This document shows, piece after piece, positions 1-59,518 of a stretch of 59,518 nucleotides of DNA (positions are counted from its first letter, which is position 1; each line of letters opens with the position of its first letter). The position numbers were made by a program, and so were the translations under genes. The DNA is taken from assembly GCA_018691345.1 (NCBI GenBank), contig JABGTJ010000062.1, positions 1-59,518 on the forward strand. Direction: 5' to 3'. This DNA is from Methanobacteriota archaeon. GTDB taxonomy: Archaea > Thermoplasmatota > Poseidoniia > Poseidoniales > Poseidoniaceae. The notes beneath the pieces are model-generated. The model ran no database searches and was not told the origin of the DNA. It saw only the letters and a list, made by a program, of their open reading frames with translations.

Positions 1-54
1 CGCGGGTGGTTCATCAAGATGCCTCTTGAAATCGAAGAAAAAAAGAAGCCAAAA

Positions 55-723
55 TCATTCTTCTTGTCCCAATGTAATCGCTTGGAAATCTGGCCATTCA
101 ACGCCGAAGTTTAACGCTTTGAACTCGAGTTTCGACTGGCAACCGAGCAAATCAAAACGCAAATAGGATTTACCATCACGTACAACTCCATAGATCTGAA
201 CAAAGCAATTACCGTTGAATCGTTTCAAGGCCATGCATGTTTGAGAAAAGCGTGTCGTTTTGATATCCCAGTCGTGAAGTGCCTGACTTGGTAGTTTTTG
301 CTTGGCATCCCACTCTCTTTCGAAAACGTATCCTGAATCTCGGAAGATAAAATCGAGTGCCTTTACCAAAACATAGACCGATATTCCAGAGTATACAAGT
401 CCGAAAACTACGGAAACTGTTTCTTGTGCGACCAGCGCCCAAACCATGACTCCGAAGCAGATGGAGACCAAGCCAACACCAACTTTGGATGCATTCAGTG
501 TACCAAACCGGCTCGACACACCTGCCAATCCACCCATGAGCATAAGCAACATACTCGCTGCACCAAGCCATGGGATGTATTCCTGCGATGCACCAAACAA
601 CCAACACATGAAGGCGAATCCGAGTGGAAGTAAACCCCATGCGATTGGGTAGAGTACCCGTGACGGACGTCGTGTTAACTCGACTTGAGTCCAGCCAAAT
701 GTGCGCATTTTACGGACATCCAT
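55..723 (-). CDS. Hypothetical membrane protein (about 4 TM helices plus a soluble C-terminal domain)
   Basis: 222-aa ORF with four hydrophobic stretches, directly downstream of gcvPB on the same strand. Confidence 0.7.
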   Translation of the reverse strand: MDVRKMRTFGWTQVELTRRPSRVLYPIAWGLLPLGFAFMCWLFGASQEYIPWLGAASMLLMLMGGLAGVSSRFGTLNASKVGVGLVSICFGVMVWALVAQETVSVVFGLVYSGISVYVLVKALDFIFRDSGYVFEREWDAKQKLPSQALHDWDIKTTRFSQTCMALKRFNGNCFVQIYGVVRDGKSYLRFDLLGCQSKLEFKALNFGVEWPDFQAITLGQEE

Positions 724-758
724 GCCCGTGCTACCTCGGTGCGATATATACGCATTTC

Positions 759-2258
759 TTATTCATCGTCGTACGGATGTCGCAAACAAAGGTTACGAGC
801 AGCATAGACCTCGTCAACACGGCGGACCGGTGTGGTAATCGGTGCGGCATGAAGGGTTTCTGCATCAACTTGCAACACTTCAGCGAAATGGGTGGCGAAG
901 GTATCGAGTGTGTCTTTACTCTCCGTTTCTGTAGGCTCAACCATCATACACTCTGGTACAACCAGTGGGAAGTAAACGGTTGGTGCCATGTATCCCATAT
1001 CCAGCAAGCCTTTGGCTACATCCATAGCCGAAATGCCATGTGCTTCTTTGGCTGGTGCAAGGGAAAGAGTGAATTCATGCTTAGCAACCTTTGCTTCGGC
1101 ACCGTCGACAACCAGAGAATCAACACCGGCTTCTTTGGTAGCCTTGTGGATGGCGTGACGTAGATAATTCGCATTGAGCACTGCATGTTCTGACATCGTG
1201 CGTAGACCACGGCCGTAGCGTCGGTAGTACGCCCAACATCGAATGATTGCACCGGCATTGCCGTGCCATTGCTGCACCTTTCCAATGGTGTGTGTTGGTT
1301 GGTACCAATGATACCAATTCTCATCAACAGCTGTTTCCAACTCATCACTGGCTGCAGCGCGCTTGCCAACCAACGGGCCGGGCAAGAAATCAGCAAGATG
1401 TGATTTAACACCAATCGGGCCAGAACCGGGCCCGCCGCCACCGTGGGGTTGACTGAAGGTTTTGTGGAGGTTGAAGTGAACAGCATCAAAGCCCATCAAT
1501 CCGGGAGAAGTAATTCCCAAAATGGCATTGAAGTTCGCTCCATCGTAGTACATTTGACCGCCGACGTCATGAATGATTGACGAGGCTTCCAAAATGTCCT
1601 CTTCAAACAATCCGAGGGTATTTGGATTCGTGATCATCATCACTGCAATGGTATCGTCAGCAACTGCACGTAGAGCGTCTAAATCGATTCGTCCATCGAC
1701 GCGACTTGGGATTTCGACAATCTCAAATCCACACATTGCTGCACTGGCAGGGTTGGTTCCGTGAGCGGAGTCAGGGACAATCACCTTGGTACGCTGGTCT
1801 TCACCACGCAGTCGGAAATATTCTTGAATGCATCGAACAGCAGTGAATTCACCTTGAGCACCAGCAACTGGTTGGAGGGTGACTTGGTCCATTCCCGCAC
1901 AGACTTCGAGCATGTATTGCATCTCGTAATAGATCGCCAATAGCCCCTGAAGGTGGTGTTCGGGTTGATGCGGGTGGATGTCAGCAATTCCCGGGATTTG
2001 AGCAATCACTTCGTTGACACGAGGATTATGCTTCATTGTACACGAACCGAGTGGGTAGAATCCCGTATCGATTCCAAAGTTTCTCTTCGAAAGCCAAGTG
2101 TAATGACGCACCATTTCGGGTTCAGAGAGCCGAGGCCATCGCGGGAGTTCCTTTCGACTCAATCCAGAAGGAAGAGAGATTTCTGAGGCGGGCAAAACAG
2201 GAGCGGGTTGTGAATATCCTTGTCCTTTGGCTCCGTTGTGGTCAAACAGATGACTCAT
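759..2258 (-). CDS. gcvPB: Glycine dehydrogenase (decarboxylating) subunit 2
   Basis: Motifs YPLGSCTMK, SAHGTNPASA, HFNLHKTF (PLP Lys), GGGGPGSGP; start trimmed to the ATG at 2258, which overlaps the gcvPA stop (ATGA). Confidence 0.96.
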   Translation of the reverse strand: MSHLFDHNGAKGQGYSQPAPVLPASEISLPSGLSRKELPRWPRLSEPEMVRHYTWLSKRNFGIDTGFYPLGSCTMKHNPRVNEVIAQIPGIADIHPHQPEHHLQGLLAIYYEMQYMLEVCAGMDQVTLQPVAGAQGEFTAVRCIQEYFRLRGEDQRTKVIVPDSAHGTNPASAAMCGFEIVEIPSRVDGRIDLDALRAVADDTIAVMMITNPNTLGLFEEDILEASSIIHDVGGQMYYDGANFNAILGITSPGLMGFDAVHFNLHKTFSQPHGGGGPGSGPIGVKSHLADFLPGPLVGKRAAASDELETAVDENWYHWYQPTHTIGKVQQWHGNAGAIIRCWAYYRRYGRGLRTMSEHAVLNANYLRHAIHKATKEAGVDSLVVDGAEAKVAKHEFTLSLAPAKEAHGISAMDVAKGLLDMGYMAPTVYFPLVVPECMMVEPTETESKDTLDTFATHFAEVLQVDAETLHAAPITTPVRRVDEVYAARNLCLRHPYDDE

Positions 2259-3631
2259 GCTGCCACCTCCAATGTTGAAATCCATCCTGAGAGATGCTTG
2301 ACCAAGAGGTCGATGTCCTGAACCTGTGTCTGGTCTGTAAACGTCACCAGCAACCAGTTTGTACGGGTTGGATACCATGATGCGAGATTGAATCCTCCGA
2401 CGATACCAACTGCGTCAAGATATTCAAGACAATCTTGGGTTGAACCTGGCAACTGAATCGCAAATTCGTTGAAGTGATCGCCGTTTGAGTGTGGCATTTG
2501 AATGCCCTCAACCGTAGCAAGTTTTTGCTTACCCATGAGGCAAGCAGTCATGTTTCGTACTGCAAGGTCATAGAGACCTTCGGGTCCGAGCAATGCCATG
2601 TGCATTGCGCCCATGAGAGCAATAAGCGTCTCATTCGTACAGATGTTCGAAGTAGCTCTGTGTCGGCGAATGTGTTGCTCACGGGTCGAAAGGGTTAGAC
2701 AGTAAGCAGTTTTTCCATCGACGTCGATACTCCGACCGACAATACGCCCAGGCATCAGTCGCAGATATGGCTTGGAGCAAGCGAAGATTCCGTAGATTGG
2801 TCCACCGCCGGTAATCGGGCTTCCTAAAGGCTGTCCTTCTCCGACAACAATGTCTGCACCGTAGTGACCAGGTGCTTCAACCAAGCCCAATGAAACAGGT
2901 TGAACGCCGACAATAAGTGCCGTGTGTTCGCCCAGAATTTCTTTCAATTGAGTCACGCCGCCGTCGAGAAGGCCAAGAGGGTTCGGCTGCTCGACGTAAA
3001 CGCCACATGAACCGATTGCTTCTGAGACGGAGTCCATGTCCAGTGTTCCATCGTCGAGATGACGTAGTAATTTGATTTTGATTTCAGCGCCTTGGCAATA
3101 ATTTTCCATCACCGAAAAGCGGTCTGGTGGCGTAAGTTCCGACACATAGACGGTGTCTTTTTGAGTTGCTTTGCGTGTGTGAACACGTACACTGCAGGTC
3201 AATGCCTCAGCAGCAGCAGTCGAACCATCGTAGAGTGAAAGGTTGGCAATTGGTAAGCCAACCAATTCCGAAATGAGCGTTTGGAACTCCCACATGGCTT
3301 GCAACATACCTTGACTCACTTCTGGCTGGTATGGAGTGTATGCGGTGAGGAATTCCCCTCTGGTCACCAGTTGGAATACGGCAGCCGGAACGTAATTCCG
3401 ATACAGGCCGGCACCCAAGAATGAAACGCGCTCACCAAGAGCAACGTTTGAGCCCAACAACCGACGGGCGTCGGATAGAATCTCTTCTTCAGACTGTGGA
3501 GGGGGAAGTGGAAGATCTCCTTTCATCCGAACTTCAGATGGAATGTCAGCGAACAGTTCCTCTATTGAGGTCATGCCCATGGCAGCAAGCATTTCGGCTT
3601 CTCGGCCCAAGTTCGGTAATTGGTCTACCAT
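2255..3631 (-). CDS. gcvPA: Glycine dehydrogenase (decarboxylating) subunit 1
   Basis: Motifs EFLTAYTPYQPEVSQG, MPGRIVG, TREQHIRR..ATSNICTN. Confidence 0.96.
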   Translation of the reverse strand: MVDQLPNLGREAEMLAAMGMTSIEELFADIPSEVRMKGDLPLPPPQSEEEILSDARRLLGSNVALGERVSFLGAGLYRNYVPAAVFQLVTRGEFLTAYTPYQPEVSQGMLQAMWEFQTLISELVGLPIANLSLYDGSTAAAEALTCSVRVHTRKATQKDTVYVSELTPPDRFSVMENYCQGAEIKIKLLRHLDDGTLDMDSVSEAIGSCGVYVEQPNPLGLLDGGVTQLKEILGEHTALIVGVQPVSLGLVEAPGHYGADIVVGEGQPLGSPITGGGPIYGIFACSKPYLRLMPGRIVGRSIDVDGKTAYCLTLSTREQHIRRHRATSNICTNETLIALMGAMHMALLGPEGLYDLAVRNMTACLMGKQKLATVEGIQMPHSNGDHFNEFAIQLPGSTQDCLEYLDAVGIVGGFNLASWYPTRTNWLLVTFTDQTQVQDIDLLVKHLSGWISTLEVAA

Positions 3632-3753
3632 ATCATCACTCTCTCGTTCGGGTGTGACTTAAACCAAGCGCGAGACGCCCTTAATTGTCGCTCTTCTGAA
3701 CGATGGGTGTCGCTCGCCGAATACATCATGTTCTGGGGTTGCATCGTCGTGTC

Positions 3754-4890
3754 ATGGCGCGCATTGCAATGGTAGTCACCAATGCTTGTTCACCAGACCC
3801 ACGAGTCATCCGACACGCAAGGTGGCTGGTGCAGGAGGGTCACGAAGTTACCGTCCACGCCTTTGACCGCCAACAAGAATTTACCATGAGCGAGTCGATT
3901 GATGGCGTTCGCCTAATGCGTTACCACTTGGGGAATACTCCGTACGGGGGACTTGTCAATACTGCAATGGGTTTGAGGAAATTCCTCAACCAAGTGTTGA
4001 GAAGTCTTGCAAACGAACCACCTAACATTGTTTACTGCCACGATGCAGATACCCTCAGCATCGGTTGTTCGATGAAAAAGAAGCATTCCATCCCTTTTAT
4101 TTTCGATATGCATGATTTGCACCATACTTGGATACTCATGCCAGCACCTCGATCATTGGTTCGGAAAACAATATCAAAGCGTCTTGAGAAGCGAATGCTC
4201 CGAAGAATCAGAATGGCAGACCACATCATCACATCGAGTGGGAAGATTGGTAAAAACGGCGTTTATTCTGGATTCAGAGAATATCTTCAACAACATGGCC
4301 ATAAATCAACGGTCATCGAGAATAGGCCAATGGTGAACCGAACGCTGGAAACCAATCCAAAATCCCCCTGGTGCGTTGGTTATCTCGGGCGTGTCCGAGA
4401 GGTGCAACCCTTTCAACAACTCCTCGAGAGTGTACTTTCCATGGAAAAGGAAAACCGTCCAAGTATTCGGATTGCCGGTGATGGAGTCGCCTATGAGGAT
4501 GTGTTCCAGTTACTTGAGCAAGCCCAGTCAGAGCACGAGATTCAATGTAAAATGAGTGGAGCCTTCGGTTCAGATCAATTTCATGAATTAATTCAAGATG
4601 TGGATGTCATGTATGCCATGTACCGCCCAGATCGTGGAAACATCATGCAAGGTGCAATACCTGTCAAGATGTTTGATGCTGCTGCGTATGGGGTGCCATC
4701 CGTTGTCAACAGCGGTTGCCTTATGGGTGAATTAGCCGAAACTGAAGAGATCGGGATTGGTGTAAAGTGGATGGACACTGAAGGATTGACTCAAGCACTC
4801 ATGCAGTTAAAATCAACACATGTGCAGTTGAATACTGGTTCTGAGCGTGAACGATTGAAATTTATTGAGGCTTTAAATCCGCTCTTGTGA
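3754..4890 (+). CDS. Glycosyltransferase family 4 (GT-B)
   Basis: N-terminal DPRV..A..L...GHEV, YCHDADTL, FDMHD, C-terminal PVKMFDAAAYGVP; start trimmed to ATG 3754. Confidence 0.88.
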   Translation: MARIAMVVTNACSPDPRVIRHARWLVQEGHEVTVHAFDRQQEFTMSESIDGVRLMRYHLGNTPYGGLVNTAMGLRKFLNQVLRSLANEPPNIVYCHDADTLSIGCSMKKKHSIPFIFDMHDLHHTWILMPAPRSLVRKTISKRLEKRMLRRIRMADHIITSSGKIGKNGVYSGFREYLQQHGHKSTVIENRPMVNRTLETNPKSPWCVGYLGRVREVQPFQQLLESVLSMEKENRPSIRIAGDGVAYEDVFQLLEQAQSEHEIQCKMSGAFGSDQFHELIQDVDVMYAMYRPDRGNIMQGAIPVKMFDAAAYGVPSVVNSGCLMGELAETEEIGIGVKWMDTEGLTQALMQLKSTHVQLNTGSERERLKFIEALNPLL

Positions 4891-4891
4891 T

Positions 4892-6010
4892 TCAAACAAA
4901 AGGTGGACGAACAACAACTGCCTTCACCGATTTTCGTGGACTTGCAACAATCAGAACCTCGTCCCCTTCGTGAACGGATTGAAGGTATCCAATTCCAATC
5001 CCAACGTTATCAAGGCTAGGTGCTGGAGCACCGGATGAAAGCGTTCCAAGTGGCGACCCATCGAGCGTTGTCACTTGTTTACCAGGCCTGGGCAACGGAC
5101 CCTTTTCGACATAGCGAATACCCCACCAGCGTGCGTCTCCTTCATCGTGACTTGTGACTCGGTGCTTTCCAACAAACTCATGCTCCAAATCCAACCCAAA
5201 CGGAACATTGGTTTCCCAAGAGTCACGTGTGAGGAACGTAGCATCATCTACCTCCGACAGTGGAGGCCAACAGAAGTCGACTCCAGAAAGTAAGAACCCC
5301 TTCTCAAGCCGAAGGGTATCGCGAGCACCCAAACCGATTGGAACCGAACCGGCTTTAACGAGATGACGCCACAGGAGAGGTGCTTGGTGGTTTGGTACAA
5401 AGATTTCATATCCTGCTTCACCGGTGTATCCAGTACCCTGAATCCATCCTTCGATACCGAGCGAGTTTTCTGCGATACGTTGCCACTTGAAACGTCCGAC
5501 GTGATTCGATTCTCCAAGGACATTACTCAGAAGAATTTTGGCATCGGGCCCTTGAAGTGCCATGATGGATGTTTCATCGGATAAGTTTTCGAGCACTATG
5601 GAACCATCGTCTGGCAAATGCGTTGTGAACCATTCCCACATGACGCCAATCATTGAAGCATTTGGCACACCGAGGATTTCACTGTCCGATACAACAGCAA
5701 AAATCATGTCATCAATTAGATGGCCATTTTCATCGAGAAAATGTGTGTATGCGCAGCGAGGAGCTTGTACGGACGTCACTCGTTGGGTGGCTAAGGACTC
5801 CAACCACTCTTTGACGCTTGCACCGCTAAAGCGAAATGAGCCCATGTGCGATACATCGAAAATTCCGGCCGTTGCACGGGTTGCGAGGTGTTCCTCTTTG
5901 ATACTTGAATACCAAATCGGCAATTCAAAACCATGAAAGTCCACAAGGTTGGCACTGAGGGCGACGTGTTCATCGTAAAGTGCAGTTCGAACCGGAGGTG
6001 CATCGCTCAT
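4892..6010 (-). CDS. gcvT: Glycine cleavage system aminomethyltransferase T
   Basis: RTALYDEH, FDVSHMG, ALQGP, GYTGEAGYE, GLGARDTLRLEKG. Confidence 0.96.
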   Translation of the reverse strand: MSDAPPVRTALYDEHVALSANLVDFHGFELPIWYSSIKEEHLATRATAGIFDVSHMGSFRFSGASVKEWLESLATQRVTSVQAPRCAYTHFLDENGHLIDDMIFAVVSDSEILGVPNASMIGVMWEWFTTHLPDDGSIVLENLSDETSIMALQGPDAKILLSNVLGESNHVGRFKWQRIAENSLGIEGWIQGTGYTGEAGYEIFVPNHQAPLLWRHLVKAGSVPIGLGARDTLRLEKGFLLSGVDFCWPPLSEVDDATFLTRDSWETNVPFGLDLEHEFVGKHRVTSHDEGDARWWGIRYVEKGPLPRPGKQVTTLDGSPLGTLSSGAPAPSLDNVGIGIGYLQSVHEGDEVLIVASPRKSVKAVVVRPPFV

Positions 6011-6063
6011 GAATTACGCACGGAAAGCCGCTCCTTAAACTCAAGCAAGAGCCGCTATGAAAA

Positions 6064-7710
6064 TTACGTTTGGCAATATGCAAACTTTTTGTTCATTGTC
6101 AGTGCCTCATGGTGTATCAAAAGTGGCAAAACGTCCTGACCATCTGACCATTGACCCATATCGGTAAGAACAGGACTATTCAAGAGGTGTTCGTAGGCCC
6201 ATGATTCGGTAAATACATCACCACGGCTACGAGCCACAACCCAATCTGCCTGTGCATCGATACGCCGATAAATCCCCCAATCGGCTAACGTATCGTGTAC
6301 GGAATTTGTCGGTAAATAATGCGTTCCAACCAATCGTGGATAGCCGTACAAATCACTTTGCAATTCGATGAACAAAACATGCTCTTGAGGTAGCATTGAA
6401 AAAACTGCTTGGTGATGCACGCTGTAGCAGGGGTCGACGGACATGTCGTCAATCCCCTGTGCAAGATGAATGAGGGTTGAATCGGGAAGTCTCGACATGT
6501 TTGGTTGGAGCTCAGGATGGCTGGGGCGAGTCCAAGCGGATTCAAAGTCTAAGAAAAGCGTCTCATTCCCCCAATTGCGTTCCAATGATTCATACAAACT
6601 CAAAAACACATATGCGCCTCCAAGACTGTGTCCTCCGATCCATAGATGCGATGGATCAATCGAATGATTTCCGAGAACTTGGTCGACAACTTCAGAGCGC
6701 TCAGCGCCAAACGCCACGCTCTCGATTTCATCAAAGGCTGCATTGAAAGCAAGAGCACGGTAGGCATGATGCGGCCAATTCGATGCTCCCTCCACATCTG
6801 TGGCCTCAAAACCATCGGGTATGTCTGGACTGATGTCCGAGGGATATTGAATGAAAGCGACTGCCATCCCCTTTGCGGAAAGATGGGCGATCCAATCGGT
6901 GTACTCTTCGTATGTTGGATAACCCCAGCCGTGTGTTAGAATGGCAAGAGGGACCGAATCGAGTACAATATCTTCTGGCAGCAGAGGTAAAGTGAGGTAG
7001 ACGGAGAAGTCAATGTCTGCCTCGGTTGAGTCTTGAATCTCCAGAACTTCCTCTGGCATTGCGTAGGGGTGAATGGACATTGTTGTTTCAAACGGCCCTG
7101 GCTCGGCACCGTACCCGAGAATTGGCGCGTCTGGAGGTGAAGGGGCTATGCCAATCAATGCAGGAATCCCTGGCATGACAAGCCATGCTGCGAAGAAGAC
7201 CCCCGCAATGTGAACAACATGCTTGCTTATTGTGCCAACGGATGATTCACGTGGTATGTGGGGGAATCCGCCAACCATCAGCAGCAATCCGAGTAAAAGG
7301 AAACCATAGGCTGTTGGTAACAAAAGGAAGGCCCCTCTAAGGTAAAAAATGTCAAGGGCAAAATAAAGCACGATGAAGCCTGTGAGAAGTCCGAGAAGTC
7401 CCAGGCCGATTCCATTCGCCCATTTCGGGTTGACATTTCCTTTCATGTGACGCTGCAAGACGATGAATGTTGCAAACATGAGCACACTTGCTCCGAGTGT
7501 GAAGATGAGCAAATTCCCGCGTAGAAACATTGTCCATTGGAGAGTTCGGTATGCGTAAGGCCATATTGCATCGCTCACGTCGTATCCAGCGTACGAGCGT
7601 AATACAGGTTCAATTACTGAAAGCAGTAAACCAGCAAAAAATGCGACAATGAGGAATACCTCACTTTCATAGAACCGTTGCCACTTCGAGGCCTGCGGCA
7701 ACTCCTCCAT
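6064..7710 (-). CDS. Membrane-anchored alpha/beta hydrolase (about 5 N-terminal TM helices plus an esterase/lipase domain)
   Basis: Hydrophobic N-terminus, HGWG oxyanion-like motif, GHSLGG nucleophile elbow, candidate Asp (GIDD) and His (GTHY); start uncertain (7710 or 7752). Confidence 0.78.
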   Translation of the reverse strand: MEELPQASKWQRFYESEVFLIVAFFAGLLLSVIEPVLRSYAGYDVSDAIWPYAYRTLQWTMFLRGNLLIFTLGASVLMFATFIVLQRHMKGNVNPKWANGIGLGLLGLLTGFIVLYFALDIFYLRGAFLLLPTAYGFLLLGLLLMVGGFPHIPRESSVGTISKHVVHIAGVFFAAWLVMPGIPALIGIAPSPPDAPILGYGAEPGPFETTMSIHPYAMPEEVLEIQDSTEADIDFSVYLTLPLLPEDIVLDSVPLAILTHGWGYPTYEEYTDWIAHLSAKGMAVAFIQYPSDISPDIPDGFEATDVEGASNWPHHAYRALAFNAAFDEIESVAFGAERSEVVDQVLGNHSIDPSHLWIGGHSLGGAYVFLSLYESLERNWGNETLFLDFESAWTRPSHPELQPNMSRLPDSTLIHLAQGIDDMSVDPCYSVHHQAVFSMLPQEHVLFIELQSDLYGYPRLVGTHYLPTNSVHDTLADWGIYRRIDAQADWVVARSRGDVFTESWAYEHLLNSPVLTDMGQWSDGQDVLPLLIHHEALTMNKKFAYCQT

Positions 7711-7763
7711 AAACTCAATTCGAAACACATGGTTCAAAAAAGGTCGTTTCAAAAAGTGGCTCT

Positions 7764-9197
7764 TCAGTTCGGCAGTCCACGAAGAACTTCGTCACCCAGA
7801 GCGCAAATCTCTTGCGCAAGGCGTTCCAAAGACGTGTTGTTAATCTTAGGATTCGCAATAACTGCTCTGAAAATGACATCCTCGCCGAGGTTTGAACGGC
7901 TGACCATGAAGTTGCCGTTGTGCATCAACCGTTTACGCACCTCTGAATTCAGTTCGTTAAGTTCTCCAGTGTATCCTTCTGGGTTAAGACGGAAGCAAAC
8001 ATTGGTCCACATTCGTGATGACATCATCTCAAGCTGGGGGTGAGCATCGACAAGAGATTCCAAATGGGCAGCGAGGTCCATGTAGCGATCGACTTGGGCA
8101 GCCCAACCCGCATCACCACATTCTCTCCATGCAAGCCAAAGTTTGAGCGCATCATTACGGCGACCACACTGCAGTGAATACCTTCCTGCATCGATGTTGC
8201 GAGATTCTTCATGGAACAGGTAATGTGCTACATTGCCGTGTGCGCAGACACGTGCAAGCACTTCAGAGTCTTTGACCAAAAAGGCGCTGCAGATGAGCGG
8301 GATTCCCATCATTTTGTGAGCGTCCCAGCACACACTGTCTGCAAATTCTACTCCGTCCATAAGTGCCCTATGTTCGACCGAAAACTGAGAACTTCCACCC
8401 CATGCAGCATCAACGTGATGCCAAAGTCCCTCGCTGTGAGCGACATCACCAATTTGGCGAATCGGGTCGAAAGCGCCACGAACGGTGGTACCTGCCGTCG
8501 AGATGACACAAAACGGTGTGCGACCTTCACGTCGAGTTCTGTTAATCTCATCTTGAAGCGACTCGGGTTGCATGCACCCGTTGGAATCACAGGCCACTTT
8601 GATGATGTTTTGGTGGCCAATCCCAATCACGTTTGCAGCCATAAGGACTGAGTAATGCGCTTCACTCGAAACATAAGCGACAAGAGAACGGCCGTCTATT
8701 CCTGTTTGCGTGGAGGTTGGAACAATCACTTGACGAGCGCAAAGCATTCCCAGCATATTCCCATTTGAACCTCCGGTGGTTAAGGTTCCAGCTCCATCGA
8801 GGAAACCAACAAGTTCGCCCATACGCTTGACCAACGTCTGTTCGATGAGTGTTGCTAATGGAGCAAGCTCGTAGGTGTACATCGATGTATTGGTGAGCGT
8901 CGATATAATTTCACCCGCAAGTGCTGCAGTATTGATCCCTCCCCACAGTGGATTCATAAATTCAGGACGGTTTGTCTTCACACACGACAAGAGGTATGCG
9001 TCGATATCATCCAAAACTGCATCCATACCGTTCCCCTCAATTGGTAATTTGAGGTCCGAAGTTTTGGAAAGTGAAGTATGTGGGACTGGTTGGGACACCT
9101 TTCCAGGAGCATCTGCAGCGTTGAGATATTCAGTGATACGATGAGCAATGGCTCCGATGAATGCGTCCAACTCCATTTGTATCAACTCTACGAACAT
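7764..9197 (-). CDS. Group II PLP-dependent amino acid decarboxylase (GAD/CSAD/ADC-like)
   Basis: TNTSMYTYE, GGSNGN, AHYS, TAGTT..GAFD, HVDAAWGG, WDAHK (PLP Lys), LQCGRR; start set at ATG 9197. Confidence 0.9.
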   Translation of the reverse strand: MFVELIQMELDAFIGAIAHRITEYLNAADAPGKVSQPVPHTSLSKTSDLKLPIEGNGMDAVLDDIDAYLLSCVKTNRPEFMNPLWGGINTAALAGEIISTLTNTSMYTYELAPLATLIEQTLVKRMGELVGFLDGAGTLTTGGSNGNMLGMLCARQVIVPTSTQTGIDGRSLVAYVSSEAHYSVLMAANVIGIGHQNIIKVACDSNGCMQPESLQDEINRTRREGRTPFCVISTAGTTVRGAFDPIRQIGDVAHSEGLWHHVDAAWGGSSQFSVEHRALMDGVEFADSVCWDAHKMMGIPLICSAFLVKDSEVLARVCAHGNVAHYLFHEESRNIDAGRYSLQCGRRNDALKLWLAWRECGDAGWAAQVDRYMDLAAHLESLVDAHPQLEMMSSRMWTNVCFRLNPEGYTGELNELNSEVRKRLMHNGNFMVSRSNLGEDVIFRAVIANPKINNTSLERLAQEICALGDEVLRGLPN

Positions 9198-9538
9198 GGG
9201 GGGGTTTTTAGTGTTCATCAATGAAAGAAATGAAAAGCAAGATAAATACTCTACATGCAATCGGTAAATATTCGTTTATGAATTTCAATTGAAAAAATAT
9301 GCAAAGTGATTAATGCTGCACAAAGGTACAATTTTCGACGCCTATCTGATAAAAAAGCGAAAAATGGGCACGAGCCATAAGAATCTGAATCAACCTCTAC
9401 CAACCGACTGGAAAACAAGCCCCCCTTGGAATCGAATTCAGATTTTATGCCAAAAATGCTGTAAAATACCCAAAAAAGTCCATGCAAATTGCATAATATC
9501 CGAGTAACATTGAATAATAGAGTACTTGAGCGCACCAC
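9198..9538. promoter_or_regulatory. AT-rich divergent promoter region with several palindromes
   Basis: Longest intergenic gap in the window; 14 G+C in 60 nt at 9241-9300; TTTCAATTGAAA at 9283-9294; ATGCAAATTGCAT at 9482-9494; TATA-like TTGAATAA at 9510-9517. Confidence 0.6.
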
Positions 9539-10399
9539 ATGCTCGGGCAAGTAGGAGACAAGTGGATTGGTAGATTACAACAACATGTAGCAAAAGACCT
9601 TCGGACCAATGGATGGTCACAGACCGAGATTGCTGAAGTTCTCGGTTCAACTCAAAGTACGATTTCACGGCAAATGCAAAAACCACCGATTCGACTCAAT
9701 GCAAGTGCAGATGAAGCAACGATTGATGGATGGGGCAACGAATTATCACAAGCGCTGTCAACTCTTGGCCCAGGGTGTAATGTTCTTCGACAACGCCTCA
9801 TCGTCGAATTCCAACTCAACGGCAACAATACACTCCGGTTTGATAAAACACTCACGGGATTGGATTTGGATGCAGGCCAGGAACAGCGTGCACTTTTGCG
9901 TCGGCTTGAATGGGCAGCTGGAAGACTTGATTCACGTCGAATTGAGCAAGCGATTCCTGCGGTCGGACTCAATATTGCATCATGCAACACGGGTGCAACT
10001 TCAACCGATGATGTTGCAGCATTCCCCGGGCGCATAACCATGGTAGGAGGCGTACTTCGCCACCATGAAACTCCGAGTTTTGGAGCGTCAACACATTTGG
10101 CTAATCTCTTGATTGGCATTCACCACATCGAGCCAAGCAAGACATCCGTACTCAACATCCGCCCACCAACACAGAACAACGAAGTAGATACTGCAGCAGT
10201 TCGAAAGGCTTGTGAGCAACTGGGGTATTCATTCGCCTTGGCACCGAAAGCAAAAATCGAAGCGGGAACAACACGGTTTGATGTTTTACTTGATGAAGGA
10301 GATTTTGGATGGGAACCTACGCTGTACATCGTCGCACACAACCCGTTAGAATTGGTTGACCGAACCCACCAATTAACCGCAATTCTCAAGCAGGTGTAA
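9539..10399 (+). CDS. thiR: ThiR-type thiamine regulator (N-terminal HTH plus ThiN thiamine-phosphate-synthase-like domain)
   Basis: HTH WSQTEIAEVLGSTQSTISR; ThiN motifs IPAVGLNIA, DVAAFPGRI, PSFGASTHLA, DEGDFGWEP; directly upstream of thiBPQ. Confidence 0.85.
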   Translation: MLGQVGDKWIGRLQQHVAKDLRTNGWSQTEIAEVLGSTQSTISRQMQKPPIRLNASADEATIDGWGNELSQALSTLGPGCNVLRQRLIVEFQLNGNNTLRFDKTLTGLDLDAGQEQRALLRRLEWAAGRLDSRRIEQAIPAVGLNIASCNTGATSTDDVAAFPGRITMVGGVLRHHETPSFGASTHLANLLIGIHHIEPSKTSVLNIRPPTQNNEVDTAAVRKACEQLGYSFALAPKAKIEAGTTRFDVLLDEGDFGWEPTLYIVAHNPLELVDRTHQLTAILKQV

Positions 10400-10401
10400 C
10401 T

Positions 10402-11535
10402 ATGAAAGCAATAGCATTCACGCTCACTCTGATGCTGTTCAGTTCTCTGAGCGGTTGCCTGAGTCCAGAACAATTAGCTGCACTCGAGGACGAAAACGCT
10501 TGCGACGCAAACGTTCAGGTACGAGACTCTGATGGAACATTGAAAATACTCACATACGACATATTCCAAGGGTATTCAAATGAACTTATTGAACAGTTCA
10601 TCAACCAAACTGGAATCCAGGTGGAAGTCATTCGAACGGATGATGCAGGTGGAATTCTTGATCAAATGATGCTGACGCAAATGGCGCCGCAAGCAGACCT
10701 CATGCTAGGTCTCGACAACACCTACCTCCCTACTGCTCTCAAAAATTGCTTGCTGATTGAATCAGGCCACCATCCCGAAAACTTGACTCAATCCTCTAAG
10801 GACTTCTACGATGGCGCTATGGCGTTGCCCTTCGATGAAGGGGATGTCTGCCTCAATTACGATGAAGATGCATTGATGGATTCAAACATGAGCGTCCCAA
10901 CAAGCCTCTGGGACCTAACTGAACCTGAATGGAACGGCAAACTAGCTCTTCCTTCGCCAATTACTTCATCACCAGGCAGAGCTTTTTTAGTTGCGACGTA
11001 CGACTATTTCAGCGATGAATCAAATGCTGAACGAGGTAACATGTCTTCATGGTGGAAGGCCATCGCAGACAACGGAGCAATCTTCACATCCGGTTGGACT
11101 GAATCGTATACGACTTACTACACAGGAGGTTACGGAGAATACACTGAAGGTTACATTGGAGGTGCATACATGACGGTCTCTTACTGCCACTCACCTGGAG
11201 TTGAGGCCTATTTTGCTGAGAACTACACGCACTCAACTTCCCTTGTGCTACCAAAATCCACGTTTCACCAAGTCGAGTACACTGGGATCATACACGGTGC
11301 TGCAGAAGTAGATGCTGCTCGACTGTTTATGGAATATATTACTTCACCCGATGTGAATGTCAACATGCCAGAATACAATTCCATGTATTCAGTCATCGAA
11401 GGAAACGAACTGCCAGAGACGAACGGTTACCGCTACCATTCAGATGTTGTGAACTCAACATCGACCATCACCAACGAAATCATCGAACAATACATGGATG
11501 AGTGGCTCATTGAATGGCAAGAAGCCACTCAGTAA
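10402..11535 (+). CDS. thiB: Thiamine ABC transporter substrate-binding lipoprotein
   Basis: Lipobox LSGC, LTYD, ADLMLGLDN, P.TSSPGRAFL, VSYCHSP, QVEY. Confidence 0.9.
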   Translation: MKAIAFTLTLMLFSSLSGCLSPEQLAALEDENACDANVQVRDSDGTLKILTYDIFQGYSNELIEQFINQTGIQVEVIRTDDAGGILDQMMLTQMAPQADLMLGLDNTYLPTALKNCLLIESGHHPENLTQSSKDFYDGAMALPFDEGDVCLNYDEDALMDSNMSVPTSLWDLTEPEWNGKLALPSPITSSPGRAFLVATYDYFSDESNAERGNMSSWWKAIADNGAIFTSGWTESYTTYYTGGYGEYTEGYIGGAYMTVSYCHSPGVEAYFAENYTHSTSLVLPKSTFHQVEYTGIIHGAAEVDAARLFMEYITSPDVNVNMPEYNSMYSVIEGNELPETNGYRYHSDVVNSTSTITNEIIEQYMDEWLIEWQEATQ

Positions 11536-11549
11536 CTGAGGTCGCCAAT

Positions 11550-13310
11550 GTGCTCTCAAAGACTTCGGTAATCGTAAGCGAAAGAAGTCTTCGTTCACTC
11601 GCAGTTGTCGTGTTTATCCTCGGTGTTTCGATGCCATTCATCTATGCAATACATCGTTTAAATCAGGTCACCCAATGGACTGCTTGGGAAGCAGTACTTC
11701 GTTTCAACACAGCAAATGGAGCTGCTGAGGCCCTTCGATTCACGTTTATTGAAGCACTCGCATCTGCAGCTCTCACCATTCTACTTGGCTTGCCAGTCGC
11801 ATGGAGTTTGAGTCGATACAAATGGAACAGAGTACGAATCATCCGTGCTTTTCTCGCCGTTCCTTTCGTGACGCCTGCCATTGTTGCCGCAATGGGGTTT
11901 TTGAGTTTGATACGTGATGGAGGATTACTCTCTCGGGTTGGCATTGACCTCCGGCTTGAAACTGGCATCATAGGGTACATTGCTGAACAATCAGGTTGGG
12001 ACCATCCAGGCCACTTTTTAGCACTCATACTCGCTCATGCGTGGTTCAATTTATCGCTCATGATTCGATTCATCGAACCTACACTCTCCACTCTCGACCC
12101 TGCCTGGGAAGAACAACTGACTGTACTCCCATCGGGGAAGAAAAAATGGGTGCGTATCCGGACACTTTGGATTCCGATTTTGGGACCTGCTGTCATGTGT
12201 GCTGGAGCCTTAAGTTTCCTCTTTTCTTTCACTTCATTTGCACTGGTGAAATGGCTTGCCCCAAACAATCACACACTTGAATCACTCATGGCAGAGGCCG
12301 GTTCATCGGCAGGAATTGTGAATTATCGGGTTGATTCAAGTGAATTGATTTATTCGGTTGCTTTGATACAATTTTTCATCCTCCTGCTCACCTTACTTCT
12401 CACTGCTTCATTTCAGAAGCGGTATACTCGCCGCCTCTCCGTACTCAGCGAACAAGGGGTTCGAAACCACCATGGCCGTCCAACAGTTCAGGCTAAAATT
12501 ACCCTCCTGCTTGCACTCGTATTTACTGCATTACCGTTTCTTTCAACCATTTTCTCGTCGTTTCAAATCAGAAAAGTGGTCGATGGTAATGTTCAATCAG
12601 ACTGGTCACTCGAAGGCTGGAGGAATGCATGGACTGGAAATTTGTCGACAATGGGTGCAAATGAAGCCATGCTAAATTCAGTCAGTTATGCCATCGCTAC
12701 GCTCTTTATTGCCTTACCGCTCGGCTGGGTTTTGGCCTCGACCATTCACAAACTTGATTCGGCTGGATGGAAAAACTCAGCACGCAGTTTAGATCTCTTT
12801 TGCATGTTGCCACTCGCCATTTCAGCGCTGATGGTAGGACTTGGAGTGCTGCTTGGTGGACTACGATGGTATCCTCAGATGTTCAGTTGGTTTTTCTTGC
12901 CCGTTTATCCACATGTGCTTCTGACTGTTCCTTTCGTCGTACGCATCATGCTACCGGCATACGGCTCATTGGACCCGAGGTACACAGAACAATGCCGGTT
13001 GTTGAACCTCACTCCAATTCAAACATGGTATCACGGGACTTTGATGTTCCTTCGTGGACCTGCAGTCGTAGCAGGCTCTCTGACCCTTGCCTTTTCACTT
13101 GGTGAATTTGGTGCTTCATGGCTACTGGTTCGATCGGGCTCCTGGGACACATTGTCCATTGTCGTCGACCAACTGATGGGCAGACCGATGTTCGACCCTA
13201 GCGTTTACCCGACAGCAATGGCAGCCTCAACGATGTTGATGTGCCTCACCTTTGGATTGTTTCTCCTCGCTGAACGGTTTCGCGAGTCGAGCGATAGGAG
13301 TGGATTTTAA
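11550..13310 (+). CDS. thiP: Thiamine ABC transporter permease
   Basis: Two permease repeats (PFVTP, LAHAWFN, FTSF; FSLGEFGA); GTG 11550 follows a GAGGT Shine-Dalgarno. Confidence 0.87.
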   Translation: MLSKTSVIVSERSLRSLAVVVFILGVSMPFIYAIHRLNQVTQWTAWEAVLRFNTANGAAEALRFTFIEALASAALTILLGLPVAWSLSRYKWNRVRIIRAFLAVPFVTPAIVAAMGFLSLIRDGGLLSRVGIDLRLETGIIGYIAEQSGWDHPGHFLALILAHAWFNLSLMIRFIEPTLSTLDPAWEEQLTVLPSGKKKWVRIRTLWIPILGPAVMCAGALSFLFSFTSFALVKWLAPNNHTLESLMAEAGSSAGIVNYRVDSSELIYSVALIQFFILLLTLLLTASFQKRYTRRLSVLSEQGVRNHHGRPTVQAKITLLLALVFTALPFLSTIFSSFQIRKVVDGNVQSDWSLEGWRNAWTGNLSTMGANEAMLNSVSYAIATLFIALPLGWVLASTIHKLDSAGWKNSARSLDLFCMLPLAISALMVGLGVLLGGLRWYPQMFSWFFLPVYPHVLLTVPFVVRIMLPAYGSLDPRYTEQCRLLNLTPIQTWYHGTLMFLRGPAVVAGSLTLAFSLGEFGASWLLVRSGSWDTLSIVVDQLMGRPMFDPSVYPTAMAASTMLMCLTFGLFLLAERFRESSDRSGF

Positions 13311-13942
13311 TGAAAAAGAACAGCATGCTTCACGTGAACGATTTATCTAAGAATTTTGGAACGACTCAAGTATTCAAAGGGCTCAACTTTGAAGTCCTCG
13401 ATGGAGAAATCGTTGCATTGCTCGGGCCCAGCGGCTGTGGCAAATCAACTCTACTACGGATGATTGCTGGATTAGAATCTGTCGAAATCGGTCAAATCTT
13501 GCAACCTGATGATGTGAGTAAAACCATCGGCTATGTGTTTCAAAAACCGATTCTCTACCCCCACCTTGATGTTGAAGGAAATGTGGCATTGGGTCTTGGC
13601 CGAAAAGTGTCTCGTAAAGAACGCCAACGTATCATTAACGATGAACTCACCTTGGTCGGGCTCGAAGGTTTCTCCACACGAAAAATTGAGAACCTCTCGG
13701 GCGGAGAAGCACAACGAATCACCGTCGTAAGAGCCTTGCTGGGTCAACCAAAACTGCTGCTCCTCGATGAGCCGTTCTCAGCCCTTGACTTAGGTACTCG
13801 CCGAAAAATAGCCAAGGACACACGAGCGATACTCCGTTCGAAGAATACAGCAGCCATACATGTTACCCATGACCCAGAAGAAGCAGAAATTATTGCAGAC
13901 AGAGTATTGCTGTGGAGTGACATCACGCACACAGACGACTGA
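13310..13942 (+). CDS. thiQ: Thiamine ABC transporter ATP-binding protein
   Basis: GPSGCGKST, LSGGEAQR, LLLDEPFSALD, VTHD; 1-nt overlap with thiP. Confidence 0.87.
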   Translation: MKKNSMLHVNDLSKNFGTTQVFKGLNFEVLDGEIVALLGPSGCGKSTLLRMIAGLESVEIGQILQPDDVSKTIGYVFQKPILYPHLDVEGNVALGLGRKVSRKERQRIINDELTLVGLEGFSTRKIENLSGGEAQRITVVRALLGQPKLLLLDEPFSALDLGTRRKIAKDTRAILRSKNTAAIHVTHDPEEAEIIADRVLLWSDITHTDD

Positions 13943-14062
13943 TGGAGGAATGGGAGCCCGTTCATCCCATGGATAGCATAATAAGTGGGCCTGTACCATT
14001 ACTATGTGGTCAACATGGTAGGCACCCCGCTCGATGTGCTCCCTTATGTAAGGGGAATTCAA

Positions 14063-14554
14063 ATGGTACTTTCAGGATATGAAGGGTATACAAAAGGAAA
14101 GAGGCGTGCGGCAGACCTTGCCATACGGGAAGAAATCCAACGTTGCGGTACGCGTGCTCGAAACCATTTACTCAATGTTCATGATAACGCATTCCGTGAA
14201 AAGAAAATAGCCATTGCTAAAGCTGCAAAAGCATGCTGCAACACCATCGACCAGCTCATCGAAGATGTTGATAAATCACCTACTGGTATGTCTCATGCTT
14301 TCTTTTCCGGTCAAAACTCAGTGTCAATCTCAGTTCTCAAAAAACTAATCAAACACGATCACGATGTCATTGAAATGATGACGAAATGCGTGAATATATC
14401 TAACAGTGTTGAACACGCTTTTTCTGCAGGTAAAGAAGAGGATGAAATCAAATCACTCATTCGCCAATGCGAGCAAATGATGACAAGTTCGAGGGGCTAC
14501 TTTAGCGCTCGTGCGACCGTCCTTGATGGACTACGACAAAAGAAGAAGGTGTGA
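14063..14554 (+). CDS. Conserved hypothetical helical protein
   Basis: ORF preceded by a GGGG SD-like sequence; its stop overlaps the next start (GTGA); GY.GY....RR.AD..IR N-terminus. Confidence 0.7.
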   Translation: MVLSGYEGYTKGKRRAADLAIREEIQRCGTRARNHLLNVHDNAFREKKIAIAKAAKACCNTIDQLIEDVDKSPTGMSHAFFSGQNSVSISVLKKLIKHDHDVIEMMTKCVNISNSVEHAFSAGKEEDEIKSLIRQCEQMMTSSRGYFSARATVLDGLRQKKKV

Positions 14555-15765
14555 ATATGACGAATTTTAAATGGCGAAGTAATCCAAATATTATAGCAAG
14601 ATTGGTCGATGGCAATGACATCAAAACGTGGAAGTCAAGACAAGTTGTCTTGAAGCCAAACGAAGCTTGTGCTTTCATTATCGATGGCCGGATTGGCGAC
14701 ATCGTTTCTGAAAAAATCGTTCGAAACATCGGTGGAGGAATTGGGCGCCATATTGCGGACATGATGGGTGGAACGGCTACTGACCGTCGAATGTTGTTTG
14801 CAATGACCGGGCCTGTTGACCTGGGAATCCCCTTCAATGCAGCCATGAACGATGGTTCCACTGCCACCGGCCTCATGCACCTCAAAGTTCAGTTGCGAAA
14901 GGAGGACATTCCGAAACTCCTCAATGTCTTTGCCAACAATGCACCTGTTCTCGACAGGAATGCTTTGGTTGGACTCATCGCCAACGAAATCGGAACACGG
15001 TGCATCGCACCTGCAATGGCAAACTGCTCAAATGCAGAGGAACTTCGAAGCCCGGAATTCCAAGAGCACCTCGAAATGCACACCGAAGTTGAAATGCGTC
15101 AGACCTTTTCGAATCTCGGATTCACCTTCCTACGAGCGTATATTTCTACGGACAAAACAGACCAAGAGAAACTGGCAAAACTTCGTGCAGACCTCGACAT
15201 GGCGACCCAAACTGAGGGTGCAAATGCAGACGCTTTAATGGAACGAATCGCAATTCGTGAAGCAGCAACACTTCGACGTATCGAATGTGAAGTGAATGTT
15301 GAGCGTGCAAAGAAACACGGTGAAGTCACGATTCAAGCGGAATCTGAGTTACTGGAACTACGAAAGCAGGAAGCAGTTTGGGAAGCAGAATTGGTCAGAG
15401 ATCAAGGCAAGGCTGACCTACGAATGAAAGAATCATCTCACAAGACTGAACAAGCAATGGAGTTGTTTGAACAAGTCCAAGCACGCAAGCGCGATAGAGT
15501 ACAGCAAAGCCAAGTTCACCAAGACCAACGAATGGAAAAGCAAAACGAGATTCAAATGAAAATGATGGAAATGGCTGCTGCCCAGGGTGCACTCACTCCG
15601 GAAGTGATGCAAGAGTTCCTGCGCCAGCAAACCGCACAGAAAGCCATCGACGGAAGCGATACGAACAACGAACCCACCCCGCCATCGACGTCCACATGCA
15701 ATCAATGCCAGGCAGCATTAATGCCGGATTGGAAAGTATGCCCCTATTGCGGTGCTGCACAATAA
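14551..15765 (+). CDS. SPFH/Band-7-like protein with coiled coil and C-terminal zinc ribbon
   Basis: QVVLKPNEACAFIIDGRI beta-rich N-terminus, long Glu/Gln/Lys coiled coil, CNQC...CPYCG. Confidence 0.75.
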   Translation: MNMTNFKWRSNPNIIARLVDGNDIKTWKSRQVVLKPNEACAFIIDGRIGDIVSEKIVRNIGGGIGRHIADMMGGTATDRRMLFAMTGPVDLGIPFNAAMNDGSTATGLMHLKVQLRKEDIPKLLNVFANNAPVLDRNALVGLIANEIGTRCIAPAMANCSNAEELRSPEFQEHLEMHTEVEMRQTFSNLGFTFLRAYISTDKTDQEKLAKLRADLDMATQTEGANADALMERIAIREAATLRRIECEVNVERAKKHGEVTIQAESELLELRKQEAVWEAELVRDQGKADLRMKESSHKTEQAMELFEQVQARKRDRVQQSQVHQDQRMEKQNEIQMKMMEMAAAQGALTPEVMQEFLRQQTAQKAIDGSDTNNEPTPPSTSTCNQCQAALMPDWKVCPYCGAAQ

Positions 15766-15816
15766 CTGCATTTTGGCCTCAAATAGATTTATTTTCGTCA
15801 TCGTACAGCAACTCTC

Positions 15817-16575
15817 ATGCGTCTCACATGGGGCTCCTTACCTTGGAAGGTTTGGAAACCGCACTGGATGAACCGTCACACGCTCGGTGGGCGAAGAATT
15901 ACCTATGCGATTCTCGTAGGTTTGACGTTTTTCGCAGCGCTTCCGTACACAACTGTGAACCGTATTGCGAACCATCGAGACTTGGTGGCTTTTGACCCCA
16001 CAATTCAACTTGATCTCGACATGCCGTTTATTGCATGGATGATTCTCCCCTACCTCACATTGTACTTGTATTATCCCGCTGCTGCATGGCTTGGAAGTGC
16101 AAATGAGACCATGTGGAAGCAGAACCTGGTCTTCCATCAAATGATGCTCATTACCTGTTGGTGGGTTAATTTGGTGTTCATACTCTTACCCGTTGAAATC
16201 GACTTGAGGCACCTTATTGTTGGTATCGAAGGAACGCATTGGGAGCCATGGTACGAGTTTTTGCATGGTGCCGATGAGCCTTGGAATTCCTGGCCTTCGC
16301 TGCATATAGTCCAAAGCACACAAGTCGTGCTCATCCTTCGATATTGGTACCCATCTACAACGACAAAACGAAAAGTCCTCCACAACTCTTTGCTTGTAAT
16401 GTGGGTACTGCTGGTTCTTTCGACCATGGTGATCAAGCAGCATTACATTTGGGATGTAGTGACGGCACTGGTACTCACAGCACTTGGCTGGGTCTACTGG
16501 ATGAAACCGAATCTTGAGCGATTGAAAACTGAGGAAGGGGACAAACAGTTCGACGAACTCATGCTCGCAGATTAA
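15817..16575 (+). CDS. PAP2-superfamily (AUR1/IPC-synthase-like) membrane protein
   Basis: WNSWPSLH and KQHYIWDV motifs; about 6 TM helices. Confidence 0.82.
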   Translation: MRLTWGSLPWKVWKPHWMNRHTLGGRRITYAILVGLTFFAALPYTTVNRIANHRDLVAFDPTIQLDLDMPFIAWMILPYLTLYLYYPAAAWLGSANETMWKQNLVFHQMMLITCWWVNLVFILLPVEIDLRHLIVGIEGTHWEPWYEFLHGADEPWNSWPSLHIVQSTQVVLILRYWYPSTTTKRKVLHNSLLVMWVLLVLSTMVIKQHYIWDVVTALVLTALGWVYWMKPNLERLKTEEGDKQFDELMLAD

Positions 16576-18092
16576 CCAAAGACGAGAGTTACCAAAGGAG
16601 AATTTGTCAGGTACAAGGTGAGGCTGATCCCTGCCATAATCATCATCCAAGAGCCGACCATTTTGATCATACCCGTAGAGCGGCGTAGGAAATTAATCAT
16701 CACTTGGCGCCCCATGCCGACCGTGACGGTGACAAAAATCATGAGCACCAACAAGCCCAGCATTAAGCCGCCAATTCCAACGCCAATTGCCGAGCGACCA
16801 AGGGTGCTCAAATAGAGGACAAAGGGCAGAACTGCTGCTGCTGTACAATCGATGGATGCCGCAGCATATCCAAAACCATAGAGATACATGTTTCTTCGTG
16901 GCGTGAAAGTTTCGTCAGCTTCAGTGGTGCTGTATTTGCGTACGAAACTGTCAACAAAGCCCATCAACTTTGACGTGATTCCAATCAACATCATGCAGCC
17001 CAATACGACCAAAAGTACAGCAATGAAGATCGCAATATAATGAATCAAACCAGAGGCGGCAAAGGCTTCACCCATCACAATGGCAAGAATTCCAATGATG
17101 CCAAAGAAAGTCCACATGCCCACACCAGACAGCAAACCGATGACCCATGAAGACGGCATTTTTGTTTTCAACTTCCCCTCGGCAATCAGTTCATCCTCTC
17201 GCGCTCCCAATGAAAGGTAATAGGAAATGAAGCCTGGCAAAACCGGGAAAGCACAAGGTGAGAAGTACACGAGAATAGAGAGTACCATACCGAGCACGAA
17301 AACAGCGACATAGGATGTACCAGGTTCTTCCCAAGCAATGCGTGAATCCATGGTGTCTTCAACGGTTCCTGTGAGCGCCTTGTCGAGGACCCCGTCGAAT
17401 TTCGACCATTTGTCTTTGGGGGTGCCTGTGGCTTCTTTTGCAATAATGTAGCCCTCAGAATCAAGTATCATTACAATTGGAATTTGACCGGTTCCACCCG
17501 TGGTGAAAAGGCGGACCGGGTCTGTCGTTGAATTGTTTGTGATCTGTGCGGCATTCGTACTTCCCAAACCTGTTGGGTAGGCCGGAACATGGTAGGCTCC
17601 TGAGGTTTCGTTGAGGTACTCGAGTGATTCCTCGTACCAAGCACCGTAGCCAAAGATTGTGAGGTTTTTTCCGGAGGCGTTGGCCTTTTCCATCCAAGCA
17701 TCCATGTTCTCCTCAATGTGCTCTTGTACCTTGTGACAGTTGCTGCAGTCGTGAGCCATGAAGTCAAGAATAATGATGTCGCCTCGGTAGTCGCTCAGAT
17801 TAATCCAGCCGGTCTCGTTGGATACAATCGATTCAATACCGGTTCGATTCAGTGATTCAAAAACGATATTTGGGATTGGAACAGGCTCAGCATCCGATTC
17901 AAAAATCTCATCCATGCTGTCAAACATCGATAATGCTGCGAAGGAAATGGTCACAAACATCAACGCAGCAATCACAAAAGCCTTCCAAGTTTCTTTTTGC
18001 TTGAACACGCCAAAATCTGCTTGTTTGAGCGTATCGACAACAGCACCAGGGACACCAAAAATGTACTCTTTCGTCACGGAGAGAGCGCCCAT
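16572..18092 (-). CDS. Thioredoxin-like (CxxC) plus CcdA/DsbD transmembrane fusion protein
   Basis: ILDFMAHDCSNC in a TlpA-like domain; FSPCAFPVLP and SIDCTAA in a 6-TM CcdA domain. Confidence 0.85.
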   Translation of the reverse strand: MGALSVTKEYIFGVPGAVVDTLKQADFGVFKQKETWKAFVIAALMFVTISFAALSMFDSMDEIFESDAEPVPIPNIVFESLNRTGIESIVSNETGWINLSDYRGDIIILDFMAHDCSNCHKVQEHIEENMDAWMEKANASGKNLTIFGYGAWYEESLEYLNETSGAYHVPAYPTGLGSTNAAQITNNSTTDPVRLFTTGGTGQIPIVMILDSEGYIIAKEATGTPKDKWSKFDGVLDKALTGTVEDTMDSRIAWEEPGTSYVAVFVLGMVLSILVYFSPCAFPVLPGFISYYLSLGAREDELIAEGKLKTKMPSSWVIGLLSGVGMWTFFGIIGILAIVMGEAFAASGLIHYIAIFIAVLLVVLGCMMLIGITSKLMGFVDSFVRKYSTTEADETFTPRRNMYLYGFGYAAASIDCTAAAVLPFVLYLSTLGRSAIGVGIGGLMLGLLVLMIFVTVTVGMGRQVMINFLRRSTGMIKMVGSWMMIMAGISLTLYLTNSPLVTLVFG

Positions 18093-18239
18093 GATACGCT
18101 TGATGCGAAATTGCTTATTCAAGGTAGCGGGGCTATTCCCATGAATGAAGGACACAGCACATCCAAAACAGGAAATTGAGCCAAAATCAAATCCTGTACA
18201 AGGCTCAGTGGGATGTAAACCCCTATTAATTCACTAGAG

Positions 18240-18312
18240 TGGGCTCGGAGAGAATCGAACTCTCGATCTTCGCCATGTGAAGGCGACATCATAACCCCTA
18301 GACCACGAGCCC
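18240..18312 (-). tRNA. tRNA-Val (CAC)
   Basis: GGGCTCG/CGAGCCC acceptor stem, TCGCC-TTCACAT-GGCGA anticodon arm, GTTCGATTC T-loop; no intron, no encoded CCA. Confidence 0.96.
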
Positions 18313-18363
18313 TAAGATGTTTGGACGTAAGGACTCGTCGCTATAAGTCTCCCGTTGGCAGTA

Positions 18364-19449
18364 TCAGCGGTGAGCGTTCAAATGCACCATGCCAACTTCT
18401 AAGCGGTCGTGAGTGGGATGAACTTCAATGAGGTGAACGGGAACGGATACAGCATCTGCCAATTCTTCAGCTAAGGAGAGGGGGAGTTCTATTCGCTGAT
18501 GTTGCGCATCGTAGCGAATCCATCCTTCAGCAATGCCGAGTTCATGACGCAACTCCTCTACATCATCATTGGCGTCTTCAAGCGAAGTCGGAATAGCACC
18601 GAACATAATCGTGTCGTCATCGCTCAAGACTTCATATGGGCGAAGGTTTGCTTGACCCCTGCGCTTGAAACGTGCTCGGAGTTGCCCAGCATCTTTGTAA
18701 CGGGCAGAACAAAACTTGAGATGGAAGTCAAGGTGTTTTGCTGCTTCCTTCAAGCGTAAGGCAAGGTCTGCAGAACCCTCAGCAGCAGCAGTTATTCCAC
18801 CGCTGAGATTGAAACCGCGCACATCCATGTTTTCCTGATTTCCGACCGTAATTTCCAATTCATTGAGATTGAGGAACTGGACCGGTGATGAATCAAGTGC
18901 CTCGAGCAAAGAAAACAATTGTTCTTCTTTGTCAGGTTCACATGGCAATTCGATGCCGACATAGATACCAGCGTCAGCACAAGCCTGTATCGTCGGGAGA
19001 TACTTGGTAAGCGTTCCATCGAGAAGGTGAAAGCGTATTTCATCCAGGCCGGCTGCACCAAAGTCTGCTGCTCGTTCGACTTGAAATGGAATCGAAGTGT
19101 AAAGGTGAATATGGTGCTCTGGACCAAAAGCAGACTTCAGTTGTCGAACGGCTTCCAAAGATTTCTCCATATCCAGCATCGGGTCTCCACCGGTGATTCC
19201 GGTTCCTGTTGCCCGCATGGCATGACCCTCTTCGATGACTTCATCCCATGTTGAACATCGTCGTTCGTTAGCAAACATGTCCGGTGATTCTCTGCGGTTG
19301 TCAGAGAGTGGACAATAATCGCATCCCCAATGACACTTCCCAGTAACAAACAAAACCAGTTTACTTCCCATTTGGCATTGGACACAGCCTTCGGCCTCAC
19401 CGTCTTCTGCTGGTAAGATTTCGGTTGCCATTGGCAAAGAGACGGTCAT
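18364..19449 (-). CDS. Radical SAM protein (archaeal COG2108-like)
   Basis: CVQCQMG.KLVLFVTG then CHWGCDYC (CxxxCxxC), GITGGDP, GLDEIRFH; GGAGG before ATG 19449. Confidence 0.9.
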   Translation of the reverse strand: MTVSLPMATEILPAEDGEAEGCVQCQMGSKLVLFVTGKCHWGCDYCPLSDNRRESPDMFANERRCSTWDEVIEEGHAMRATGTGITGGDPMLDMEKSLEAVRQLKSAFGPEHHIHLYTSIPFQVERAADFGAAGLDEIRFHLLDGTLTKYLPTIQACADAGIYVGIELPCEPDKEEQLFSLLEALDSSPVQFLNLNELEITVGNQENMDVRGFNLSGGITAAAEGSADLALRLKEAAKHLDFHLKFCSARYKDAGQLRARFKRRGQANLRPYEVLSDDDTIMFGAIPTSLEDANDDVEELRHELGIAEGWIRYDAQHQRIELPLSLAEELADAVSVPVHLIEVHPTHDRLEVGMVHLNAHR

Positions 19450-19503
19450 TGAACTCAAACCTCCGAGAGCCCCGATGGTTTCAAACTCTCGCTTGAGCGA
19501 ACA

Positions 19504-20190
19504 CTATTCATTGTTGGTTGCTCGATGGAGAAGCCATCGGTGAAAACGGTAATCTCCAGTCAGTTCCGGGTGAAACGTCAAGGCCAAACGAGAGCCGTCA
19601 AGAACACCTACTGCTTCCTTTTCAAGATGAACGACTTGATTGCATTCGATGGTTGATTGGTCAAACCTTGGAGCTCGTATGAAGACGCCGTGGAAGTGTT
19701 CTGCTGAAGTTTCAGAACCAGCAGCCTGCACAGGCAGAGGCTGATGGTTGAATTGATTACGTTCATCAGCACTGGATTCTACATCTTTACCGACAGGAAC
19801 TTCAAGATTTACCTCAAGCATGGCTTCAAACGAATCACGCTGGCGTCCCCAAGCGTTTCGGGCAATTCCGGTCCGAATAAACGGCTCGTATGCTGAATCG
19901 GGTTGTGCCAGTAAAATTGCACCGGCACATGTCCCGAGTACTGGACGAAGAGGGTATTTATCCATCCAAGCGTAAATGGCCCCAAGAAGCGATTCGCTTT
20001 GGCTGGCTTTCCTCATTGCGGTTGATTCGCCACCTGGCAAGACCAAACAATCGAGTTGAGAATTAACCTCTTTACCCATCTTAAGGTGAACAACTTCAAC
20101 TTCTAATCCGAGTTGTTGAGAGGCTGCGCGTAACGCTTCTGCGTGCTCATACCGCGCACCTTGAAGCATAGCCAGGCCGACCCTCACCAT
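19504..20190 (-). CDS. pdxT: Pyridoxal 5'-phosphate synthase glutaminase subunit
   Basis: LQG, PGGEST, GTCAGAILL, RNAWGRQRDSF, VFIRAP, FHPE. Confidence 0.93.
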   Translation of the reverse strand: MVRVGLAMLQGARYEHAEALRAASQQLGLEVEVVHLKMGKEVNSQLDCLVLPGGESTAMRKASQSESLLGAIYAWMDKYPLRPVLGTCAGAILLAQPDSAYEPFIRTGIARNAWGRQRDSFEAMLEVNLEVPVGKDVESSADERNQFNHQPLPVQAAGSETSAEHFHGVFIRAPRFDQSTIECNQVVHLEKEAVGVLDGSRLALTFHPELTGDYRFHRWLLHRATNNE

Positions 20191-20306
20191 GGCTTTGGGT
20201 AGATGCCCTTCCCTAAGAGTTCAACGACACAAAGTGGATGAAAGAACGGCCTGCGACCAGACGGGCCACCCACGGAATTGAAAAGCCTCCATCGGTTGCA
20301 TATCCC

Positions 20307-21491
20307 ATGGACAGCAATGATGATTGTTTCCTCGTCCCTGGACCAGTACGAATGAGTGATGAATGCCTTCAAGCGCTTGCATCACCTGTAATGACTGCAC
20401 GAGGGGCTGAATTTAGAGATGTCATGGCACACCTAAATTCGGGATTACGACATGCGTTCAATCTCGCACCATCAGAACCGGTGCGAGGAGTTCAGTCTTG
20501 GGCTGGCGATGACGATTACAAGGTCGTCGTCGTATCCGGTAGTGGCACGGCTGCCATGGAAATGGTCATCGCCAACCGTTTCCGGAGCAACGATCTGGTG
20601 CTGGTGCCGACCAACGGGAAATTCGGTGAACGCGTCGCTGAAATGTGCAAGCGTTTCTGCAATGTCAAACACCTCCAATACGAATGGGGACGAGCATTTG
20701 ATCTGTATGAACTCGAGCAACAGCTTGAACGAGGGTGCTACGAATCATTACTCATCTGCCATAATGAGACGAGTACAGGAATCACTCAAGATGCTGCTGC
20801 TATCGCCGAGATGTGTGCAAGGCACAAGACTTCGTTCATTCTTGACGGCATAACATCGGTCGGAGGAACCGCTGTTCACCCCGAAGAATGGAATGCAGAA
20901 GCTGTGGTCATTGGTGCTCAAAAATGCACAGCTGGACCTTCAGGGATCGCCGCTGTTGCAATCAACTCCCACTTCATTGAACGCGTCCATGCGATACGAG
21001 AACAGGGCGATTCAAACCCGAATTACTACTTTGACATGGTTTCTGCGCTCAAAAAAGGTGACGACGACCAAACACCGTGGACTCCTGCCATCAACCTCGC
21101 AATGGGCTGGGGTGCAGCTCTAGAAGTACTCAAGAACGAGACAAATGAAGGCCGTTGGAATCGTTGCCAAACGATGGCAAAGGGCGTGCGGAATTTATTC
21201 ACAGACCTTGGATTCGAGTTCTTGGCTGATTCTGAACAACGAAGCGACACTGTGACGGCAATTCTATACCCGGAAGGTATCAATGATGAATGGAGAACTC
21301 GTCTCAAAGACGACTTCAACACACAAGTCATTGGTGCTCAAGACCACCTCAAGGGCAAGATGTTCCGCGTCGGCTCGATGGGTGAGACTCCGATTTCTGA
21401 GATGATTGAGGGGTGTAAGCGTATGATTGAGTGCTTTGCCACATTCGGTCATGAATTGCCGCAACTCGATGTGGATTCGTATTTCGTTTGA
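20307..21491 (+). CDS. Class V aminotransferase (serine-pyruvate/alanine-glyoxylate type)
   Basis: LVPGPV, GSGTAAME, NGKFGER, HNETSTG, GAQK (PLP Lys), QTPWTP, FRVGSMG. Confidence 0.9.
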   Translation: MDSNDDCFLVPGPVRMSDECLQALASPVMTARGAEFRDVMAHLNSGLRHAFNLAPSEPVRGVQSWAGDDDYKVVVVSGSGTAAMEMVIANRFRSNDLVLVPTNGKFGERVAEMCKRFCNVKHLQYEWGRAFDLYELEQQLERGCYESLLICHNETSTGITQDAAAIAEMCARHKTSFILDGITSVGGTAVHPEEWNAEAVVIGAQKCTAGPSGIAAVAINSHFIERVHAIREQGDSNPNYYFDMVSALKKGDDDQTPWTPAINLAMGWGAALEVLKNETNEGRWNRCQTMAKGVRNLFTDLGFEFLADSEQRSDTVTAILYPEGINDEWRTRLKDDFNTQVIGAQDHLKGKMFRVGSMGETPISEMIEGCKRMIECFATFGHELPQLDVDSYFV

Positions 21492-21500
21492 GGAATCTTG

Positions 21501-22052
21501 ATGACCAGATATATCGTACTTGGACGATTTCAACCCTTCCACATGGGCCATGCCCACCTCGTGAAATCAGCACATGATATGTTATCCGGTAACGATGAAC
21601 TGGTGCTGGCAATCGGTTCAAAGCAAGCGGAGTGGGAGCCGAATAACCCGTGGACTGCCGAAGAAAGGCAAGCCATGATTCAAGCATGGGCCGATGCAGA
21701 AGGAATTATCTGTAGTATTGTCGCAATTGAAGACATCAATGACCCTCCGAATTGGGTCAGCCATGCCAGCAAAACCCACGGCCTTGGCACGTTAGTCACG
21801 ACGGATACAGCAACTGCAAACTTGTATAAAGAGGCTCAATTCATGGTTGAAGAAGTCGAAATGAATGAGCGAGAACGCCTTGAAGGGTGGCGCATACGCC
21901 AAACTGCAAAGATGTTGTCAACGGTGTATGATGATGAGGCTGTTCGTGAAGTGCTCAAGGCAAGTATTCCTGGGCCGGTTATTGAGTGGCTCATCGACAG
22001 CGATGCTTTGTTTCGATTGTCGACGTTTGAGACTGGCGTTTACGCAGGATGA
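21501..22052 (+). CDS. nadM: Nicotinamide-nucleotide adenylyltransferase (archaeal type)
   Basis: GRFQPFHMGH, AIGS, NPWTAEER. Confidence 0.88.
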   Translation: MTRYIVLGRFQPFHMGHAHLVKSAHDMLSGNDELVLAIGSKQAEWEPNNPWTAEERQAMIQAWADAEGIICSIVAIEDINDPPNWVSHASKTHGLGTLVTTDTATANLYKEAQFMVEEVEMNERERLEGWRIRQTAKMLSTVYDDEAVREVLKASIPGPVIEWLIDSDALFRLSTFETGVYAG

Positions 22053-22298
22053 TTACTTTCGAAAGAGTTTCTTCTTGACTTCCTTCTTCATTTGCTCTTT
22101 TGCAACTTCTTGAATTTTTTCTTGAGCCTTTGCTTTCAATCCACCTGCGGCATCAGATATTTTTTCCTTCGCCTTTTCTTTAATCGGCCGGGTTACTTCA
22201 TCAATGACGTGTCTCTTTGCACTTTCCGTTGCTGACTTCGCAGCATCCTTTGCCACCTTTCCGGCTTTGCCTGCTACTTTACCCGCGAGTTTCTTCAT
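22053..22298 (-). CDS. Small Lys/Ala-rich hypothetical protein
   Basis: 81-aa ORF that fills the gap between grpE and nadM; low-complexity KVAGKAGKVA. Confidence 0.65.
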   Translation of the reverse strand: MKKLAGKVAGKAGKVAKDAAKSATESAKRHVIDEVTRPIKEKAKEKISDAAGGLKAKAQEKIQEVAKEQMKKEVKKKLFRK

Positions 22299-22337
22299 GT
22301 AACGCACAGAGCGTGCCGAAACAAGAACCTTGCGCCG

Positions 22338-22916
22338 TCATTCATCAGAAGCGACGACCACTCTCGCAGCCGTCAGAACCCGTTGTTTGTACATGTATCC
22401 GGCTTCAAGGACGTCCACAACCTTACCCGCAGGGAAGGCGTCAGATGCTGGAATCGTAGTGATGGCATCCATTTTCGCAGGGTCAAAAGATTGTTCTTTG
22501 GCTTCAATAGCCACTACACCGTCAGCGGCAAGCTCATGCCACATTTTGTTTCGTAGCAAGCGTAGACCTTGTGCTACAGCAGAAGTATCGTCTTCCTCCA
22601 GATTTGTAATGGCTCGGTCAACATCCCCCAATACAGTGAGCATTCTACGAGCAAGACCCATACCGCTGTATTGAATCAATTCTGCTTTTTCGGCCATGAG
22701 CCGTTTGCGGACATTTTGAATTTCAGCATCCTTGTAAGCAATTTCTTTCTCTGCCTTCTCTGCCCGAAGCGTCGCTTCTTCAAGAGGATCGACTTCTTCC
22801 ACTTCAATCGTGTCTGCCAAGTCGATGGTTTCCATCCCTTCCTCAACAACAGGGACTGTGTCATCTGTATCAGGTTCAGATTCATCCGGCTCGACAGGAG
22901 GGGTATCTTCGCTCAT
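22338..22916 (-). CDS. grpE: Nucleotide exchange factor GrpE
   Basis: AEIQNVRKR, FDP..MDAI, GYMY..RVL.AARVVV. Confidence 0.93.
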   Translation of the reverse strand: MSEDTPPVEPDESEPDTDDTVPVVEEGMETIDLADTIEVEEVDPLEEATLRAEKAEKEIAYKDAEIQNVRKRLMAEKAELIQYSGMGLARRMLTVLGDVDRAITNLEEDDTSAVAQGLRLLRNKMWHELAADGVVAIEAKEQSFDPAKMDAITTIPASDAFPAGKVVDVLEAGYMYKQRVLTAARVVVASDE

Positions 22917-22955
22917 TGTATCACGCGTCTTCGAAGTGGTCTTTGAACCCCACGA

Positions 22956-23636
22956 TTAGTCAGTTAGGAAGTGTCGAAGATTCCAACTACCGTGACCCCA
23001 CTGGTCAGCCTTGAGATGTTCACGGCCAAGTATACCAACCAAATCAGGCGTTGAACTCAATACAGAAAGGGCATGAATCAGCAACCGAGTTGCTCGATCA
23101 TGTGCTTCATAGGTCGGAACTATTTTCGGATCTTCCTTTTCGTCCAAGGTCTCACCAAGTGCTTTTCGTCTTTCCATCCAATCCATGCATACTGATTCAG
23201 CAAACTCATCTTCGGGAATACCGTTGAGCCGAGACCGTACATCGTCCCATGTTGATTCCGAATACAGGTCTTCACTGCTTTCAATGACTCGATTGAGTGC
23301 TACATCAAGATAGAGGAAGGCTCTGCCTTCCCAAACTTCCCATGCGCCTGGACTTGCCCAGTTCATGAGATGAAGCAGACCTTGACTCCCTTCACCCAGT
23401 TCTTTGAGAACGTGAAGAACTGTAGAATCACTCTGTGTTTCCATGCTGTCCATCCAGTCCAAGATTTCCGCCTCACAGTCAATATCAAACGCCCGTTTTA
23501 GCCGTTTATCATGCGCAGGCCGTGCATCACGGAACTCGCCACCGTCCATACCTTGGTAGAGCTGATTCCATGATTTTTGCAGCAAATGTTCGAGGGCAGT
23601 TTTGTCAACCAGCAACAGAACCAGTTCGATGCCCAT
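22956..23636 (-). CDS. Hypothetical protein (acidic, Trp-rich)
   Basis: 226-aa ORF filling the gap upstream of grpE on the same strand; no motif recognised. Confidence 0.7.
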   Translation of the reverse strand: MGIELVLLLVDKTALEHLLQKSWNQLYQGMDGGEFRDARPAHDKRLKRAFDIDCEAEILDWMDSMETQSDSTVLHVLKELGEGSQGLLHLMNWASPGAWEVWEGRAFLYLDVALNRVIESSEDLYSESTWDDVRSRLNGIPEDEFAESVCMDWMERRKALGETLDEKEDPKIVPTYEAHDRATRLLIHALSVLSSTPDLVGILGREHLKADQWGHGSWNLRHFLTD

Positions 23637-23766
23637 GGTGTTTCCAAAACGCCGTCTCGTTTGATGTCATCGGCTGATGGTGGCAGGATTGAAACGCATA
23701 TTCCACCGAGGGCAGAGAAGAGCATTCAAGAAGAACGGTTGCTCCGATGGAAACAGAGGCTTTGTA

Positions 23767-24882
23767 ATGGCGACAATCAAGGAGCAGATCGAATTGATCC
23801 GCGTCGAGATTGACAAGACACAAAAGAACAAGGCTACAAACGCTCACATTGGTAAACTAAAGGCCAAGATAGCGCAATTGAAAATCAAGGAAGAGAAAGC
23901 CCATGCGCACTCGAAGGCCAGCGGTGGAGGCAAAGGTTTCGAAGTCAAGAAATCCGGCGATGCTACCGTTGCTTTGGTTGGCTTCCCGTCGGTAGGAAAA
24001 TCAACGCTCATCTCCAAGGTAACCGATGCTCACTCCGAAGTTGCTGGATACGCCTTCACAACCCTCACCTGCATCCCTGGCGTCATGGAGCATCGGGGTG
24101 CAAAAATTCAGATTTTGGATTTACCTGGACTCATCAAGGGAGCGGCAGAAGGAAAGGGTCGAGGTCGTGAGATTCTCAACGTCATTCGCAGTGCAGATAT
24201 GGTGTTGTACATTGTTGACCCGTTCCAAGATGCACACTTTAACGTCCTCCACAGAGAATTGCACAATGCTGGACTAAGACTCAATGAAACCAAGCCTCCA
24301 GTGTTCATCAAGCGAACTGAACGTGGAGGTATCGATGTCCGAACTACAGTTGAACAAACGCACCTTTCGCACGAAGAGATGAGTGAAATTATACGTTCAT
24401 TCGGCTACACATCTGCGATTGTCACGCTTCGTAACGACACGACTGCAGAACAAATTGTGGATTGTCTTGCTGAAAATAGAATCTATGAAAAGGCGGTCAT
24501 TGCAATCAATAAGATTGATATTGCCACGGAAGAAGACCTTGTTCGCTCTCGTAAATCTCTGCCTGAAAACTGGCCAGTAATGCGAATTTCTGCATTCAAA
24601 GATATTGGATTGGAGGAATTAAAGGATTTCATTTATGACAACCTTGGCTTCATGCGGGTCTATCTCAAACCGCAAGGACAAGAGGCTGACATGGAAGAGC
24701 CGCTTATTGTCAAAGACGATTCGACTGTTCAACACATCTGCAACAAACTTCACCGTGATTTCGTTCGAAAGTTCCGATACGCTCGTGTCAAAGGACCAAG
24801 TGCAAAATTCGATTGGCAGCGTGTTGGCTTGGACCACTTGCTCAAAGATGGTGATCTGGTTACCATCGTTGTTCGACGATGA
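23767..24882 (+). CDS. DRG/OBG-family GTPase with TGS domain
   Basis: KNKATNAHIG, GFPSVGKST, YAFTTL, DLPGLI, NKID, C-terminal TGS; start ATG 23767. Confidence 0.95.
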   Translation: MATIKEQIELIRVEIDKTQKNKATNAHIGKLKAKIAQLKIKEEKAHAHSKASGGGKGFEVKKSGDATVALVGFPSVGKSTLISKVTDAHSEVAGYAFTTLTCIPGVMEHRGAKIQILDLPGLIKGAAEGKGRGREILNVIRSADMVLYIVDPFQDAHFNVLHRELHNAGLRLNETKPPVFIKRTERGGIDVRTTVEQTHLSHEEMSEIIRSFGYTSAIVTLRNDTTAEQIVDCLAENRIYEKAVIAINKIDIATEEDLVRSRKSLPENWPVMRISAFKDIGLEELKDFIYDNLGFMRVYLKPQGQEADMEEPLIVKDDSTVQHICNKLHRDFVRKFRYARVKGPSAKFDWQRVGLDHLLKDGDLVTIVVRR

Positions 24883-25200
24883 TTAATCCCAGATTCCCAT
24901 ATCCATTCTGGCGTCTTCAGTTGCATGGATTTTGGGGTCCCATCTTGGAGACCACACTAAATTGATGTGTACCGAATCAAGTCCTTCGGTTTGCAGTGCA
25001 GCACGGTGGGCTGCCGCCATGATTTCCGGTGCTGCGGGACAGCCTGGAGATGTCAACGTCAGGTCGACTTCTGCATGAAGACCCTCTGATTTTTCTTCAA
25101 ACCGAACATCATAGACAAGACCCAACTCGACGATGGAGAGTTCCAATTCAGGGTCTTCGACTTCGTCCAACTGCGTCATAACATCTTGTTTTTCAACCAT
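24883..25200 (-). CDS. sufT: DUF59/SufT metal-sulfur cluster assembly factor
   Basis: DPEL..SIVELGLVY, TLTSPGCP, VWSPRW. Confidence 0.9.
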   Translation of the reverse strand: MVEKQDVMTQLDEVEDPELELSIVELGLVYDVRFEEKSEGLHAEVDLTLTSPGCPAAPEIMAAAHRAALQTEGLDSVHINLVWSPRWDPKIHATEDARMDMGIWD

Positions 25201-25209
25201 ACAATCACC

Positions 25210-25620
25210 TTATTCAAGAACTCGAATCTCCTTCATCACCTTATCGAACATGTTTCGAAATCCGTTGGAGCGGCTTGGAGAGAGTGAATTGAGAATGCCC
25301 ATCTCTTCGACAAAGTCAGGTGAGAGAAGAAGCGCTTGAGCAGGAGCACTACCGTTGATAGCAATGGACAGAATGCCCATGAGCCCTTGAACCAGTTTGG
25401 CGTCTGCTCCTGAAAGAAGAAGAACTTTACCGTCTTGAAGTTCAACTTTGACATGGGCTTCTGATTGACAGCCTTGGACCTTGGAAATTGCTGACCATTG
25501 GTCTGCGGGAAAGGGAATGACTTCATCCGCCATGTCAAACACCATCTCAAGGCGTTCCATTTTATCCTCGACCTCTTGGAACTCTTCAATCAATTCTGCG
25601 AGATCTGCTGGATACGTCAT
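25210..25620 (-). CDS. sufE: Cysteine desulfuration protein SufE
   Basis: VQGCQS acceptor Cys, DA.LVQGL, LSPSRSNG. Confidence 0.92.
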   Translation of the reverse strand: MTYPADLAELIEEFQEVEDKMERLEMVFDMADEVIPFPADQWSAISKVQGCQSEAHVKVELQDGKVLLLSGADAKLVQGLMGILSIAINGSAPAQALLLSPDFVEEMGILNSLSPSRSNGFRNMFDKVMKEIRVLE

Positions 25621-26819
25621 CCAAATCTCCCCGTGATGTACTTCATCTGTTCAATGAAGAGTTCCGCTTCATCCATTGTATTGTAGAGATAGAAAGAAGC
25701 ACGAACGGTCCCGGAGATGCCAAGACGGTGAAGGAGGGGTTGAGCGCAGTGATGGCCCGTTCTCACTGCGATTCCTCGCGAATCGAGTAAGTGCGCTAAA
25801 TCTTCACTCTGAATGGTTGGGTGAAGGAAGGAAACTACTGCACTGTCACCTGCCTCGTGACGCCCATAAACCGAGATATCCATCTCACGTAGCTGCTGAG
25901 CCACCCACCGTGCAATACCAACGAGGCGTTGATGTTCTTCACGAAGGTCGAGTGATGACATCCAATCAAAGGCAGCACACCAGCCAATCGCTTCAGCAAT
26001 ACGTGGTGTTCCCGCCTCGAATTTGTGTTCGTTGGTTTGGTAAGTAGAACCGTTTACAGTTACGGTTTCGATCATGTCCCCACCGCCCATGAAGGGTTGC
26101 ATGGTTTCGAAGACATCTGGTTGAATTAAAAGTGCACCAATACCTGTCGGACCGCACATTTTGTGGGCAGAAAAGGCCATGAAATCTGCTTTTGATTCCT
26201 TAAAGTTAATTCGTTCGTGCGGCACTCCTTGTGCTGCGTCAATCAAAACCAATGCACCGTTTTCGTGTGCGAGCTTGGTTATATCTTCAAGCGGATTACG
26301 AACTCCAAGAACGTTCGATGTGTGGACAACACAAACCAATTTTGCGTTTGTGAGGGATGCAGCGTACACTTCCATGTCAAGAGTAAAATCCTCCATTACA
26401 GGGACATATCTCAACTCAATACCACGCTCTTCAGCGAGCATTTGCCATGGGACAATATCGGAGTGATGTTCCATTTCAGTAAGTACAATTGCATCACCCT
26501 CCTTCAAGTTTGCACGGCCCCAAGCATGCGCTACCAGATTGATCGCTTCGGTGGTGCCACTGGTAATGACCGCTCGTTCAGCGTTGAACCATTCCTTCAG
26601 TTGGGTTCGGCATGATTCGTAGCCCTCGGTGGCTTCACCGGCGAGTGTATGTACTGCTCGATGTACATTGGAATTTGAGGAGGTGTAATACTCGTTCATG
26701 GCATCCAGTACCACTTGTGGCTTCTGGGTCGTGGCAGCATTATCCAAATAGATAAGCGGATAGCCGTTAACCTCTCTTTTGAGGATTGGAAAATCATCAC
26801 GCAGAGCCACGAGTATCAC
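25617..26819 (-). CDS. sufS: Cysteine desulfurase SufS
   Basis: YLDNAATTQKP, MEHHS, FSAHKM, RTGHHCAQP, RASFYLYN. Confidence 0.95.
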   Translation of the reverse strand: MILVALRDDFPILKREVNGYPLIYLDNAATTQKPQVVLDAMNEYYTSSNSNVHRAVHTLAGEATEGYESCRTQLKEWFNAERAVITSGTTEAINLVAHAWGRANLKEGDAIVLTEMEHHSDIVPWQMLAEERGIELRYVPVMEDFTLDMEVYAASLTNAKLVCVVHTSNVLGVRNPLEDITKLAHENGALVLIDAAQGVPHERINFKESKADFMAFSAHKMCGPTGIGALLIQPDVFETMQPFMGGGDMIETVTVNGSTYQTNEHKFEAGTPRIAEAIGWCAAFDWMSSLDLREEHQRLVGIARWVAQQLREMDISVYGRHEAGDSAVVSFLHPTIQSEDLAHLLDSRGIAVRTGHHCAQPLLHRLGISGTVRASFYLYNTMDEAELFIEQMKYITGRFG

Positions 26820-27856
26820 CTTTTGAGTTCACATTCGAGATGCACGGTTAATCGAGTGCGCATTTCCTCAAGCAACTGTTTGTTGGTGAGGTTGGAGAAC
26901 GCATTATAGAGAAACCCGTTTACAATAACGGACTGTGCTTCTTCAGGGCTTAGGCCCCGGGACATGAGGTAATGCAGTTGATTCCTGTCAATCGGCGCAC
27001 TGGCTGCTCCGTGCGCTGCAGAAACATCATCTGCAAGCACTTCCAGTTCTGGAATGGCTTCTGCACGTGCTTTTTCAGAAAGTAGCAAGTTTCGGAACAC
27101 TTGAGATGCATCGGATTTGTTGGCGCCCTCTGCAATCGTAAGCAGCCCAGTTCCAATGAAATGGCTGTTTCCACCGCAAGCAGAATTCATGACCAAATCG
27201 GATTGAGTGTGTCCGTGGTGATGGTGTATCTCGACGTGTTTGTCATCGTGTCGAGAGCCGTCAGCGTTGACGGTAATTGATTGGCGAACGGAAGATCCGG
27301 TGCCGTTGAGCGATGTTCGCAGATCAGATTTGCAGCGGAAACCACCAACTGAAAGTGTTGCATGCTCAAGGGAAGAATCTCGATCCAGTTGCCAGTCCTC
27401 ACATCGTAGGAACTTCGTGTTTGAGTCCAGTTCGTTGATGAAGCCAAACGCAAGGTGTGCATTTGGATGCAGATTTCCAGTGATGTGGAGGCCGACCCAT
27501 TCCGGTTCTCCAGAAATATGTAGGAACACAACTGCTGAGCCTTTCACATCGAGGTGAAGATGACCAACGGCAACATGCCCTGAAGCCCTGGCATTGATGT
27601 GAATTGGTTCGGACTCATCGTTGAGAGACATTTGAGAGGATGAGCCACCTGCAGCTTGCAAAAAGGCTCGCGCTATGTCACCTTGAGAATCCTGGGATGG
27701 CTGAATGGAATTGAGGACTTGTGGCCCATCGTTGGAGAAAATTACATCGTCAGCAGACGGTACATCATCGGTTTTTGTGGGGTGAATCCGAGGCCAAGGT
27801 GTGTATCGCCAGAGATGTTCAGATCGGGGGGGAATTGGCATTTGATGGTACATCAT
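26816..27856 (-). CDS. sufD: Fe-S cluster assembly protein SufD
   Basis: [38 protein letters not shown]. Confidence 0.9.
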
Positions 27857-29259
27857 CCAATGGAACCCTCCATTTCCAGTTCGAGTAACTTGTTCAATTC
27901 CACCGCATATTCCATCGGAAGTTCACGGGTGAACGGTTCAAAGAATCCGTTAACAATCAATCCCATTGCTGCTTCTTCATTGAATCCTCGGCTCATCAGA
28001 TAAAACAACTGGTCATTGGAGACTTTCGATACGCTTGCTTCGTGTTCGAGGTCTGAAGTTGAGTTTCCAATTTCCATGGTAGGATAGGTATCGGAGCGCG
28101 AGTCTGAATCCAAGATGAGAGCATCGCAGACCACTTTCGAGCGGCATCCAGTCGATTTGGGAGTGACTTGTAGCAAACCACGGTAGGATGAACGGCCGCC
28201 ATCTTTGGAAATGGACTTGGAAAGGATGTTCGATGTTGTATTGGATGCCAAGTGGTGAACCTTCGCACCGGTATCTTGGTGTTGACCCTTACCTGCATAG
28301 GCCACAGATATGACTTCTGCGTGGGCACCTTCGCCCTTGAGAAGAACCGATGGGTACTTCATCGTCAATTTCGAGCCAATGTTTCCATCAACCCATTCTA
28401 CGGTTGCGTTCCGGTGAGCTACGGCTCGCTTTGTCACGAGATTGTAGACGTTACTTGACCAGTTTTGAACCGTCGAATATCGAATCTTAGCACCGTCCAT
28501 AGCGATGAGTTCGACGACTGCTGAGTGAAGTGAGTCGGTTGAATAACTTGGAGCAGTGCATCCCTCAACATAGTGAACAGAACTGCCTTCATCTGCAATA
28601 ATGAGCGTACGCTCGAACTGGCCCATGTTTTTGGCATTGATGCGGAAATAAGCTTGCACAGGCATTTCTACATGTACACCTTTTGGAATGTAGAGGAACG
28701 AGCCTCCGGACCAAACTGCAGTGTTCAAGGCAGAGAATTTATTGTCGCTGTGAGGGATGACCGTGCCGAAGTATTTCTTGACGATTTCCGGGTATTCCTT
28801 GAGCCCAGAATCCATGTCGAGGAAGATGACACCTTGTTCTTCGAGGTCTTCACGAATCGAATGGTAAACCGCTTCGGATTCGTATTGAGCGGTGACACCA
28901 CCAAGCCACTTTTGTTCGGCTTCGGGAATTCCGAGTCGATCGAATGTGTTTTTGATGTCATCAGGAACGTCATCCCACGATTTCTCAGTTTTGTTTGAAG
29001 AGCGCAAAAAGTAAGTGATGCTTTCAAAATCAATGGAGTCAAGAAGTGCGCAGTTGCCCCACTCAGGCATGACGCGTTCCTCGAAGTGACGGTAGGCTTT
29101 GACTCGGATATCGGTCATCCATTCTGGCTCGTTCTTGAGTTCAGATATATCTCGCACGACTTGTTCTGAAAGCCCTTTGTCGAAGCGAATCGTCGAGTTT
29201 TCTGGGTCGTGAAACCCATATTTGTAATCTCCAATAATATCTTGCGTATCGTCCGTCAT
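27853..29259 (-). CDS. sufB: Fe-S cluster assembly protein SufB
   Basis: [44 protein letters not shown]. Confidence 0.97.
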
Positions 29260-29268
29260 AAAAACACC

Positions 29269-30012
29269 TCAAGCAGTGACCTCAAGCCAGTCGTATCCTC
29301 TGTCTTCGAGTTCCAAAGCCAATTCCGGCCCACCAGTACGTATGATGACGCCGTCAATCATTGCGTGTACATAGTGCGGCTTGACCAAGTCGAGTAGACG
29401 TTGGTAATGAGTGATAATAAGGCAGGCCGAATCTACAGCGACTTCGTTAATGCCCTGTGCCACGATGCGAAGAGCGTCAATGTCGAGTCCAGAATCTGTT
29501 TCATCAAGAAGAGCCAAATGAGGTTGAAGCAACAACATCTGGAGGATTTCGAGCCGTTTCTTTTCACCGCCACTGAATCCGTCGTTGACATAGCGTGAAA
29601 GGAAACTTTTGTCCATCGACAACTGGTCCATAGCAGCATTGAGTTCTTTGCGGAATTCACGGCCTTTCGGTGGATTTTCACGTACTGAGGCGACTGACTT
29701 CTTGAGGAACGTGCCTACTTGGACTCCTGGAATTGCAGCTGGGTATTGGAACGAGAGGAACATTCCTGCACGTGCACGTTGAAAGACTTCTAAATTTTCC
29801 AGAGGTTCACCTTTGAAGTAGATGCGGCCCGATGTAATTTCGTAAGCAGGATGGCCCATGACCACGTTCGCCAATGTTGACTTGCCTGCGCCATTACGTC
29901 CCATGATGGCATGGATTTCTCCACGATGAATCGTGAGGCTTAGTCCTTTGAGGATAGGGGTGCCTTCGACGCTAACATGGAGATTTTCTACTCGTAAGAT
30001 TTCATCTGCCAT
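29269..30012 (-). CDS. sufC: Fe-S cluster assembly ATPase SufC
   Basis: GRNGAGKST, FQYP, GFSGGEKKR, LDETDSGLDIDAL, ITHYQRLL. Confidence 0.97.
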   Translation of the reverse strand: MADEILRVENLHVSVEGTPILKGLSLTIHRGEIHAIMGRNGAGKSTLANVVMGHPAYEITSGRIYFKGEPLENLEVFQRARAGMFLSFQYPAAIPGVQVGTFLKKSVASVRENPPKGREFRKELNAAMDQLSMDKSFLSRYVNDGFSGGEKKRLEILQMLLLQPHLALLDETDSGLDIDALRIVAQGINEVAVDSACLIITHYQRLLDLVKPHYVHAMIDGVIIRTGGPELALELEDRGYDWLEVTA

Positions 30013-30137
30013 TACCCTCACCTGCTTACCCCTCGCGGAACTCCCTTATGAAGTGGTGTAATCATGCTTGATACCGGTTACTGCGTAGATACTTAGCCCA
30101 CACCATAGTTGAAGAGGAATGGAAGGGAGGCCGTATC

Positions 30138-30596
30138 ATGACCGAAGACGACTTGGTGGCTAAATACGCCGCTGAAGCCAAGGCAGCCATGTCAGCGGAA
30201 GCAAGCCGTCGAATTGACGAAATGACAGACCCTGTTGTCGAGCAGCGACTTCGCACCACTTCTCTTCTGAAATTCATAGGACAGGATGACTTTGTCCCTG
30301 CACTTTTATCCCGCCTCGGTGATGTTCGAGCAGCACTTGACGGTCACGGCGGTGGTATCGCCGTCACATCGCTCGACTGGGCGGAAGGCGAAGATGCCCT
30401 ACTGGATTTGGTATTGGACCTCACCGGTGCCTGCCTGTCATGCGGAGCAGCTCCGGGCACCCTTGAAGGTGTCAAAACAGATTTGGAAAATGATAACGAG
30501 ATTTCGAGAATTCGTTTCTCATCCGCATTGCTTGATACGTTTGACGAACTCGGACGTGAATTCATTTTGGCTCACGGCGCAGTCGAGTTTGTTTAA
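30138..30596 (+). CDS. NifU/Nfu-family Fe-S carrier
   Basis: VRAALDGHGGGI and LTGACLSCG (CxxC); divergent from the suf operon. Confidence 0.85.
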   Translation: MTEDDLVAKYAAEAKAAMSAEASRRIDEMTDPVVEQRLRTTSLLKFIGQDDFVPALLSRLGDVRAALDGHGGGIAVTSLDWAEGEDALLDLVLDLTGACLSCGAAPGTLEGVKTDLENDNEISRIRFSSALLDTFDELGREFILAHGAVEFV

Positions 30597-30652
30597 CGAT
30601 ATGATTCAACTTTAACGGATGGATTGAAGCACACGAAGGAGAGGGTCGATGC

Positions 30653-32917
30653 ATGGGCGCATGGATTGAAGGCAGACGAGACGACCCCACTCCGTGCAGA
30701 GAATCGGATGAGGGCTTATTCGAGATAACCGCACGTGATGGCAGGGGACGCCTAGGTCGGTTGCACACGCGACACGGCATACTGGAAACACCAGCCCTGC
30801 TCCCGGTCATCAATCCAAACATTCGAACCATTGAACCTCGAGAGATGTGGGACAGATATGGAATCGGTGCCCTCATTACCAATTCCTACATTATTTGGAA
30901 ACATGAAAGCCTCAAGCAAGTTGCTACCGAAAAGGGCGTACACACACTGCTTGATTTCCCTGGAGTCGTGATGACGGACTCCGGCACCTTCCAGTCGTAT
31001 ATCTACGGCGATGTTGAGGTTGGGGTAGAAGAAATTGTCGAGTTTCAACGAAGCATTGGAGTCGATATTGCAACGATGCTTGATGTGTTTTCCCGACCGG
31101 ACATGAACGAGGCACAAGTGGCCGAATGCGTTCGCGAAACGCTTGAAAGGGCTCCAGCGAGCATACAGGCAGCTGGAAATACAATGCTTAACGGTCCAAT
31201 TCAAGGCGGCCTTTTCAAACATCTCCGGACAGAATCTGCTGAAGGCATGGGTGGATTTGAGTTTGCAGTCCATCCGATCGGTGGAATCGTACCGGTAATG
31301 GAACGGCATTTGTACAAAGACTATGCAAAGATAATGCTTGCTTCGATTCCACACCTGCCCCCAAACAGACCGGTCCATATGTTTGGTTGCGGACATCCAA
31401 TGCTGTTCCCAATGTCGGTTGCACTCGGTGCCGACCTGTTTGACTCGGCGGCTTACGCTCTGTTTGCTCGTGATGGGCGGCTACTCACTCCATGGGGCAC
31501 TCAAAAGATTCAGACGCTCACCGAATGGCCTGAACGAATGCCTTGTGTTGCCGGACATACCCCCGCTGAAATTCGCTCGCTTGGCAAAAAAGAAATGACG
31601 GCGCACCTCGCTCGGTACAACCTCGAAGTGACATTAGCAGAACTCGATCGTTGCAAGCAAGCAATCCGTGACGGTACCATCTGGCGGCTGGCTGAACGTC
31701 GCAGCCACCAACATCCTGCATTGAGAGAGGCGTTTCTATGGCTCTCGACCAGCCCACACAACGCAAAACTTGACATGCAATTCCTCGAAGAAATGGTACT
31801 CGATGACCGAGATGCTGCTCGAGATCTTGACCGACATGCAGGCACTTGGGAGGGCGCTTGGAACTGGATTGTTGAATCGCAAGAGACCCCTCGCAAAGGT
31901 GGAGAGCCATGGGGTGGAGACGACACCCTCGTTCGACCTCACGTGGACGCCGCTAAAAAGGCCCTTCAGGCACACTGGAGGCCCCGAGACAACCAAGCCC
32001 GAGGAAGCGATGCAGTTCTTGTCGCCTACGGCAGTTCCGGCCCATGGCGTGAGCGATTGAGTGACTTAATGACGCGATTGCAACACCATTGTCCGGGTCT
32101 TGAAGTCATGATTCAAACCCCGATAGGCTTACTTCCGTATTCTCTTGAAGACCTCAACCCGTTCACGCATGTTGATGGCCCACAATGGCTTTGGCGACGA
32201 CGTCCAAATCCACTTCTTATTCGGCAAGAGTTGGAGCATTACGGAATGGAAGAGCGGCGAATCATACTGGTTGACCTGTTAGGAGATGGCATTCAATCAC
32301 GAGCAATGACTGGCCTTCATCAGGCTGGGGTTCTCGACGGTGTGACCGACTCGGATGCAAGTGAGCATGTTCTCGAACCGGAGAACAGAAGCAAAGCCAA
32401 AGAAGCCCTACAACGACGGCATGTTGCCGATAAAATGGTACTTCTTCTCAACCTAGAACGGCAATGGGTCGATGAACTCCTCAAGGGTTCAACCTGCGTC
32501 GTCAATCGACTTGGTAGAGTCAAAAACGCCTTGCTGAGTGACGGAACACACATCGTGAGCCCGAGACTAACCGACGGTGGACTCTCGCTCACAGACGGCG
32601 GAGCAATCGCCGTACATTCGGCACGTTCCATCGCTCCGCCAGTTGGATTCACACCATCGATTGAAAGCCATGTTTCGAAAGGTCCTGCGTGGATAGTTGT
32701 CAATGAAGATGCAGAACCGTTTGTTCGCCAAGGCAGAAACGTGTTCCATGGATTCATAGTGGCATGCGATGAGTGGATCTCACCTGGAAAAACGTGCCTT
32801 ATTGTCAATCCTGCTGGGGAACTACTGGGTCATGGCGTGTCGAACGGAACGCTTGACGACATGAAAACATTCCAAAAAGGCGTAGCAGTGAAAACGCGTG
32901 GCGGAATGAAGCAATAA
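30653..32917 (+). CDS. tgtA: tRNA-guanine(15) transglycosylase (archaeosine TGT) with PUA domain
   Basis: ETPALLPVINP, ITNSYI, MTDSGTFQ, PIGGIVP, HMFGCGHP, DLFDSAAY, C-terminal PUA (PFVRQGRNVF). Confidence 0.95.
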   Translation: MGAWIEGRRDDPTPCRESDEGLFEITARDGRGRLGRLHTRHGILETPALLPVINPNIRTIEPREMWDRYGIGALITNSYIIWKHESLKQVATEKGVHTLLDFPGVVMTDSGTFQSYIYGDVEVGVEEIVEFQRSIGVDIATMLDVFSRPDMNEAQVAECVRETLERAPASIQAAGNTMLNGPIQGGLFKHLRTESAEGMGGFEFAVHPIGGIVPVMERHLYKDYAKIMLASIPHLPPNRPVHMFGCGHPMLFPMSVALGADLFDSAAYALFARDGRLLTPWGTQKIQTLTEWPERMPCVAGHTPAEIRSLGKKEMTAHLARYNLEVTLAELDRCKQAIRDGTIWRLAERRSHQHPALREAFLWLSTSPHNAKLDMQFLEEMVLDDRDAARDLDRHAGTWEGAWNWIVESQETPRKGGEPWGGDDTLVRPHVDAAKKALQAHWRPRDNQARGSDAVLVAYGSSGPWRERLSDLMTRLQHHCPGLEVMIQTPIGLLPYSLEDLNPFTHVDGPQWLWRRRPNPLLIRQELEHYGMEERRIILVDLLGDGIQSRAMTGLHQAGVLDGVTDSDASEHVLEPENRSKAKEALQRRHVADKMVLLLNLERQWVDELLKGSTCVVNRLGRVKNALLSDGTHIVSPRLTDGGLSLTDGGAIAVHSARSIAPPVGFTPSIESHVSKGPAWIVVNEDAEPFVRQGRNVFHGFIVACDEWISPGKTCLIVNPAGELLGHGVSNGTLDDMKTFQKGVAVKTRGGMKQ

Positions 32918-32993
32918 CTGGCCACTCGTTTGAAGTATGCCGTGGCATAGTTCAAAGGGTGCCTAACATCTCTTTCATCAAGGGGGAGACGAA

Positions 32994-34004
32994 TTGGACG
33001 ACGACCTCATCATCAAGACGACCGATTTATCCAAGTCGTATGGCCCTCATTTGGCTTTGAATAAACTCAATATTTCGATTCCTAAAGGGGCCACAGGACT
33101 GCTTGGACCGAACGGAGCGGGAAAGTCAACATTTCTCAAAACGATTCTCGGATTGATTCAGGCCACAGAGGGTGAAGGCAGAGTACTTGGACTCGATATT
33201 CGAACTCAAGGAGATCAAATTCGTTCGAGGATTGGCTACATGCCCGAATACGATTCACTCAATCCAGACATGGAAGCAATTCACCAGGTCCGATATTCAG
33301 GTGAATTGCTCGGTATGAATCCAATCGTTGCACAGGCAAGGGCTCACGAGACATTGCAATACGTAGGCCTTGGTGAGCAACGTTACCGAAACATCGGCAG
33401 TTACTCGACTGGAATGAAGCAGGCAACAAAACTCGCTTGTGCTTTGGTGCATGACCCCGAACTCATCATTGCTGACGAACCCTCAAATGGTCTTGACATT
33501 ATGGCACGAGATTACATGATTGAGACGTTGACCAACACGGTAAGCAATGGAAACCGTTCTGTGCTCATGGCTTCGCACTTGATGGATGATGTTGAGCGCG
33601 TGTGTGATAATTTCATTCTCCTACACAAAGGGAAACTAGCAGCACAAGGACGTATTGAGGACTTGAAAGGATTCGACCGTGAAATCGAGATTCACGTGTG
33701 GGGGGGTGCTACACGATTGTATGAGGCGATGACCAAGAAAGGCATGAGCGTACGCCGTGAAGGGCGAGTCATGCGGATTTTGCATGAACAAGAAGATACA
33801 ACTTCGTTAATTCTAGGTTGTGCTGCTGAAGTTGGCGCTCAGATTCGCCGAATGCATGAATACGAGGCATCGCTGGAAGATTTGTTTCTCTCCATCATGG
33901 AAAACTTGGGCTATGAAGTAAAATCCAGTGAAGATTTACTGGCGTCTCCAATCGAAGCACGTAAGGTCGACGCTCCAGAGCACATGGGTGGTGGGGCAGC
34001 ATGA
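32994..34004 (+). CDS. ABC transporter ATP-binding protein
   Basis: GPNGAGKST, YSTGMKQ, IIADEP, SH; TTG start after GGGGGAG. Confidence 0.92.
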   Translation: MDDDLIIKTTDLSKSYGPHLALNKLNISIPKGATGLLGPNGAGKSTFLKTILGLIQATEGEGRVLGLDIRTQGDQIRSRIGYMPEYDSLNPDMEAIHQVRYSGELLGMNPIVAQARAHETLQYVGLGEQRYRNIGSYSTGMKQATKLACALVHDPELIIADEPSNGLDIMARDYMIETLTNTVSNGNRSVLMASHLMDDVERVCDNFILLHKGKLAAQGRIEDLKGFDREIEIHVWGGATRLYEAMTKKGMSVRREGRVMRILHEQEDTTSLILGCAAEVGAQIRRMHEYEASLEDLFLSIMENLGYEVKSSEDLLASPIEARKVDAPEHMGGGAA

Positions 34005-35050
34005 GCGATGATGCCGAACCGCTTCTTCCTGATGCCCCTATTGAACAGGAGTATGAGCCAGAATCTCCTGTGACAGGAAAGGGTCGTCTAGAAGCTGCAT
34101 GGGGTTCAACCGAAGGTGATGAAGACCTCTCAGCGACCGATACCACTGCACCAAGAAGCGAGGGTCATGTATTCAAGCAGCAGTACAAACCATGGAATGG
34201 GCAATTGAACCCTCGATGGATGAGGAATTGGGCGATTTTAAGGCACCATCTGCTTGGCATCTTCAAGAAGGGTCATCGGCCGTGGGGCGTTCCAATCAGG
34301 CTGTTCCTTTTGGTCGTGTTTGTCGCCTCACTAACGGATGTTGCGATGGTTCTTGTCTCCGGTCTCATTGGTGAATCTGGCCTTCATTCAGTATGGGGCG
34401 TAAGCAGAGATAATCTCTACGGCCACGTTCTTGGGTTCCTCCCACGTAACATGCTGTACTACCCAGTTGTCGCAGCCCTTTTGGTCGGAGGCGTCATATC
34501 CGAAGACCGCCAACATGGGACCTCTGCAATGTACTTTTCAAGACCGATTACTCGCTTTGATTATGTATCGATGAAGTTCCTTTCCGTCGCACTCATTCAA
34601 GCCATGATTATCCTCATCACTCTCGCACTGTATTACTTTGCTGAAATCGTAAGCATGGGGCGTGGGTGGGCATGGATTTTGGACACATTCCCCATGTTTT
34701 TGGCTACCGTCATCAGCGGAGTTCTTTTGATATTCACGTACACGAGCCTCGGTTTGGCCTTATCCAGTGTATCCAAAGGTAAGTTCTTCCCGGGAATTGC
34801 TCTCCTCTCGATAATCTTAGGAACAAAAGTCCTCGCATTTATTGTGTCGAACTTGTTTGATCGTGAAATTCTGTATCTCCTTTCACCTTACGATTGTTTG
34901 GCGCATGTAGGCCAAGCCATTATCGGAACGCAGCCCACTTACGACCAGTACTCATGGACCTGGTCGCTTGCCTCACTTGCAGCCATGAATGCAATTGCAT
35001 TGTTTACGCTGAGTTCACGCGTTTCCTCGATGGAGGTGACACGTGAATGA
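34001..35050 (+). CDS. ABC-2-type permease
   Basis: ISEDRQHGT..MYFSRPITR.DY...K; 6 TM helices; ATGA overlap. Confidence 0.85.
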   Translation: MSDDAEPLLPDAPIEQEYEPESPVTGKGRLEAAWGSTEGDEDLSATDTTAPRSEGHVFKQQYKPWNGQLNPRWMRNWAILRHHLLGIFKKGHRPWGVPIRLFLLVVFVASLTDVAMVLVSGLIGESGLHSVWGVSRDNLYGHVLGFLPRNMLYYPVVAALLVGGVISEDRQHGTSAMYFSRPITRFDYVSMKFLSVALIQAMIILITLALYYFAEIVSMGRGWAWILDTFPMFLATVISGVLLIFTYTSLGLALSSVSKGKFFPGIALLSIILGTKVLAFIVSNLFDREILYLLSPYDCLAHVGQAIIGTQPTYDQYSWTWSLASLAAMNAIALFTLSSRVSSMEVTRE

Positions 35051-36039
35051 TTCCAGACTTTGACCAACAAGGGCAAGCTCAAACCAAGGAATGGACACCA
35101 GAGGTCCAAGCGCCGGCAATTCTCCTCGAAAACGTCTCAAAAAGTTATGGGCGTATCTTTGCGCTTTCCAACATAACCTTGGCACTCAACGGAGGAGTAA
35201 CCGGTATTCTTGGAATGAATGGAGCAGGCAAATCAACGCTGTTTAATCTCCTCATGGGGAAAATCAAAGCCAGTCAAGGGAGTATCAAACTGTTCGGAAC
35301 CAACCCATGGAAGAACCCTGCCCCTTATGCAAGGGTTGGGTTTGTACCGGAGCATGAAAAGATGTACGACTGGATGACTGCTCACGGATTCGTCTCCACC
35401 TTTGCTCGACTAAATGGGTTGACTCGGGACGAAGCAGGAATTGAAGCCGACAGGGTATTGGAGTTCGTAGGGCTCACAGATGTCGCATACAAGAAAATTG
35501 GAGAATTCTCAAAGGGTATGCGACAAAGAGTGAAAATTGCCCATGCACTTGTCAATGACCCCGAGTTGATTATTCTCGACGAACCACTCCAAGGGTGCGA
35601 CCCATTGGCTCGAACCACCATCATGAACGTCATTCGCGAACTTGGCAAGATGGGGCGAACGGTTTTGGTCAGCAGTCACATCTTGCAAGAGATTGAAAGA
35701 ATCACCGAACAAATTGTGATTCTGCATCAGGGGCGGCTTCTCGCACTTGGCAATTTACACTCAATACGGGAACGTCTTGACCAAATCCCACACCGCATCT
35801 CGATTGAAGCAGAAAACCCGAAGGCGCTGGCGAAGGACATTATCGACATCGATGAGGTGTTTGGTATCTCTTTCCCAGACGGCCGAAACGTATCCATTCA
35901 AACGCATAACCTTGGAGCAATCCACGCACGGCTTCCGAAAATTATCGTTGAAAACGGCCACAAAGTGTCTTCGATTGACAATCCGGACGATGATTTAGCA
36001 TCCATCTTGGGCTACTTGACTTCTGGAGGTAGGGTTTGA
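35047..36039 (+). CDS. ABC transporter ATP-binding protein
   Basis: GMNGAGKST, FSKGMRQR, ILDEP, SSHIL. Confidence 0.92.
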   Translation: MIPDFDQQGQAQTKEWTPEVQAPAILLENVSKSYGRIFALSNITLALNGGVTGILGMNGAGKSTLFNLLMGKIKASQGSIKLFGTNPWKNPAPYARVGFVPEHEKMYDWMTAHGFVSTFARLNGLTRDEAGIEADRVLEFVGLTDVAYKKIGEFSKGMRQRVKIAHALVNDPELIILDEPLQGCDPLARTTIMNVIRELGKMGRTVLVSSHILQEIERITEQIVILHQGRLLALGNLHSIRERLDQIPHRISIEAENPKALAKDIIDIDEVFGISFPDGRNVSIQTHNLGAIHARLPKIIVENGHKVSSIDNPDDDLASILGYLTSGGRV

Positions 36040-37373
36040 TGGCGACCAAGCCCGATTCGGTCTTTCGCTCGCTCGACCGTAAGGCAGCAGCCATAGTGGA
36101 ATTCACTCTGCGGCAGTACCGCACACGGACCTCCACATGGGTTGTTTTGGGGGTAGGATTTACTGCGCTCGCGCTGATTTTCTTGATTTACATTGATGTG
36201 ATGGCTTCAGAATTTGAGTCGGTTGATAACGATGGAGATTCGTTTGACACTGATGGAGATGGATATCCAACCGGTCAAGAGCGAAAGCTGGGGACCGACC
36301 CCTTCTCAGATGAATCACATCCCGGAATGTTTGACCCACCCATCGAACCTGAACCTGCTTCAAAGTACATCAACGAAGACGGTTTTGATTGGGATGTTAC
36401 TGCCTCTTTTGGTGAACAGAGCACAGGTTATGACGATGATGGCGATTGTCTCAATTCAAACAGAACCGCATCACAGAAAGACACCAATGAAAACGGAATA
36501 CCGTGTGACATTATCATACAAAGATCCACTTCGCCCACCGGTGAAATAGTCATACAAATCTTCGCTGACGAAGGTGTCGACGAAGACCCTGATGAAGACG
36601 CATATACACGTGAAGCAATCCATTTGGGGTTTGTTCTTTCCATTGGGAAACTTGGCTTCGTGCTGCTCCTTGGAATCTTCCTTCCACTGTTCATGGCGAC
36701 TGGCCTCATTCGTGACGAAATGACATCAGGAACCATGCATTACATGCTCGCAAAACCAGTTGCACGCACGGAGGTTTTCCTCTATCGCACATTAGGATAT
36801 CTTGGAATTGTTTGGCCCTATGTCATCGTTCTTGGAATTCTTGGAGCATTGGTATCAGGGTTTGTTGGCTCGGGTGATGATTTCTTCAGATTTGCAGACC
36901 TGGGAGTTTGGTTGGCGATCGTTTTTGCCACCATGATGGCTACGCTTGTCTATGGGATGTTGTTCAACGCATTGGGCGTTTTATGGAAGTATGGAATAAT
37001 TCTTGCGATTCCGTTCGCAGCATGGGAATTGGGTATGGCTTTACTCTCAATGGGCGCTCCTGATGCGACCATACTGAGGTTCTCTGTTATTGGTTGGGCA
37101 TTGATGATTATTGACTCAGTAGCAATGATGGTCTGGCCAAACCTGGATACGTTCATACTCATGGGCGAATGGGGTGGCGGTGGACAAGGATCTGACATCT
37201 TTGGTTCATCATCACTTCAAGGTTCAGTTCCGTTAAGTTTCTTCTCGTCAAAGCCGGGCTTAGGGCTCTCAGCCTTCGCCTCCACGATTGTAGCAACCCT
37301 CGTACTGTTGATTCAAGCAGTAGTGTTCTGGTTCATCGGCGGTGCATTGTTCAAGGGTAAGGAGATTCAATGA
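36036..37373 (+). CDS. ABC-2-type permease with an acidic Ca-binding-like extracellular loop
   Basis: IRDEMTSGTMHYMLAKPVAR; loop with DNDGD, DTDGDG, DDDGD. Confidence 0.85.
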   Translation: MMATKPDSVFRSLDRKAAAIVEFTLRQYRTRTSTWVVLGVGFTALALIFLIYIDVMASEFESVDNDGDSFDTDGDGYPTGQERKLGTDPFSDESHPGMFDPPIEPEPASKYINEDGFDWDVTASFGEQSTGYDDDGDCLNSNRTASQKDTNENGIPCDIIIQRSTSPTGEIVIQIFADEGVDEDPDEDAYTREAIHLGFVLSIGKLGFVLLLGIFLPLFMATGLIRDEMTSGTMHYMLAKPVARTEVFLYRTLGYLGIVWPYVIVLGILGALVSGFVGSGDDFFRFADLGVWLAIVFATMMATLVYGMLFNALGVLWKYGIILAIPFAAWELGMALLSMGAPDATILRFSVIGWALMIIDSVAMMVWPNLDTFILMGEWGGGGQGSDIFGSSSLQGSVPLSFFSSKPGLGLSAFASTIVATLVLLIQAVVFWFIGGALFKGKEIQ

Positions 37374-38575
37374 CCTCGGATATGGAATCTTTTTCAGGTG
37401 ACCTCTCAAAGATGTGGACCCTGCAAGACAGACCACCGCTTCACCACCTCACTTGGGATTGGTGGTGGTGGCTGGTGATGCTCGACGATCCGGATGGTCG
37501 TCCTAGTGGCAGGCAACTGATGGTACTGTGGTCAACCAAAGACAATGAACTGGTCGAAGTCAACGGGATGCCTTGGACTCCAGCCGGTCGACCAAGTTAC
37601 GATGATGAACATGGATTAGCCTTGGACGGCATGGTATGCGCATGGTGGTTTGATGGCCAACAAATGCACGAACCCGTCATTCAACAGATTTGCCGAATGA
37701 TTGCGATGCCCGATACCCATTCGATGTGGCCCGACGATGCCACAAATGCCGGAAGAGGCGGTGGAGCCGTGGTACCACTCATCGAAAACGATCTCTCGAT
37801 GGGCCTCAAGAGCGACTTGAGTGCGTTTTGGATTCATTTGCTTACAGATGAATCTGCGAGCCACCCTAAAGTGCCCAAAAAGCTTGATCTTACCCTTACC
37901 CCGTGGAACGCTGCAATGTCAACGGCTCGCCAAGCCACGGCGACCTATGCAGCCAACATGGGGTACGATATCCTGCGCCTGCATGGCACCAAAGTTCATG
38001 GAAAACTGGATGATGAAGAGGTGTCAGGAACAGCATACTTCCAGAAAGTCTGCGTACAGGCACCATCAGTTCCTTGGTATTGGGGCATGCTTCATCTCAA
38101 CGATGGTTCTTACATCGATTGGTTTTTGCCTCATGTTTCGTTTACCGTTAGCGCTAGAGACAATCGACCATGGAAGAGACGAGACCTTGGACATATTGGA
38201 TTATCTCAAGGTGGGCTGTTTCATGATCCGGTGAACAAACGCAGCGAAAAATTCACCAACGTCACGATACTGAAAACAGCCTCGAACATCACAGAAGGCG
38301 ACCACGGGCAAACCCCTGGCGCACCACTGCCTGTTTTTGAAATAAAAATGTGGAACGGTAGAACAACAATCGAGCTCCGTGTAAAAGCCATTGAACGAGC
38401 GCATTGGACATTCAACCAGCCGACACGAGGCGGCATCAAGTCACACCTCACCTACAATGAATATCCTTTAGAAATGGAATATTTACGGATTCAAGACGAA
38501 TATGGTGTCCGAAAAGAATCGGACTATGAATGGGCTCGAGGAAACGCAGAACACTCTTGGGGATTGCTTCACTGA
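37370..38575 (+). CDS. Hypothetical Trp-rich beta-barrel protein (possible AttH/CrtC/tocopherol-cyclase-like fold)
   Basis: WDWWWWL, GTAYFQKV...PWYWG, C-terminal EHSWG; ATGA-coupled to the ABC permease. Confidence 0.6.
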   Translation: MTSDMESFSGDLSKMWTLQDRPPLHHLTWDWWWWLVMLDDPDGRPSGRQLMVLWSTKDNELVEVNGMPWTPAGRPSYDDEHGLALDGMVCAWWFDGQQMHEPVIQQICRMIAMPDTHSMWPDDATNAGRGGGAVVPLIENDLSMGLKSDLSAFWIHLLTDESASHPKVPKKLDLTLTPWNAAMSTARQATATYAANMGYDILRLHGTKVHGKLDDEEVSGTAYFQKVCVQAPSVPWYWGMLHLNDGSYIDWFLPHVSFTVSARDNRPWKRRDLGHIGLSQGGLFHDPVNKRSEKFTNVTILKTASNITEGDHGQTPGAPLPVFEIKMWNGRTTIELRVKAIERAHWTFNQPTRGGIKSHLTYNEYPLEMEYLRIQDEYGVRKESDYEWARGNAEHSWGLLH

Positions 38576-38672
38576 CGGTTTCCACCCCTAATCACATTCC
38601 ATACCGTACCACTGTTCAATGGGCAAGGTATTATGTGCGAGGAGCGATAGACATGGAAGAGGAGAGATTGCT

Positions 38673-39713
38673 ATGAGCGAAGAATCCGATGCCGCAGAAA
38701 CACCCACACCCGATGTTCACACCACGGATGAGGCCAAGAAGGAAGCAGAACAAGCACGTCTTGCTAAGACATTCCGCCTTATTTCTGGTGAAGAGGTTCT
38801 TCTTACCAAACGCCCGAGTACGTTTGCGTTCCTTGGGATGTACCTGCTGGGAATTTTAGTTCTCGCCATACATTTCATCTTCGACAACGCCAACTCTCTA
38901 TCGAGCGAAGATTCCAGTGGCTTCGTCAAATTCGCCCTGTTCATGATTGACATCACTGGTGGCGAAAAATATCCATTCGGCTTCGTGTTTGTTATGCTGT
39001 TCATCACTTGGATGAACAGGTTGGTCAATGTTTCAACATCTGGCCGCTGGGTTACCATTGGACTGCTCATCATTTCTCTAACTCCGTTGGTAATACAGAT
39101 GGATGATGTCCTGTATTGGATTACTGACTTGTGGATGGACGAACCAATCGGCGACTTCATACCAATTGGTCAATACAGTTACAGCCTCTTTGGTCTCGGA
39201 TTTGTCTCCATTTACATGGCACTCACCTACTATTACCAGCGAAGTTTCCACTACGCTGTCACCAGCGATGCAGTGATTTTTGAACACAGTTTCCTGTTGT
39301 CAAGGTCTCACCGACGAATTTTATTCGATCGCATCTCTGAAGTCATGGTTGAACGATCACCTGTAGGAACCATCCTTGGATTTGCCACCGTCACAATCTT
39401 GACCGATTCGGGAGTCGGGATTGTCGAAGAAAGCACAGGTCCTGGAATCGCTGGTGCGATCCCCGGTACAACTGAAAAAGAAGGCGACTCAACTGCTGAG
39501 AGAGCTGGCAAAGGTATTCTTCGCTCCGTAATTGGACTGCTTACGTACCAGAGAACAATTCGAACAGTCCGTGCCGACCCAAAGCACTGCATGTACAATA
39601 TTCGTAACTGGGAGAATGCAAAAGCACTTCTCAATGAAAAGCACAAGGAACACAGCCAATCAAACCTACTACGAGACCTCAAAGACACAATTGTGGCTGC
39701 ATCAGAGGACTGA
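38673..39713 (+). CDS. Membrane protein with bacterial PH-like (bPH_2) domain
   Basis: GEEVLLTKRPS, 4 TM helices, YAVTSDAVIF..SFLL..RRILFDRI.EV...RSPVG.ILGFATV. Confidence 0.75.
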   Translation: MSEESDAAETPTPDVHTTDEAKKEAEQARLAKTFRLISGEEVLLTKRPSTFAFLGMYLLGILVLAIHFIFDNANSLSSEDSSGFVKFALFMIDITGGEKYPFGFVFVMLFITWMNRLVNVSTSGRWVTIGLLIISLTPLVIQMDDVLYWITDLWMDEPIGDFIPIGQYSYSLFGLGFVSIYMALTYYYQRSFHYAVTSDAVIFEHSFLLSRSHRRILFDRISEVMVERSPVGTILGFATVTILTDSGVGIVEESTGPGIAGAIPGTTEKEGDSTAERAGKGILRSVIGLLTYQRTIRTVRADPKHCMYNIRNWENAKALLNEKHKEHSQSNLLRDLKDTIVAASED

Positions 39714-39779
39714 AGATTCACACGAATCCGGCGAGTGTTTCAAAAAGTGTTTGCCACTCCATCTACTTGAGGCGATACA

Positions 39780-40301
39780 ATGAGCGACGAAGAAGTACTG
39801 CAAGGACCTATTGAAAAATTGCGTGGTGGCGACCTTGATGGAGCCCTAGAAGAACTCGATGCTTTGATGAGCAGCCACAAAAAGAACGCTCATGTTCACC
39901 ACATGTACGCTGAATTTGCCAACATGAAAAACGCCGAAGCACAAGACGATGTCATCCCTGGTGGAAAAATCATGATGGCTTACAAAAAAGCCATGCAATT
40001 GGACGAAGAGAATATGGAATACATTGGAGACTTCGCAACATTCGCACTTGAGTGCCGAAGAATCCCTGTCGCCGTTAAGGAGTTCCAACGCTACGCTCGA
40101 CGTCTCGAAATTGAAGATATTCCAGTCGATGAAGTCTTGTTTACCGCAAGCCGTAACATTGTTGATGCTATCGAAGTGATGGATCCAAGTAAAAAGAATC
40201 CAATGGTTCAACCTTGGCTAAAGCAGGCCCTCATTTGGTCCGTAGGCGGATTAGGCTACTCACCTGAAGAGGCTGCAGAGATGCTGCTTCGTGAAGAGTG
40301 A
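39780..40301 (+). CDS. Hypothetical TPR-like helical protein
   Basis: Helical repeats (GDLDGALEEL, AYKKAMQLD); upstream of truA. Confidence 0.65.
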   Translation: MSDEEVLQGPIEKLRGGDLDGALEELDALMSSHKKNAHVHHMYAEFANMKNAEAQDDVIPGGKIMMAYKKAMQLDEENMEYIGDFATFALECRRIPVAVKEFQRYARRLEIEDIPVDEVLFTASRNIVDAIEVMDPSKKNPMVQPWLKQALIWSVGGLGYSPEEAAEMLLREE

Positions 40302-40311
40302 AGGTGAATCC

Positions 40312-41247
40312 ATGACGAACCAGAGTGTTCGTCTTGCTTTCCGCATAGGTTACCTTGGCGATGGATACCATGGTAGCCAAATTCAACCCGATGTCGAAAC
40401 CGTTCAAGGTGAACTGATTCGGGTCTTTCGAAGCCTAAAATGGCTCGACCCTACGTCGGTTGAACACAACCTCGTGCTATCGAGCCGTACAGATGCCGGT
40501 GTTCATGTGCGTCTCAATGGAGGAGTCGTACACATCGACAGCGAATTGTGGGACGCGCTAACGCCGAGAAAAATGATTCGTGCTTTGGACGACCGGTTAC
40601 CCAAAGATATTGCTTTCCTCGACGTCAAACAGGTCGCTGAGGAATGGAATCCACGAATGGCGAATCATCGAGTGTATCGCTATCGGTTAGAAGGATTGGA
40701 ATTTTGGAAGTATCCTGGAGATGACTTCATTGAATGGCTGAAAATGTTCGAAGGAACCTACAATGCCACGAACTTTGCCCGTGTTGAAGAAGGTAAGAAC
40801 CCAATGCGGACCATTCTCTCTTGCCAGCCATGGATCGTTGAAGGTCGAACCGTAGGATTCGAAATCATTGGTGAAGCATTCCTATGGAATCAGGTCCGAA
40901 GAACGGCGATGGCAATACACAGAATGTGCATCGGAGAAATCAGCCCCTATGACGTAAAACAGGCTATTGAACACCCCGAAAAGGAAGCCGATTTTGGTGT
41001 GGCACCTGCGGACTGGCTCATCCTTTGGGGGGTTGACTGGGATGAAATGGAACTACCAGAATCTCAAAACCAAATTCGATGTTTTACCGAACCCCCAACT
41101 GGACCAGCAGTTGAACGAACCATGAGAAAACGTTGGAGAGACGGTGCTCGACACGAGATGAAAAGCTTGCTCTACCATGAATGGGCGGTACTCGGTGAGT
41201 TGCCAATCGTCCGACACACAACAATCAATTCAGGCGAACCTGAATGA
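40312..41247 (+). CDS. truA: tRNA pseudouridine synthase A
   Basis: YLGDGYHGSQIQP, TVQGEL, SRTDAGVH, RVYRY, FLWNQVRR. Confidence 0.93.
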   Translation: MTNQSVRLAFRIGYLGDGYHGSQIQPDVETVQGELIRVFRSLKWLDPTSVEHNLVLSSRTDAGVHVRLNGGVVHIDSELWDALTPRKMIRALDDRLPKDIAFLDVKQVAEEWNPRMANHRVYRYRLEGLEFWKYPGDDFIEWLKMFEGTYNATNFARVEEGKNPMRTILSCQPWIVEGRTVGFEIIGEAFLWNQVRRTAMAIHRMCIGEISPYDVKQAIEHPEKEADFGVAPADWLILWGVDWDEMELPESQNQIRCFTEPPTGPAVERTMRKRWRDGARHEMKSLLYHEWAVLGELPIVRHTTINSGEPE

Positions 41248-41692
41248 TGTCGTTATCGACAAGTGCGAGTCTTTCTCGCAAGAACGAACACGCAATGACT
41301 TCGACCACATCGGTGTGCCGTGTTAAATCTGGAATCAATAAAGCGCATTCGACGGTCGATTCTCCGGACTCAAGGACCGCCATAAATGCAGTAGCGCCAC
41401 CAAACGATACACCGTCTCGCAAGAAACCACGAATGCGGTGAGATTCATGCATGCTGACATCGATGACTGAGGCAGCTTCACGGTCATCATCAGTGGCGTC
41501 GAGTGTATCGATTCCGGATTTTTTCCGCAGGGCTATGTAATTGATCAAGTCTTGGCCTTCGATGGTGAGGTTCAATGTCCCTGGCCACGCAGTACCCCCG
41601 AGAAGTTGTTTGAACTGTTCCTGGTAGTGAGGTTGAGCCATGAAAATGTGGGCTCGCCCTAATCCACTGCTCACAGTACCGGTAAGTCGCAT
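41225..41692 (-). CDS. ribK: CTP-dependent riboflavin kinase (archaeal)
   Basis: GTVSSGLGRA..F, WPGTLN, FGGA, IPDLTRH, VVEVIA..FLRE.L.L.D. Confidence 0.9.
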   Translation of the reverse strand: MRLTGTVSSGLGRAHIFMAQPHYQEQFKQLLGGTAWPGTLNLTIEGQDLINYIALRKKSGIDTLDATDDDREAASVIDVSMHESHRIRGFLRDGVSFGGATAFMAVLESGESTVECALLIPDLTRHTDVVEVIACSFLRERLALVDNDIIQVRLN

Positions 41693-41804
41693 GACACGCC
41701 CAACAGCACTTCCTTTTTGAGTGCATGGTTGCGCTCACGGATTGAGAACTTCAAGCCCGAAAGAACTTGAATGTCGAGGTCTTGCGTTGGTATGAGGAGA
41801 CCAT

Positions 41805-42986
41805 ATGCCCGGAGACATGTCTTGGATGAAAACCCGATTTGATGAATTATCAGAAAAATCACTGCTTTGGGAACCGCCCACCTTGGAAAGTCCAAACGAA
41901 CCCCGTTGTCGCATGGACGGTAAACCAACAATCATGCTTTCAGCGAACAACTACCTCAACCTAACCACTCACCCAAAAGTCAAGCAGGCAATGCTGGATG
42001 CGACGGAGAAGTACGGTGCTGGAAGTGGAAGTGTTCGTGCTATTGCGGGGACAATGGATATCCATCTTGAAGCAGAAAAGAAAGTTGCTGAATTCAAGGG
42101 TGTTGAAGCATCTCTCATTTATTCTGCAGGCTATACCGTCAACGTTGGTCTCATTCCTGCGTTGGTGACTGGGCCTCAAGATGTCATCATCAGCGATGCT
42201 TTGAACCACGGCTCGATTATCGACGGAGTACGACTCACAAAAGCAAGCCGTGGTGTCTATGCTCACAACGACATGGGCGAATTAGAAGCGGTGTTGAAGG
42301 CCCATGAAACTTCAGAACGCAAGTTGATTATCACCGATGGTGTATTTTCAATGGACGGTGATATTGCACCCCTTGATGAAGTGAATAAATTAGCGGAAGA
42401 ATACGGGGCTATGGTCTACGTGGACGATTGCCACGGTGAAGGAGTTCTAGGTGAAAAGGGTGCAGGAATTGTCGCACACTTCAACCTTCAAGGTAAGGTG
42501 GATTTTGAAACCGGTTCATTTTCAAAGGCGTTGGGAGTTCAAGGTGGAATTCTTGCCGGCACAGAAATGACACGCACACATGCACTCAACCATTCACGCT
42601 CATGGCTTCTTTCAGGTTCTCAACCGCCCGGCGTAGCAGCGGCCCAAAAAGCGGCCATTGAAGTCCTTATGGATGAGCCGCAACACCATGCGCGACTGTG
42701 GGAAAACACCGACTATTTCCGAAAGGAACTGCAATCGCTCGGATTTGACACAGGAAATTCCGTCACGCCAATCATCCCGGTGATGTGTGGAGAATCAAGC
42801 GTGGCCAAAGCAATGACAAAAGCCCTAGGTGATGAAGGTGTCATGGCAGGAGCCATCGTGTTCCCAATGGTGGCGAGAGACAAAGCCCGAATTCGAACGC
42901 AAATGTCCGCCGGTTTAACCCGAGATGATCTGGATGAAGTCCTTCGCCTGTTCGAAAAAGTGGGCCCAAAACTCGACCTTATCTGA
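41805..42986 (+). CDS. kbl: Glycine C-acetyltransferase / BioF-Kbl family
   Basis: SANNYL, GSGSVR.IAGT, SDALNHGSIIDG, TDGVFSMDG, DDCHGEG, SFSKALG, ARIRTQ. Confidence 0.88.
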   Translation: MPGDMSWMKTRFDELSEKSLLWEPPTLESPNEPRCRMDGKPTIMLSANNYLNLTTHPKVKQAMLDATEKYGAGSGSVRAIAGTMDIHLEAEKKVAEFKGVEASLIYSAGYTVNVGLIPALVTGPQDVIISDALNHGSIIDGVRLTKASRGVYAHNDMGELEAVLKAHETSERKLIITDGVFSMDGDIAPLDEVNKLAEEYGAMVYVDDCHGEGVLGEKGAGIVAHFNLQGKVDFETGSFSKALGVQGGILAGTEMTRTHALNHSRSWLLSGSQPPGVAAAQKAAIEVLMDEPQHHARLWENTDYFRKELQSLGFDTGNSVTPIIPVMCGESSVAKAMTKALGDEGVMAGAIVFPMVARDKARIRTQMSAGLTRDDLDEVLRLFEKVGPKLDLI

Positions 42987-42995
42987 GGTGATGCT

Positions 42996-43424
42996 GTGAA
43001 GAGCGAAACACTGACCAATGAACAACTCCAAGCTCTCGACGCAAGGATTCAATCGATTCCAATTGTTGAAACTCTTGGCATGGAAATTACCAAACTGGAA
43101 AAGGGCCATTGTGAAGCGACCGTTCCACGCCATAAACGCTGGGATGGGATTTACGAAACATTCCACGGTGGAATGCTCGGAACAATTGCAGATACGGTCA
43201 CCTGTTGGTCTATTTTGACAGAAATCGGAGCGGATGCACAGGTTGCTACGACGGATTTCAATATACGATTTTTGCGACCTTGCCATACGGATGTCATTTG
43301 CAAAGCACATGTGGTTCGAATTGGAAGAACGATGTGTCTCGCTCGTGCTGACCTTTACGATACGCAAGGGAAATTGGTCGCCGTTAGTCAAGTCAATTAC
43401 ATCCGATTGCAAAACAACCAGTGA
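42996..43424 (+). CDS. PaaI family thioesterase
   Basis: FHGGMLGTIADT, TTDFNIRFLRP; GAGGTG SD before GTG. Confidence 0.9.
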   Translation: MKSETLTNEQLQALDARIQSIPIVETLGMEITKLEKGHCEATVPRHKRWDGIYETFHGGMLGTIADTVTCWSILTEIGADAQVATTDFNIRFLRPCHTDVICKAHVVRIGRTMCLARADLYDTQGKLVAVSQVNYIRLQNNQ

Positions 43425-43434
43425 GACAGTGATT

Positions 43435-44046
43435 TCATTCTTCTTCGAGTGCATCAACGACGGAAAGAAGTTCTTCGTCGCCATCGGCAATTTCTTCGGC
43501 ATCGTTCAATTGTTCGTGGTATTCGTGTTCGAGACCTTCAAACGGATTTTTGTTGTCTTCAAGTTGGCACAAAAGGCGCCAACGTGGAGCCCAAGAAAGA
43601 TGAACATACATCGGACCTGGAAGGAGTAAAAGAAGCCAAATGAGACTTTGTGGTAGTTCCAACATCCCAGTAAGAGAAATGGTGAGCAGCCCAAATCCAA
43701 CAAATGGCATCGGGTAGAGAATATACCGAGGGGGCGTAACAGGGAAACGCTTCGTAACTCGAACAATGATGAGAGAAAGCAGGCCGAGTAGTAAGCATGC
43801 AACCATAATCAACGAAGAATGGAAAATCCAATTGGTGAGCCAACTGTCTGAAGCCTGTGCAAATCGGTAAGGTAAAATCAATGCCAATGAAACTAACAGT
43901 CCGTAAAAGGCAGAAATATTCGAGGGATGAGAGAGCCATAATGGCAAGAGTGTGAAGCGACGAGAGAGGGAGGTGCCCAGCAGAGTTTCACGCTCTTTTG
44001 AGCCCAAAGCGTCGAGACGCCCTTGCCAACGTGCCGATGTTTCCAC
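43435..44046 (-). CDS. Hypothetical membrane protein (4 TM helices, acidic tail)
   Basis: 203-aa ORF with four hydrophobic segments. Confidence 0.7.
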   Translation of the reverse strand: METSARWQGRLDALGSKERETLLGTSLSRRFTLLPLWLSHPSNISAFYGLLVSLALILPYRFAQASDSWLTNWIFHSSLIMVACLLLGLLSLIIVRVTKRFPVTPPRYILYPMPFVGFGLLTISLTGMLELPQSLIWLLLLLPGPMYVHLSWAPRWRLLCQLEDNKNPFEGLEHEYHEQLNDAEEIADGDEELLSVVDALEEE

Positions 44047-44106
44047 ATGTGTCCGAAGGAGTGCAGGTTTTCAATGTGAAGGCCGGTAAATCAACAAAAT
44101 GTGCAT

Positions 44107-44760
44107 TTAGTCTCTTCTCAATTTGCTAAAAATGCCTTCGGGTTCGATTTCAAGATTTTCATCGACTTCCAACCATGAACGCTCAAGTAATCCATAATCA
44201 ATGGTTTCGCGCTCACGGGCATCTTCAATGGTATCTTCATCACCGTTGATCGCATCACGCAACGCTATGGCTTGGTTGATGAGAATAACATATCGCTTTA
44301 GCCAAGAGTCGGATTGTTTGCGATGGCTGAAATGCCCAACTACGGTATAGTCATCGTCATCACGAATGAGCAACGTACCCCCCATTAACTCATCCGCCGT
44401 CAAACGCACTCTGCCTTTACCAACATCTGCCCAGGTTCCATCAGAAAATTGCACCATTACCGTGGCATTTCCTAGTTCAGCGTCGCTCATGAAGGGATGA
44501 TTCATATTCACTGCTAGAGGAAAATTCAGCATCGGTGCTCGACTGTAAAGGTAGATTCCACCTCCGATTGAAAGAGAGATTATGACCAGGTACAAGAGGA
44601 ACGAATACTCGATGACGGGGAGCAAGAGTCGGAACAAAACTATGACGGCTATTTCGTAAACCAAGAGATAGCCAATAAACCGTAACATGAAAGGTTGAGC
44701 GATTGGAAGAACATTGAAGCGCCGCATCTCTACAGACAATTCGGCCTGACGCTCGCTCAT
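44107..44760 (-). CDS. Hypothetical membrane protein (2 TM helices plus a soluble domain)
   Basis: 217-aa ORF divergent from the DUF835 gene. Confidence 0.7.
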   Translation of the reverse strand: MSERQAELSVEMRRFNVLPIAQPFMLRFIGYLLVYEIAVIVLFRLLLPVIEYSFLLYLVIISLSIGGGIYLYSRAPMLNFPLAVNMNHPFMSDAELGNATVMVQFSDGTWADVGKGRVRLTADELMGGTLLIRDDDDYTVVGHFSHRKQSDSWLKRYVILINQAIALRDAINGDEDTIEDARERETIDYGLLERSWLEVDENLEIEPEGIFSKLRRD

Positions 44761-44931
44761 AGTCGACCATTGGCGTGAACTCCTTCAACTTCACGGTAAT
44801 TCGTTCAAAGAAGCCTGAGAACTTCGTTTCTGGCTCCATCGTCGAGGCGGTGAAATCCCATTCGATGAATGAAACGAGCCGGACCTTTCAAGAAGTGTCT
44901 CGTAAGCATCACCCCGAAGGGGTGAGTGAAT

Positions 44932-46905
44932 ATGGTGGAATTACCGCAAGGAGATGTTACGGAAGTCCGCCGAGGTGGACCGGATTCATTGCCACTTCTT
45001 TCCTCTGATATCGCCAGATTGTCGACTACTGGATACCTGCGTATTGAACGCCGGCCCAAGGAACAAATGCCTCGTGTAGGACACATTGTTTTCAAAGACG
45101 GAATACCCCTGATGGCCTTGCATGAAGCCACCTCGATCAGCATGGCGCTCGAAGCCTTACTCGACATCGAAAGCGATTGTGCGCTCCTCGATTCACTCCT
45201 CGCCGTTCATGAGTTGCCGTTGTCCGATGTGGACCGTATTCTCAATCTGTACCCTGAAGCTCAATTCCATGCTGAGGAAAAGCAGACTTCAGATACTGAA
45301 GAGCACCAATGGTGGTCCAAAGCAAGGTACCGATCAAGCAGTTGGCGCCGTGATGATCGCCTCCCCGAAATGGAAACCGTTGTTGAAGCGCCTGAGGCTT
45401 TGCGTCAGCGAAGCCGTGCAATGATGCAACGTTTTGATGGATTGGAAAAAATGCTGCGTCCCGGTGATGCGTACTTCTTCGACTCGCCAGACCCTTCACC
45501 ACTGTTCGACCTAGCGGGTCAATTGGCCGTCCACGGCCGTCCGTTGCTGGTTCTGGCCCGACACGACATAGAATCACTCAACGTTGAACACAACATCCCG
45601 ATTGCGTCAAGCAGTTGGCTCTCACAGAACAGCAGCAGCAAATCTACGGAACCGAGTCTAGAAAACATCCGACGGAAAATAGACTCGTTCCTATGGGAGA
45701 ACCTTCGCGCAGTGGTTGTCCTTGAGGGAATCGAATACCTCTCAAGTTTACACGGTGATGACAGGATTGTAAATTTCCTACGAGACATCGTTGATGGAGT
45801 TCGCTTAGAAGACCACCTGTTCCTTGCGACTGCTGACTTCAATGCATTTCCAATAACTACACGCCAGCACCTTTCACGCTACATGACCGACCTTGAGCAA
45901 TCGGTTTTGGAGCATTGGAACCTCGAGCCGGACCTTCTTCTGGACCACCCATTGTGCGCCCCGGCCAGTGAAGAAGAACGACAGTGGATTGAACAACAAC
46001 TTCAACAAGCGATTTCTTCATCCAACGGCGGCCCCATCGCACCCCAATCCAGTGTTTATGGCACGATGGAAGGTGGATTCGATGCACCTGAATCAGAAGA
46101 AGTTCTGGCCGCCACAGAATCTCTGAATTCCGTTGTCGAAGAATGGAGCATTGAGGGCGAATCAGAACTGCACGCTGTGGCGGAGACTGCTGAATCTGTT
46201 GCAAAACAACCACAACCGATGAGCATTGAGCGGAAACCTCAGTCCACAAACACTCCAATTCCAACAGCCATGTCGAATGTGGCCGAAACGGTTTCTCCAA
46301 CGCATCAAGTTGCGGATTCAAGTGCTCTGGATACGACTGTAAAGCGGACAACTCCCGTACAACCAACCGGTCCACGAAAGGCACAGAAAATACGAAGAAA
46401 GAAAAAAAGAGCGGTGCCACGACCTCACAACAAGAAGCAGCGCGCCTTGTTCGCAGCGGTTAGGAATGCGCCTCAGGCAAAGGAACTCATTGAAGTCGAC
46501 AATGGCCGTATTCAACCTCCTCAAGCAATCTCATCGAGTCTTGAGAACTATACCCATCGCCAAGAGAGGGCTGTTGAAAAGATGGCTTCGATTCCGAAAT
46601 TGCACTCGTCTGTGCTGGATGCAACACGGCAACATGTCAACACTCGAGAGCATAGGCTCCCAAAGACACCCTTGCCCAATCGACCACTCGCTGCAGTAAA
46701 AGGCAGGAAGCCGGTCAACACTGAAACATCCCTCACTCCACACATGGCCCGACCCGGTGCGATGGAACAGAACCAACACGAAAAACCAAGCCGTGAAGGG
46801 GCGTTTCGCCGACAATCTAAACCTTCACTGGAAGACAAACTCAGCGTGTGGGAACTTGAAGACAGAGAACGGCTTCGCAAAGAAACGGAGGCGAAGGGCG
46901 AATGA
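44932..46905 (+). CDS. DUF835-domain protein with a DUF2226/PATAN-like N-terminal domain and a long disordered basic tail
   Basis: GDAYFF, LLVLAR, WLS, VVVLEGIEYL..LHG...IVNFLRDI (DUF835 pattern); N-terminal TGYLRI...GHIVFKDG. Confidence 0.78.
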   Translation: MVELPQGDVTEVRRGGPDSLPLLSSDIARLSTTGYLRIERRPKEQMPRVGHIVFKDGIPLMALHEATSISMALEALLDIESDCALLDSLLAVHELPLSDVDRILNLYPEAQFHAEEKQTSDTEEHQWWSKARYRSSSWRRDDRLPEMETVVEAPEALRQRSRAMMQRFDGLEKMLRPGDAYFFDSPDPSPLFDLAGQLAVHGRPLLVLARHDIESLNVEHNIPIASSSWLSQNSSSKSTEPSLENIRRKIDSFLWENLRAVVVLEGIEYLSSLHGDDRIVNFLRDIVDGVRLEDHLFLATADFNAFPITTRQHLSRYMTDLEQSVLEHWNLEPDLLLDHPLCAPASEEERQWIEQQLQQAISSSNGGPIAPQSSVYGTMEGGFDAPESEEVLAATESLNSVVEEWSIEGESELHAVAETAESVAKQPQPMSIERKPQSTNTPIPTAMSNVAETVSPTHQVADSSALDTTVKRTTPVQPTGPRKAQKIRRKKKRAVPRPHNKKQRALFAAVRNAPQAKELIEVDNGRIQPPQAISSSLENYTHRQERAVEKMASIPKLHSSVLDATRQHVNTREHRLPKTPLPNRPLAAVKGRKPVNTETSLTPHMARPGAMEQNQHEKPSREGAFRRQSKPSLEDKLSVWELEDRERLRKETEAKGE

Positions 46906-48935
46906 ATCCACGACGTGAGAAACTTGCTCTTGCACTTGAGCTCGCTCGACAAAAACTGGACCAAACGGGGTCAGGAATCGAACGAGTAGCGCCCAAAGAA
47001 CGTCAAAGTTCTGAAAAATCGAATTCCAAATTGAATCGATTGCTAGGCCGGAATGATGTCGTTGATCGACGCAAAGGAACACTGCTGCAACGAACAGGAA
47101 GTGTCGAGCGTCCAACGTTTGAATTGGTGGCGGACGGCGTATTAGGTAAGCAAACTGAGCGAAGAAAACCTGCCATTGAATTTCAATCAACTGGGGACTC
47201 ACTCTCGGACATAGCCGCACGCCGTATTCGTTCATTACGTCAACGAACGTTCGATTCAATCGAACAACAAGAAGAGCCCAAAGAAGACGGTTACCTCGGG
47301 ATGGAACACGATGGCAGCCCGGTGTGGATGTCGGTTCTTGATGGACACCGTGGCCGAACAACCCAAATTCTTGCTGATGAGTTGGCTCCTCACGATGAAA
47401 CTTCACCGTTTCACCACAGCGTGATCACACCGACTGAAGGCGTATGGCCATCGCGTTTGCGTCCTGAGATTCGTAAGAGTTTCAAACAGTGGTTTAGCAT
47501 TCCTGAAAACACGCGTGCTACACAGGCGGCAGAGGCAGTCGTCGATTCACCTGGGGGCCAACTCAACCCACTCCTTTTCATTGGCGCATCACAATCAGGA
47601 CGAACCCACCTGCTTCATGCGACTGCTCAAGCAGTTCTGCGCCGTCAAGAAGGAAATGTATACTTACTCACGGGGGCAGAATTAGCAGGCTTGGAACGCT
47701 TGCCTGAAGGTTGGCAAGATACGCTGGTGAACGCGAGAATGCTTGCAATTGACGACATTGACGCACACGTCAATCATCCCGAACTCGCACACGAACTCGG
47801 CATGATGGTTGACTATGCACTCAACCTTGGCGTGCATGTACTTCTCACTTCGAAGAGCACACCTGATGATTGGCCTACATCTCGCCTATGGGAACTCACC
47901 CGTCATGCAGCTTCAGTGCAACTTGAAACCCCACAATCGACAAGCATGGTACTCTATGCTCGACATCTCTCTTACAAGAAAGGCCTCATGATGAACGACA
48001 GCCAATTGGCAAGCCTCGTATTGAAGGATACCATTGGATGGAATTCGACGAAAGCCAATTTTGACCTGGTCGCACTCGCACTGCAATCCGGTGACGAGGT
48101 ACTGGATGGAGAAGATGTAACTGCCCTGCTATCGAATCAACTTGACCGGAAATCGGCAGAGCCTCTACAGGAGCAAGAAAAGGTGGAGGACATCGCCATG
48201 CGCCTCCTCAATTCTGCTGTTGACACTGTATACAGCGACGAAGTTCACGGAGGTATTGACCTCTATTCAGAATTGCCTGAAATCGGAGTGGACGAGTACA
48301 TCCCTCCTGAATTAGACGCCCGAGAGCTCGCTGCATCAGGTGACAAACGCCACGCTGAATACCTCAAAATTGCATTGGAAGATACTGCACCTGCTGCGCC
48401 ATCGGTGTTGAATATCCATGAAAGGGAGCAACATCTGGTTGCCCGTCAGGGTCGAATTGAAGACCGTGACATCGGACTGGCTGCAGATGTCTTAACCGAC
48501 TTAGATGAGGCATTCGATAGCAAAATCAACTCGTTTGAGCGAGAATTGATTGAGAGTTCAAAACAACTTGGAAATCTTGAATCAAAACTGCATGACCTCT
48601 CCGAACGCACTTCGGAAGCAACCATTGAGGAATTGATTTCCATTGCAGATGAGTTGCGCAGAATGGAAAGTAACCTAACTGAATTTGATCCAGACCGTGA
48701 GCCGTGGCCGGAAATGGAGGAAGACACCGTTCAAAAAGAACGACGGGAGGTTGGTCGACGAGCATCAAAGAAAACCGAAGACCCTCTCGACAGCCATGAA
48801 CCCGCAGGGGAATGGAATGTCGACTCAGGCAGCGTTGACATGATGGATTTGCTCGAAGGTTCAGATGAACCTCGCAAAATCCGGCTCGGTCGAATACATC
48901 CCGTTCAAAACATGCTGATAGGTGAAGAAGAATGA
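46902..48935 (+). CDS. DnaA/Hda-like AAA+ domain protein with degenerate catalytic motifs and an acidic coiled-coil C-terminus
   Basis: SFKQW...ENTRA..AAEAV...PG..LNPLLFIGASQSGRTHLLHA, MLAIDDID, VLLTSK.TP are collinear with DnaA domain III; no domain IV. Confidence 0.82.
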   Translation: MNPRREKLALALELARQKLDQTGSGIERVAPKERQSSEKSNSKLNRLLGRNDVVDRRKGTLLQRTGSVERPTFELVADGVLGKQTERRKPAIEFQSTGDSLSDIAARRIRSLRQRTFDSIEQQEEPKEDGYLGMEHDGSPVWMSVLDGHRGRTTQILADELAPHDETSPFHHSVITPTEGVWPSRLRPEIRKSFKQWFSIPENTRATQAAEAVVDSPGGQLNPLLFIGASQSGRTHLLHATAQAVLRRQEGNVYLLTGAELAGLERLPEGWQDTLVNARMLAIDDIDAHVNHPELAHELGMMVDYALNLGVHVLLTSKSTPDDWPTSRLWELTRHAASVQLETPQSTSMVLYARHLSYKKGLMMNDSQLASLVLKDTIGWNSTKANFDLVALALQSGDEVLDGEDVTALLSNQLDRKSAEPLQEQEKVEDIAMRLLNSAVDTVYSDEVHGGIDLYSELPEIGVDEYIPPELDARELAASGDKRHAEYLKIALEDTAPAAPSVLNIHEREQHLVARQGRIEDRDIGLAADVLTDLDEAFDSKINSFERELIESSKQLGNLESKLHDLSERTSEATIEELISIADELRRMESNLTEFDPDREPWPEMEEDTVQKERREVGRRASKKTEDPLDSHEPAGEWNVDSGSVDMMDLLEGSDEPRKIRLGRIHPVQNMLIGEEE

Positions 48936-49399
48936 GACCGCCATGGTGGATGGAAGGCGTTGCCTTTTCATGTCAAGCGAATTGTGGTAAATGCTGTGAC
49001 GAGCCTGGTGGGATTGTTTACCTGTCCATCACGGATGCAGAACGAATCTCTAAGCACCACCAAATGGAAGTTGAGGATTGGTTAGAAAGAGACTGCCGGC
49101 AAACTTTAGACGGCCGATATGTTCTGAAAAGTCGACAAGTGGACGATGTATGCATCTATCTGGATGACAACAAGCAATGCACCATCTATACCGTCCGTCC
49201 ACAGCAATGTGCGGCGTTCCCATGGTGGGGTGAAAATCTCGCAACTGACCGGGCTTGGAGAGAAGTCAAAGAAACGTGTCCCGGTCTTACTGCTGACGAT
49301 GCGCTTGTCATCGATGGAGAGGCAATCCGCATCCATGTCTTCGCAGACAGGGAATCGACAAAGGGTTTCCGTTCTTGGCCGCCTTGGAACAGGAAGTAG
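48932..49399 (+). CDS. YkgJ/FliB family cysteine-cluster protein
   Basis: FSCQANCGKCC, CIYLD..QCTIY.VRPQQC.AFPWW, CPG. Confidence 0.9.
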   Translation: MRPPWWMEGVAFSCQANCGKCCDEPGGIVYLSITDAERISKHHQMEVEDWLERDCRQTLDGRYVLKSRQVDDVCIYLDDNKQCTIYTVRPQQCAAFPWWGENLATDRAWREVKETCPGLTADDALVIDGEAIRIHVFADRESTKGFRSWPPWNRK

Positions 49400-49473
49400 G
49401 GTTCGAAGGTACTCAACGGGTCGATTACGGTTGAATGTGAAGCAGCCGGCTTTATACGAAAGAGGTATGTGGA

Positions 49474-50658
49474 ATGTTCCGAGGGGAGCATTTGGCAGAC
49501 AAGAAGGTACTTTTGGAAGTGACTGAGAACCACCTCAACACTGGCCTAAGAGGCGTTCCAGTCGGCACTTGCCGCACCTCATACGTCACGCCGACTGAAG
49601 GCGTTCACTACTGCGGATATCCGATTTCCGAGTTGGCTCAATTTGACCCCGAGGACATCGTCTACCTCCTGTTCCACAAGGAATTGCCGACCGATGAACA
49701 ATCTGCTGCTTTCCGTCAAGACCTTGCGAACCGTGCTGAGATTCCTGGCGATTTGGAATCTGTACTCAAAACCCTACCAAAATTCGGCCATCCAATGGAC
49801 TGGCTCAGCATTGGCATTCACACCTTGGGCATGTTCGAAACGACTGAAGATTGGAAGGAAGATGCACTGAACCTCGTTGCACGCATGCCTCGTTTGATGG
49901 GCCTCATATTCAGAATCCGTGAAGGACGAGAAAACGACATTCCTGCAGATGATTCGACGATGAACCTCGTCGACCGGTTTGTTCATGCTCTGGAATTTGA
50001 AGGCGTGGACAAAGAGAAAATGAAGCGTGTAATTTCCACCTATCTCGTCCTCCACATGGACCATGGTGGGGGTAACCTCTCTACATTTTCAGGTAAAGCA
50101 ATCGCATCAGGAAAGGCTACCGTTTACTCTTCGATGGCCGGTGCAATGAATGCACTTTCAGGCCCTCTGCACGGCCGAGCCAATCAATCCTGCCTTGAAT
50201 TCGTGTTGAAGGTTGGAACCAGCAACCCAGCTGAAGTTGAAGCATTCGTACGAGCAGAACTCGAAGCAAATCGCCCAATCTTTGGTTTTGGTCATGCAGT
50301 CCTCCGTGCAGAAGATCCTCGTGCTACAGCACAATTCAAACTTGGCGCTGAAATTTGCCCCGACGATGAGAACTTCAAAATCGTTACAACACTGAGGGAA
50401 GTTGCGCCACGAGTTCTTGCCGAGAATCCAAAAATCAGCAACCCAAACGCAAACGTCGACATCGCAAGTGGCGCTTTATTGCACCACATTGGATTCACCG
50501 ACCCAACCTATTACACCACCTTCTTTGGATGGGCGCGTGTGGCAGGAATTGGTGCACAAATCGTTGATGAGCGTGCTGTTTTGCGAAACGGAAAGGGCAC
50601 ACCAATTTACCGACCAAAGTACATCGCAGAGGCACAAAGTCTTCGCCACATCGAGTGA
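49474..50658 (+). CDS. gltA: Citrate synthase
   Basis: GLRGV, GHPM, HMDHGGGN, GPLHGRANQ, GFGHAVLR..DPR, NVD; the true start may be TTG 49492. Confidence 0.93.
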   Translation: MFRGEHLADKKVLLEVTENHLNTGLRGVPVGTCRTSYVTPTEGVHYCGYPISELAQFDPEDIVYLLFHKELPTDEQSAAFRQDLANRAEIPGDLESVLKTLPKFGHPMDWLSIGIHTLGMFETTEDWKEDALNLVARMPRLMGLIFRIREGRENDIPADDSTMNLVDRFVHALEFEGVDKEKMKRVISTYLVLHMDHGGGNLSTFSGKAIASGKATVYSSMAGAMNALSGPLHGRANQSCLEFVLKVGTSNPAEVEAFVRAELEANRPIFGFGHAVLRAEDPRATAQFKLGAEICPDDENFKIVTTLREVAPRVLAENPKISNPNANVDIASGALLHHIGFTDPTYYTTFFGWARVAGIGAQIVDERAVLRNGKGTPIYRPKYIAEAQSLRHIE

Positions 50659-50661
50659 AAA

Positions 50662-51819
50662 TCACTCGAGAACTGGACGGGAAGTCTTCCCTGAGCCTCG
50701 ATGACCGAGCAGCCGTATTGCTTCCCATGGAGGCGACGCATCGCTTGAACGCTCAAGAATGGCTGCGGTTGATTCGCCCCACTGCCATTTATCCTTCCAC
50801 ATTTCGATGAGTTCGGTTTTACGTTGAACATCGCATTCTGACCAAGGGGTAACATTTGATTGAAGTTCTTTCAAAATGTCAAGGTGATTCGATTCGGTTG
50901 CTGAATGGAGAAGTTCACTTTGCTGGGCATCAAGTGGTTTTGTTGCTGGTTGAGTCCACCTCAAGTGCCCCGAAGGCAGCCAAGTAATACTGGGGTCTGA
51001 AAAATCTGTAAGCCCTGTCAAACCGGCATTGAGTATGTCGTATTCGGTATCGAGGTTTGCAGGCCAGACGTAGATTGGGTATCCACGCTGATGAGCATTC
51101 ACGCGCCGTGCTCGGTCGCCTTTCAAGCTGCCTGTTCGACCAAATGTGAGCCAATTATTTGGAGGCAAGAAATATTCGACGGCGCAAGGAGCCATGGCAG
51201 CGCCAGCAACTTTGTTTGAGTGAATCAATCGAGCGATTGGTGTGCTCAAAAACTGTAAAGTGCCTCGCATTCTTTTGGTGTAATACGTCCCGAATGGAGG
51301 TATGTAGGGCGTCAGATTCGCCCAAGGACGTTTTGTATTTGCCATCTTGGCTGAAGATTCCATTCCAGTGTGGAATGCGTAGTAGACGGCGTTTTCATGA
51401 GGAATCTCATACTCATCGAGCAAGACTTCGGTTTTTGAAATCATATCACTCATATGTGAGATATGTTGCTTTTTGCCAAAAATACCGCCGCCGTAGAGAG
51501 CACGAGGGTGTGGACGTTTGAATTCGACGCATCCCATTTTGCCCTTATCGCGCCACTCCGAGTGTATCACTGGGTCCTCAAGCATAGCCTTGAACGAGAG
51601 AAAACCCAACGATGTTAACTCTTCAAGCGTGTGGTTTTCAGTCCATTTTACCGAACGTGGATGTTTTGAAACTGGCACTGAAAGGTTGGCATCGTGGTGC
51701 AGAACAAGTTGTTTGTCCCTAGTCAATCGCAGGTCAAACTCGATTCCGTCGTTGACTTGAATGGCGTGCCGAAGACTCTCCAACGTGTTTTCAGGTGCTT
51801 GGTTCCATTTTTGCACCAT
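50662..51819 (-). CDS. Glycerophosphodiester phosphodiesterase family protein (circularly permuted)
   Basis: APENTL, GIEFDLR, LVLHHD, VEFK; the GHRG motif lies at the C-terminus. Confidence 0.85.
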   Translation of the reverse strand: MVQKWNQAPENTLESLRHAIQVNDGIEFDLRLTRDKQLVLHHDANLSVPVSKHPRSVKWTENHTLEELTSLGFLSFKAMLEDPVIHSEWRDKGKMGCVEFKRPHPRALYGGGIFGKKQHISHMSDMISKTEVLLDEYEIPHENAVYYAFHTGMESSAKMANTKRPWANLTPYIPPFGTYYTKRMRGTLQFLSTPIARLIHSNKVAGAAMAPCAVEYFLPPNNWLTFGRTGSLKGDRARRVNAHQRGYPIYVWPANLDTEYDILNAGLTGLTDFSDPSITWLPSGHLRWTQPATKPLDAQQSELLHSATESNHLDILKELQSNVTPWSECDVQRKTELIEMWKDKWQWGESTAAILERSSDASPPWEAIRLLGHRGSGKTSRPVLE

Positions 51820-51946
51820 GTTACATCCACCAAGAACTCCTTTCTAAGAGTAATGATTCGATGTTGCTCGTTCGAGGGGGTGCGTAAGTCACTTTCCGAG
51901 TCATGTTCGTCATAATACCTATATCAAATCCCACAGCCCGTCAAAC

Positions 51947-53380
51947 ATGGACCCCTATGGAATCATGATGGGGCTCATCTTGGTGTTAACCCCAATCATT
52001 TGTGTGGCATTCACTGCCCACAGACCATCAATGCGCATTCCAATGAAGCGTTGGTTGCAGGTATTTCACGATCAACGGTACTACCTTCACGCAATGGGAT
52101 ATATTGTCATCATCAAGTGGAAATCAATTACTGACGCCCTCAACGAACCGATTAAATTGCGCACAGGACATTGGACTGAAGCGGTATATTCGCTCGAAGG
52201 GAATTTTACACAGCATGTTCAAGAGTTCTTCCTCAACGACACCCTTACTTCATTCCTCAACTTCCATTACCTGTTCATTTACCTGTTCTTGATTTATGTC
52301 ACGACCGTGTACTTCGCCTACACAGGAGATCGGGATATGACGGACAAAGTGGCCCTGAATTACTTGTTAATTTACGCGCTGGCCGTACCTTATTACTTGT
52401 TTTTCAATGTTGAAGTCACATCCTCCTGGATACCTGGAATGGAATCACTGCTTTACCACGAAGGATGGTACAGCGTATTCTATGCCACTCACGACCCACT
52501 CGACAACGCTGTTCCGTCTTTGCATGTCGCTATACCGTTCGGAATTCTACTGCTCAATTATCTCCATGTGCGAGAAAACGGAGGAACACTTCGAGAATGG
52601 CGACATTACCGATACCACATGTTTGTATTATTGAACACGGCGTTGTTTATTTTCACAATTCTCTACCTCGGCATCCATTGGTTCATCGATATACCACTAG
52701 GACTGTTAATCGGCGGTGTAGGAGCATTGTTCATCCACCACCTCCAACCAAGATTGCGCAACGATTACGGTAGTTTCTTCAAAGGATTTACCAGCAAAAA
52801 GATTCGTCAACACCTCCTCGTTGAGGGCGTCGTCGCATTGTTGCTACTCACTACGATTCTCATGGCCGTTCAGTACCAAGAGTCGCACGTCGATGAACGC
52901 ATATCCTACCAACTCGGACCTGATGATTCACGGTTTGAGATCATACAGAAGTTTGAACCTGGCATGAATGTTCACTCCAACATTTCGAATCTCGATGATT
53001 CCATCACCATGGAGGTGGTAGTCCTCATGGTCGACCTTGCACCTCCTGCGATGGAGAACGGCTCGATTGATTGGAGCATTGTGAAAAGTATTGGAGAGGT
53101 TCAGTATGTCTCACCGCAGTCGACGCTGGAAGTGGTCATTGATTCCCCTATGGTGTTTCATTACATCATGATGCATAATCCGAGTCAAAACTCATCCGGT
53201 GATGTCATTCAAGTTCGCGTGTTGAACGACTATCATCAGGACTTGATGGGCCAAGCAATTGCTCTTTCACTGGCATCGCTTTGGATGACTGGTTTTGTCA
53301 TCAACCGCATCCGGCGGCTCAAAAAGTACAACAGGAAATTTTACGACTCAACACCATCCCATCTCTGGGAACAAGAATGA
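51947..53380 (+). CDS. PAP2/AUR1-like membrane phosphatase/phosphotransferase with a C-terminal extracellular domain
   Basis: NAVPSLHVA, YLGIHWFIDI; multiple TM helices. Confidence 0.82.
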   Translation: MDPYGIMMGLILVLTPIICVAFTAHRPSMRIPMKRWLQVFHDQRYYLHAMGYIVIIKWKSITDALNEPIKLRTGHWTEAVYSLEGNFTQHVQEFFLNDTLTSFLNFHYLFIYLFLIYVTTVYFAYTGDRDMTDKVALNYLLIYALAVPYYLFFNVEVTSSWIPGMESLLYHEGWYSVFYATHDPLDNAVPSLHVAIPFGILLLNYLHVRENGGTLREWRHYRYHMFVLLNTALFIFTILYLGIHWFIDIPLGLLIGGVGALFIHHLQPRLRNDYGSFFKGFTSKKIRQHLLVEGVVALLLLTTILMAVQYQESHVDERISYQLGPDDSRFEIIQKFEPGMNVHSNISNLDDSITMEVVVLMVDLAPPAMENGSIDWSIVKSIGEVQYVSPQSTLEVVIDSPMVFHYIMMHNPSQNSSGDVIQVRVLNDYHQDLMGQAIALSLASLWMTGFVINRIRRLKKYNRKFYDSTPSHLWEQE

Positions 53381-53428
53381 CATTCACGATGAGTGTGTGT
53401 TATGAGGGTCAGCCTCGTCCTCACAACA

Positions 53429-54238
53429 ATGGCAGGAGCCGAGCGATTGGTCAGTGCAGTGGATGAACTGCTTGATTCACCAGGCGGCGAAATGCTCTCC
53501 GAATTCCGCACCCATCTGCGGTCAAGGGTGAAACTGCTGGCAACAGTGTTCGCAATTGGCTTTGTTGCTACGTTCCCACTCACTCGAACCTTCATTGCAT
53601 GGTTAATTGAACCTCAGCGGCTTCCAAGCGATGTCGAAATTATTGTGATTACGCCTGTCGAGTTCATTTTACTTCAAGTGAGATTAGCTGCCCATGTAGG
53701 ACTCATGTGCATGGTGGTTGTGTTCCTTTCAGAAGGAAGCTGGAAAGCGAGCAAACATTTTGCAGTTCGTCAACGGCTTGCTGAACTTGATTTCAAAACA
53801 CCTCGCCCGAGCATGACCATGGTCTTGACGTTTGTGTCCGCCCTCACGTTGATGGCTGCTGGCATCTATTATTCGTGGAATTGGCTTACACCGATGTTGC
53901 TTGAATACCTCACAACCGATGCACAAAGTGCGGGCCTTTCTACAGAATGGAGATTGACCAGTTACATTGGATTCATTGCGAATTTAGCGCTCGCTTCTGC
54001 TGTCGGATTTCAAGCGCCACTTGTCACACTCACCGTGCTACGACTTGAATTGGTTCGTCGATCTACCGTTCGTTCCTATCGACGCCACATTTGGTTCAGT
54101 GCATTCATCCTTGGAGCCTTTTTATCTCCACCTGACCCGCTTTCACTGTTCCTTGTAGCGATGCCTGTAGTGATTCTTTTCGAAATTGCCTTCGTCATTG
54201 ATGCAATCACTCGAGAAGAAGTTTTGCCATCGGATTGA
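53429..54238 (+). CDS. tatC: Twin-arginine translocase subunit TatC
   Basis: LRSR, ITPVEF, GFQAPL, RRH....FILGAFLSPPDPLSL.LVAMP..LFE. Confidence 0.88.
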   Translation: MAGAERLVSAVDELLDSPGGEMLSEFRTHLRSRVKLLATVFAIGFVATFPLTRTFIAWLIEPQRLPSDVEIIVITPVEFILLQVRLAAHVGLMCMVVVFLSEGSWKASKHFAVRQRLAELDFKTPRPSMTMVLTFVSALTLMAAGIYYSWNWLTPMLLEYLTTDAQSAGLSTEWRLTSYIGFIANLALASAVGFQAPLVTLTVLRLELVRRSTVRSYRRHIWFSAFILGAFLSPPDPLSLFLVAMPVVILFEIAFVIDAITREEVLPSD

Positions 54239-55106
54239 GTGCTGCAGGGAGTGTCGATAACGGCACAGCCATACTCCCCGGAGATTGGTTATACATTCGA
54301 CCATGGAAATCGGAGCCACATGTCACGCCAAGTCCGGCATTCTTGGCGGCTGACCAAAGTTCATGCCGATAAGTATCAGCATGGCTTCGATGGAAGCATT
54401 CGATAGCATCAACGCCTGCATCAAGGCAGAATTGGATAAGGTCTGTAGTATCAATGCAATAGTAAAGTGGATGAGCAAGGGAGGTGAATCCTCCAGCCTC
54501 ATGTACCGCCTTGCATGCCTCAGCAATACTCGGTTTAGGGCGGGTGATGTGGACGGGTTTACCGTCTCCAATCCATTCGTCAAACGCCTGTTGTCGCGTT
54601 TCAACGTAACCGGCTGCGATCATTTCATCTGCCAAGTGTGGTCGGCCAACAGAATCTCCTGCACGGGCTACAACAGCGTCAAAATCAATGGGCATCCCAA
54701 GTTCTTCGAGCCGTTGTACCATCGTTTTCATACGCGGAATTCGACCTTGTCCTAACGGCGCCAGCCATGCTTCGAAACCGAGGTGTTCATGGCTGGAAAA
54801 TTCAATACTCGGGAAATACGCCAAGAGGTGCCATGAGTCAGAAGCACGGTCACGTTGCCTTGCCTCCATGATTGCAGCATTTGCTCCAAGACCGGGCATA
54901 CAGGTAATCTCAACACCTGGAATGAACCCCAACCCTTCTGATTCAGCAGCCTGTTTTGCTGAACTCCATCCCGAAATGGTGTCGTGGTCCGTTAATGACC
55001 AAAACCGAACCTTCGATTCAGCCATCATTTTCGCCACATCTGCGACAGGATGCTCACCATCGCTGTTGGTCGAATGGCTGTGAAGGTCAAACGCTTCGGT
55101 CCACAT
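54207..55106 (-). CDS. PHP-domain metal-dependent phosphoesterase
   Basis: DLHSHSTNSDG, LTDHDT, IPGVEI, HLLAY, GRPHLA, LAHP, GSDFHG; start trimmed to ATG 55106. Confidence 0.92.
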   Translation of the reverse strand: MWTEAFDLHSHSTNSDGEHPVADVAKMMAESKVRFWSLTDHDTISGWSSAKQAAESEGLGFIPGVEITCMPGLGANAAIMEARQRDRASDSWHLLAYFPSIEFSSHEHLGFEAWLAPLGQGRIPRMKTMVQRLEELGMPIDFDAVVARAGDSVGRPHLADEMIAAGYVETRQQAFDEWIGDGKPVHITRPKPSIAEACKAVHEAGGFTSLAHPLYYCIDTTDLIQFCLDAGVDAIECFHRSHADTYRHELWSAAKNAGLGVTCGSDFHGRMYNQSPGSMAVPLSTLPAALNPMAKLLLE

Positions 55107-55149
55107 GTAACAACCCAATCGCTCAACCTCTATTGAACTATGGAGCGGC

Positions 55150-55998
55150 CTAAAACAAGTCGTCGAGGCTCGGTAGGTTCGGAAGAGATGGGGTGCTGGG
55201 TCGTTCTGGAAGAGGTGATGGGGTTTGCGTAGGGGGTGCCTCAAACAAATCCTCGAGATTGGGCATAGTCGGTAAGTGATCAATGAGCAATTGAGATTCA
55301 GCGGGTTCAGCAGGTAGTTCGGCTTGAGGTGCCGGTTCAACAAGTTGTGTTGGTAGAGCGACCCGTGCCACGCCTTCAGTTTGGAAATCGCCAGTCGACG
55401 TCTGCCATGGGAGTTCAGGAGACGATTCCGCATTCACTTGCCCTGGGAGTGGAATGCTTTGTACTTGCAATCGGTCAAGGGCGTCTTCGGTAGAACGAGA
55501 TGATTTGAACACTTCTCGGTCTTGCTGAGTGTGGCGGTGTGGTGCTGGATTCATCTCAACGTGCTGTTTTCCAACAGAATCCATCCCGGTGGATAACGTT
55601 GCAAAAGCATCGGCTACATTCGCTGGTTGTAAATCATTTGAATCTCCAAGAATGGATGCAACGACGGTTTGCGATTGCGAAGGCTCAGTGTGCTTCGTTT
55701 CAAATCCAGAAGATTCAACATTCGTAGACGAAGGACGGTACTGAGTTGGCATGGATTCAATGGCTGAAAATTGCTCTTCCAGTGTCGGTACGGATAACAT
55801 TTCCATTTGTTCTCGTTCCCTCGAGGCAAAGAAGGAAACAACAAAAAGAAAACCTGAAACGGAAATCATCGCTATTTCTTCGGTGCCAAATCCATCAACA
55901 TAGCCGAGTTTGAGAACAAAACTAACAATGGCGCATACCGCTGCAATCAATCCCAAGACGAGCGATGCTGTTGCAAGGCGTGGTGCTTTGGGGTCCAT
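55150..55998 (-). CDS. Hypothetical protein (2 TM helices plus a long Pro/Ser/Gln-rich disordered tail)
   Basis: Hydrophobic N-terminal hairpin; tail ends with MPNLEDLF and LPSLDDLF; start trimmed to ATG 55998. Confidence 0.7.
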   Translation of the reverse strand: MDPKAPRLATASLVLGLIAAVCAIVSFVLKLGYVDGFGTEEIAMISVSGFLFVVSFFASREREQMEMLSVPTLEEQFSAIESMPTQYRPSSTNVESSGFETKHTEPSQSQTVVASILGDSNDLQPANVADAFATLSTGMDSVGKQHVEMNPAPHRHTQQDREVFKSSRSTEDALDRLQVQSIPLPGQVNAESSPELPWQTSTGDFQTEGVARVALPTQLVEPAPQAELPAEPAESQLLIDHLPTMPNLEDLFEAPPTQTPSPLPERPSTPSLPNLPSLDDLF

Positions 55999-56032
55999 AC
56001 GCGCTGCTGCCGTTGCCAACCTATGAGCGTTG

Positions 56033-56911
56033 TCAAGCAGAAAGCGAAAGTTCTGCAGCACGCACTGTATTTTCCATTAACATGGCGATGGTCATTGGTC
56101 CAACTCCACCGGGCACCGGTGAAAGCCATGCAGCCTTTTGAGCTACATCGGGGTGAACATCTCCCGCAAGCCGCCATCCACGTTCTCGGGTATCATCTTC
56201 AACGCGGTTAATTCCAACATCAACCACAACTGCACCTTCCTTGACCCAGTCTGTTGTCACCATTTCCGGACTACCTACAGCAGCGATAATGATGTCTGCA
56301 TTTGCGCAAAGAGCTTGGGTATCCTTGGTTCTCGAATGGGCCACTGTGACGGTAGAATCAACACCTTTCGCACTGAGAAGTAACGATTGCGGCATCCCAA
56401 CAATTCTCGAGCGACCCAGAACTACAGCGGTTCTACCCTTCGTTTCAATCCCAGCCCACGACAACATTCGCATGACGCCACTTGGAGTGCATGGTAACAT
56501 CCCATCCATTCGACCTTGGACCAAACGGCCTAAGTTTTGTGGGTGAAAACCATCGACGTCCTTTGATGGGTCAATAAGGTCTGTGAGTCCTTCCTCGTCC
56601 ATGTGATTCGGAAGAGGTGATTGAACAAGTATCCCATGCAGACCATCTTGATTGTTGAGTTCTTCAATGGTTTGACGGACTTCTTCTTCAGTAGCGTTTG
56701 CTGGTAATTCAATGTGAGTACTGCGAATACCAAGTCGCTCACAGGCTCGGACTTTCGAGCCAACATAGACATGGCTCGCTGGATCATCGCCAACAATCAC
56801 GACAGCAAGATGGGGCTGGGTCTTCTTGTCTAAGCATGCTGCAATCCGCGTCAAGAGTTCTAGTTCGACCTTCGCAGCGCAAGCCTTTCCGTCCAGTCGC
56901 TGTGCCACCAT
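56033..56911 (-). CDS. folD: Methylenetetrahydrofolate dehydrogenase/cyclohydrolase
   Basis: VGDDPASHVYV..K, KDVDGFHP, PCTP, GRSRIVG.P, DVGINR, PVPGGVGPMT. Confidence 0.97.
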   Translation of the reverse strand: MVAQRLDGKACAAKVELELLTRIAACLDKKTQPHLAVVIVGDDPASHVYVGSKVRACERLGIRSTHIELPANATEEEVRQTIEELNNQDGLHGILVQSPLPNHMDEEGLTDLIDPSKDVDGFHPQNLGRLVQGRMDGMLPCTPSGVMRMLSWAGIETKGRTAVVLGRSRIVGMPQSLLLSAKGVDSTVTVAHSRTKDTQALCANADIIIAAVGSPEMVTTDWVKEGAVVVDVGINRVEDDTRERGWRLAGDVHPDVAQKAAWLSPVPGGVGPMTIAMLMENTVRAAELSLSA

Positions 56912-56947
56912 AGCACTCCCAAAGAATCCTTGACTTTGAGGATTCGC

Positions 56948-57400
56948 TTACAAGAGCCCTCCGCCGGGTTCATGTTCAGAACCAGCAGCAGTCGCAAATA
57001 ACCGTTCTTCATCCTTGAACGATTTGAATTCAATAGCGTTACCAGACGGGTCGTTCAAGAACAGCGTCGCCTGTTCCCCAACCTTCCCAGGATAACGAAT
57101 ATGAGGTTTGAGTCGAAACTCAATCTCCTTTGCAAGCAGTTCGTCTCGGAAAGAATGCCACTGCGCATACTCCATTACCAATCCAAAATGAAACGGTGGG
57201 ACTTGCCTACCGTCAACGCGCCCATCGTCGGTATAATCCGGCATCTTCTGAACCAAATGACAAACGATTTGATGCCCATGGAAATTGAAATTGATGGTAT
57301 GCGAAGTTCGTCGACCAACGGTGCACTCAAGGACATCGACATAGAATCGTTCGGTCAGGTCTAAATCCACAACGGGAAAAGCAAGATGAAACGGACGCAT
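56948..57400 (-). CDS. VOC family glyoxalase/dioxygenase-like protein
   Basis: PFHLAFPV.DL, FHGHQIVCH, HFGLV, GEQATLF..DPSGNAIEFK. Confidence 0.9.
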   Translation of the reverse strand: MRPFHLAFPVVDLDLTERFYVDVLECTVGRRTSHTINFNFHGHQIVCHLVQKMPDYTDDGRVDGRQVPPFHFGLVMEYAQWHSFRDELLAKEIEFRLKPHIRYPGKVGEQATLFLNDPSGNAIEFKSFKDEERLFATAAGSEHEPGGGLL

Positions 57401-57455
57401 GGGAATCCGACTGAATGGAGGTTTATCGGATTTTTCACTTACAGTGAATGTTAGG

Positions 57456-57528
57456 AGCCTGCGGAGGGACTCGAACCCCCGGCCTTCGGATTACAAATCC
57501 GATGCACTACCAGCTATGCTACACAGGC
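57456..57528 (-). tRNA. tRNA-Thr (TGT)
   Basis: GCCTGTG/CGCAGGC acceptor stem, U discriminator, TCGGA-TTTGTAA-TCCGA anticodon arm, GGTTCGAGTCC T-arm; no intron. Confidence 0.95.
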
Positions 57529-57660
57529 GACAAACTGCCCGAGACACTTACCCTTGATGAATGAAACGGAGAGAACAACAAGAAAACGATATGGATTCTA
57601 AGCATTTCTTTGAACCAGAGGAAGGGGCAAGTCAAAGAACACGCCCGTATTCGGAGAGGC

Positions 57661-58947
57661 ATGAACCACGATGCCGGTGCAGGATTACTCAACCCCTACT
57701 CCCAATCCAAGGTTGGTAACGACACCATCTTTGGTTGGTGGGCTCGATACCAAGAAGCCGTCAAAAACGGTGCTGACGCCGTAAACGGGACCATTGGAGC
57801 GCTGCTTGAGGATGACGGTACACTTGCGATCAACAAAGTGGTTGATGAAGCGGTTCGCGCAGCACCTCCCGTCGAAATAGCCGCATATGCACCGTTGAAG
57901 GGACTTCCAGCCTTCCTCGACCTTGCCAAAACTCTCGCACTTGGTGAGCACCGTGACGCAATGGATGAATGCGGCATCTCAATGACCGCAACCGCAACGC
58001 CTGGCGGCTCAGGTGCGCTGTTCCTTGCGGCAGCCAATTTCGCTAACCGTGGCGACAAAGTTCTCCTCCGTGACCGACACTGGGGGCCATACAAGGGATT
58101 CCTGTCGGGGTGTGACTTGGGCTCAGAAATCTATGCGCTGTTACCGGAAAACGATGAATCACCGTACCCTTTTGTTGATATTGAAGACTTCAAGTCTAAA
58201 CTTGCCTCACTCTGCTCAACCCAAGACAAAGTCATGATTTGGCTCAACGACCCAGCACACAACCCAACAGGACTTTCTCTAACGCCTGCAGGACGAATGG
58301 CCGTGCTTGAAGCGGTCATGGAAAGTGCATCAGCCAATGAAAACGTAGGCCACACCTTGCTCTTGGATTCTGCGTACCACCTGTATGCTGAAGAACCTCA
58401 TGGATGGAGCCAAACCATCGTTGAATCCATCGATGAAGGCTGGCCGTGGACTGAAAACTTCCTCATCACCTTTGCTCTGTCGCTCTCGAAATCTCACACC
58501 ATCTATGGCCTACGAACTGGCGCTCTAGTCAGCATTCATCCCGACCCAGAAGTTACTGAGAAAATTGATACGGTGATGGGAGTTACTGGACGACAAACGT
58601 GGTCAGCAGCACCTCGAGTAGCACAATACGCCGTTAGCGAAATGCATGCATCCAGCGAGGGCGGTGAAGCATGGGGACTTGAACGGGACCGCTTACAGTC
58701 ACTCCTGGTGAACCGCAGAAACCTGTTCAAAGAATCATGTGAAAAACTGGGCGTACCGTTGAATCCAACGCACGACGGTTTCTTTGCGTGGTTGGAACAC
58801 GATGAGCCACAGAAGATTGCTGAAGCCTGTGCAGAGCAAGAGGTCTACCTCGTACCGCTTACTGGTGGAGTTCGCATCGGTTTATGTGCAGTTCCTTTGG
58901 AACATATTCCTCGCGTCGCTGAAGCACTTGCACACGCTCTCAAGTGA
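57661..58947 (+). CDS. Class I/II aminotransferase (aspartate/aromatic type)
   Basis: VNGTIG, TPGGSGAL, NDPAHNPTG, DSAY, SLSKSHTIYGLRTG; start ATG 57661 after GGAGAGG. Confidence 0.9.
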   Translation: MNHDAGAGLLNPYSQSKVGNDTIFGWWARYQEAVKNGADAVNGTIGALLEDDGTLAINKVVDEAVRAAPPVEIAAYAPLKGLPAFLDLAKTLALGEHRDAMDECGISMTATATPGGSGALFLAAANFANRGDKVLLRDRHWGPYKGFLSGCDLGSEIYALLPENDESPYPFVDIEDFKSKLASLCSTQDKVMIWLNDPAHNPTGLSLTPAGRMAVLEAVMESASANENVGHTLLLDSAYHLYAEEPHGWSQTIVESIDEGWPWTENFLITFALSLSKSHTIYGLRTGALVSIHPDPEVTEKIDTVMGVTGRQTWSAAPRVAQYAVSEMHASSEGGEAWGLERDRLQSLLVNRRNLFKESCEKLGVPLNPTHDGFFAWLEHDEPQKIAEACAEQEVYLVPLTGGVRIGLCAVPLEHIPRVAEALAHALK

Positions 58948-58956
58948 GGAATCACG

Positions 58957-59331
58957 ATGCCCGGAACGAGAGAGAATTTCCTTATTGCGGGCGCAATTTG
59001 CATCGTAGCCGGGGCATTTTTTACCGTTGCCAACATTATGTCCATTGCAGGTACAATTGGAATAAGTGGCATCGTTTTGTTCGTACTTGGTATGTCAATT
59101 CGCACTGAAAAGGGAATGTCCGATGAAGAAATTTCCAATTGGAAACCGGACTCGGCACAACTTCCTGATGCTGGACGTGTCATGTACAGAGTGGACATCA
59201 CGCTTGATGAGCCGAAGCAGTGCACCGTTATGTGTGGACCATGCGGGCACATCGAGTTACTCGACGGTGACCGGCCAAGTCACTTTACCTGCCCAGCATG
59301 TGCTGTTTCCCTGTGGGAAGAAGAAGAGTGA
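58957..59331 (+). CDS. Small membrane protein with C-terminal zinc ribbon
   Basis: 2 TM helices, then CGPCG...CPAC; GAGGA SD. Confidence 0.75.
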   Translation: MPGTRENFLIAGAICIVAGAFFTVANIMSIAGTIGISGIVLFVLGMSIRTEKGMSDEEISNWKPDSAQLPDAGRVMYRVDITLDEPKQCTVMCGPCGHIELLDGDRPSHFTCPACAVSLWEEEE

Positions 59332-59416
59332 GCGGCAAAAAAGCGTAGGTACAAAAGCCCACAAAAAGACCTCGGGGCTCCACAGAATTGAAGGGCATGA
59401 ATTGACACGACGCATC

Positions 59417-59518
59417 ATGGACGCAGACTCCTTGCTCAACCCCGAGCGCAGAATGCTGCGTCGAATGCAAGAGAAGCCAGGACATGAATGGTCTCTTAAT
59501 GAAATTCTAGAGGCGTGC
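59417..59518 (+). CDS. 5' end of a truncated CDS, possibly archaeal phenylalanine-tRNA ligase alpha subunit
   Basis: Open frame MDADSLLNPERRMLRRMQEKPGHEWSLNEILEAC runs off the window; resembles a winged-helix N-terminus; product is a guess. Confidence 0.4.
   Translation, partial: MDADSLLNPERRMLRRMQEKPGHEWSLNEILEAC

Follow-up and report, generated by a model that had tools for sequence, protein, structure and literature searches.

The locus raises the question of what three adjacent genes, hereafter called g1, g2 and g3, do in an archaeon of the Poseidoniales, and whether they do it together. The genes lie at 44932-49399 of the window, i.e. of the whole stretch of 59,518 nucleotides analysed (Table 1). 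The initial annotation had described them as linked by ATGA overlaps, and both overlaps are present in the sequence, g1/g2 at 46902-46905 and g2/g3 at 48932-48935. It had further regarded them as a three-gene coupled unit. The unit is conserved and co-inherited in Poseidoniales (32 of 41 related genomes), but it is incomplete without the membrane protein gene m217, divergent from the g1-g2-g3 operon, which we propose to include in the cassette as a fourth gene. Literature searches did not reveal a paper describing this cassette.

Table 1 Features of the cassette and their positions in the window
Feature	Position	Strand	Basis or remark
m217	44107..44760	-	ORF list; in 31/41 relatives; absent alongside g1-g3 in 5/5 cassette-less loci
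Perfect palindrome CACCCCGAAGGGGTG	44910..44924	+	Directly upstream of the g1 start
g1	44932..46905 (ORF start 44926/44932)	+	657 aa; ORF list, Pfam, model, fold match
g1 N-domain	44932..45267	+	Residues 1-112; contains GYLRIE...GHIVFKDG
g1 DUF835 / inactivated KaiC-RecA-like domain	45439..45951	+	Folded span in the model
g1 tail basic patch GPRKAQKIRRKKKR	46369..46410	+	Conserved among orthologs
g2	46902..48935	+	677 aa; ORF list, Pfam, NCBIfam, model, Foldseek
g2 AAA+ core (DnaA domain III equivalent)	47478..48146	+	Begins SFKQW...EN..A
g2 Walker A GASQSGRTHL	47583-47612	+	Sequence
g2 Walker B LAIDDID	47742-47762	+	Sequence
g2 acidic C-terminal region	48258..48932	+	Net charge -31
g3	48932..49399	+	155 aa; ORF list, Pfam PF03692

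The translation start of g1 is most likely the ATG at 44932, since orthologs start with MVELP, the database copy has 657 amino acids and GGGGTGAG is found about 8 nt upstream. The predicted protein consists of an N-terminal alpha/beta domain, a WW-containing disordered linker, the DUF835 domain and a disordered tail of about 310 amino acids. The N-terminal domain, singled out earlier for its GYLRI...GHIVFKDG sequence, is confidently folded in the model (pLDDT about 90, range about 82-94). It gave only noise against Pfam at E ≤ 10, DUF2226 and PatA_N in the Atlas (score 0.87) are leads only, and the PF09987 and PF14332 HMMs had no matches in the genome at E ≤ 10; it is a new domain without family assignment. 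The DUF835 domain had been placed at about 45450-45880, which is roughly right: the Pfam match (41.5 bits, gathering cut-off 33.1; residues 198-312 of the 659-aa frame) spans about 45517-45861 and the fold about 45439-45951. FlaH was the top fold match of this domain, FlaH and KaiC-like ATPases being the best, its P-loop position reads DSPDPSP, and a Walker A motif was found in none of 30 g1 orthologs. The g1 protein thus has a KaiC-like fold without a P-loop, i.e. an inactivated KaiC/RecA-like domain, as had been stated.

Galperin et al. (2018; PMC5847659), in the passages dealing with DUF835, list it under the name iKaiC among the output domains that response regulators (REC-DUF835) of Methanomicrobia and Thermoplasmata carry. 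The g1 protein resembles this family (PF05763) in its score above the gathering cut-off, its KaiC/FlaH-like fold and its missing P-loop, but it has neither REC nor PAS, carries the new N-terminal domain and the long disordered tail, and is coupled to a DnaA-type protein. A separate, ordinary DUF835 paralog of 306 amino acids is encoded elsewhere in the genome. The basic patch noted in the g1 tail, GPRKAQKIRRKKKR at 46369-46410, is conserved, but it is short and the only basic part that is; the tail has a net negative charge in 24 of 30 orthologs. The suggestion that g1 and g2 have oppositely charged tails therefore did not hold, the g2 tail being always acidic (net charge from -8 to -43 across all 30 orthologs).

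Upstream of g1, the palindrome CACCCCGAAGGGGTG overlaps the Shine-Dalgarno-like GGGGTGAG. It was kept in all eight same-genus intergenic regions aligned, with the outer pair swapped from C-G to G-C, and its RNA fold had an energy of -15.8 kcal/mol (z -2.39), 6 of 200 shuffles being equally good. The palindrome may form a hairpin in the RNA or serve as a binding site for a protein. Farther upstream lies a conserved CCGCACCTTTCAAGAA block. The m217 protein is predicted from its sequence to have two hydrophobic helices, followed by a conserved domain of about 140 amino acids with an acidic end, in which the alignment revealed the motifs PLAVNxNHPF ... GHFS ... NQAxALRDA ... DxIExARxRE..GLLERxW. 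It had no matches in Pfam or NCBIfam, and is probably a two-TM membrane protein with its domain in the cytoplasm. Short metatranscriptome contigs from three studies, with at most 3 mismatches each, map to m217 and g1, a weak sign of transcription of the cassette in view of possible DNA carry-over.

The g2 protein consists of an N-terminal helix, a disordered region, a DnaA/Hda-type AAA+ module with lid, a DxYxPP motif and a helical acidic region; in its C-terminal part an EPxGEW(N/D)(I/V)D motif precedes an acidic peptide (…GEEE). The extensions around the core comprise about 190 amino acids on the N-terminal side and about 225, acidic, on the C-terminal side. The initial description of a DnaA domain III followed by an acidic, putatively coiled-coil region was borne out for the domain by the Bac_DnaA match (37.2 bits, gathering cut-off 23; residues 193-322) and for the acidity by the net charge of the tail (-31). 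In NCBIfam the best match was Hda (TIGR03420, 46.8 bits, equivalog cut-off 194.8), while DnaA (TIGR00362) scored 41.6 bits, far under its equivalog cut-off of 343.9. The core was modelled with a pLDDT of 87-96, and the Foldseek search proposed earlier returned DnaA domain III at the top (8bv3_A, TMt 0.83; 2z4r_A, 0.79), with the Hda structure 3bos_A at 0.73. Neither DnaA_N (domain I) nor Bac_DnaA_C (domain IV HTH) was found in g2 by Pfam. Hence g2 is a true DnaA/Hda-type AAA+ module without the origin-binding and helicase-recruiting domains of DnaA. That the host uses the archaeal Orc1/Cdc6 agrees with the copy present in its own genome (207 bits, cut-off 181).

The g2 core has its nearest outside relatives among bacterial DnaA proteins: when 1.84 billion representatives were searched with a profile, the top-scoring outside match per domain was a canonical DnaA carrying DnaA_N and Bac_DnaA_C (126 bits). 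Bacterial tandem-Bac_DnaA proteins without HTH (e.g. P0033-P0047; one "AAA family ATPase", Gemmatimonadota) outrank DnaA solely through the summing of their two domains, each of about 100 bits; like g2 they have DnaA-type AAA+ outside the canonical DnaA architecture, but they are bacterial and contain two modules per protein, some being giant with an MshEN domain. With DnaA domain III (PF00308; B. subtilis 8bv3/8btg, T. maritima 2z4r, A. aeolicus 2hcb/1l8q) g2 shares the AAA+ fold with lid, the Walker B DD and, before and in the P-loop, the signature stretch TFxxW/F ... N..A ... NPL..G....G(K/R)(S/T)HL.hA of the DnaA consensus. It differs in the missing domain I and domain IV HTH, the variable P-loop lysine, the N- and C-terminal extensions, the iKaiC protein encoded with it and the archaeal host with Orc1/Cdc6. 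Hda (TIGR03420; Shewanella 3bos/3sc3, E. coli 5x06) is likewise a DnaA-type AAA+ protein without a DNA-binding domain, with R in place of the P-loop lysine (GRTHL in the window's g2 and in 3bos) and a similar fold (TMt 0.73-0.78). Hda is, however, a single-domain protein of about 230-250 amino acids which works with the beta clamp, whereas g2 has 677 amino acids and K, R or another residue at the P-loop lysine position, depending on the lineage.

Among 30 g2 orthologs the Walker A residue was K in 13, R in 10, C in 3, T in 2 and G and V in one each; GK[ST] was kept in 13, DD in 28, and R328 and R381 each in 23. R328 is the candidate arginine finger, presuming its alignment to the DnaA 'SRF' motif. 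Just five orthologs, spread over all three families, combine K, DD, R328 and R381, and in the g2 copy of the window Walker A carries R and the sensor-II position N. NPL, G233 and the Walker B DD are invariant or nearly so, and the C-termini end in D or E in 27 of 30 orthologs (GEEE in 17). Thus the catalytic residues vary from species to species, but the fold, the signature motifs of DnaA and several short motifs of the disordered parts stay. With the P-loop lysine in 13 and R328 in 23 of the 30, an active ATPase cycle is possible in some or all lineages. The notion of two catalytically degenerate P-loop proteins is consequently correct for g1 but not for g2, which is not uniformly a pseudo-ATPase (K in 13/30, Hda-like R in 10/30).

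The g3 protein, named YkgJ earlier, does belong to this CxxCxxCC family (PF03692; 43.9 bits, gathering cut-off 23), and its eight cysteines (C14, C18, C21, C22, C74, C83, C93 and C116) were unchanged in all 13 aligned rows. The family also includes FliB, the flagellin lysine methylase, and the papers found on YkgJ reportedly deal with E. coli screens; no family member with a function relatable to the context of g3 was found. Although g3 adjoins g2 in 30 of 30 loci, it is on the same strand in 22 and convergent in 8, and its tie to g1-g2 therefore looks looser than the ATGA overlap in the window suggests.

One and the same set of 32 genomes, out of 41 related ones, contained g1, g2 and g3 (by family, 24/24 in f1, 2/2 in f2 and 5/14 in f3); m217 was present in all of this set except G028, and the next gene, m203, in 39 of the 41. 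The 4-nt NTGA overlap of the g1 stop and g2 start, present in the window, is shared by 21 of 29 relatives, with all three families represented, and g1 and g2 are, as judged from sequence, translationally coupled. This overlap and the shared 32 genomes indicate a three-gene unit beyond chance. The order g1-g2-g3-citrate synthase was intact in 30 of 30 fetched loci, but the whole 8-gene block gcat-m203-m217-g1-g2-g3-cs-gdpd is syntenic across the order, so adjacency alone is weak evidence. In the five cassette-less loci gcat-m203-cs-gdpd are contiguous, and m217, g1, g2 and g3 were undetectable there at E ≤ 0.01; the nine genomes without the locus had no copies of g1, g2 or g3 elsewhere. In the citrate synthase tree the joint absence is confined to a single clade (100/100 support), and hence counts as a single deletion rather than repeated co-loss, which fits the loss by one streamlined clade of exactly four genes between unchanged neighbours. 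The neighbourhood conservation expected earlier was found in Poseidoniales (30/30 loci) but did not extend to Aciduliprofundum and other Thermoplasmatota in a 301-genome sample of the phylum, where strong g2 matches occurred solely inside Poseidoniales. The four-gene module is vertically inherited and Poseidoniales-specific, and its GC content resembles that of its surroundings.

Several explanations of the cassette have to be weighed. The g2 protein might be an Hda-like replication regulator acting in trans on Orc1/Cdc6 of the same AAA+ clade, as arginine finger donor or oligomer cap, with g1 and g3 as accessory factors, in parallel to bacterial Hda on DnaA. Hda is its top NCBIfam match, the window P-loop GRTHL is identical to that of the Hda structures 3bos and 3sc3, both proteins are without a DNA-binding domain, R328 is retained in 23 of 30 orthologs despite the varying P-loop lysine, and Orc1/Cdc6 is encoded in the genome. 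Yet the score of 46.8 bits compares with a cut-off of 194.8, g2 has long extra regions in its 677 amino acids, inspection by eye gave no PIP-box-like clamp motif among its conserved motifs, an entire clade lives without the cassette, and the arginine finger call depends on the presumed 'SRF' alignment; the whole reading, accessory roles included, is quite unlikely. It is unlikely, too, that g2 would be, where its motifs are intact, an active oligomerising ATPase (a remodeller or filament former) regulated by the iKaiC protein. In the archaellum, which offers the analogy, ArlH (FlaH) controls the ATPase ArlI at ArlX, a scaffold anchored in the membrane; FlaH is the best fold match of the g1 domain, the block includes a membrane protein, and each motif is kept in 13 to 28 of the 30 g2 orthologs. 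The P-loop lysine is, however, replaced by C, T, G or V in seven of these and all four motifs coincide in five, the genes nonetheless being intact and conserved, and the window copy itself has the R and N substitutions.

That the genes are mere neighbours with unrelated jobs, held adjacent by order-wide chromosomal synteny, agrees with the conservation of the wider block from gcat to gdpd and with an absence that is one phylogenetic event. The retained g1/g2 overlap (21/29 relatives), a deletion of exactly four genes with both flanks remaining, the nine locus-less genomes without copies elsewhere and a g3 adjacency that persists where the strand is flipped make this very unlikely. A role in regulating the archaellum or motility, for which the resemblance of the g1 fold to FlaH and the archaellin genes in 24 of 24 cassette-bearing genus relatives might speak, is highly improbable, as the two distributions differ in 5 of 41 genomes (G025, G026, G028 and G034 have the cassette without an archaellin match, G035 the reverse) and the archaellin genes are on a different contig (C60). 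P-loop proteins without assigned function in a small cassette of variable presence might also recall an anti-virus defence system or mobile element, but PADLOC families were unmatched save for a 16-bit P-loop match to mad8, the locus is fixed in the same order in three families, its presence varies only through the absence from one whole clade and the GC content is not deviant, leaving this reading barely credible.

The explanation we favour, tentatively and with somewhat less than even confidence, is that the cassette forms a nucleotide switch or scaffold which is linked to the membrane and plays no part in replication. The products of g1, g2, g3 and m217 would assemble as a membrane-proximal complex, with m217 as its membrane tether and the iKaiC protein as scaffold. 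The g2 module, instead of being a motor, may bind nucleotide (Hda-like, possibly ADP-bound) or act as an adaptor of purely structural function, and the eight-cysteine g3 protein may provide a metal-cluster-dependent input or an enzymatic step. The output would differ from replication initiation and be regulatory, in signalling or cell organisation, and streamlined genomes could dispense with it. The cassette is carried by Marine Group II, abundant ocean archaea, in which it brings together an inactive KaiC-like protein, a copy of the ATPase module of bacterial DnaA, a protein with a cysteine cluster and a small membrane protein.

The window contains three co-directional ORFs, g1 (DUF835/iKaiC protein), g2 (DnaA/Hda-type AAA+ protein) and g3 (YkgJ/CxxCxxCC protein), which the initial annotation had described correctly: the ATGA stop/start overlaps are present in the sequence at 46902-46905 and 48932-48935, and the Pfam scan identified the domains that had been named, DUF835 in g1 (PF05763, 41.5 bits, cut-off 33.1), Bac_DnaA in g2 (PF00308, 37.2 bits, cut-off 23) and CxxCxxCC in g3 (PF03692, 43.9 bits, cut-off 23). 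The most likely start codon of g1 is the ATG at 44932, since orthologs begin with MVELP, an identical database protein has 657 amino acids and the sequence GGGGTGAG is located approximately 8 nt upstream. A gene for a small membrane protein, m217, lies upstream of g1 on the opposite strand, and m217, g1, g2 and g3 are together called the cassette. The coordinates of these and neighbouring features are collected in the table below.

Features of the cassette, its surroundings and related loci (window positions unless a locus or genome is named)
Feature	Position	Strand	Remark
gcat	41805-42986		presumably aminotransferase-like
4HBT thioesterase	42996-43424		
m203	43435-44046	-	polytopic membrane protein
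m217	44107-44760	-	small membrane protein
Conserved block CCGCACCTTTCAAGAA	44870-44890		approximately 45 nt 5' of g1 start
Palindrome CACCCCGAAGGGGTG	44910-44924		overlaps g1 ribosome-binding site
g1	44926/44932-46905	+	ORF call
g2	46902-48935	+	ORF call, 677 aa
g3	48932-49399	+	ORF call
Citrate synthase	49474-50658		PF00285, 295 bits
gdpd	50662-51819		presumably GDPD-like
ORF with HAHEDWE-type motif	L013 2650-3021	-	between m217 and g1
ORF with HAHEDWE-type motif	L023 1935-2354	-	between m217 and g1
Second DUF835 protein	G000:C17:1375-2295 (locus L058)	+	306 aa, 56 bits

The palindrome preceding g1 is perfect and is kept in all eight aligned relatives of the same genus, with one compensatory swap of the outer pair. 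Together with the conserved block further upstream it may form a translational hairpin, or an operator common to the divergent m217 and g1 promoters. The small ORF with the HAHEDWE-type motif, present in some relatives, is presumably DUF309-like; in the window the gap separating m217 from g1 is too short to hold it.

The order g1-g2-g3-citrate synthase was retained in all 30 loci fetched. By tblastn m217 was found upstream in 27 of these, a further copy (L014) was in place by HMMER, that of L016 is located just beyond the fetched stretch and L015 has no detectable copy. The strand of g3 is that of g2 in 22/30 loci and convergent in 8, mostly from families f2 and f3. Stop codon of g1 and start codon of g2 overlap by 4 nt in 21 of 29 relatives, which represent all three families. 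The conservation of the neighbourhood that had been proposed as a check, across Poseidoniales and other Thermoplasmatota, was thus borne out within Poseidoniales (30/30 loci) but not in other Thermoplasmatota, strong matches of g2 being confined to the order. In a sample of 301 genomes of the phylum, the g2 core gave strong matches (E ≤ 1e-27) only in the source genome, in f1 (42/42) and in f3 (8/21), with none in the eight genomes of the sister family f4, and outside the order only weak matches (E ≥ 9.7e-9), to other AAA+ proteins, were obtained.

Presence and absence were compared in 41 genomes, the source genome and 40 relatives. The genes g1, g2 and g3 were each present in the same 32 (24/24 in f1, 2/2 in f2 and 5/14 in f3), and m217 in 31, having been missed in G028 with the query used; the cassette is not universal in Marine Group II genomes. 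In five of five cassette-less loci gcat, m203, the citrate synthase gene and gdpd are contiguous, and m217, g1, g2 and g3 are all undetectable at E ≤ 0.01, so the unit of gain or loss consists of exactly these four genes. The five cassette-less genomes form one clade (100/100) nested in f3 in a citrate-synthase tree of 35 rows, and their lack of the cassette therefore requires a single change, one deletion, with no repeated co-loss. Genera g6 and g10 likewise lack the cassette genes in genome-level searches. The flanking genes are ordinary, and their order is conserved throughout Poseidoniales. The gene m203 codes for a conserved protein with the motif LLGTSLSRRFTxLPLWLSH that belongs to no family; although adjacent to m217, it is placed outside the cassette because it is retained in 39/41 genomes, including cassette-less ones.

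The modelled part of g2 (residues 121-455; mean pLDDT 79.6, core 87-96) has its best Foldseek matches to DnaA domain III (8bv3_A, TMt 0.83; 2z4r_A, 0.79), with Hda (3bos, TMt 0.73) ranking below these and above generic AAA+ proteins. The Pfam match, the fold and the profile search described below agree that g2 has an AAA+ domain of the DnaA domain III type, and it keeps the stretch before and in the P-loop, SFKQW...EN..A...NPL..G....G.[ST]HL.HA, which corresponds to the DnaA consensus. The other parts of DnaA were not found: the domain IV helix-turn-helix (PF08299) had no match in the whole of g2 at E ≤ 0.1 or in residues 327-677 at E ≤ 10, nor had domain I (PF11638) in g2, including residues 1-183 at E ≤ 10. 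The equivalog models for DnaA (TIGR00362, 41.6 bits against a cut-off of 343.9) and Hda (TIGR03420, 46.8 against 194.8) both scored far below their cut-offs, and with 677 amino acids g2 is much longer than the single-domain Hda (approximately 230-250). Instead of the canonical GKT of the DnaA Walker A motif the window copy has GRT, and its GRTHL aligns with the GRTHL of the Hda structures 3bos and 3sc3, which likewise have Arg for Lys.

The ATPase site of g2 varies considerably among 30 orthologs. At the Walker A position 13 have K and 10 have R, C occurring in three, T in two, and G and V in one each. G233 is invariant, and Walker B is DD in 28. The candidate arginine finger, R328, the putative equivalent of that of DnaA/Hda by alignment to the 'SRF' of DnaA, is R in 23 orthologs and K in 2 more; at position 381 (sensor II) R occurs in 23 orthologs and N in the window copy. 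Only five orthologs, spread across all three families, retain K, DD, R328 and R381 together. The probable ancestor is a competent ATPase of the DnaA type, the catalytic residues of which have drifted repeatedly since then while the genes stayed intact, an argument against hydrolysis being what is conserved in the function of g2. The conserved function may be nucleotide binding, or the binding of partners only.

Searching 1.84 billion representative proteins with a profile built on the g2 core gave 15,993 matches at E ≤ 1e-3, 114 of them at E ≤ 1e-30. The orthologs score at least 147 bits, two of their clusters being named merely 'hypothetical protein, Euryarchaeota archaeon', and bacterial proteins rank next. 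The best outsider per domain (126 bits) is a DnaA of canonical architecture, complete with DnaA_N and Bac_DnaA_C, and the simplest reading is that a DnaA-type module was acquired from bacteria by an ancestor of Poseidoniales. Bacterial proteins of approximately 550-700 amino acids with two tandem Bac_DnaA ATPase domains and without the DnaA helix-turn-helix (P0033-P0062 of the representative library), one of them named AAA family ATPase from Gemmatimonadota, were considered as closest relatives and rejected, as they reach approximately 100 bits per domain against 126 for canonical DnaA; their high rank results from the sum of the two domains. The search also returned giant bacterial proteins (1876-1990 amino acids), in which an MshEN domain at the N-terminus is combined with two DnaA-type modules set far apart. 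We know of no description of either the tandem or the giant proteins.

In the AlphaFold2 model of g1 (residues 3-350, alignment of 30 rows, mean pLDDT 81.3) a disordered linker, which carries an invariant WW, joins a compact alpha/beta N-domain (residues 1-112) to a RecA-like domain. The latter has the KaiC/RecA-like fold and lacks a Walker A motif, as expected of a DUF835/iKaiC domain, and DUF835 is matched by 28/30 orthologs at E ≤ 1. All listed matches of a wide structural search were on the RecA-like domain, and a PDB sequence search with g1 gave no match at E ≤ 10. The N-domain has no Pfam match, and a word-index search with its profile yielded 34 matches, all fragments of the same family as g1. 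The Atlas offered DUF2226 and PatA_N as leads (score 0.87); PATAN (DUF4388, PF14332) and DUF2226 (PF09987) were both rejected, as neither HMM matches the genome at E ≤ 10. DUF2226 matches one of 30 g1 orthologs (E 0.065) and was not found in any of the 301 phylum genomes. The genome also codes for a second DUF835 protein, of the ordinary type, adjoining a long acidic protein that bears Zn-ribbon and EF-hand-like repeats, with a hydrophobic segment at the C-terminus. Matches to this paralog were obtained in the majority of relatives that carry the cassette, and the nine genomes that lack it gave none.

Oppositely charged tails of g1 and g2, from which a complex had been proposed in the initial annotation, do not hold as a family trait. 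The C-terminal region of g2 is acidic in 30/30 orthologs (net charge -8 to -43), with GEEE at the C-terminus in 17 and D or E as the last residue in 27, and the g1 tail is positive in only five orthologs (+4 in the window), neutral in one and negative in 24. What is conserved in g1 is a short basic patch and an RE[SG]A[ST]RxQ motif, and g2 retains a helix at its N-terminus together with PxW, WP, DxYxPP and EPxGEW(N/D)(I/V)D; these look like docking motifs. In g3, a candidate Zn or Fe-S protein, eight Cys are invariant in 13/13 aligned rows, and a PDB sequence search returned noise only. In the sequence of m217 two hydrophobic helices precede a conserved domain of approximately 140 amino acids; the protein matched no Pfam or NCBIfam family, and its soluble domain, residues approximately 76-217, had no usable Atlas match.

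Near-identical RNA-library pieces were listed on m203, m217, g1 and the citrate synthase gene, with low-depth coverage also in one g2 bin and across the g2/g3 junction. Of the four runs, two appear to be one data set, and the RNA libraries yielded short contigs only, which can show neither an operon transcript nor an expression level and make gaps uninformative. No literature was found on a DnaA-like/DUF835 module in Poseidoniales, Marine Group II or Thermoplasmatota, the published DUF835 context found being response regulators (Galperin et al. 2018, PMC5847659); the search did not extend to Makarova et al. (2017) and article supplements, which may list the family. The cassette draws on known kinds, iKaiC hubs and DnaA/Hda AAA+ proteins.

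Directly established are the folds, the drift of the motifs and the existence of the genetic unit; assembly, localisation and output are inferred. Our tentative preference, held somewhat short of an even balance, is that the cassette products make up a membrane-linked, non-replicative switch or scaffold, in which m217 would tether the complex to the membrane, g1 would serve as the iKaiC scaffold, g2 as a DnaA-like adaptor, either nucleotide-binding or purely structural, and g3 as a putative metal-cluster input or enzyme. An active AAA+ machine under iKaiC control is unlikely; five orthologs do retain the full catalytic set, and the remainder do not. It is also rather improbable that g2 is an Hda-like regulator of Orc1/Cdc6, in favour of which the genome encodes a canonical Orc1/Cdc6 at G000:C22:66496-67581. 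That one clade has lost it cleanly shows the cassette to be dispensable, which narrows its role to regulatory or accessory functions and away from core replication.

That the four are unrelated neighbours is quite improbable, considering the widely kept 4-nt g1/g2 overlap and a loss that removed precisely these genes. A regulator of the archaellum has very little to commend it, and the link was rejected for the discordant distribution of cassette and archaellin in five of the 41 genomes. A defence system is the most improbable of these explanations: PADLOC gave only a 16.3-bit P-loop match of g2 to mad8, and its defence models did not match g1, g3 or m217. In a bolder account, itself unlikely, a captured bacterial DnaA ATPase module was rebuilt by a Poseidoniales ancestor into a regulator tethered to the membrane by m217, scaffolded by the iKaiC protein g1 and gated by a putative metal cluster of g3, its DnaA-like subunit acting in Hda-like fashion on Orc1/Cdc6 or another AAA+ partner.

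ATPases of the DnaA type are seen as replication proteins of bacteria. In Marine Group II such an ATPase, without its DNA-binding parts, belongs to the conserved core genes and always lies beside an inactivated KaiC-like protein. Nature already supplies K, R and C/T/G/V versions of the g2 P-loop, with which the importance of nucleotide hydrolysis can be tested. Should the four products make up a single machine, they would be a new example of catalytically decaying P-loop modules reused as switches or scaffolds, and also a concrete case of transfer of an initiator-clade module from bacteria to archaea. Marine Group II are very abundant planktonic archaea with no known cultured member, and if the captured-module account is true, redox or envelope state would be coupled to the cell cycle in these very abundant archaea of the ocean.
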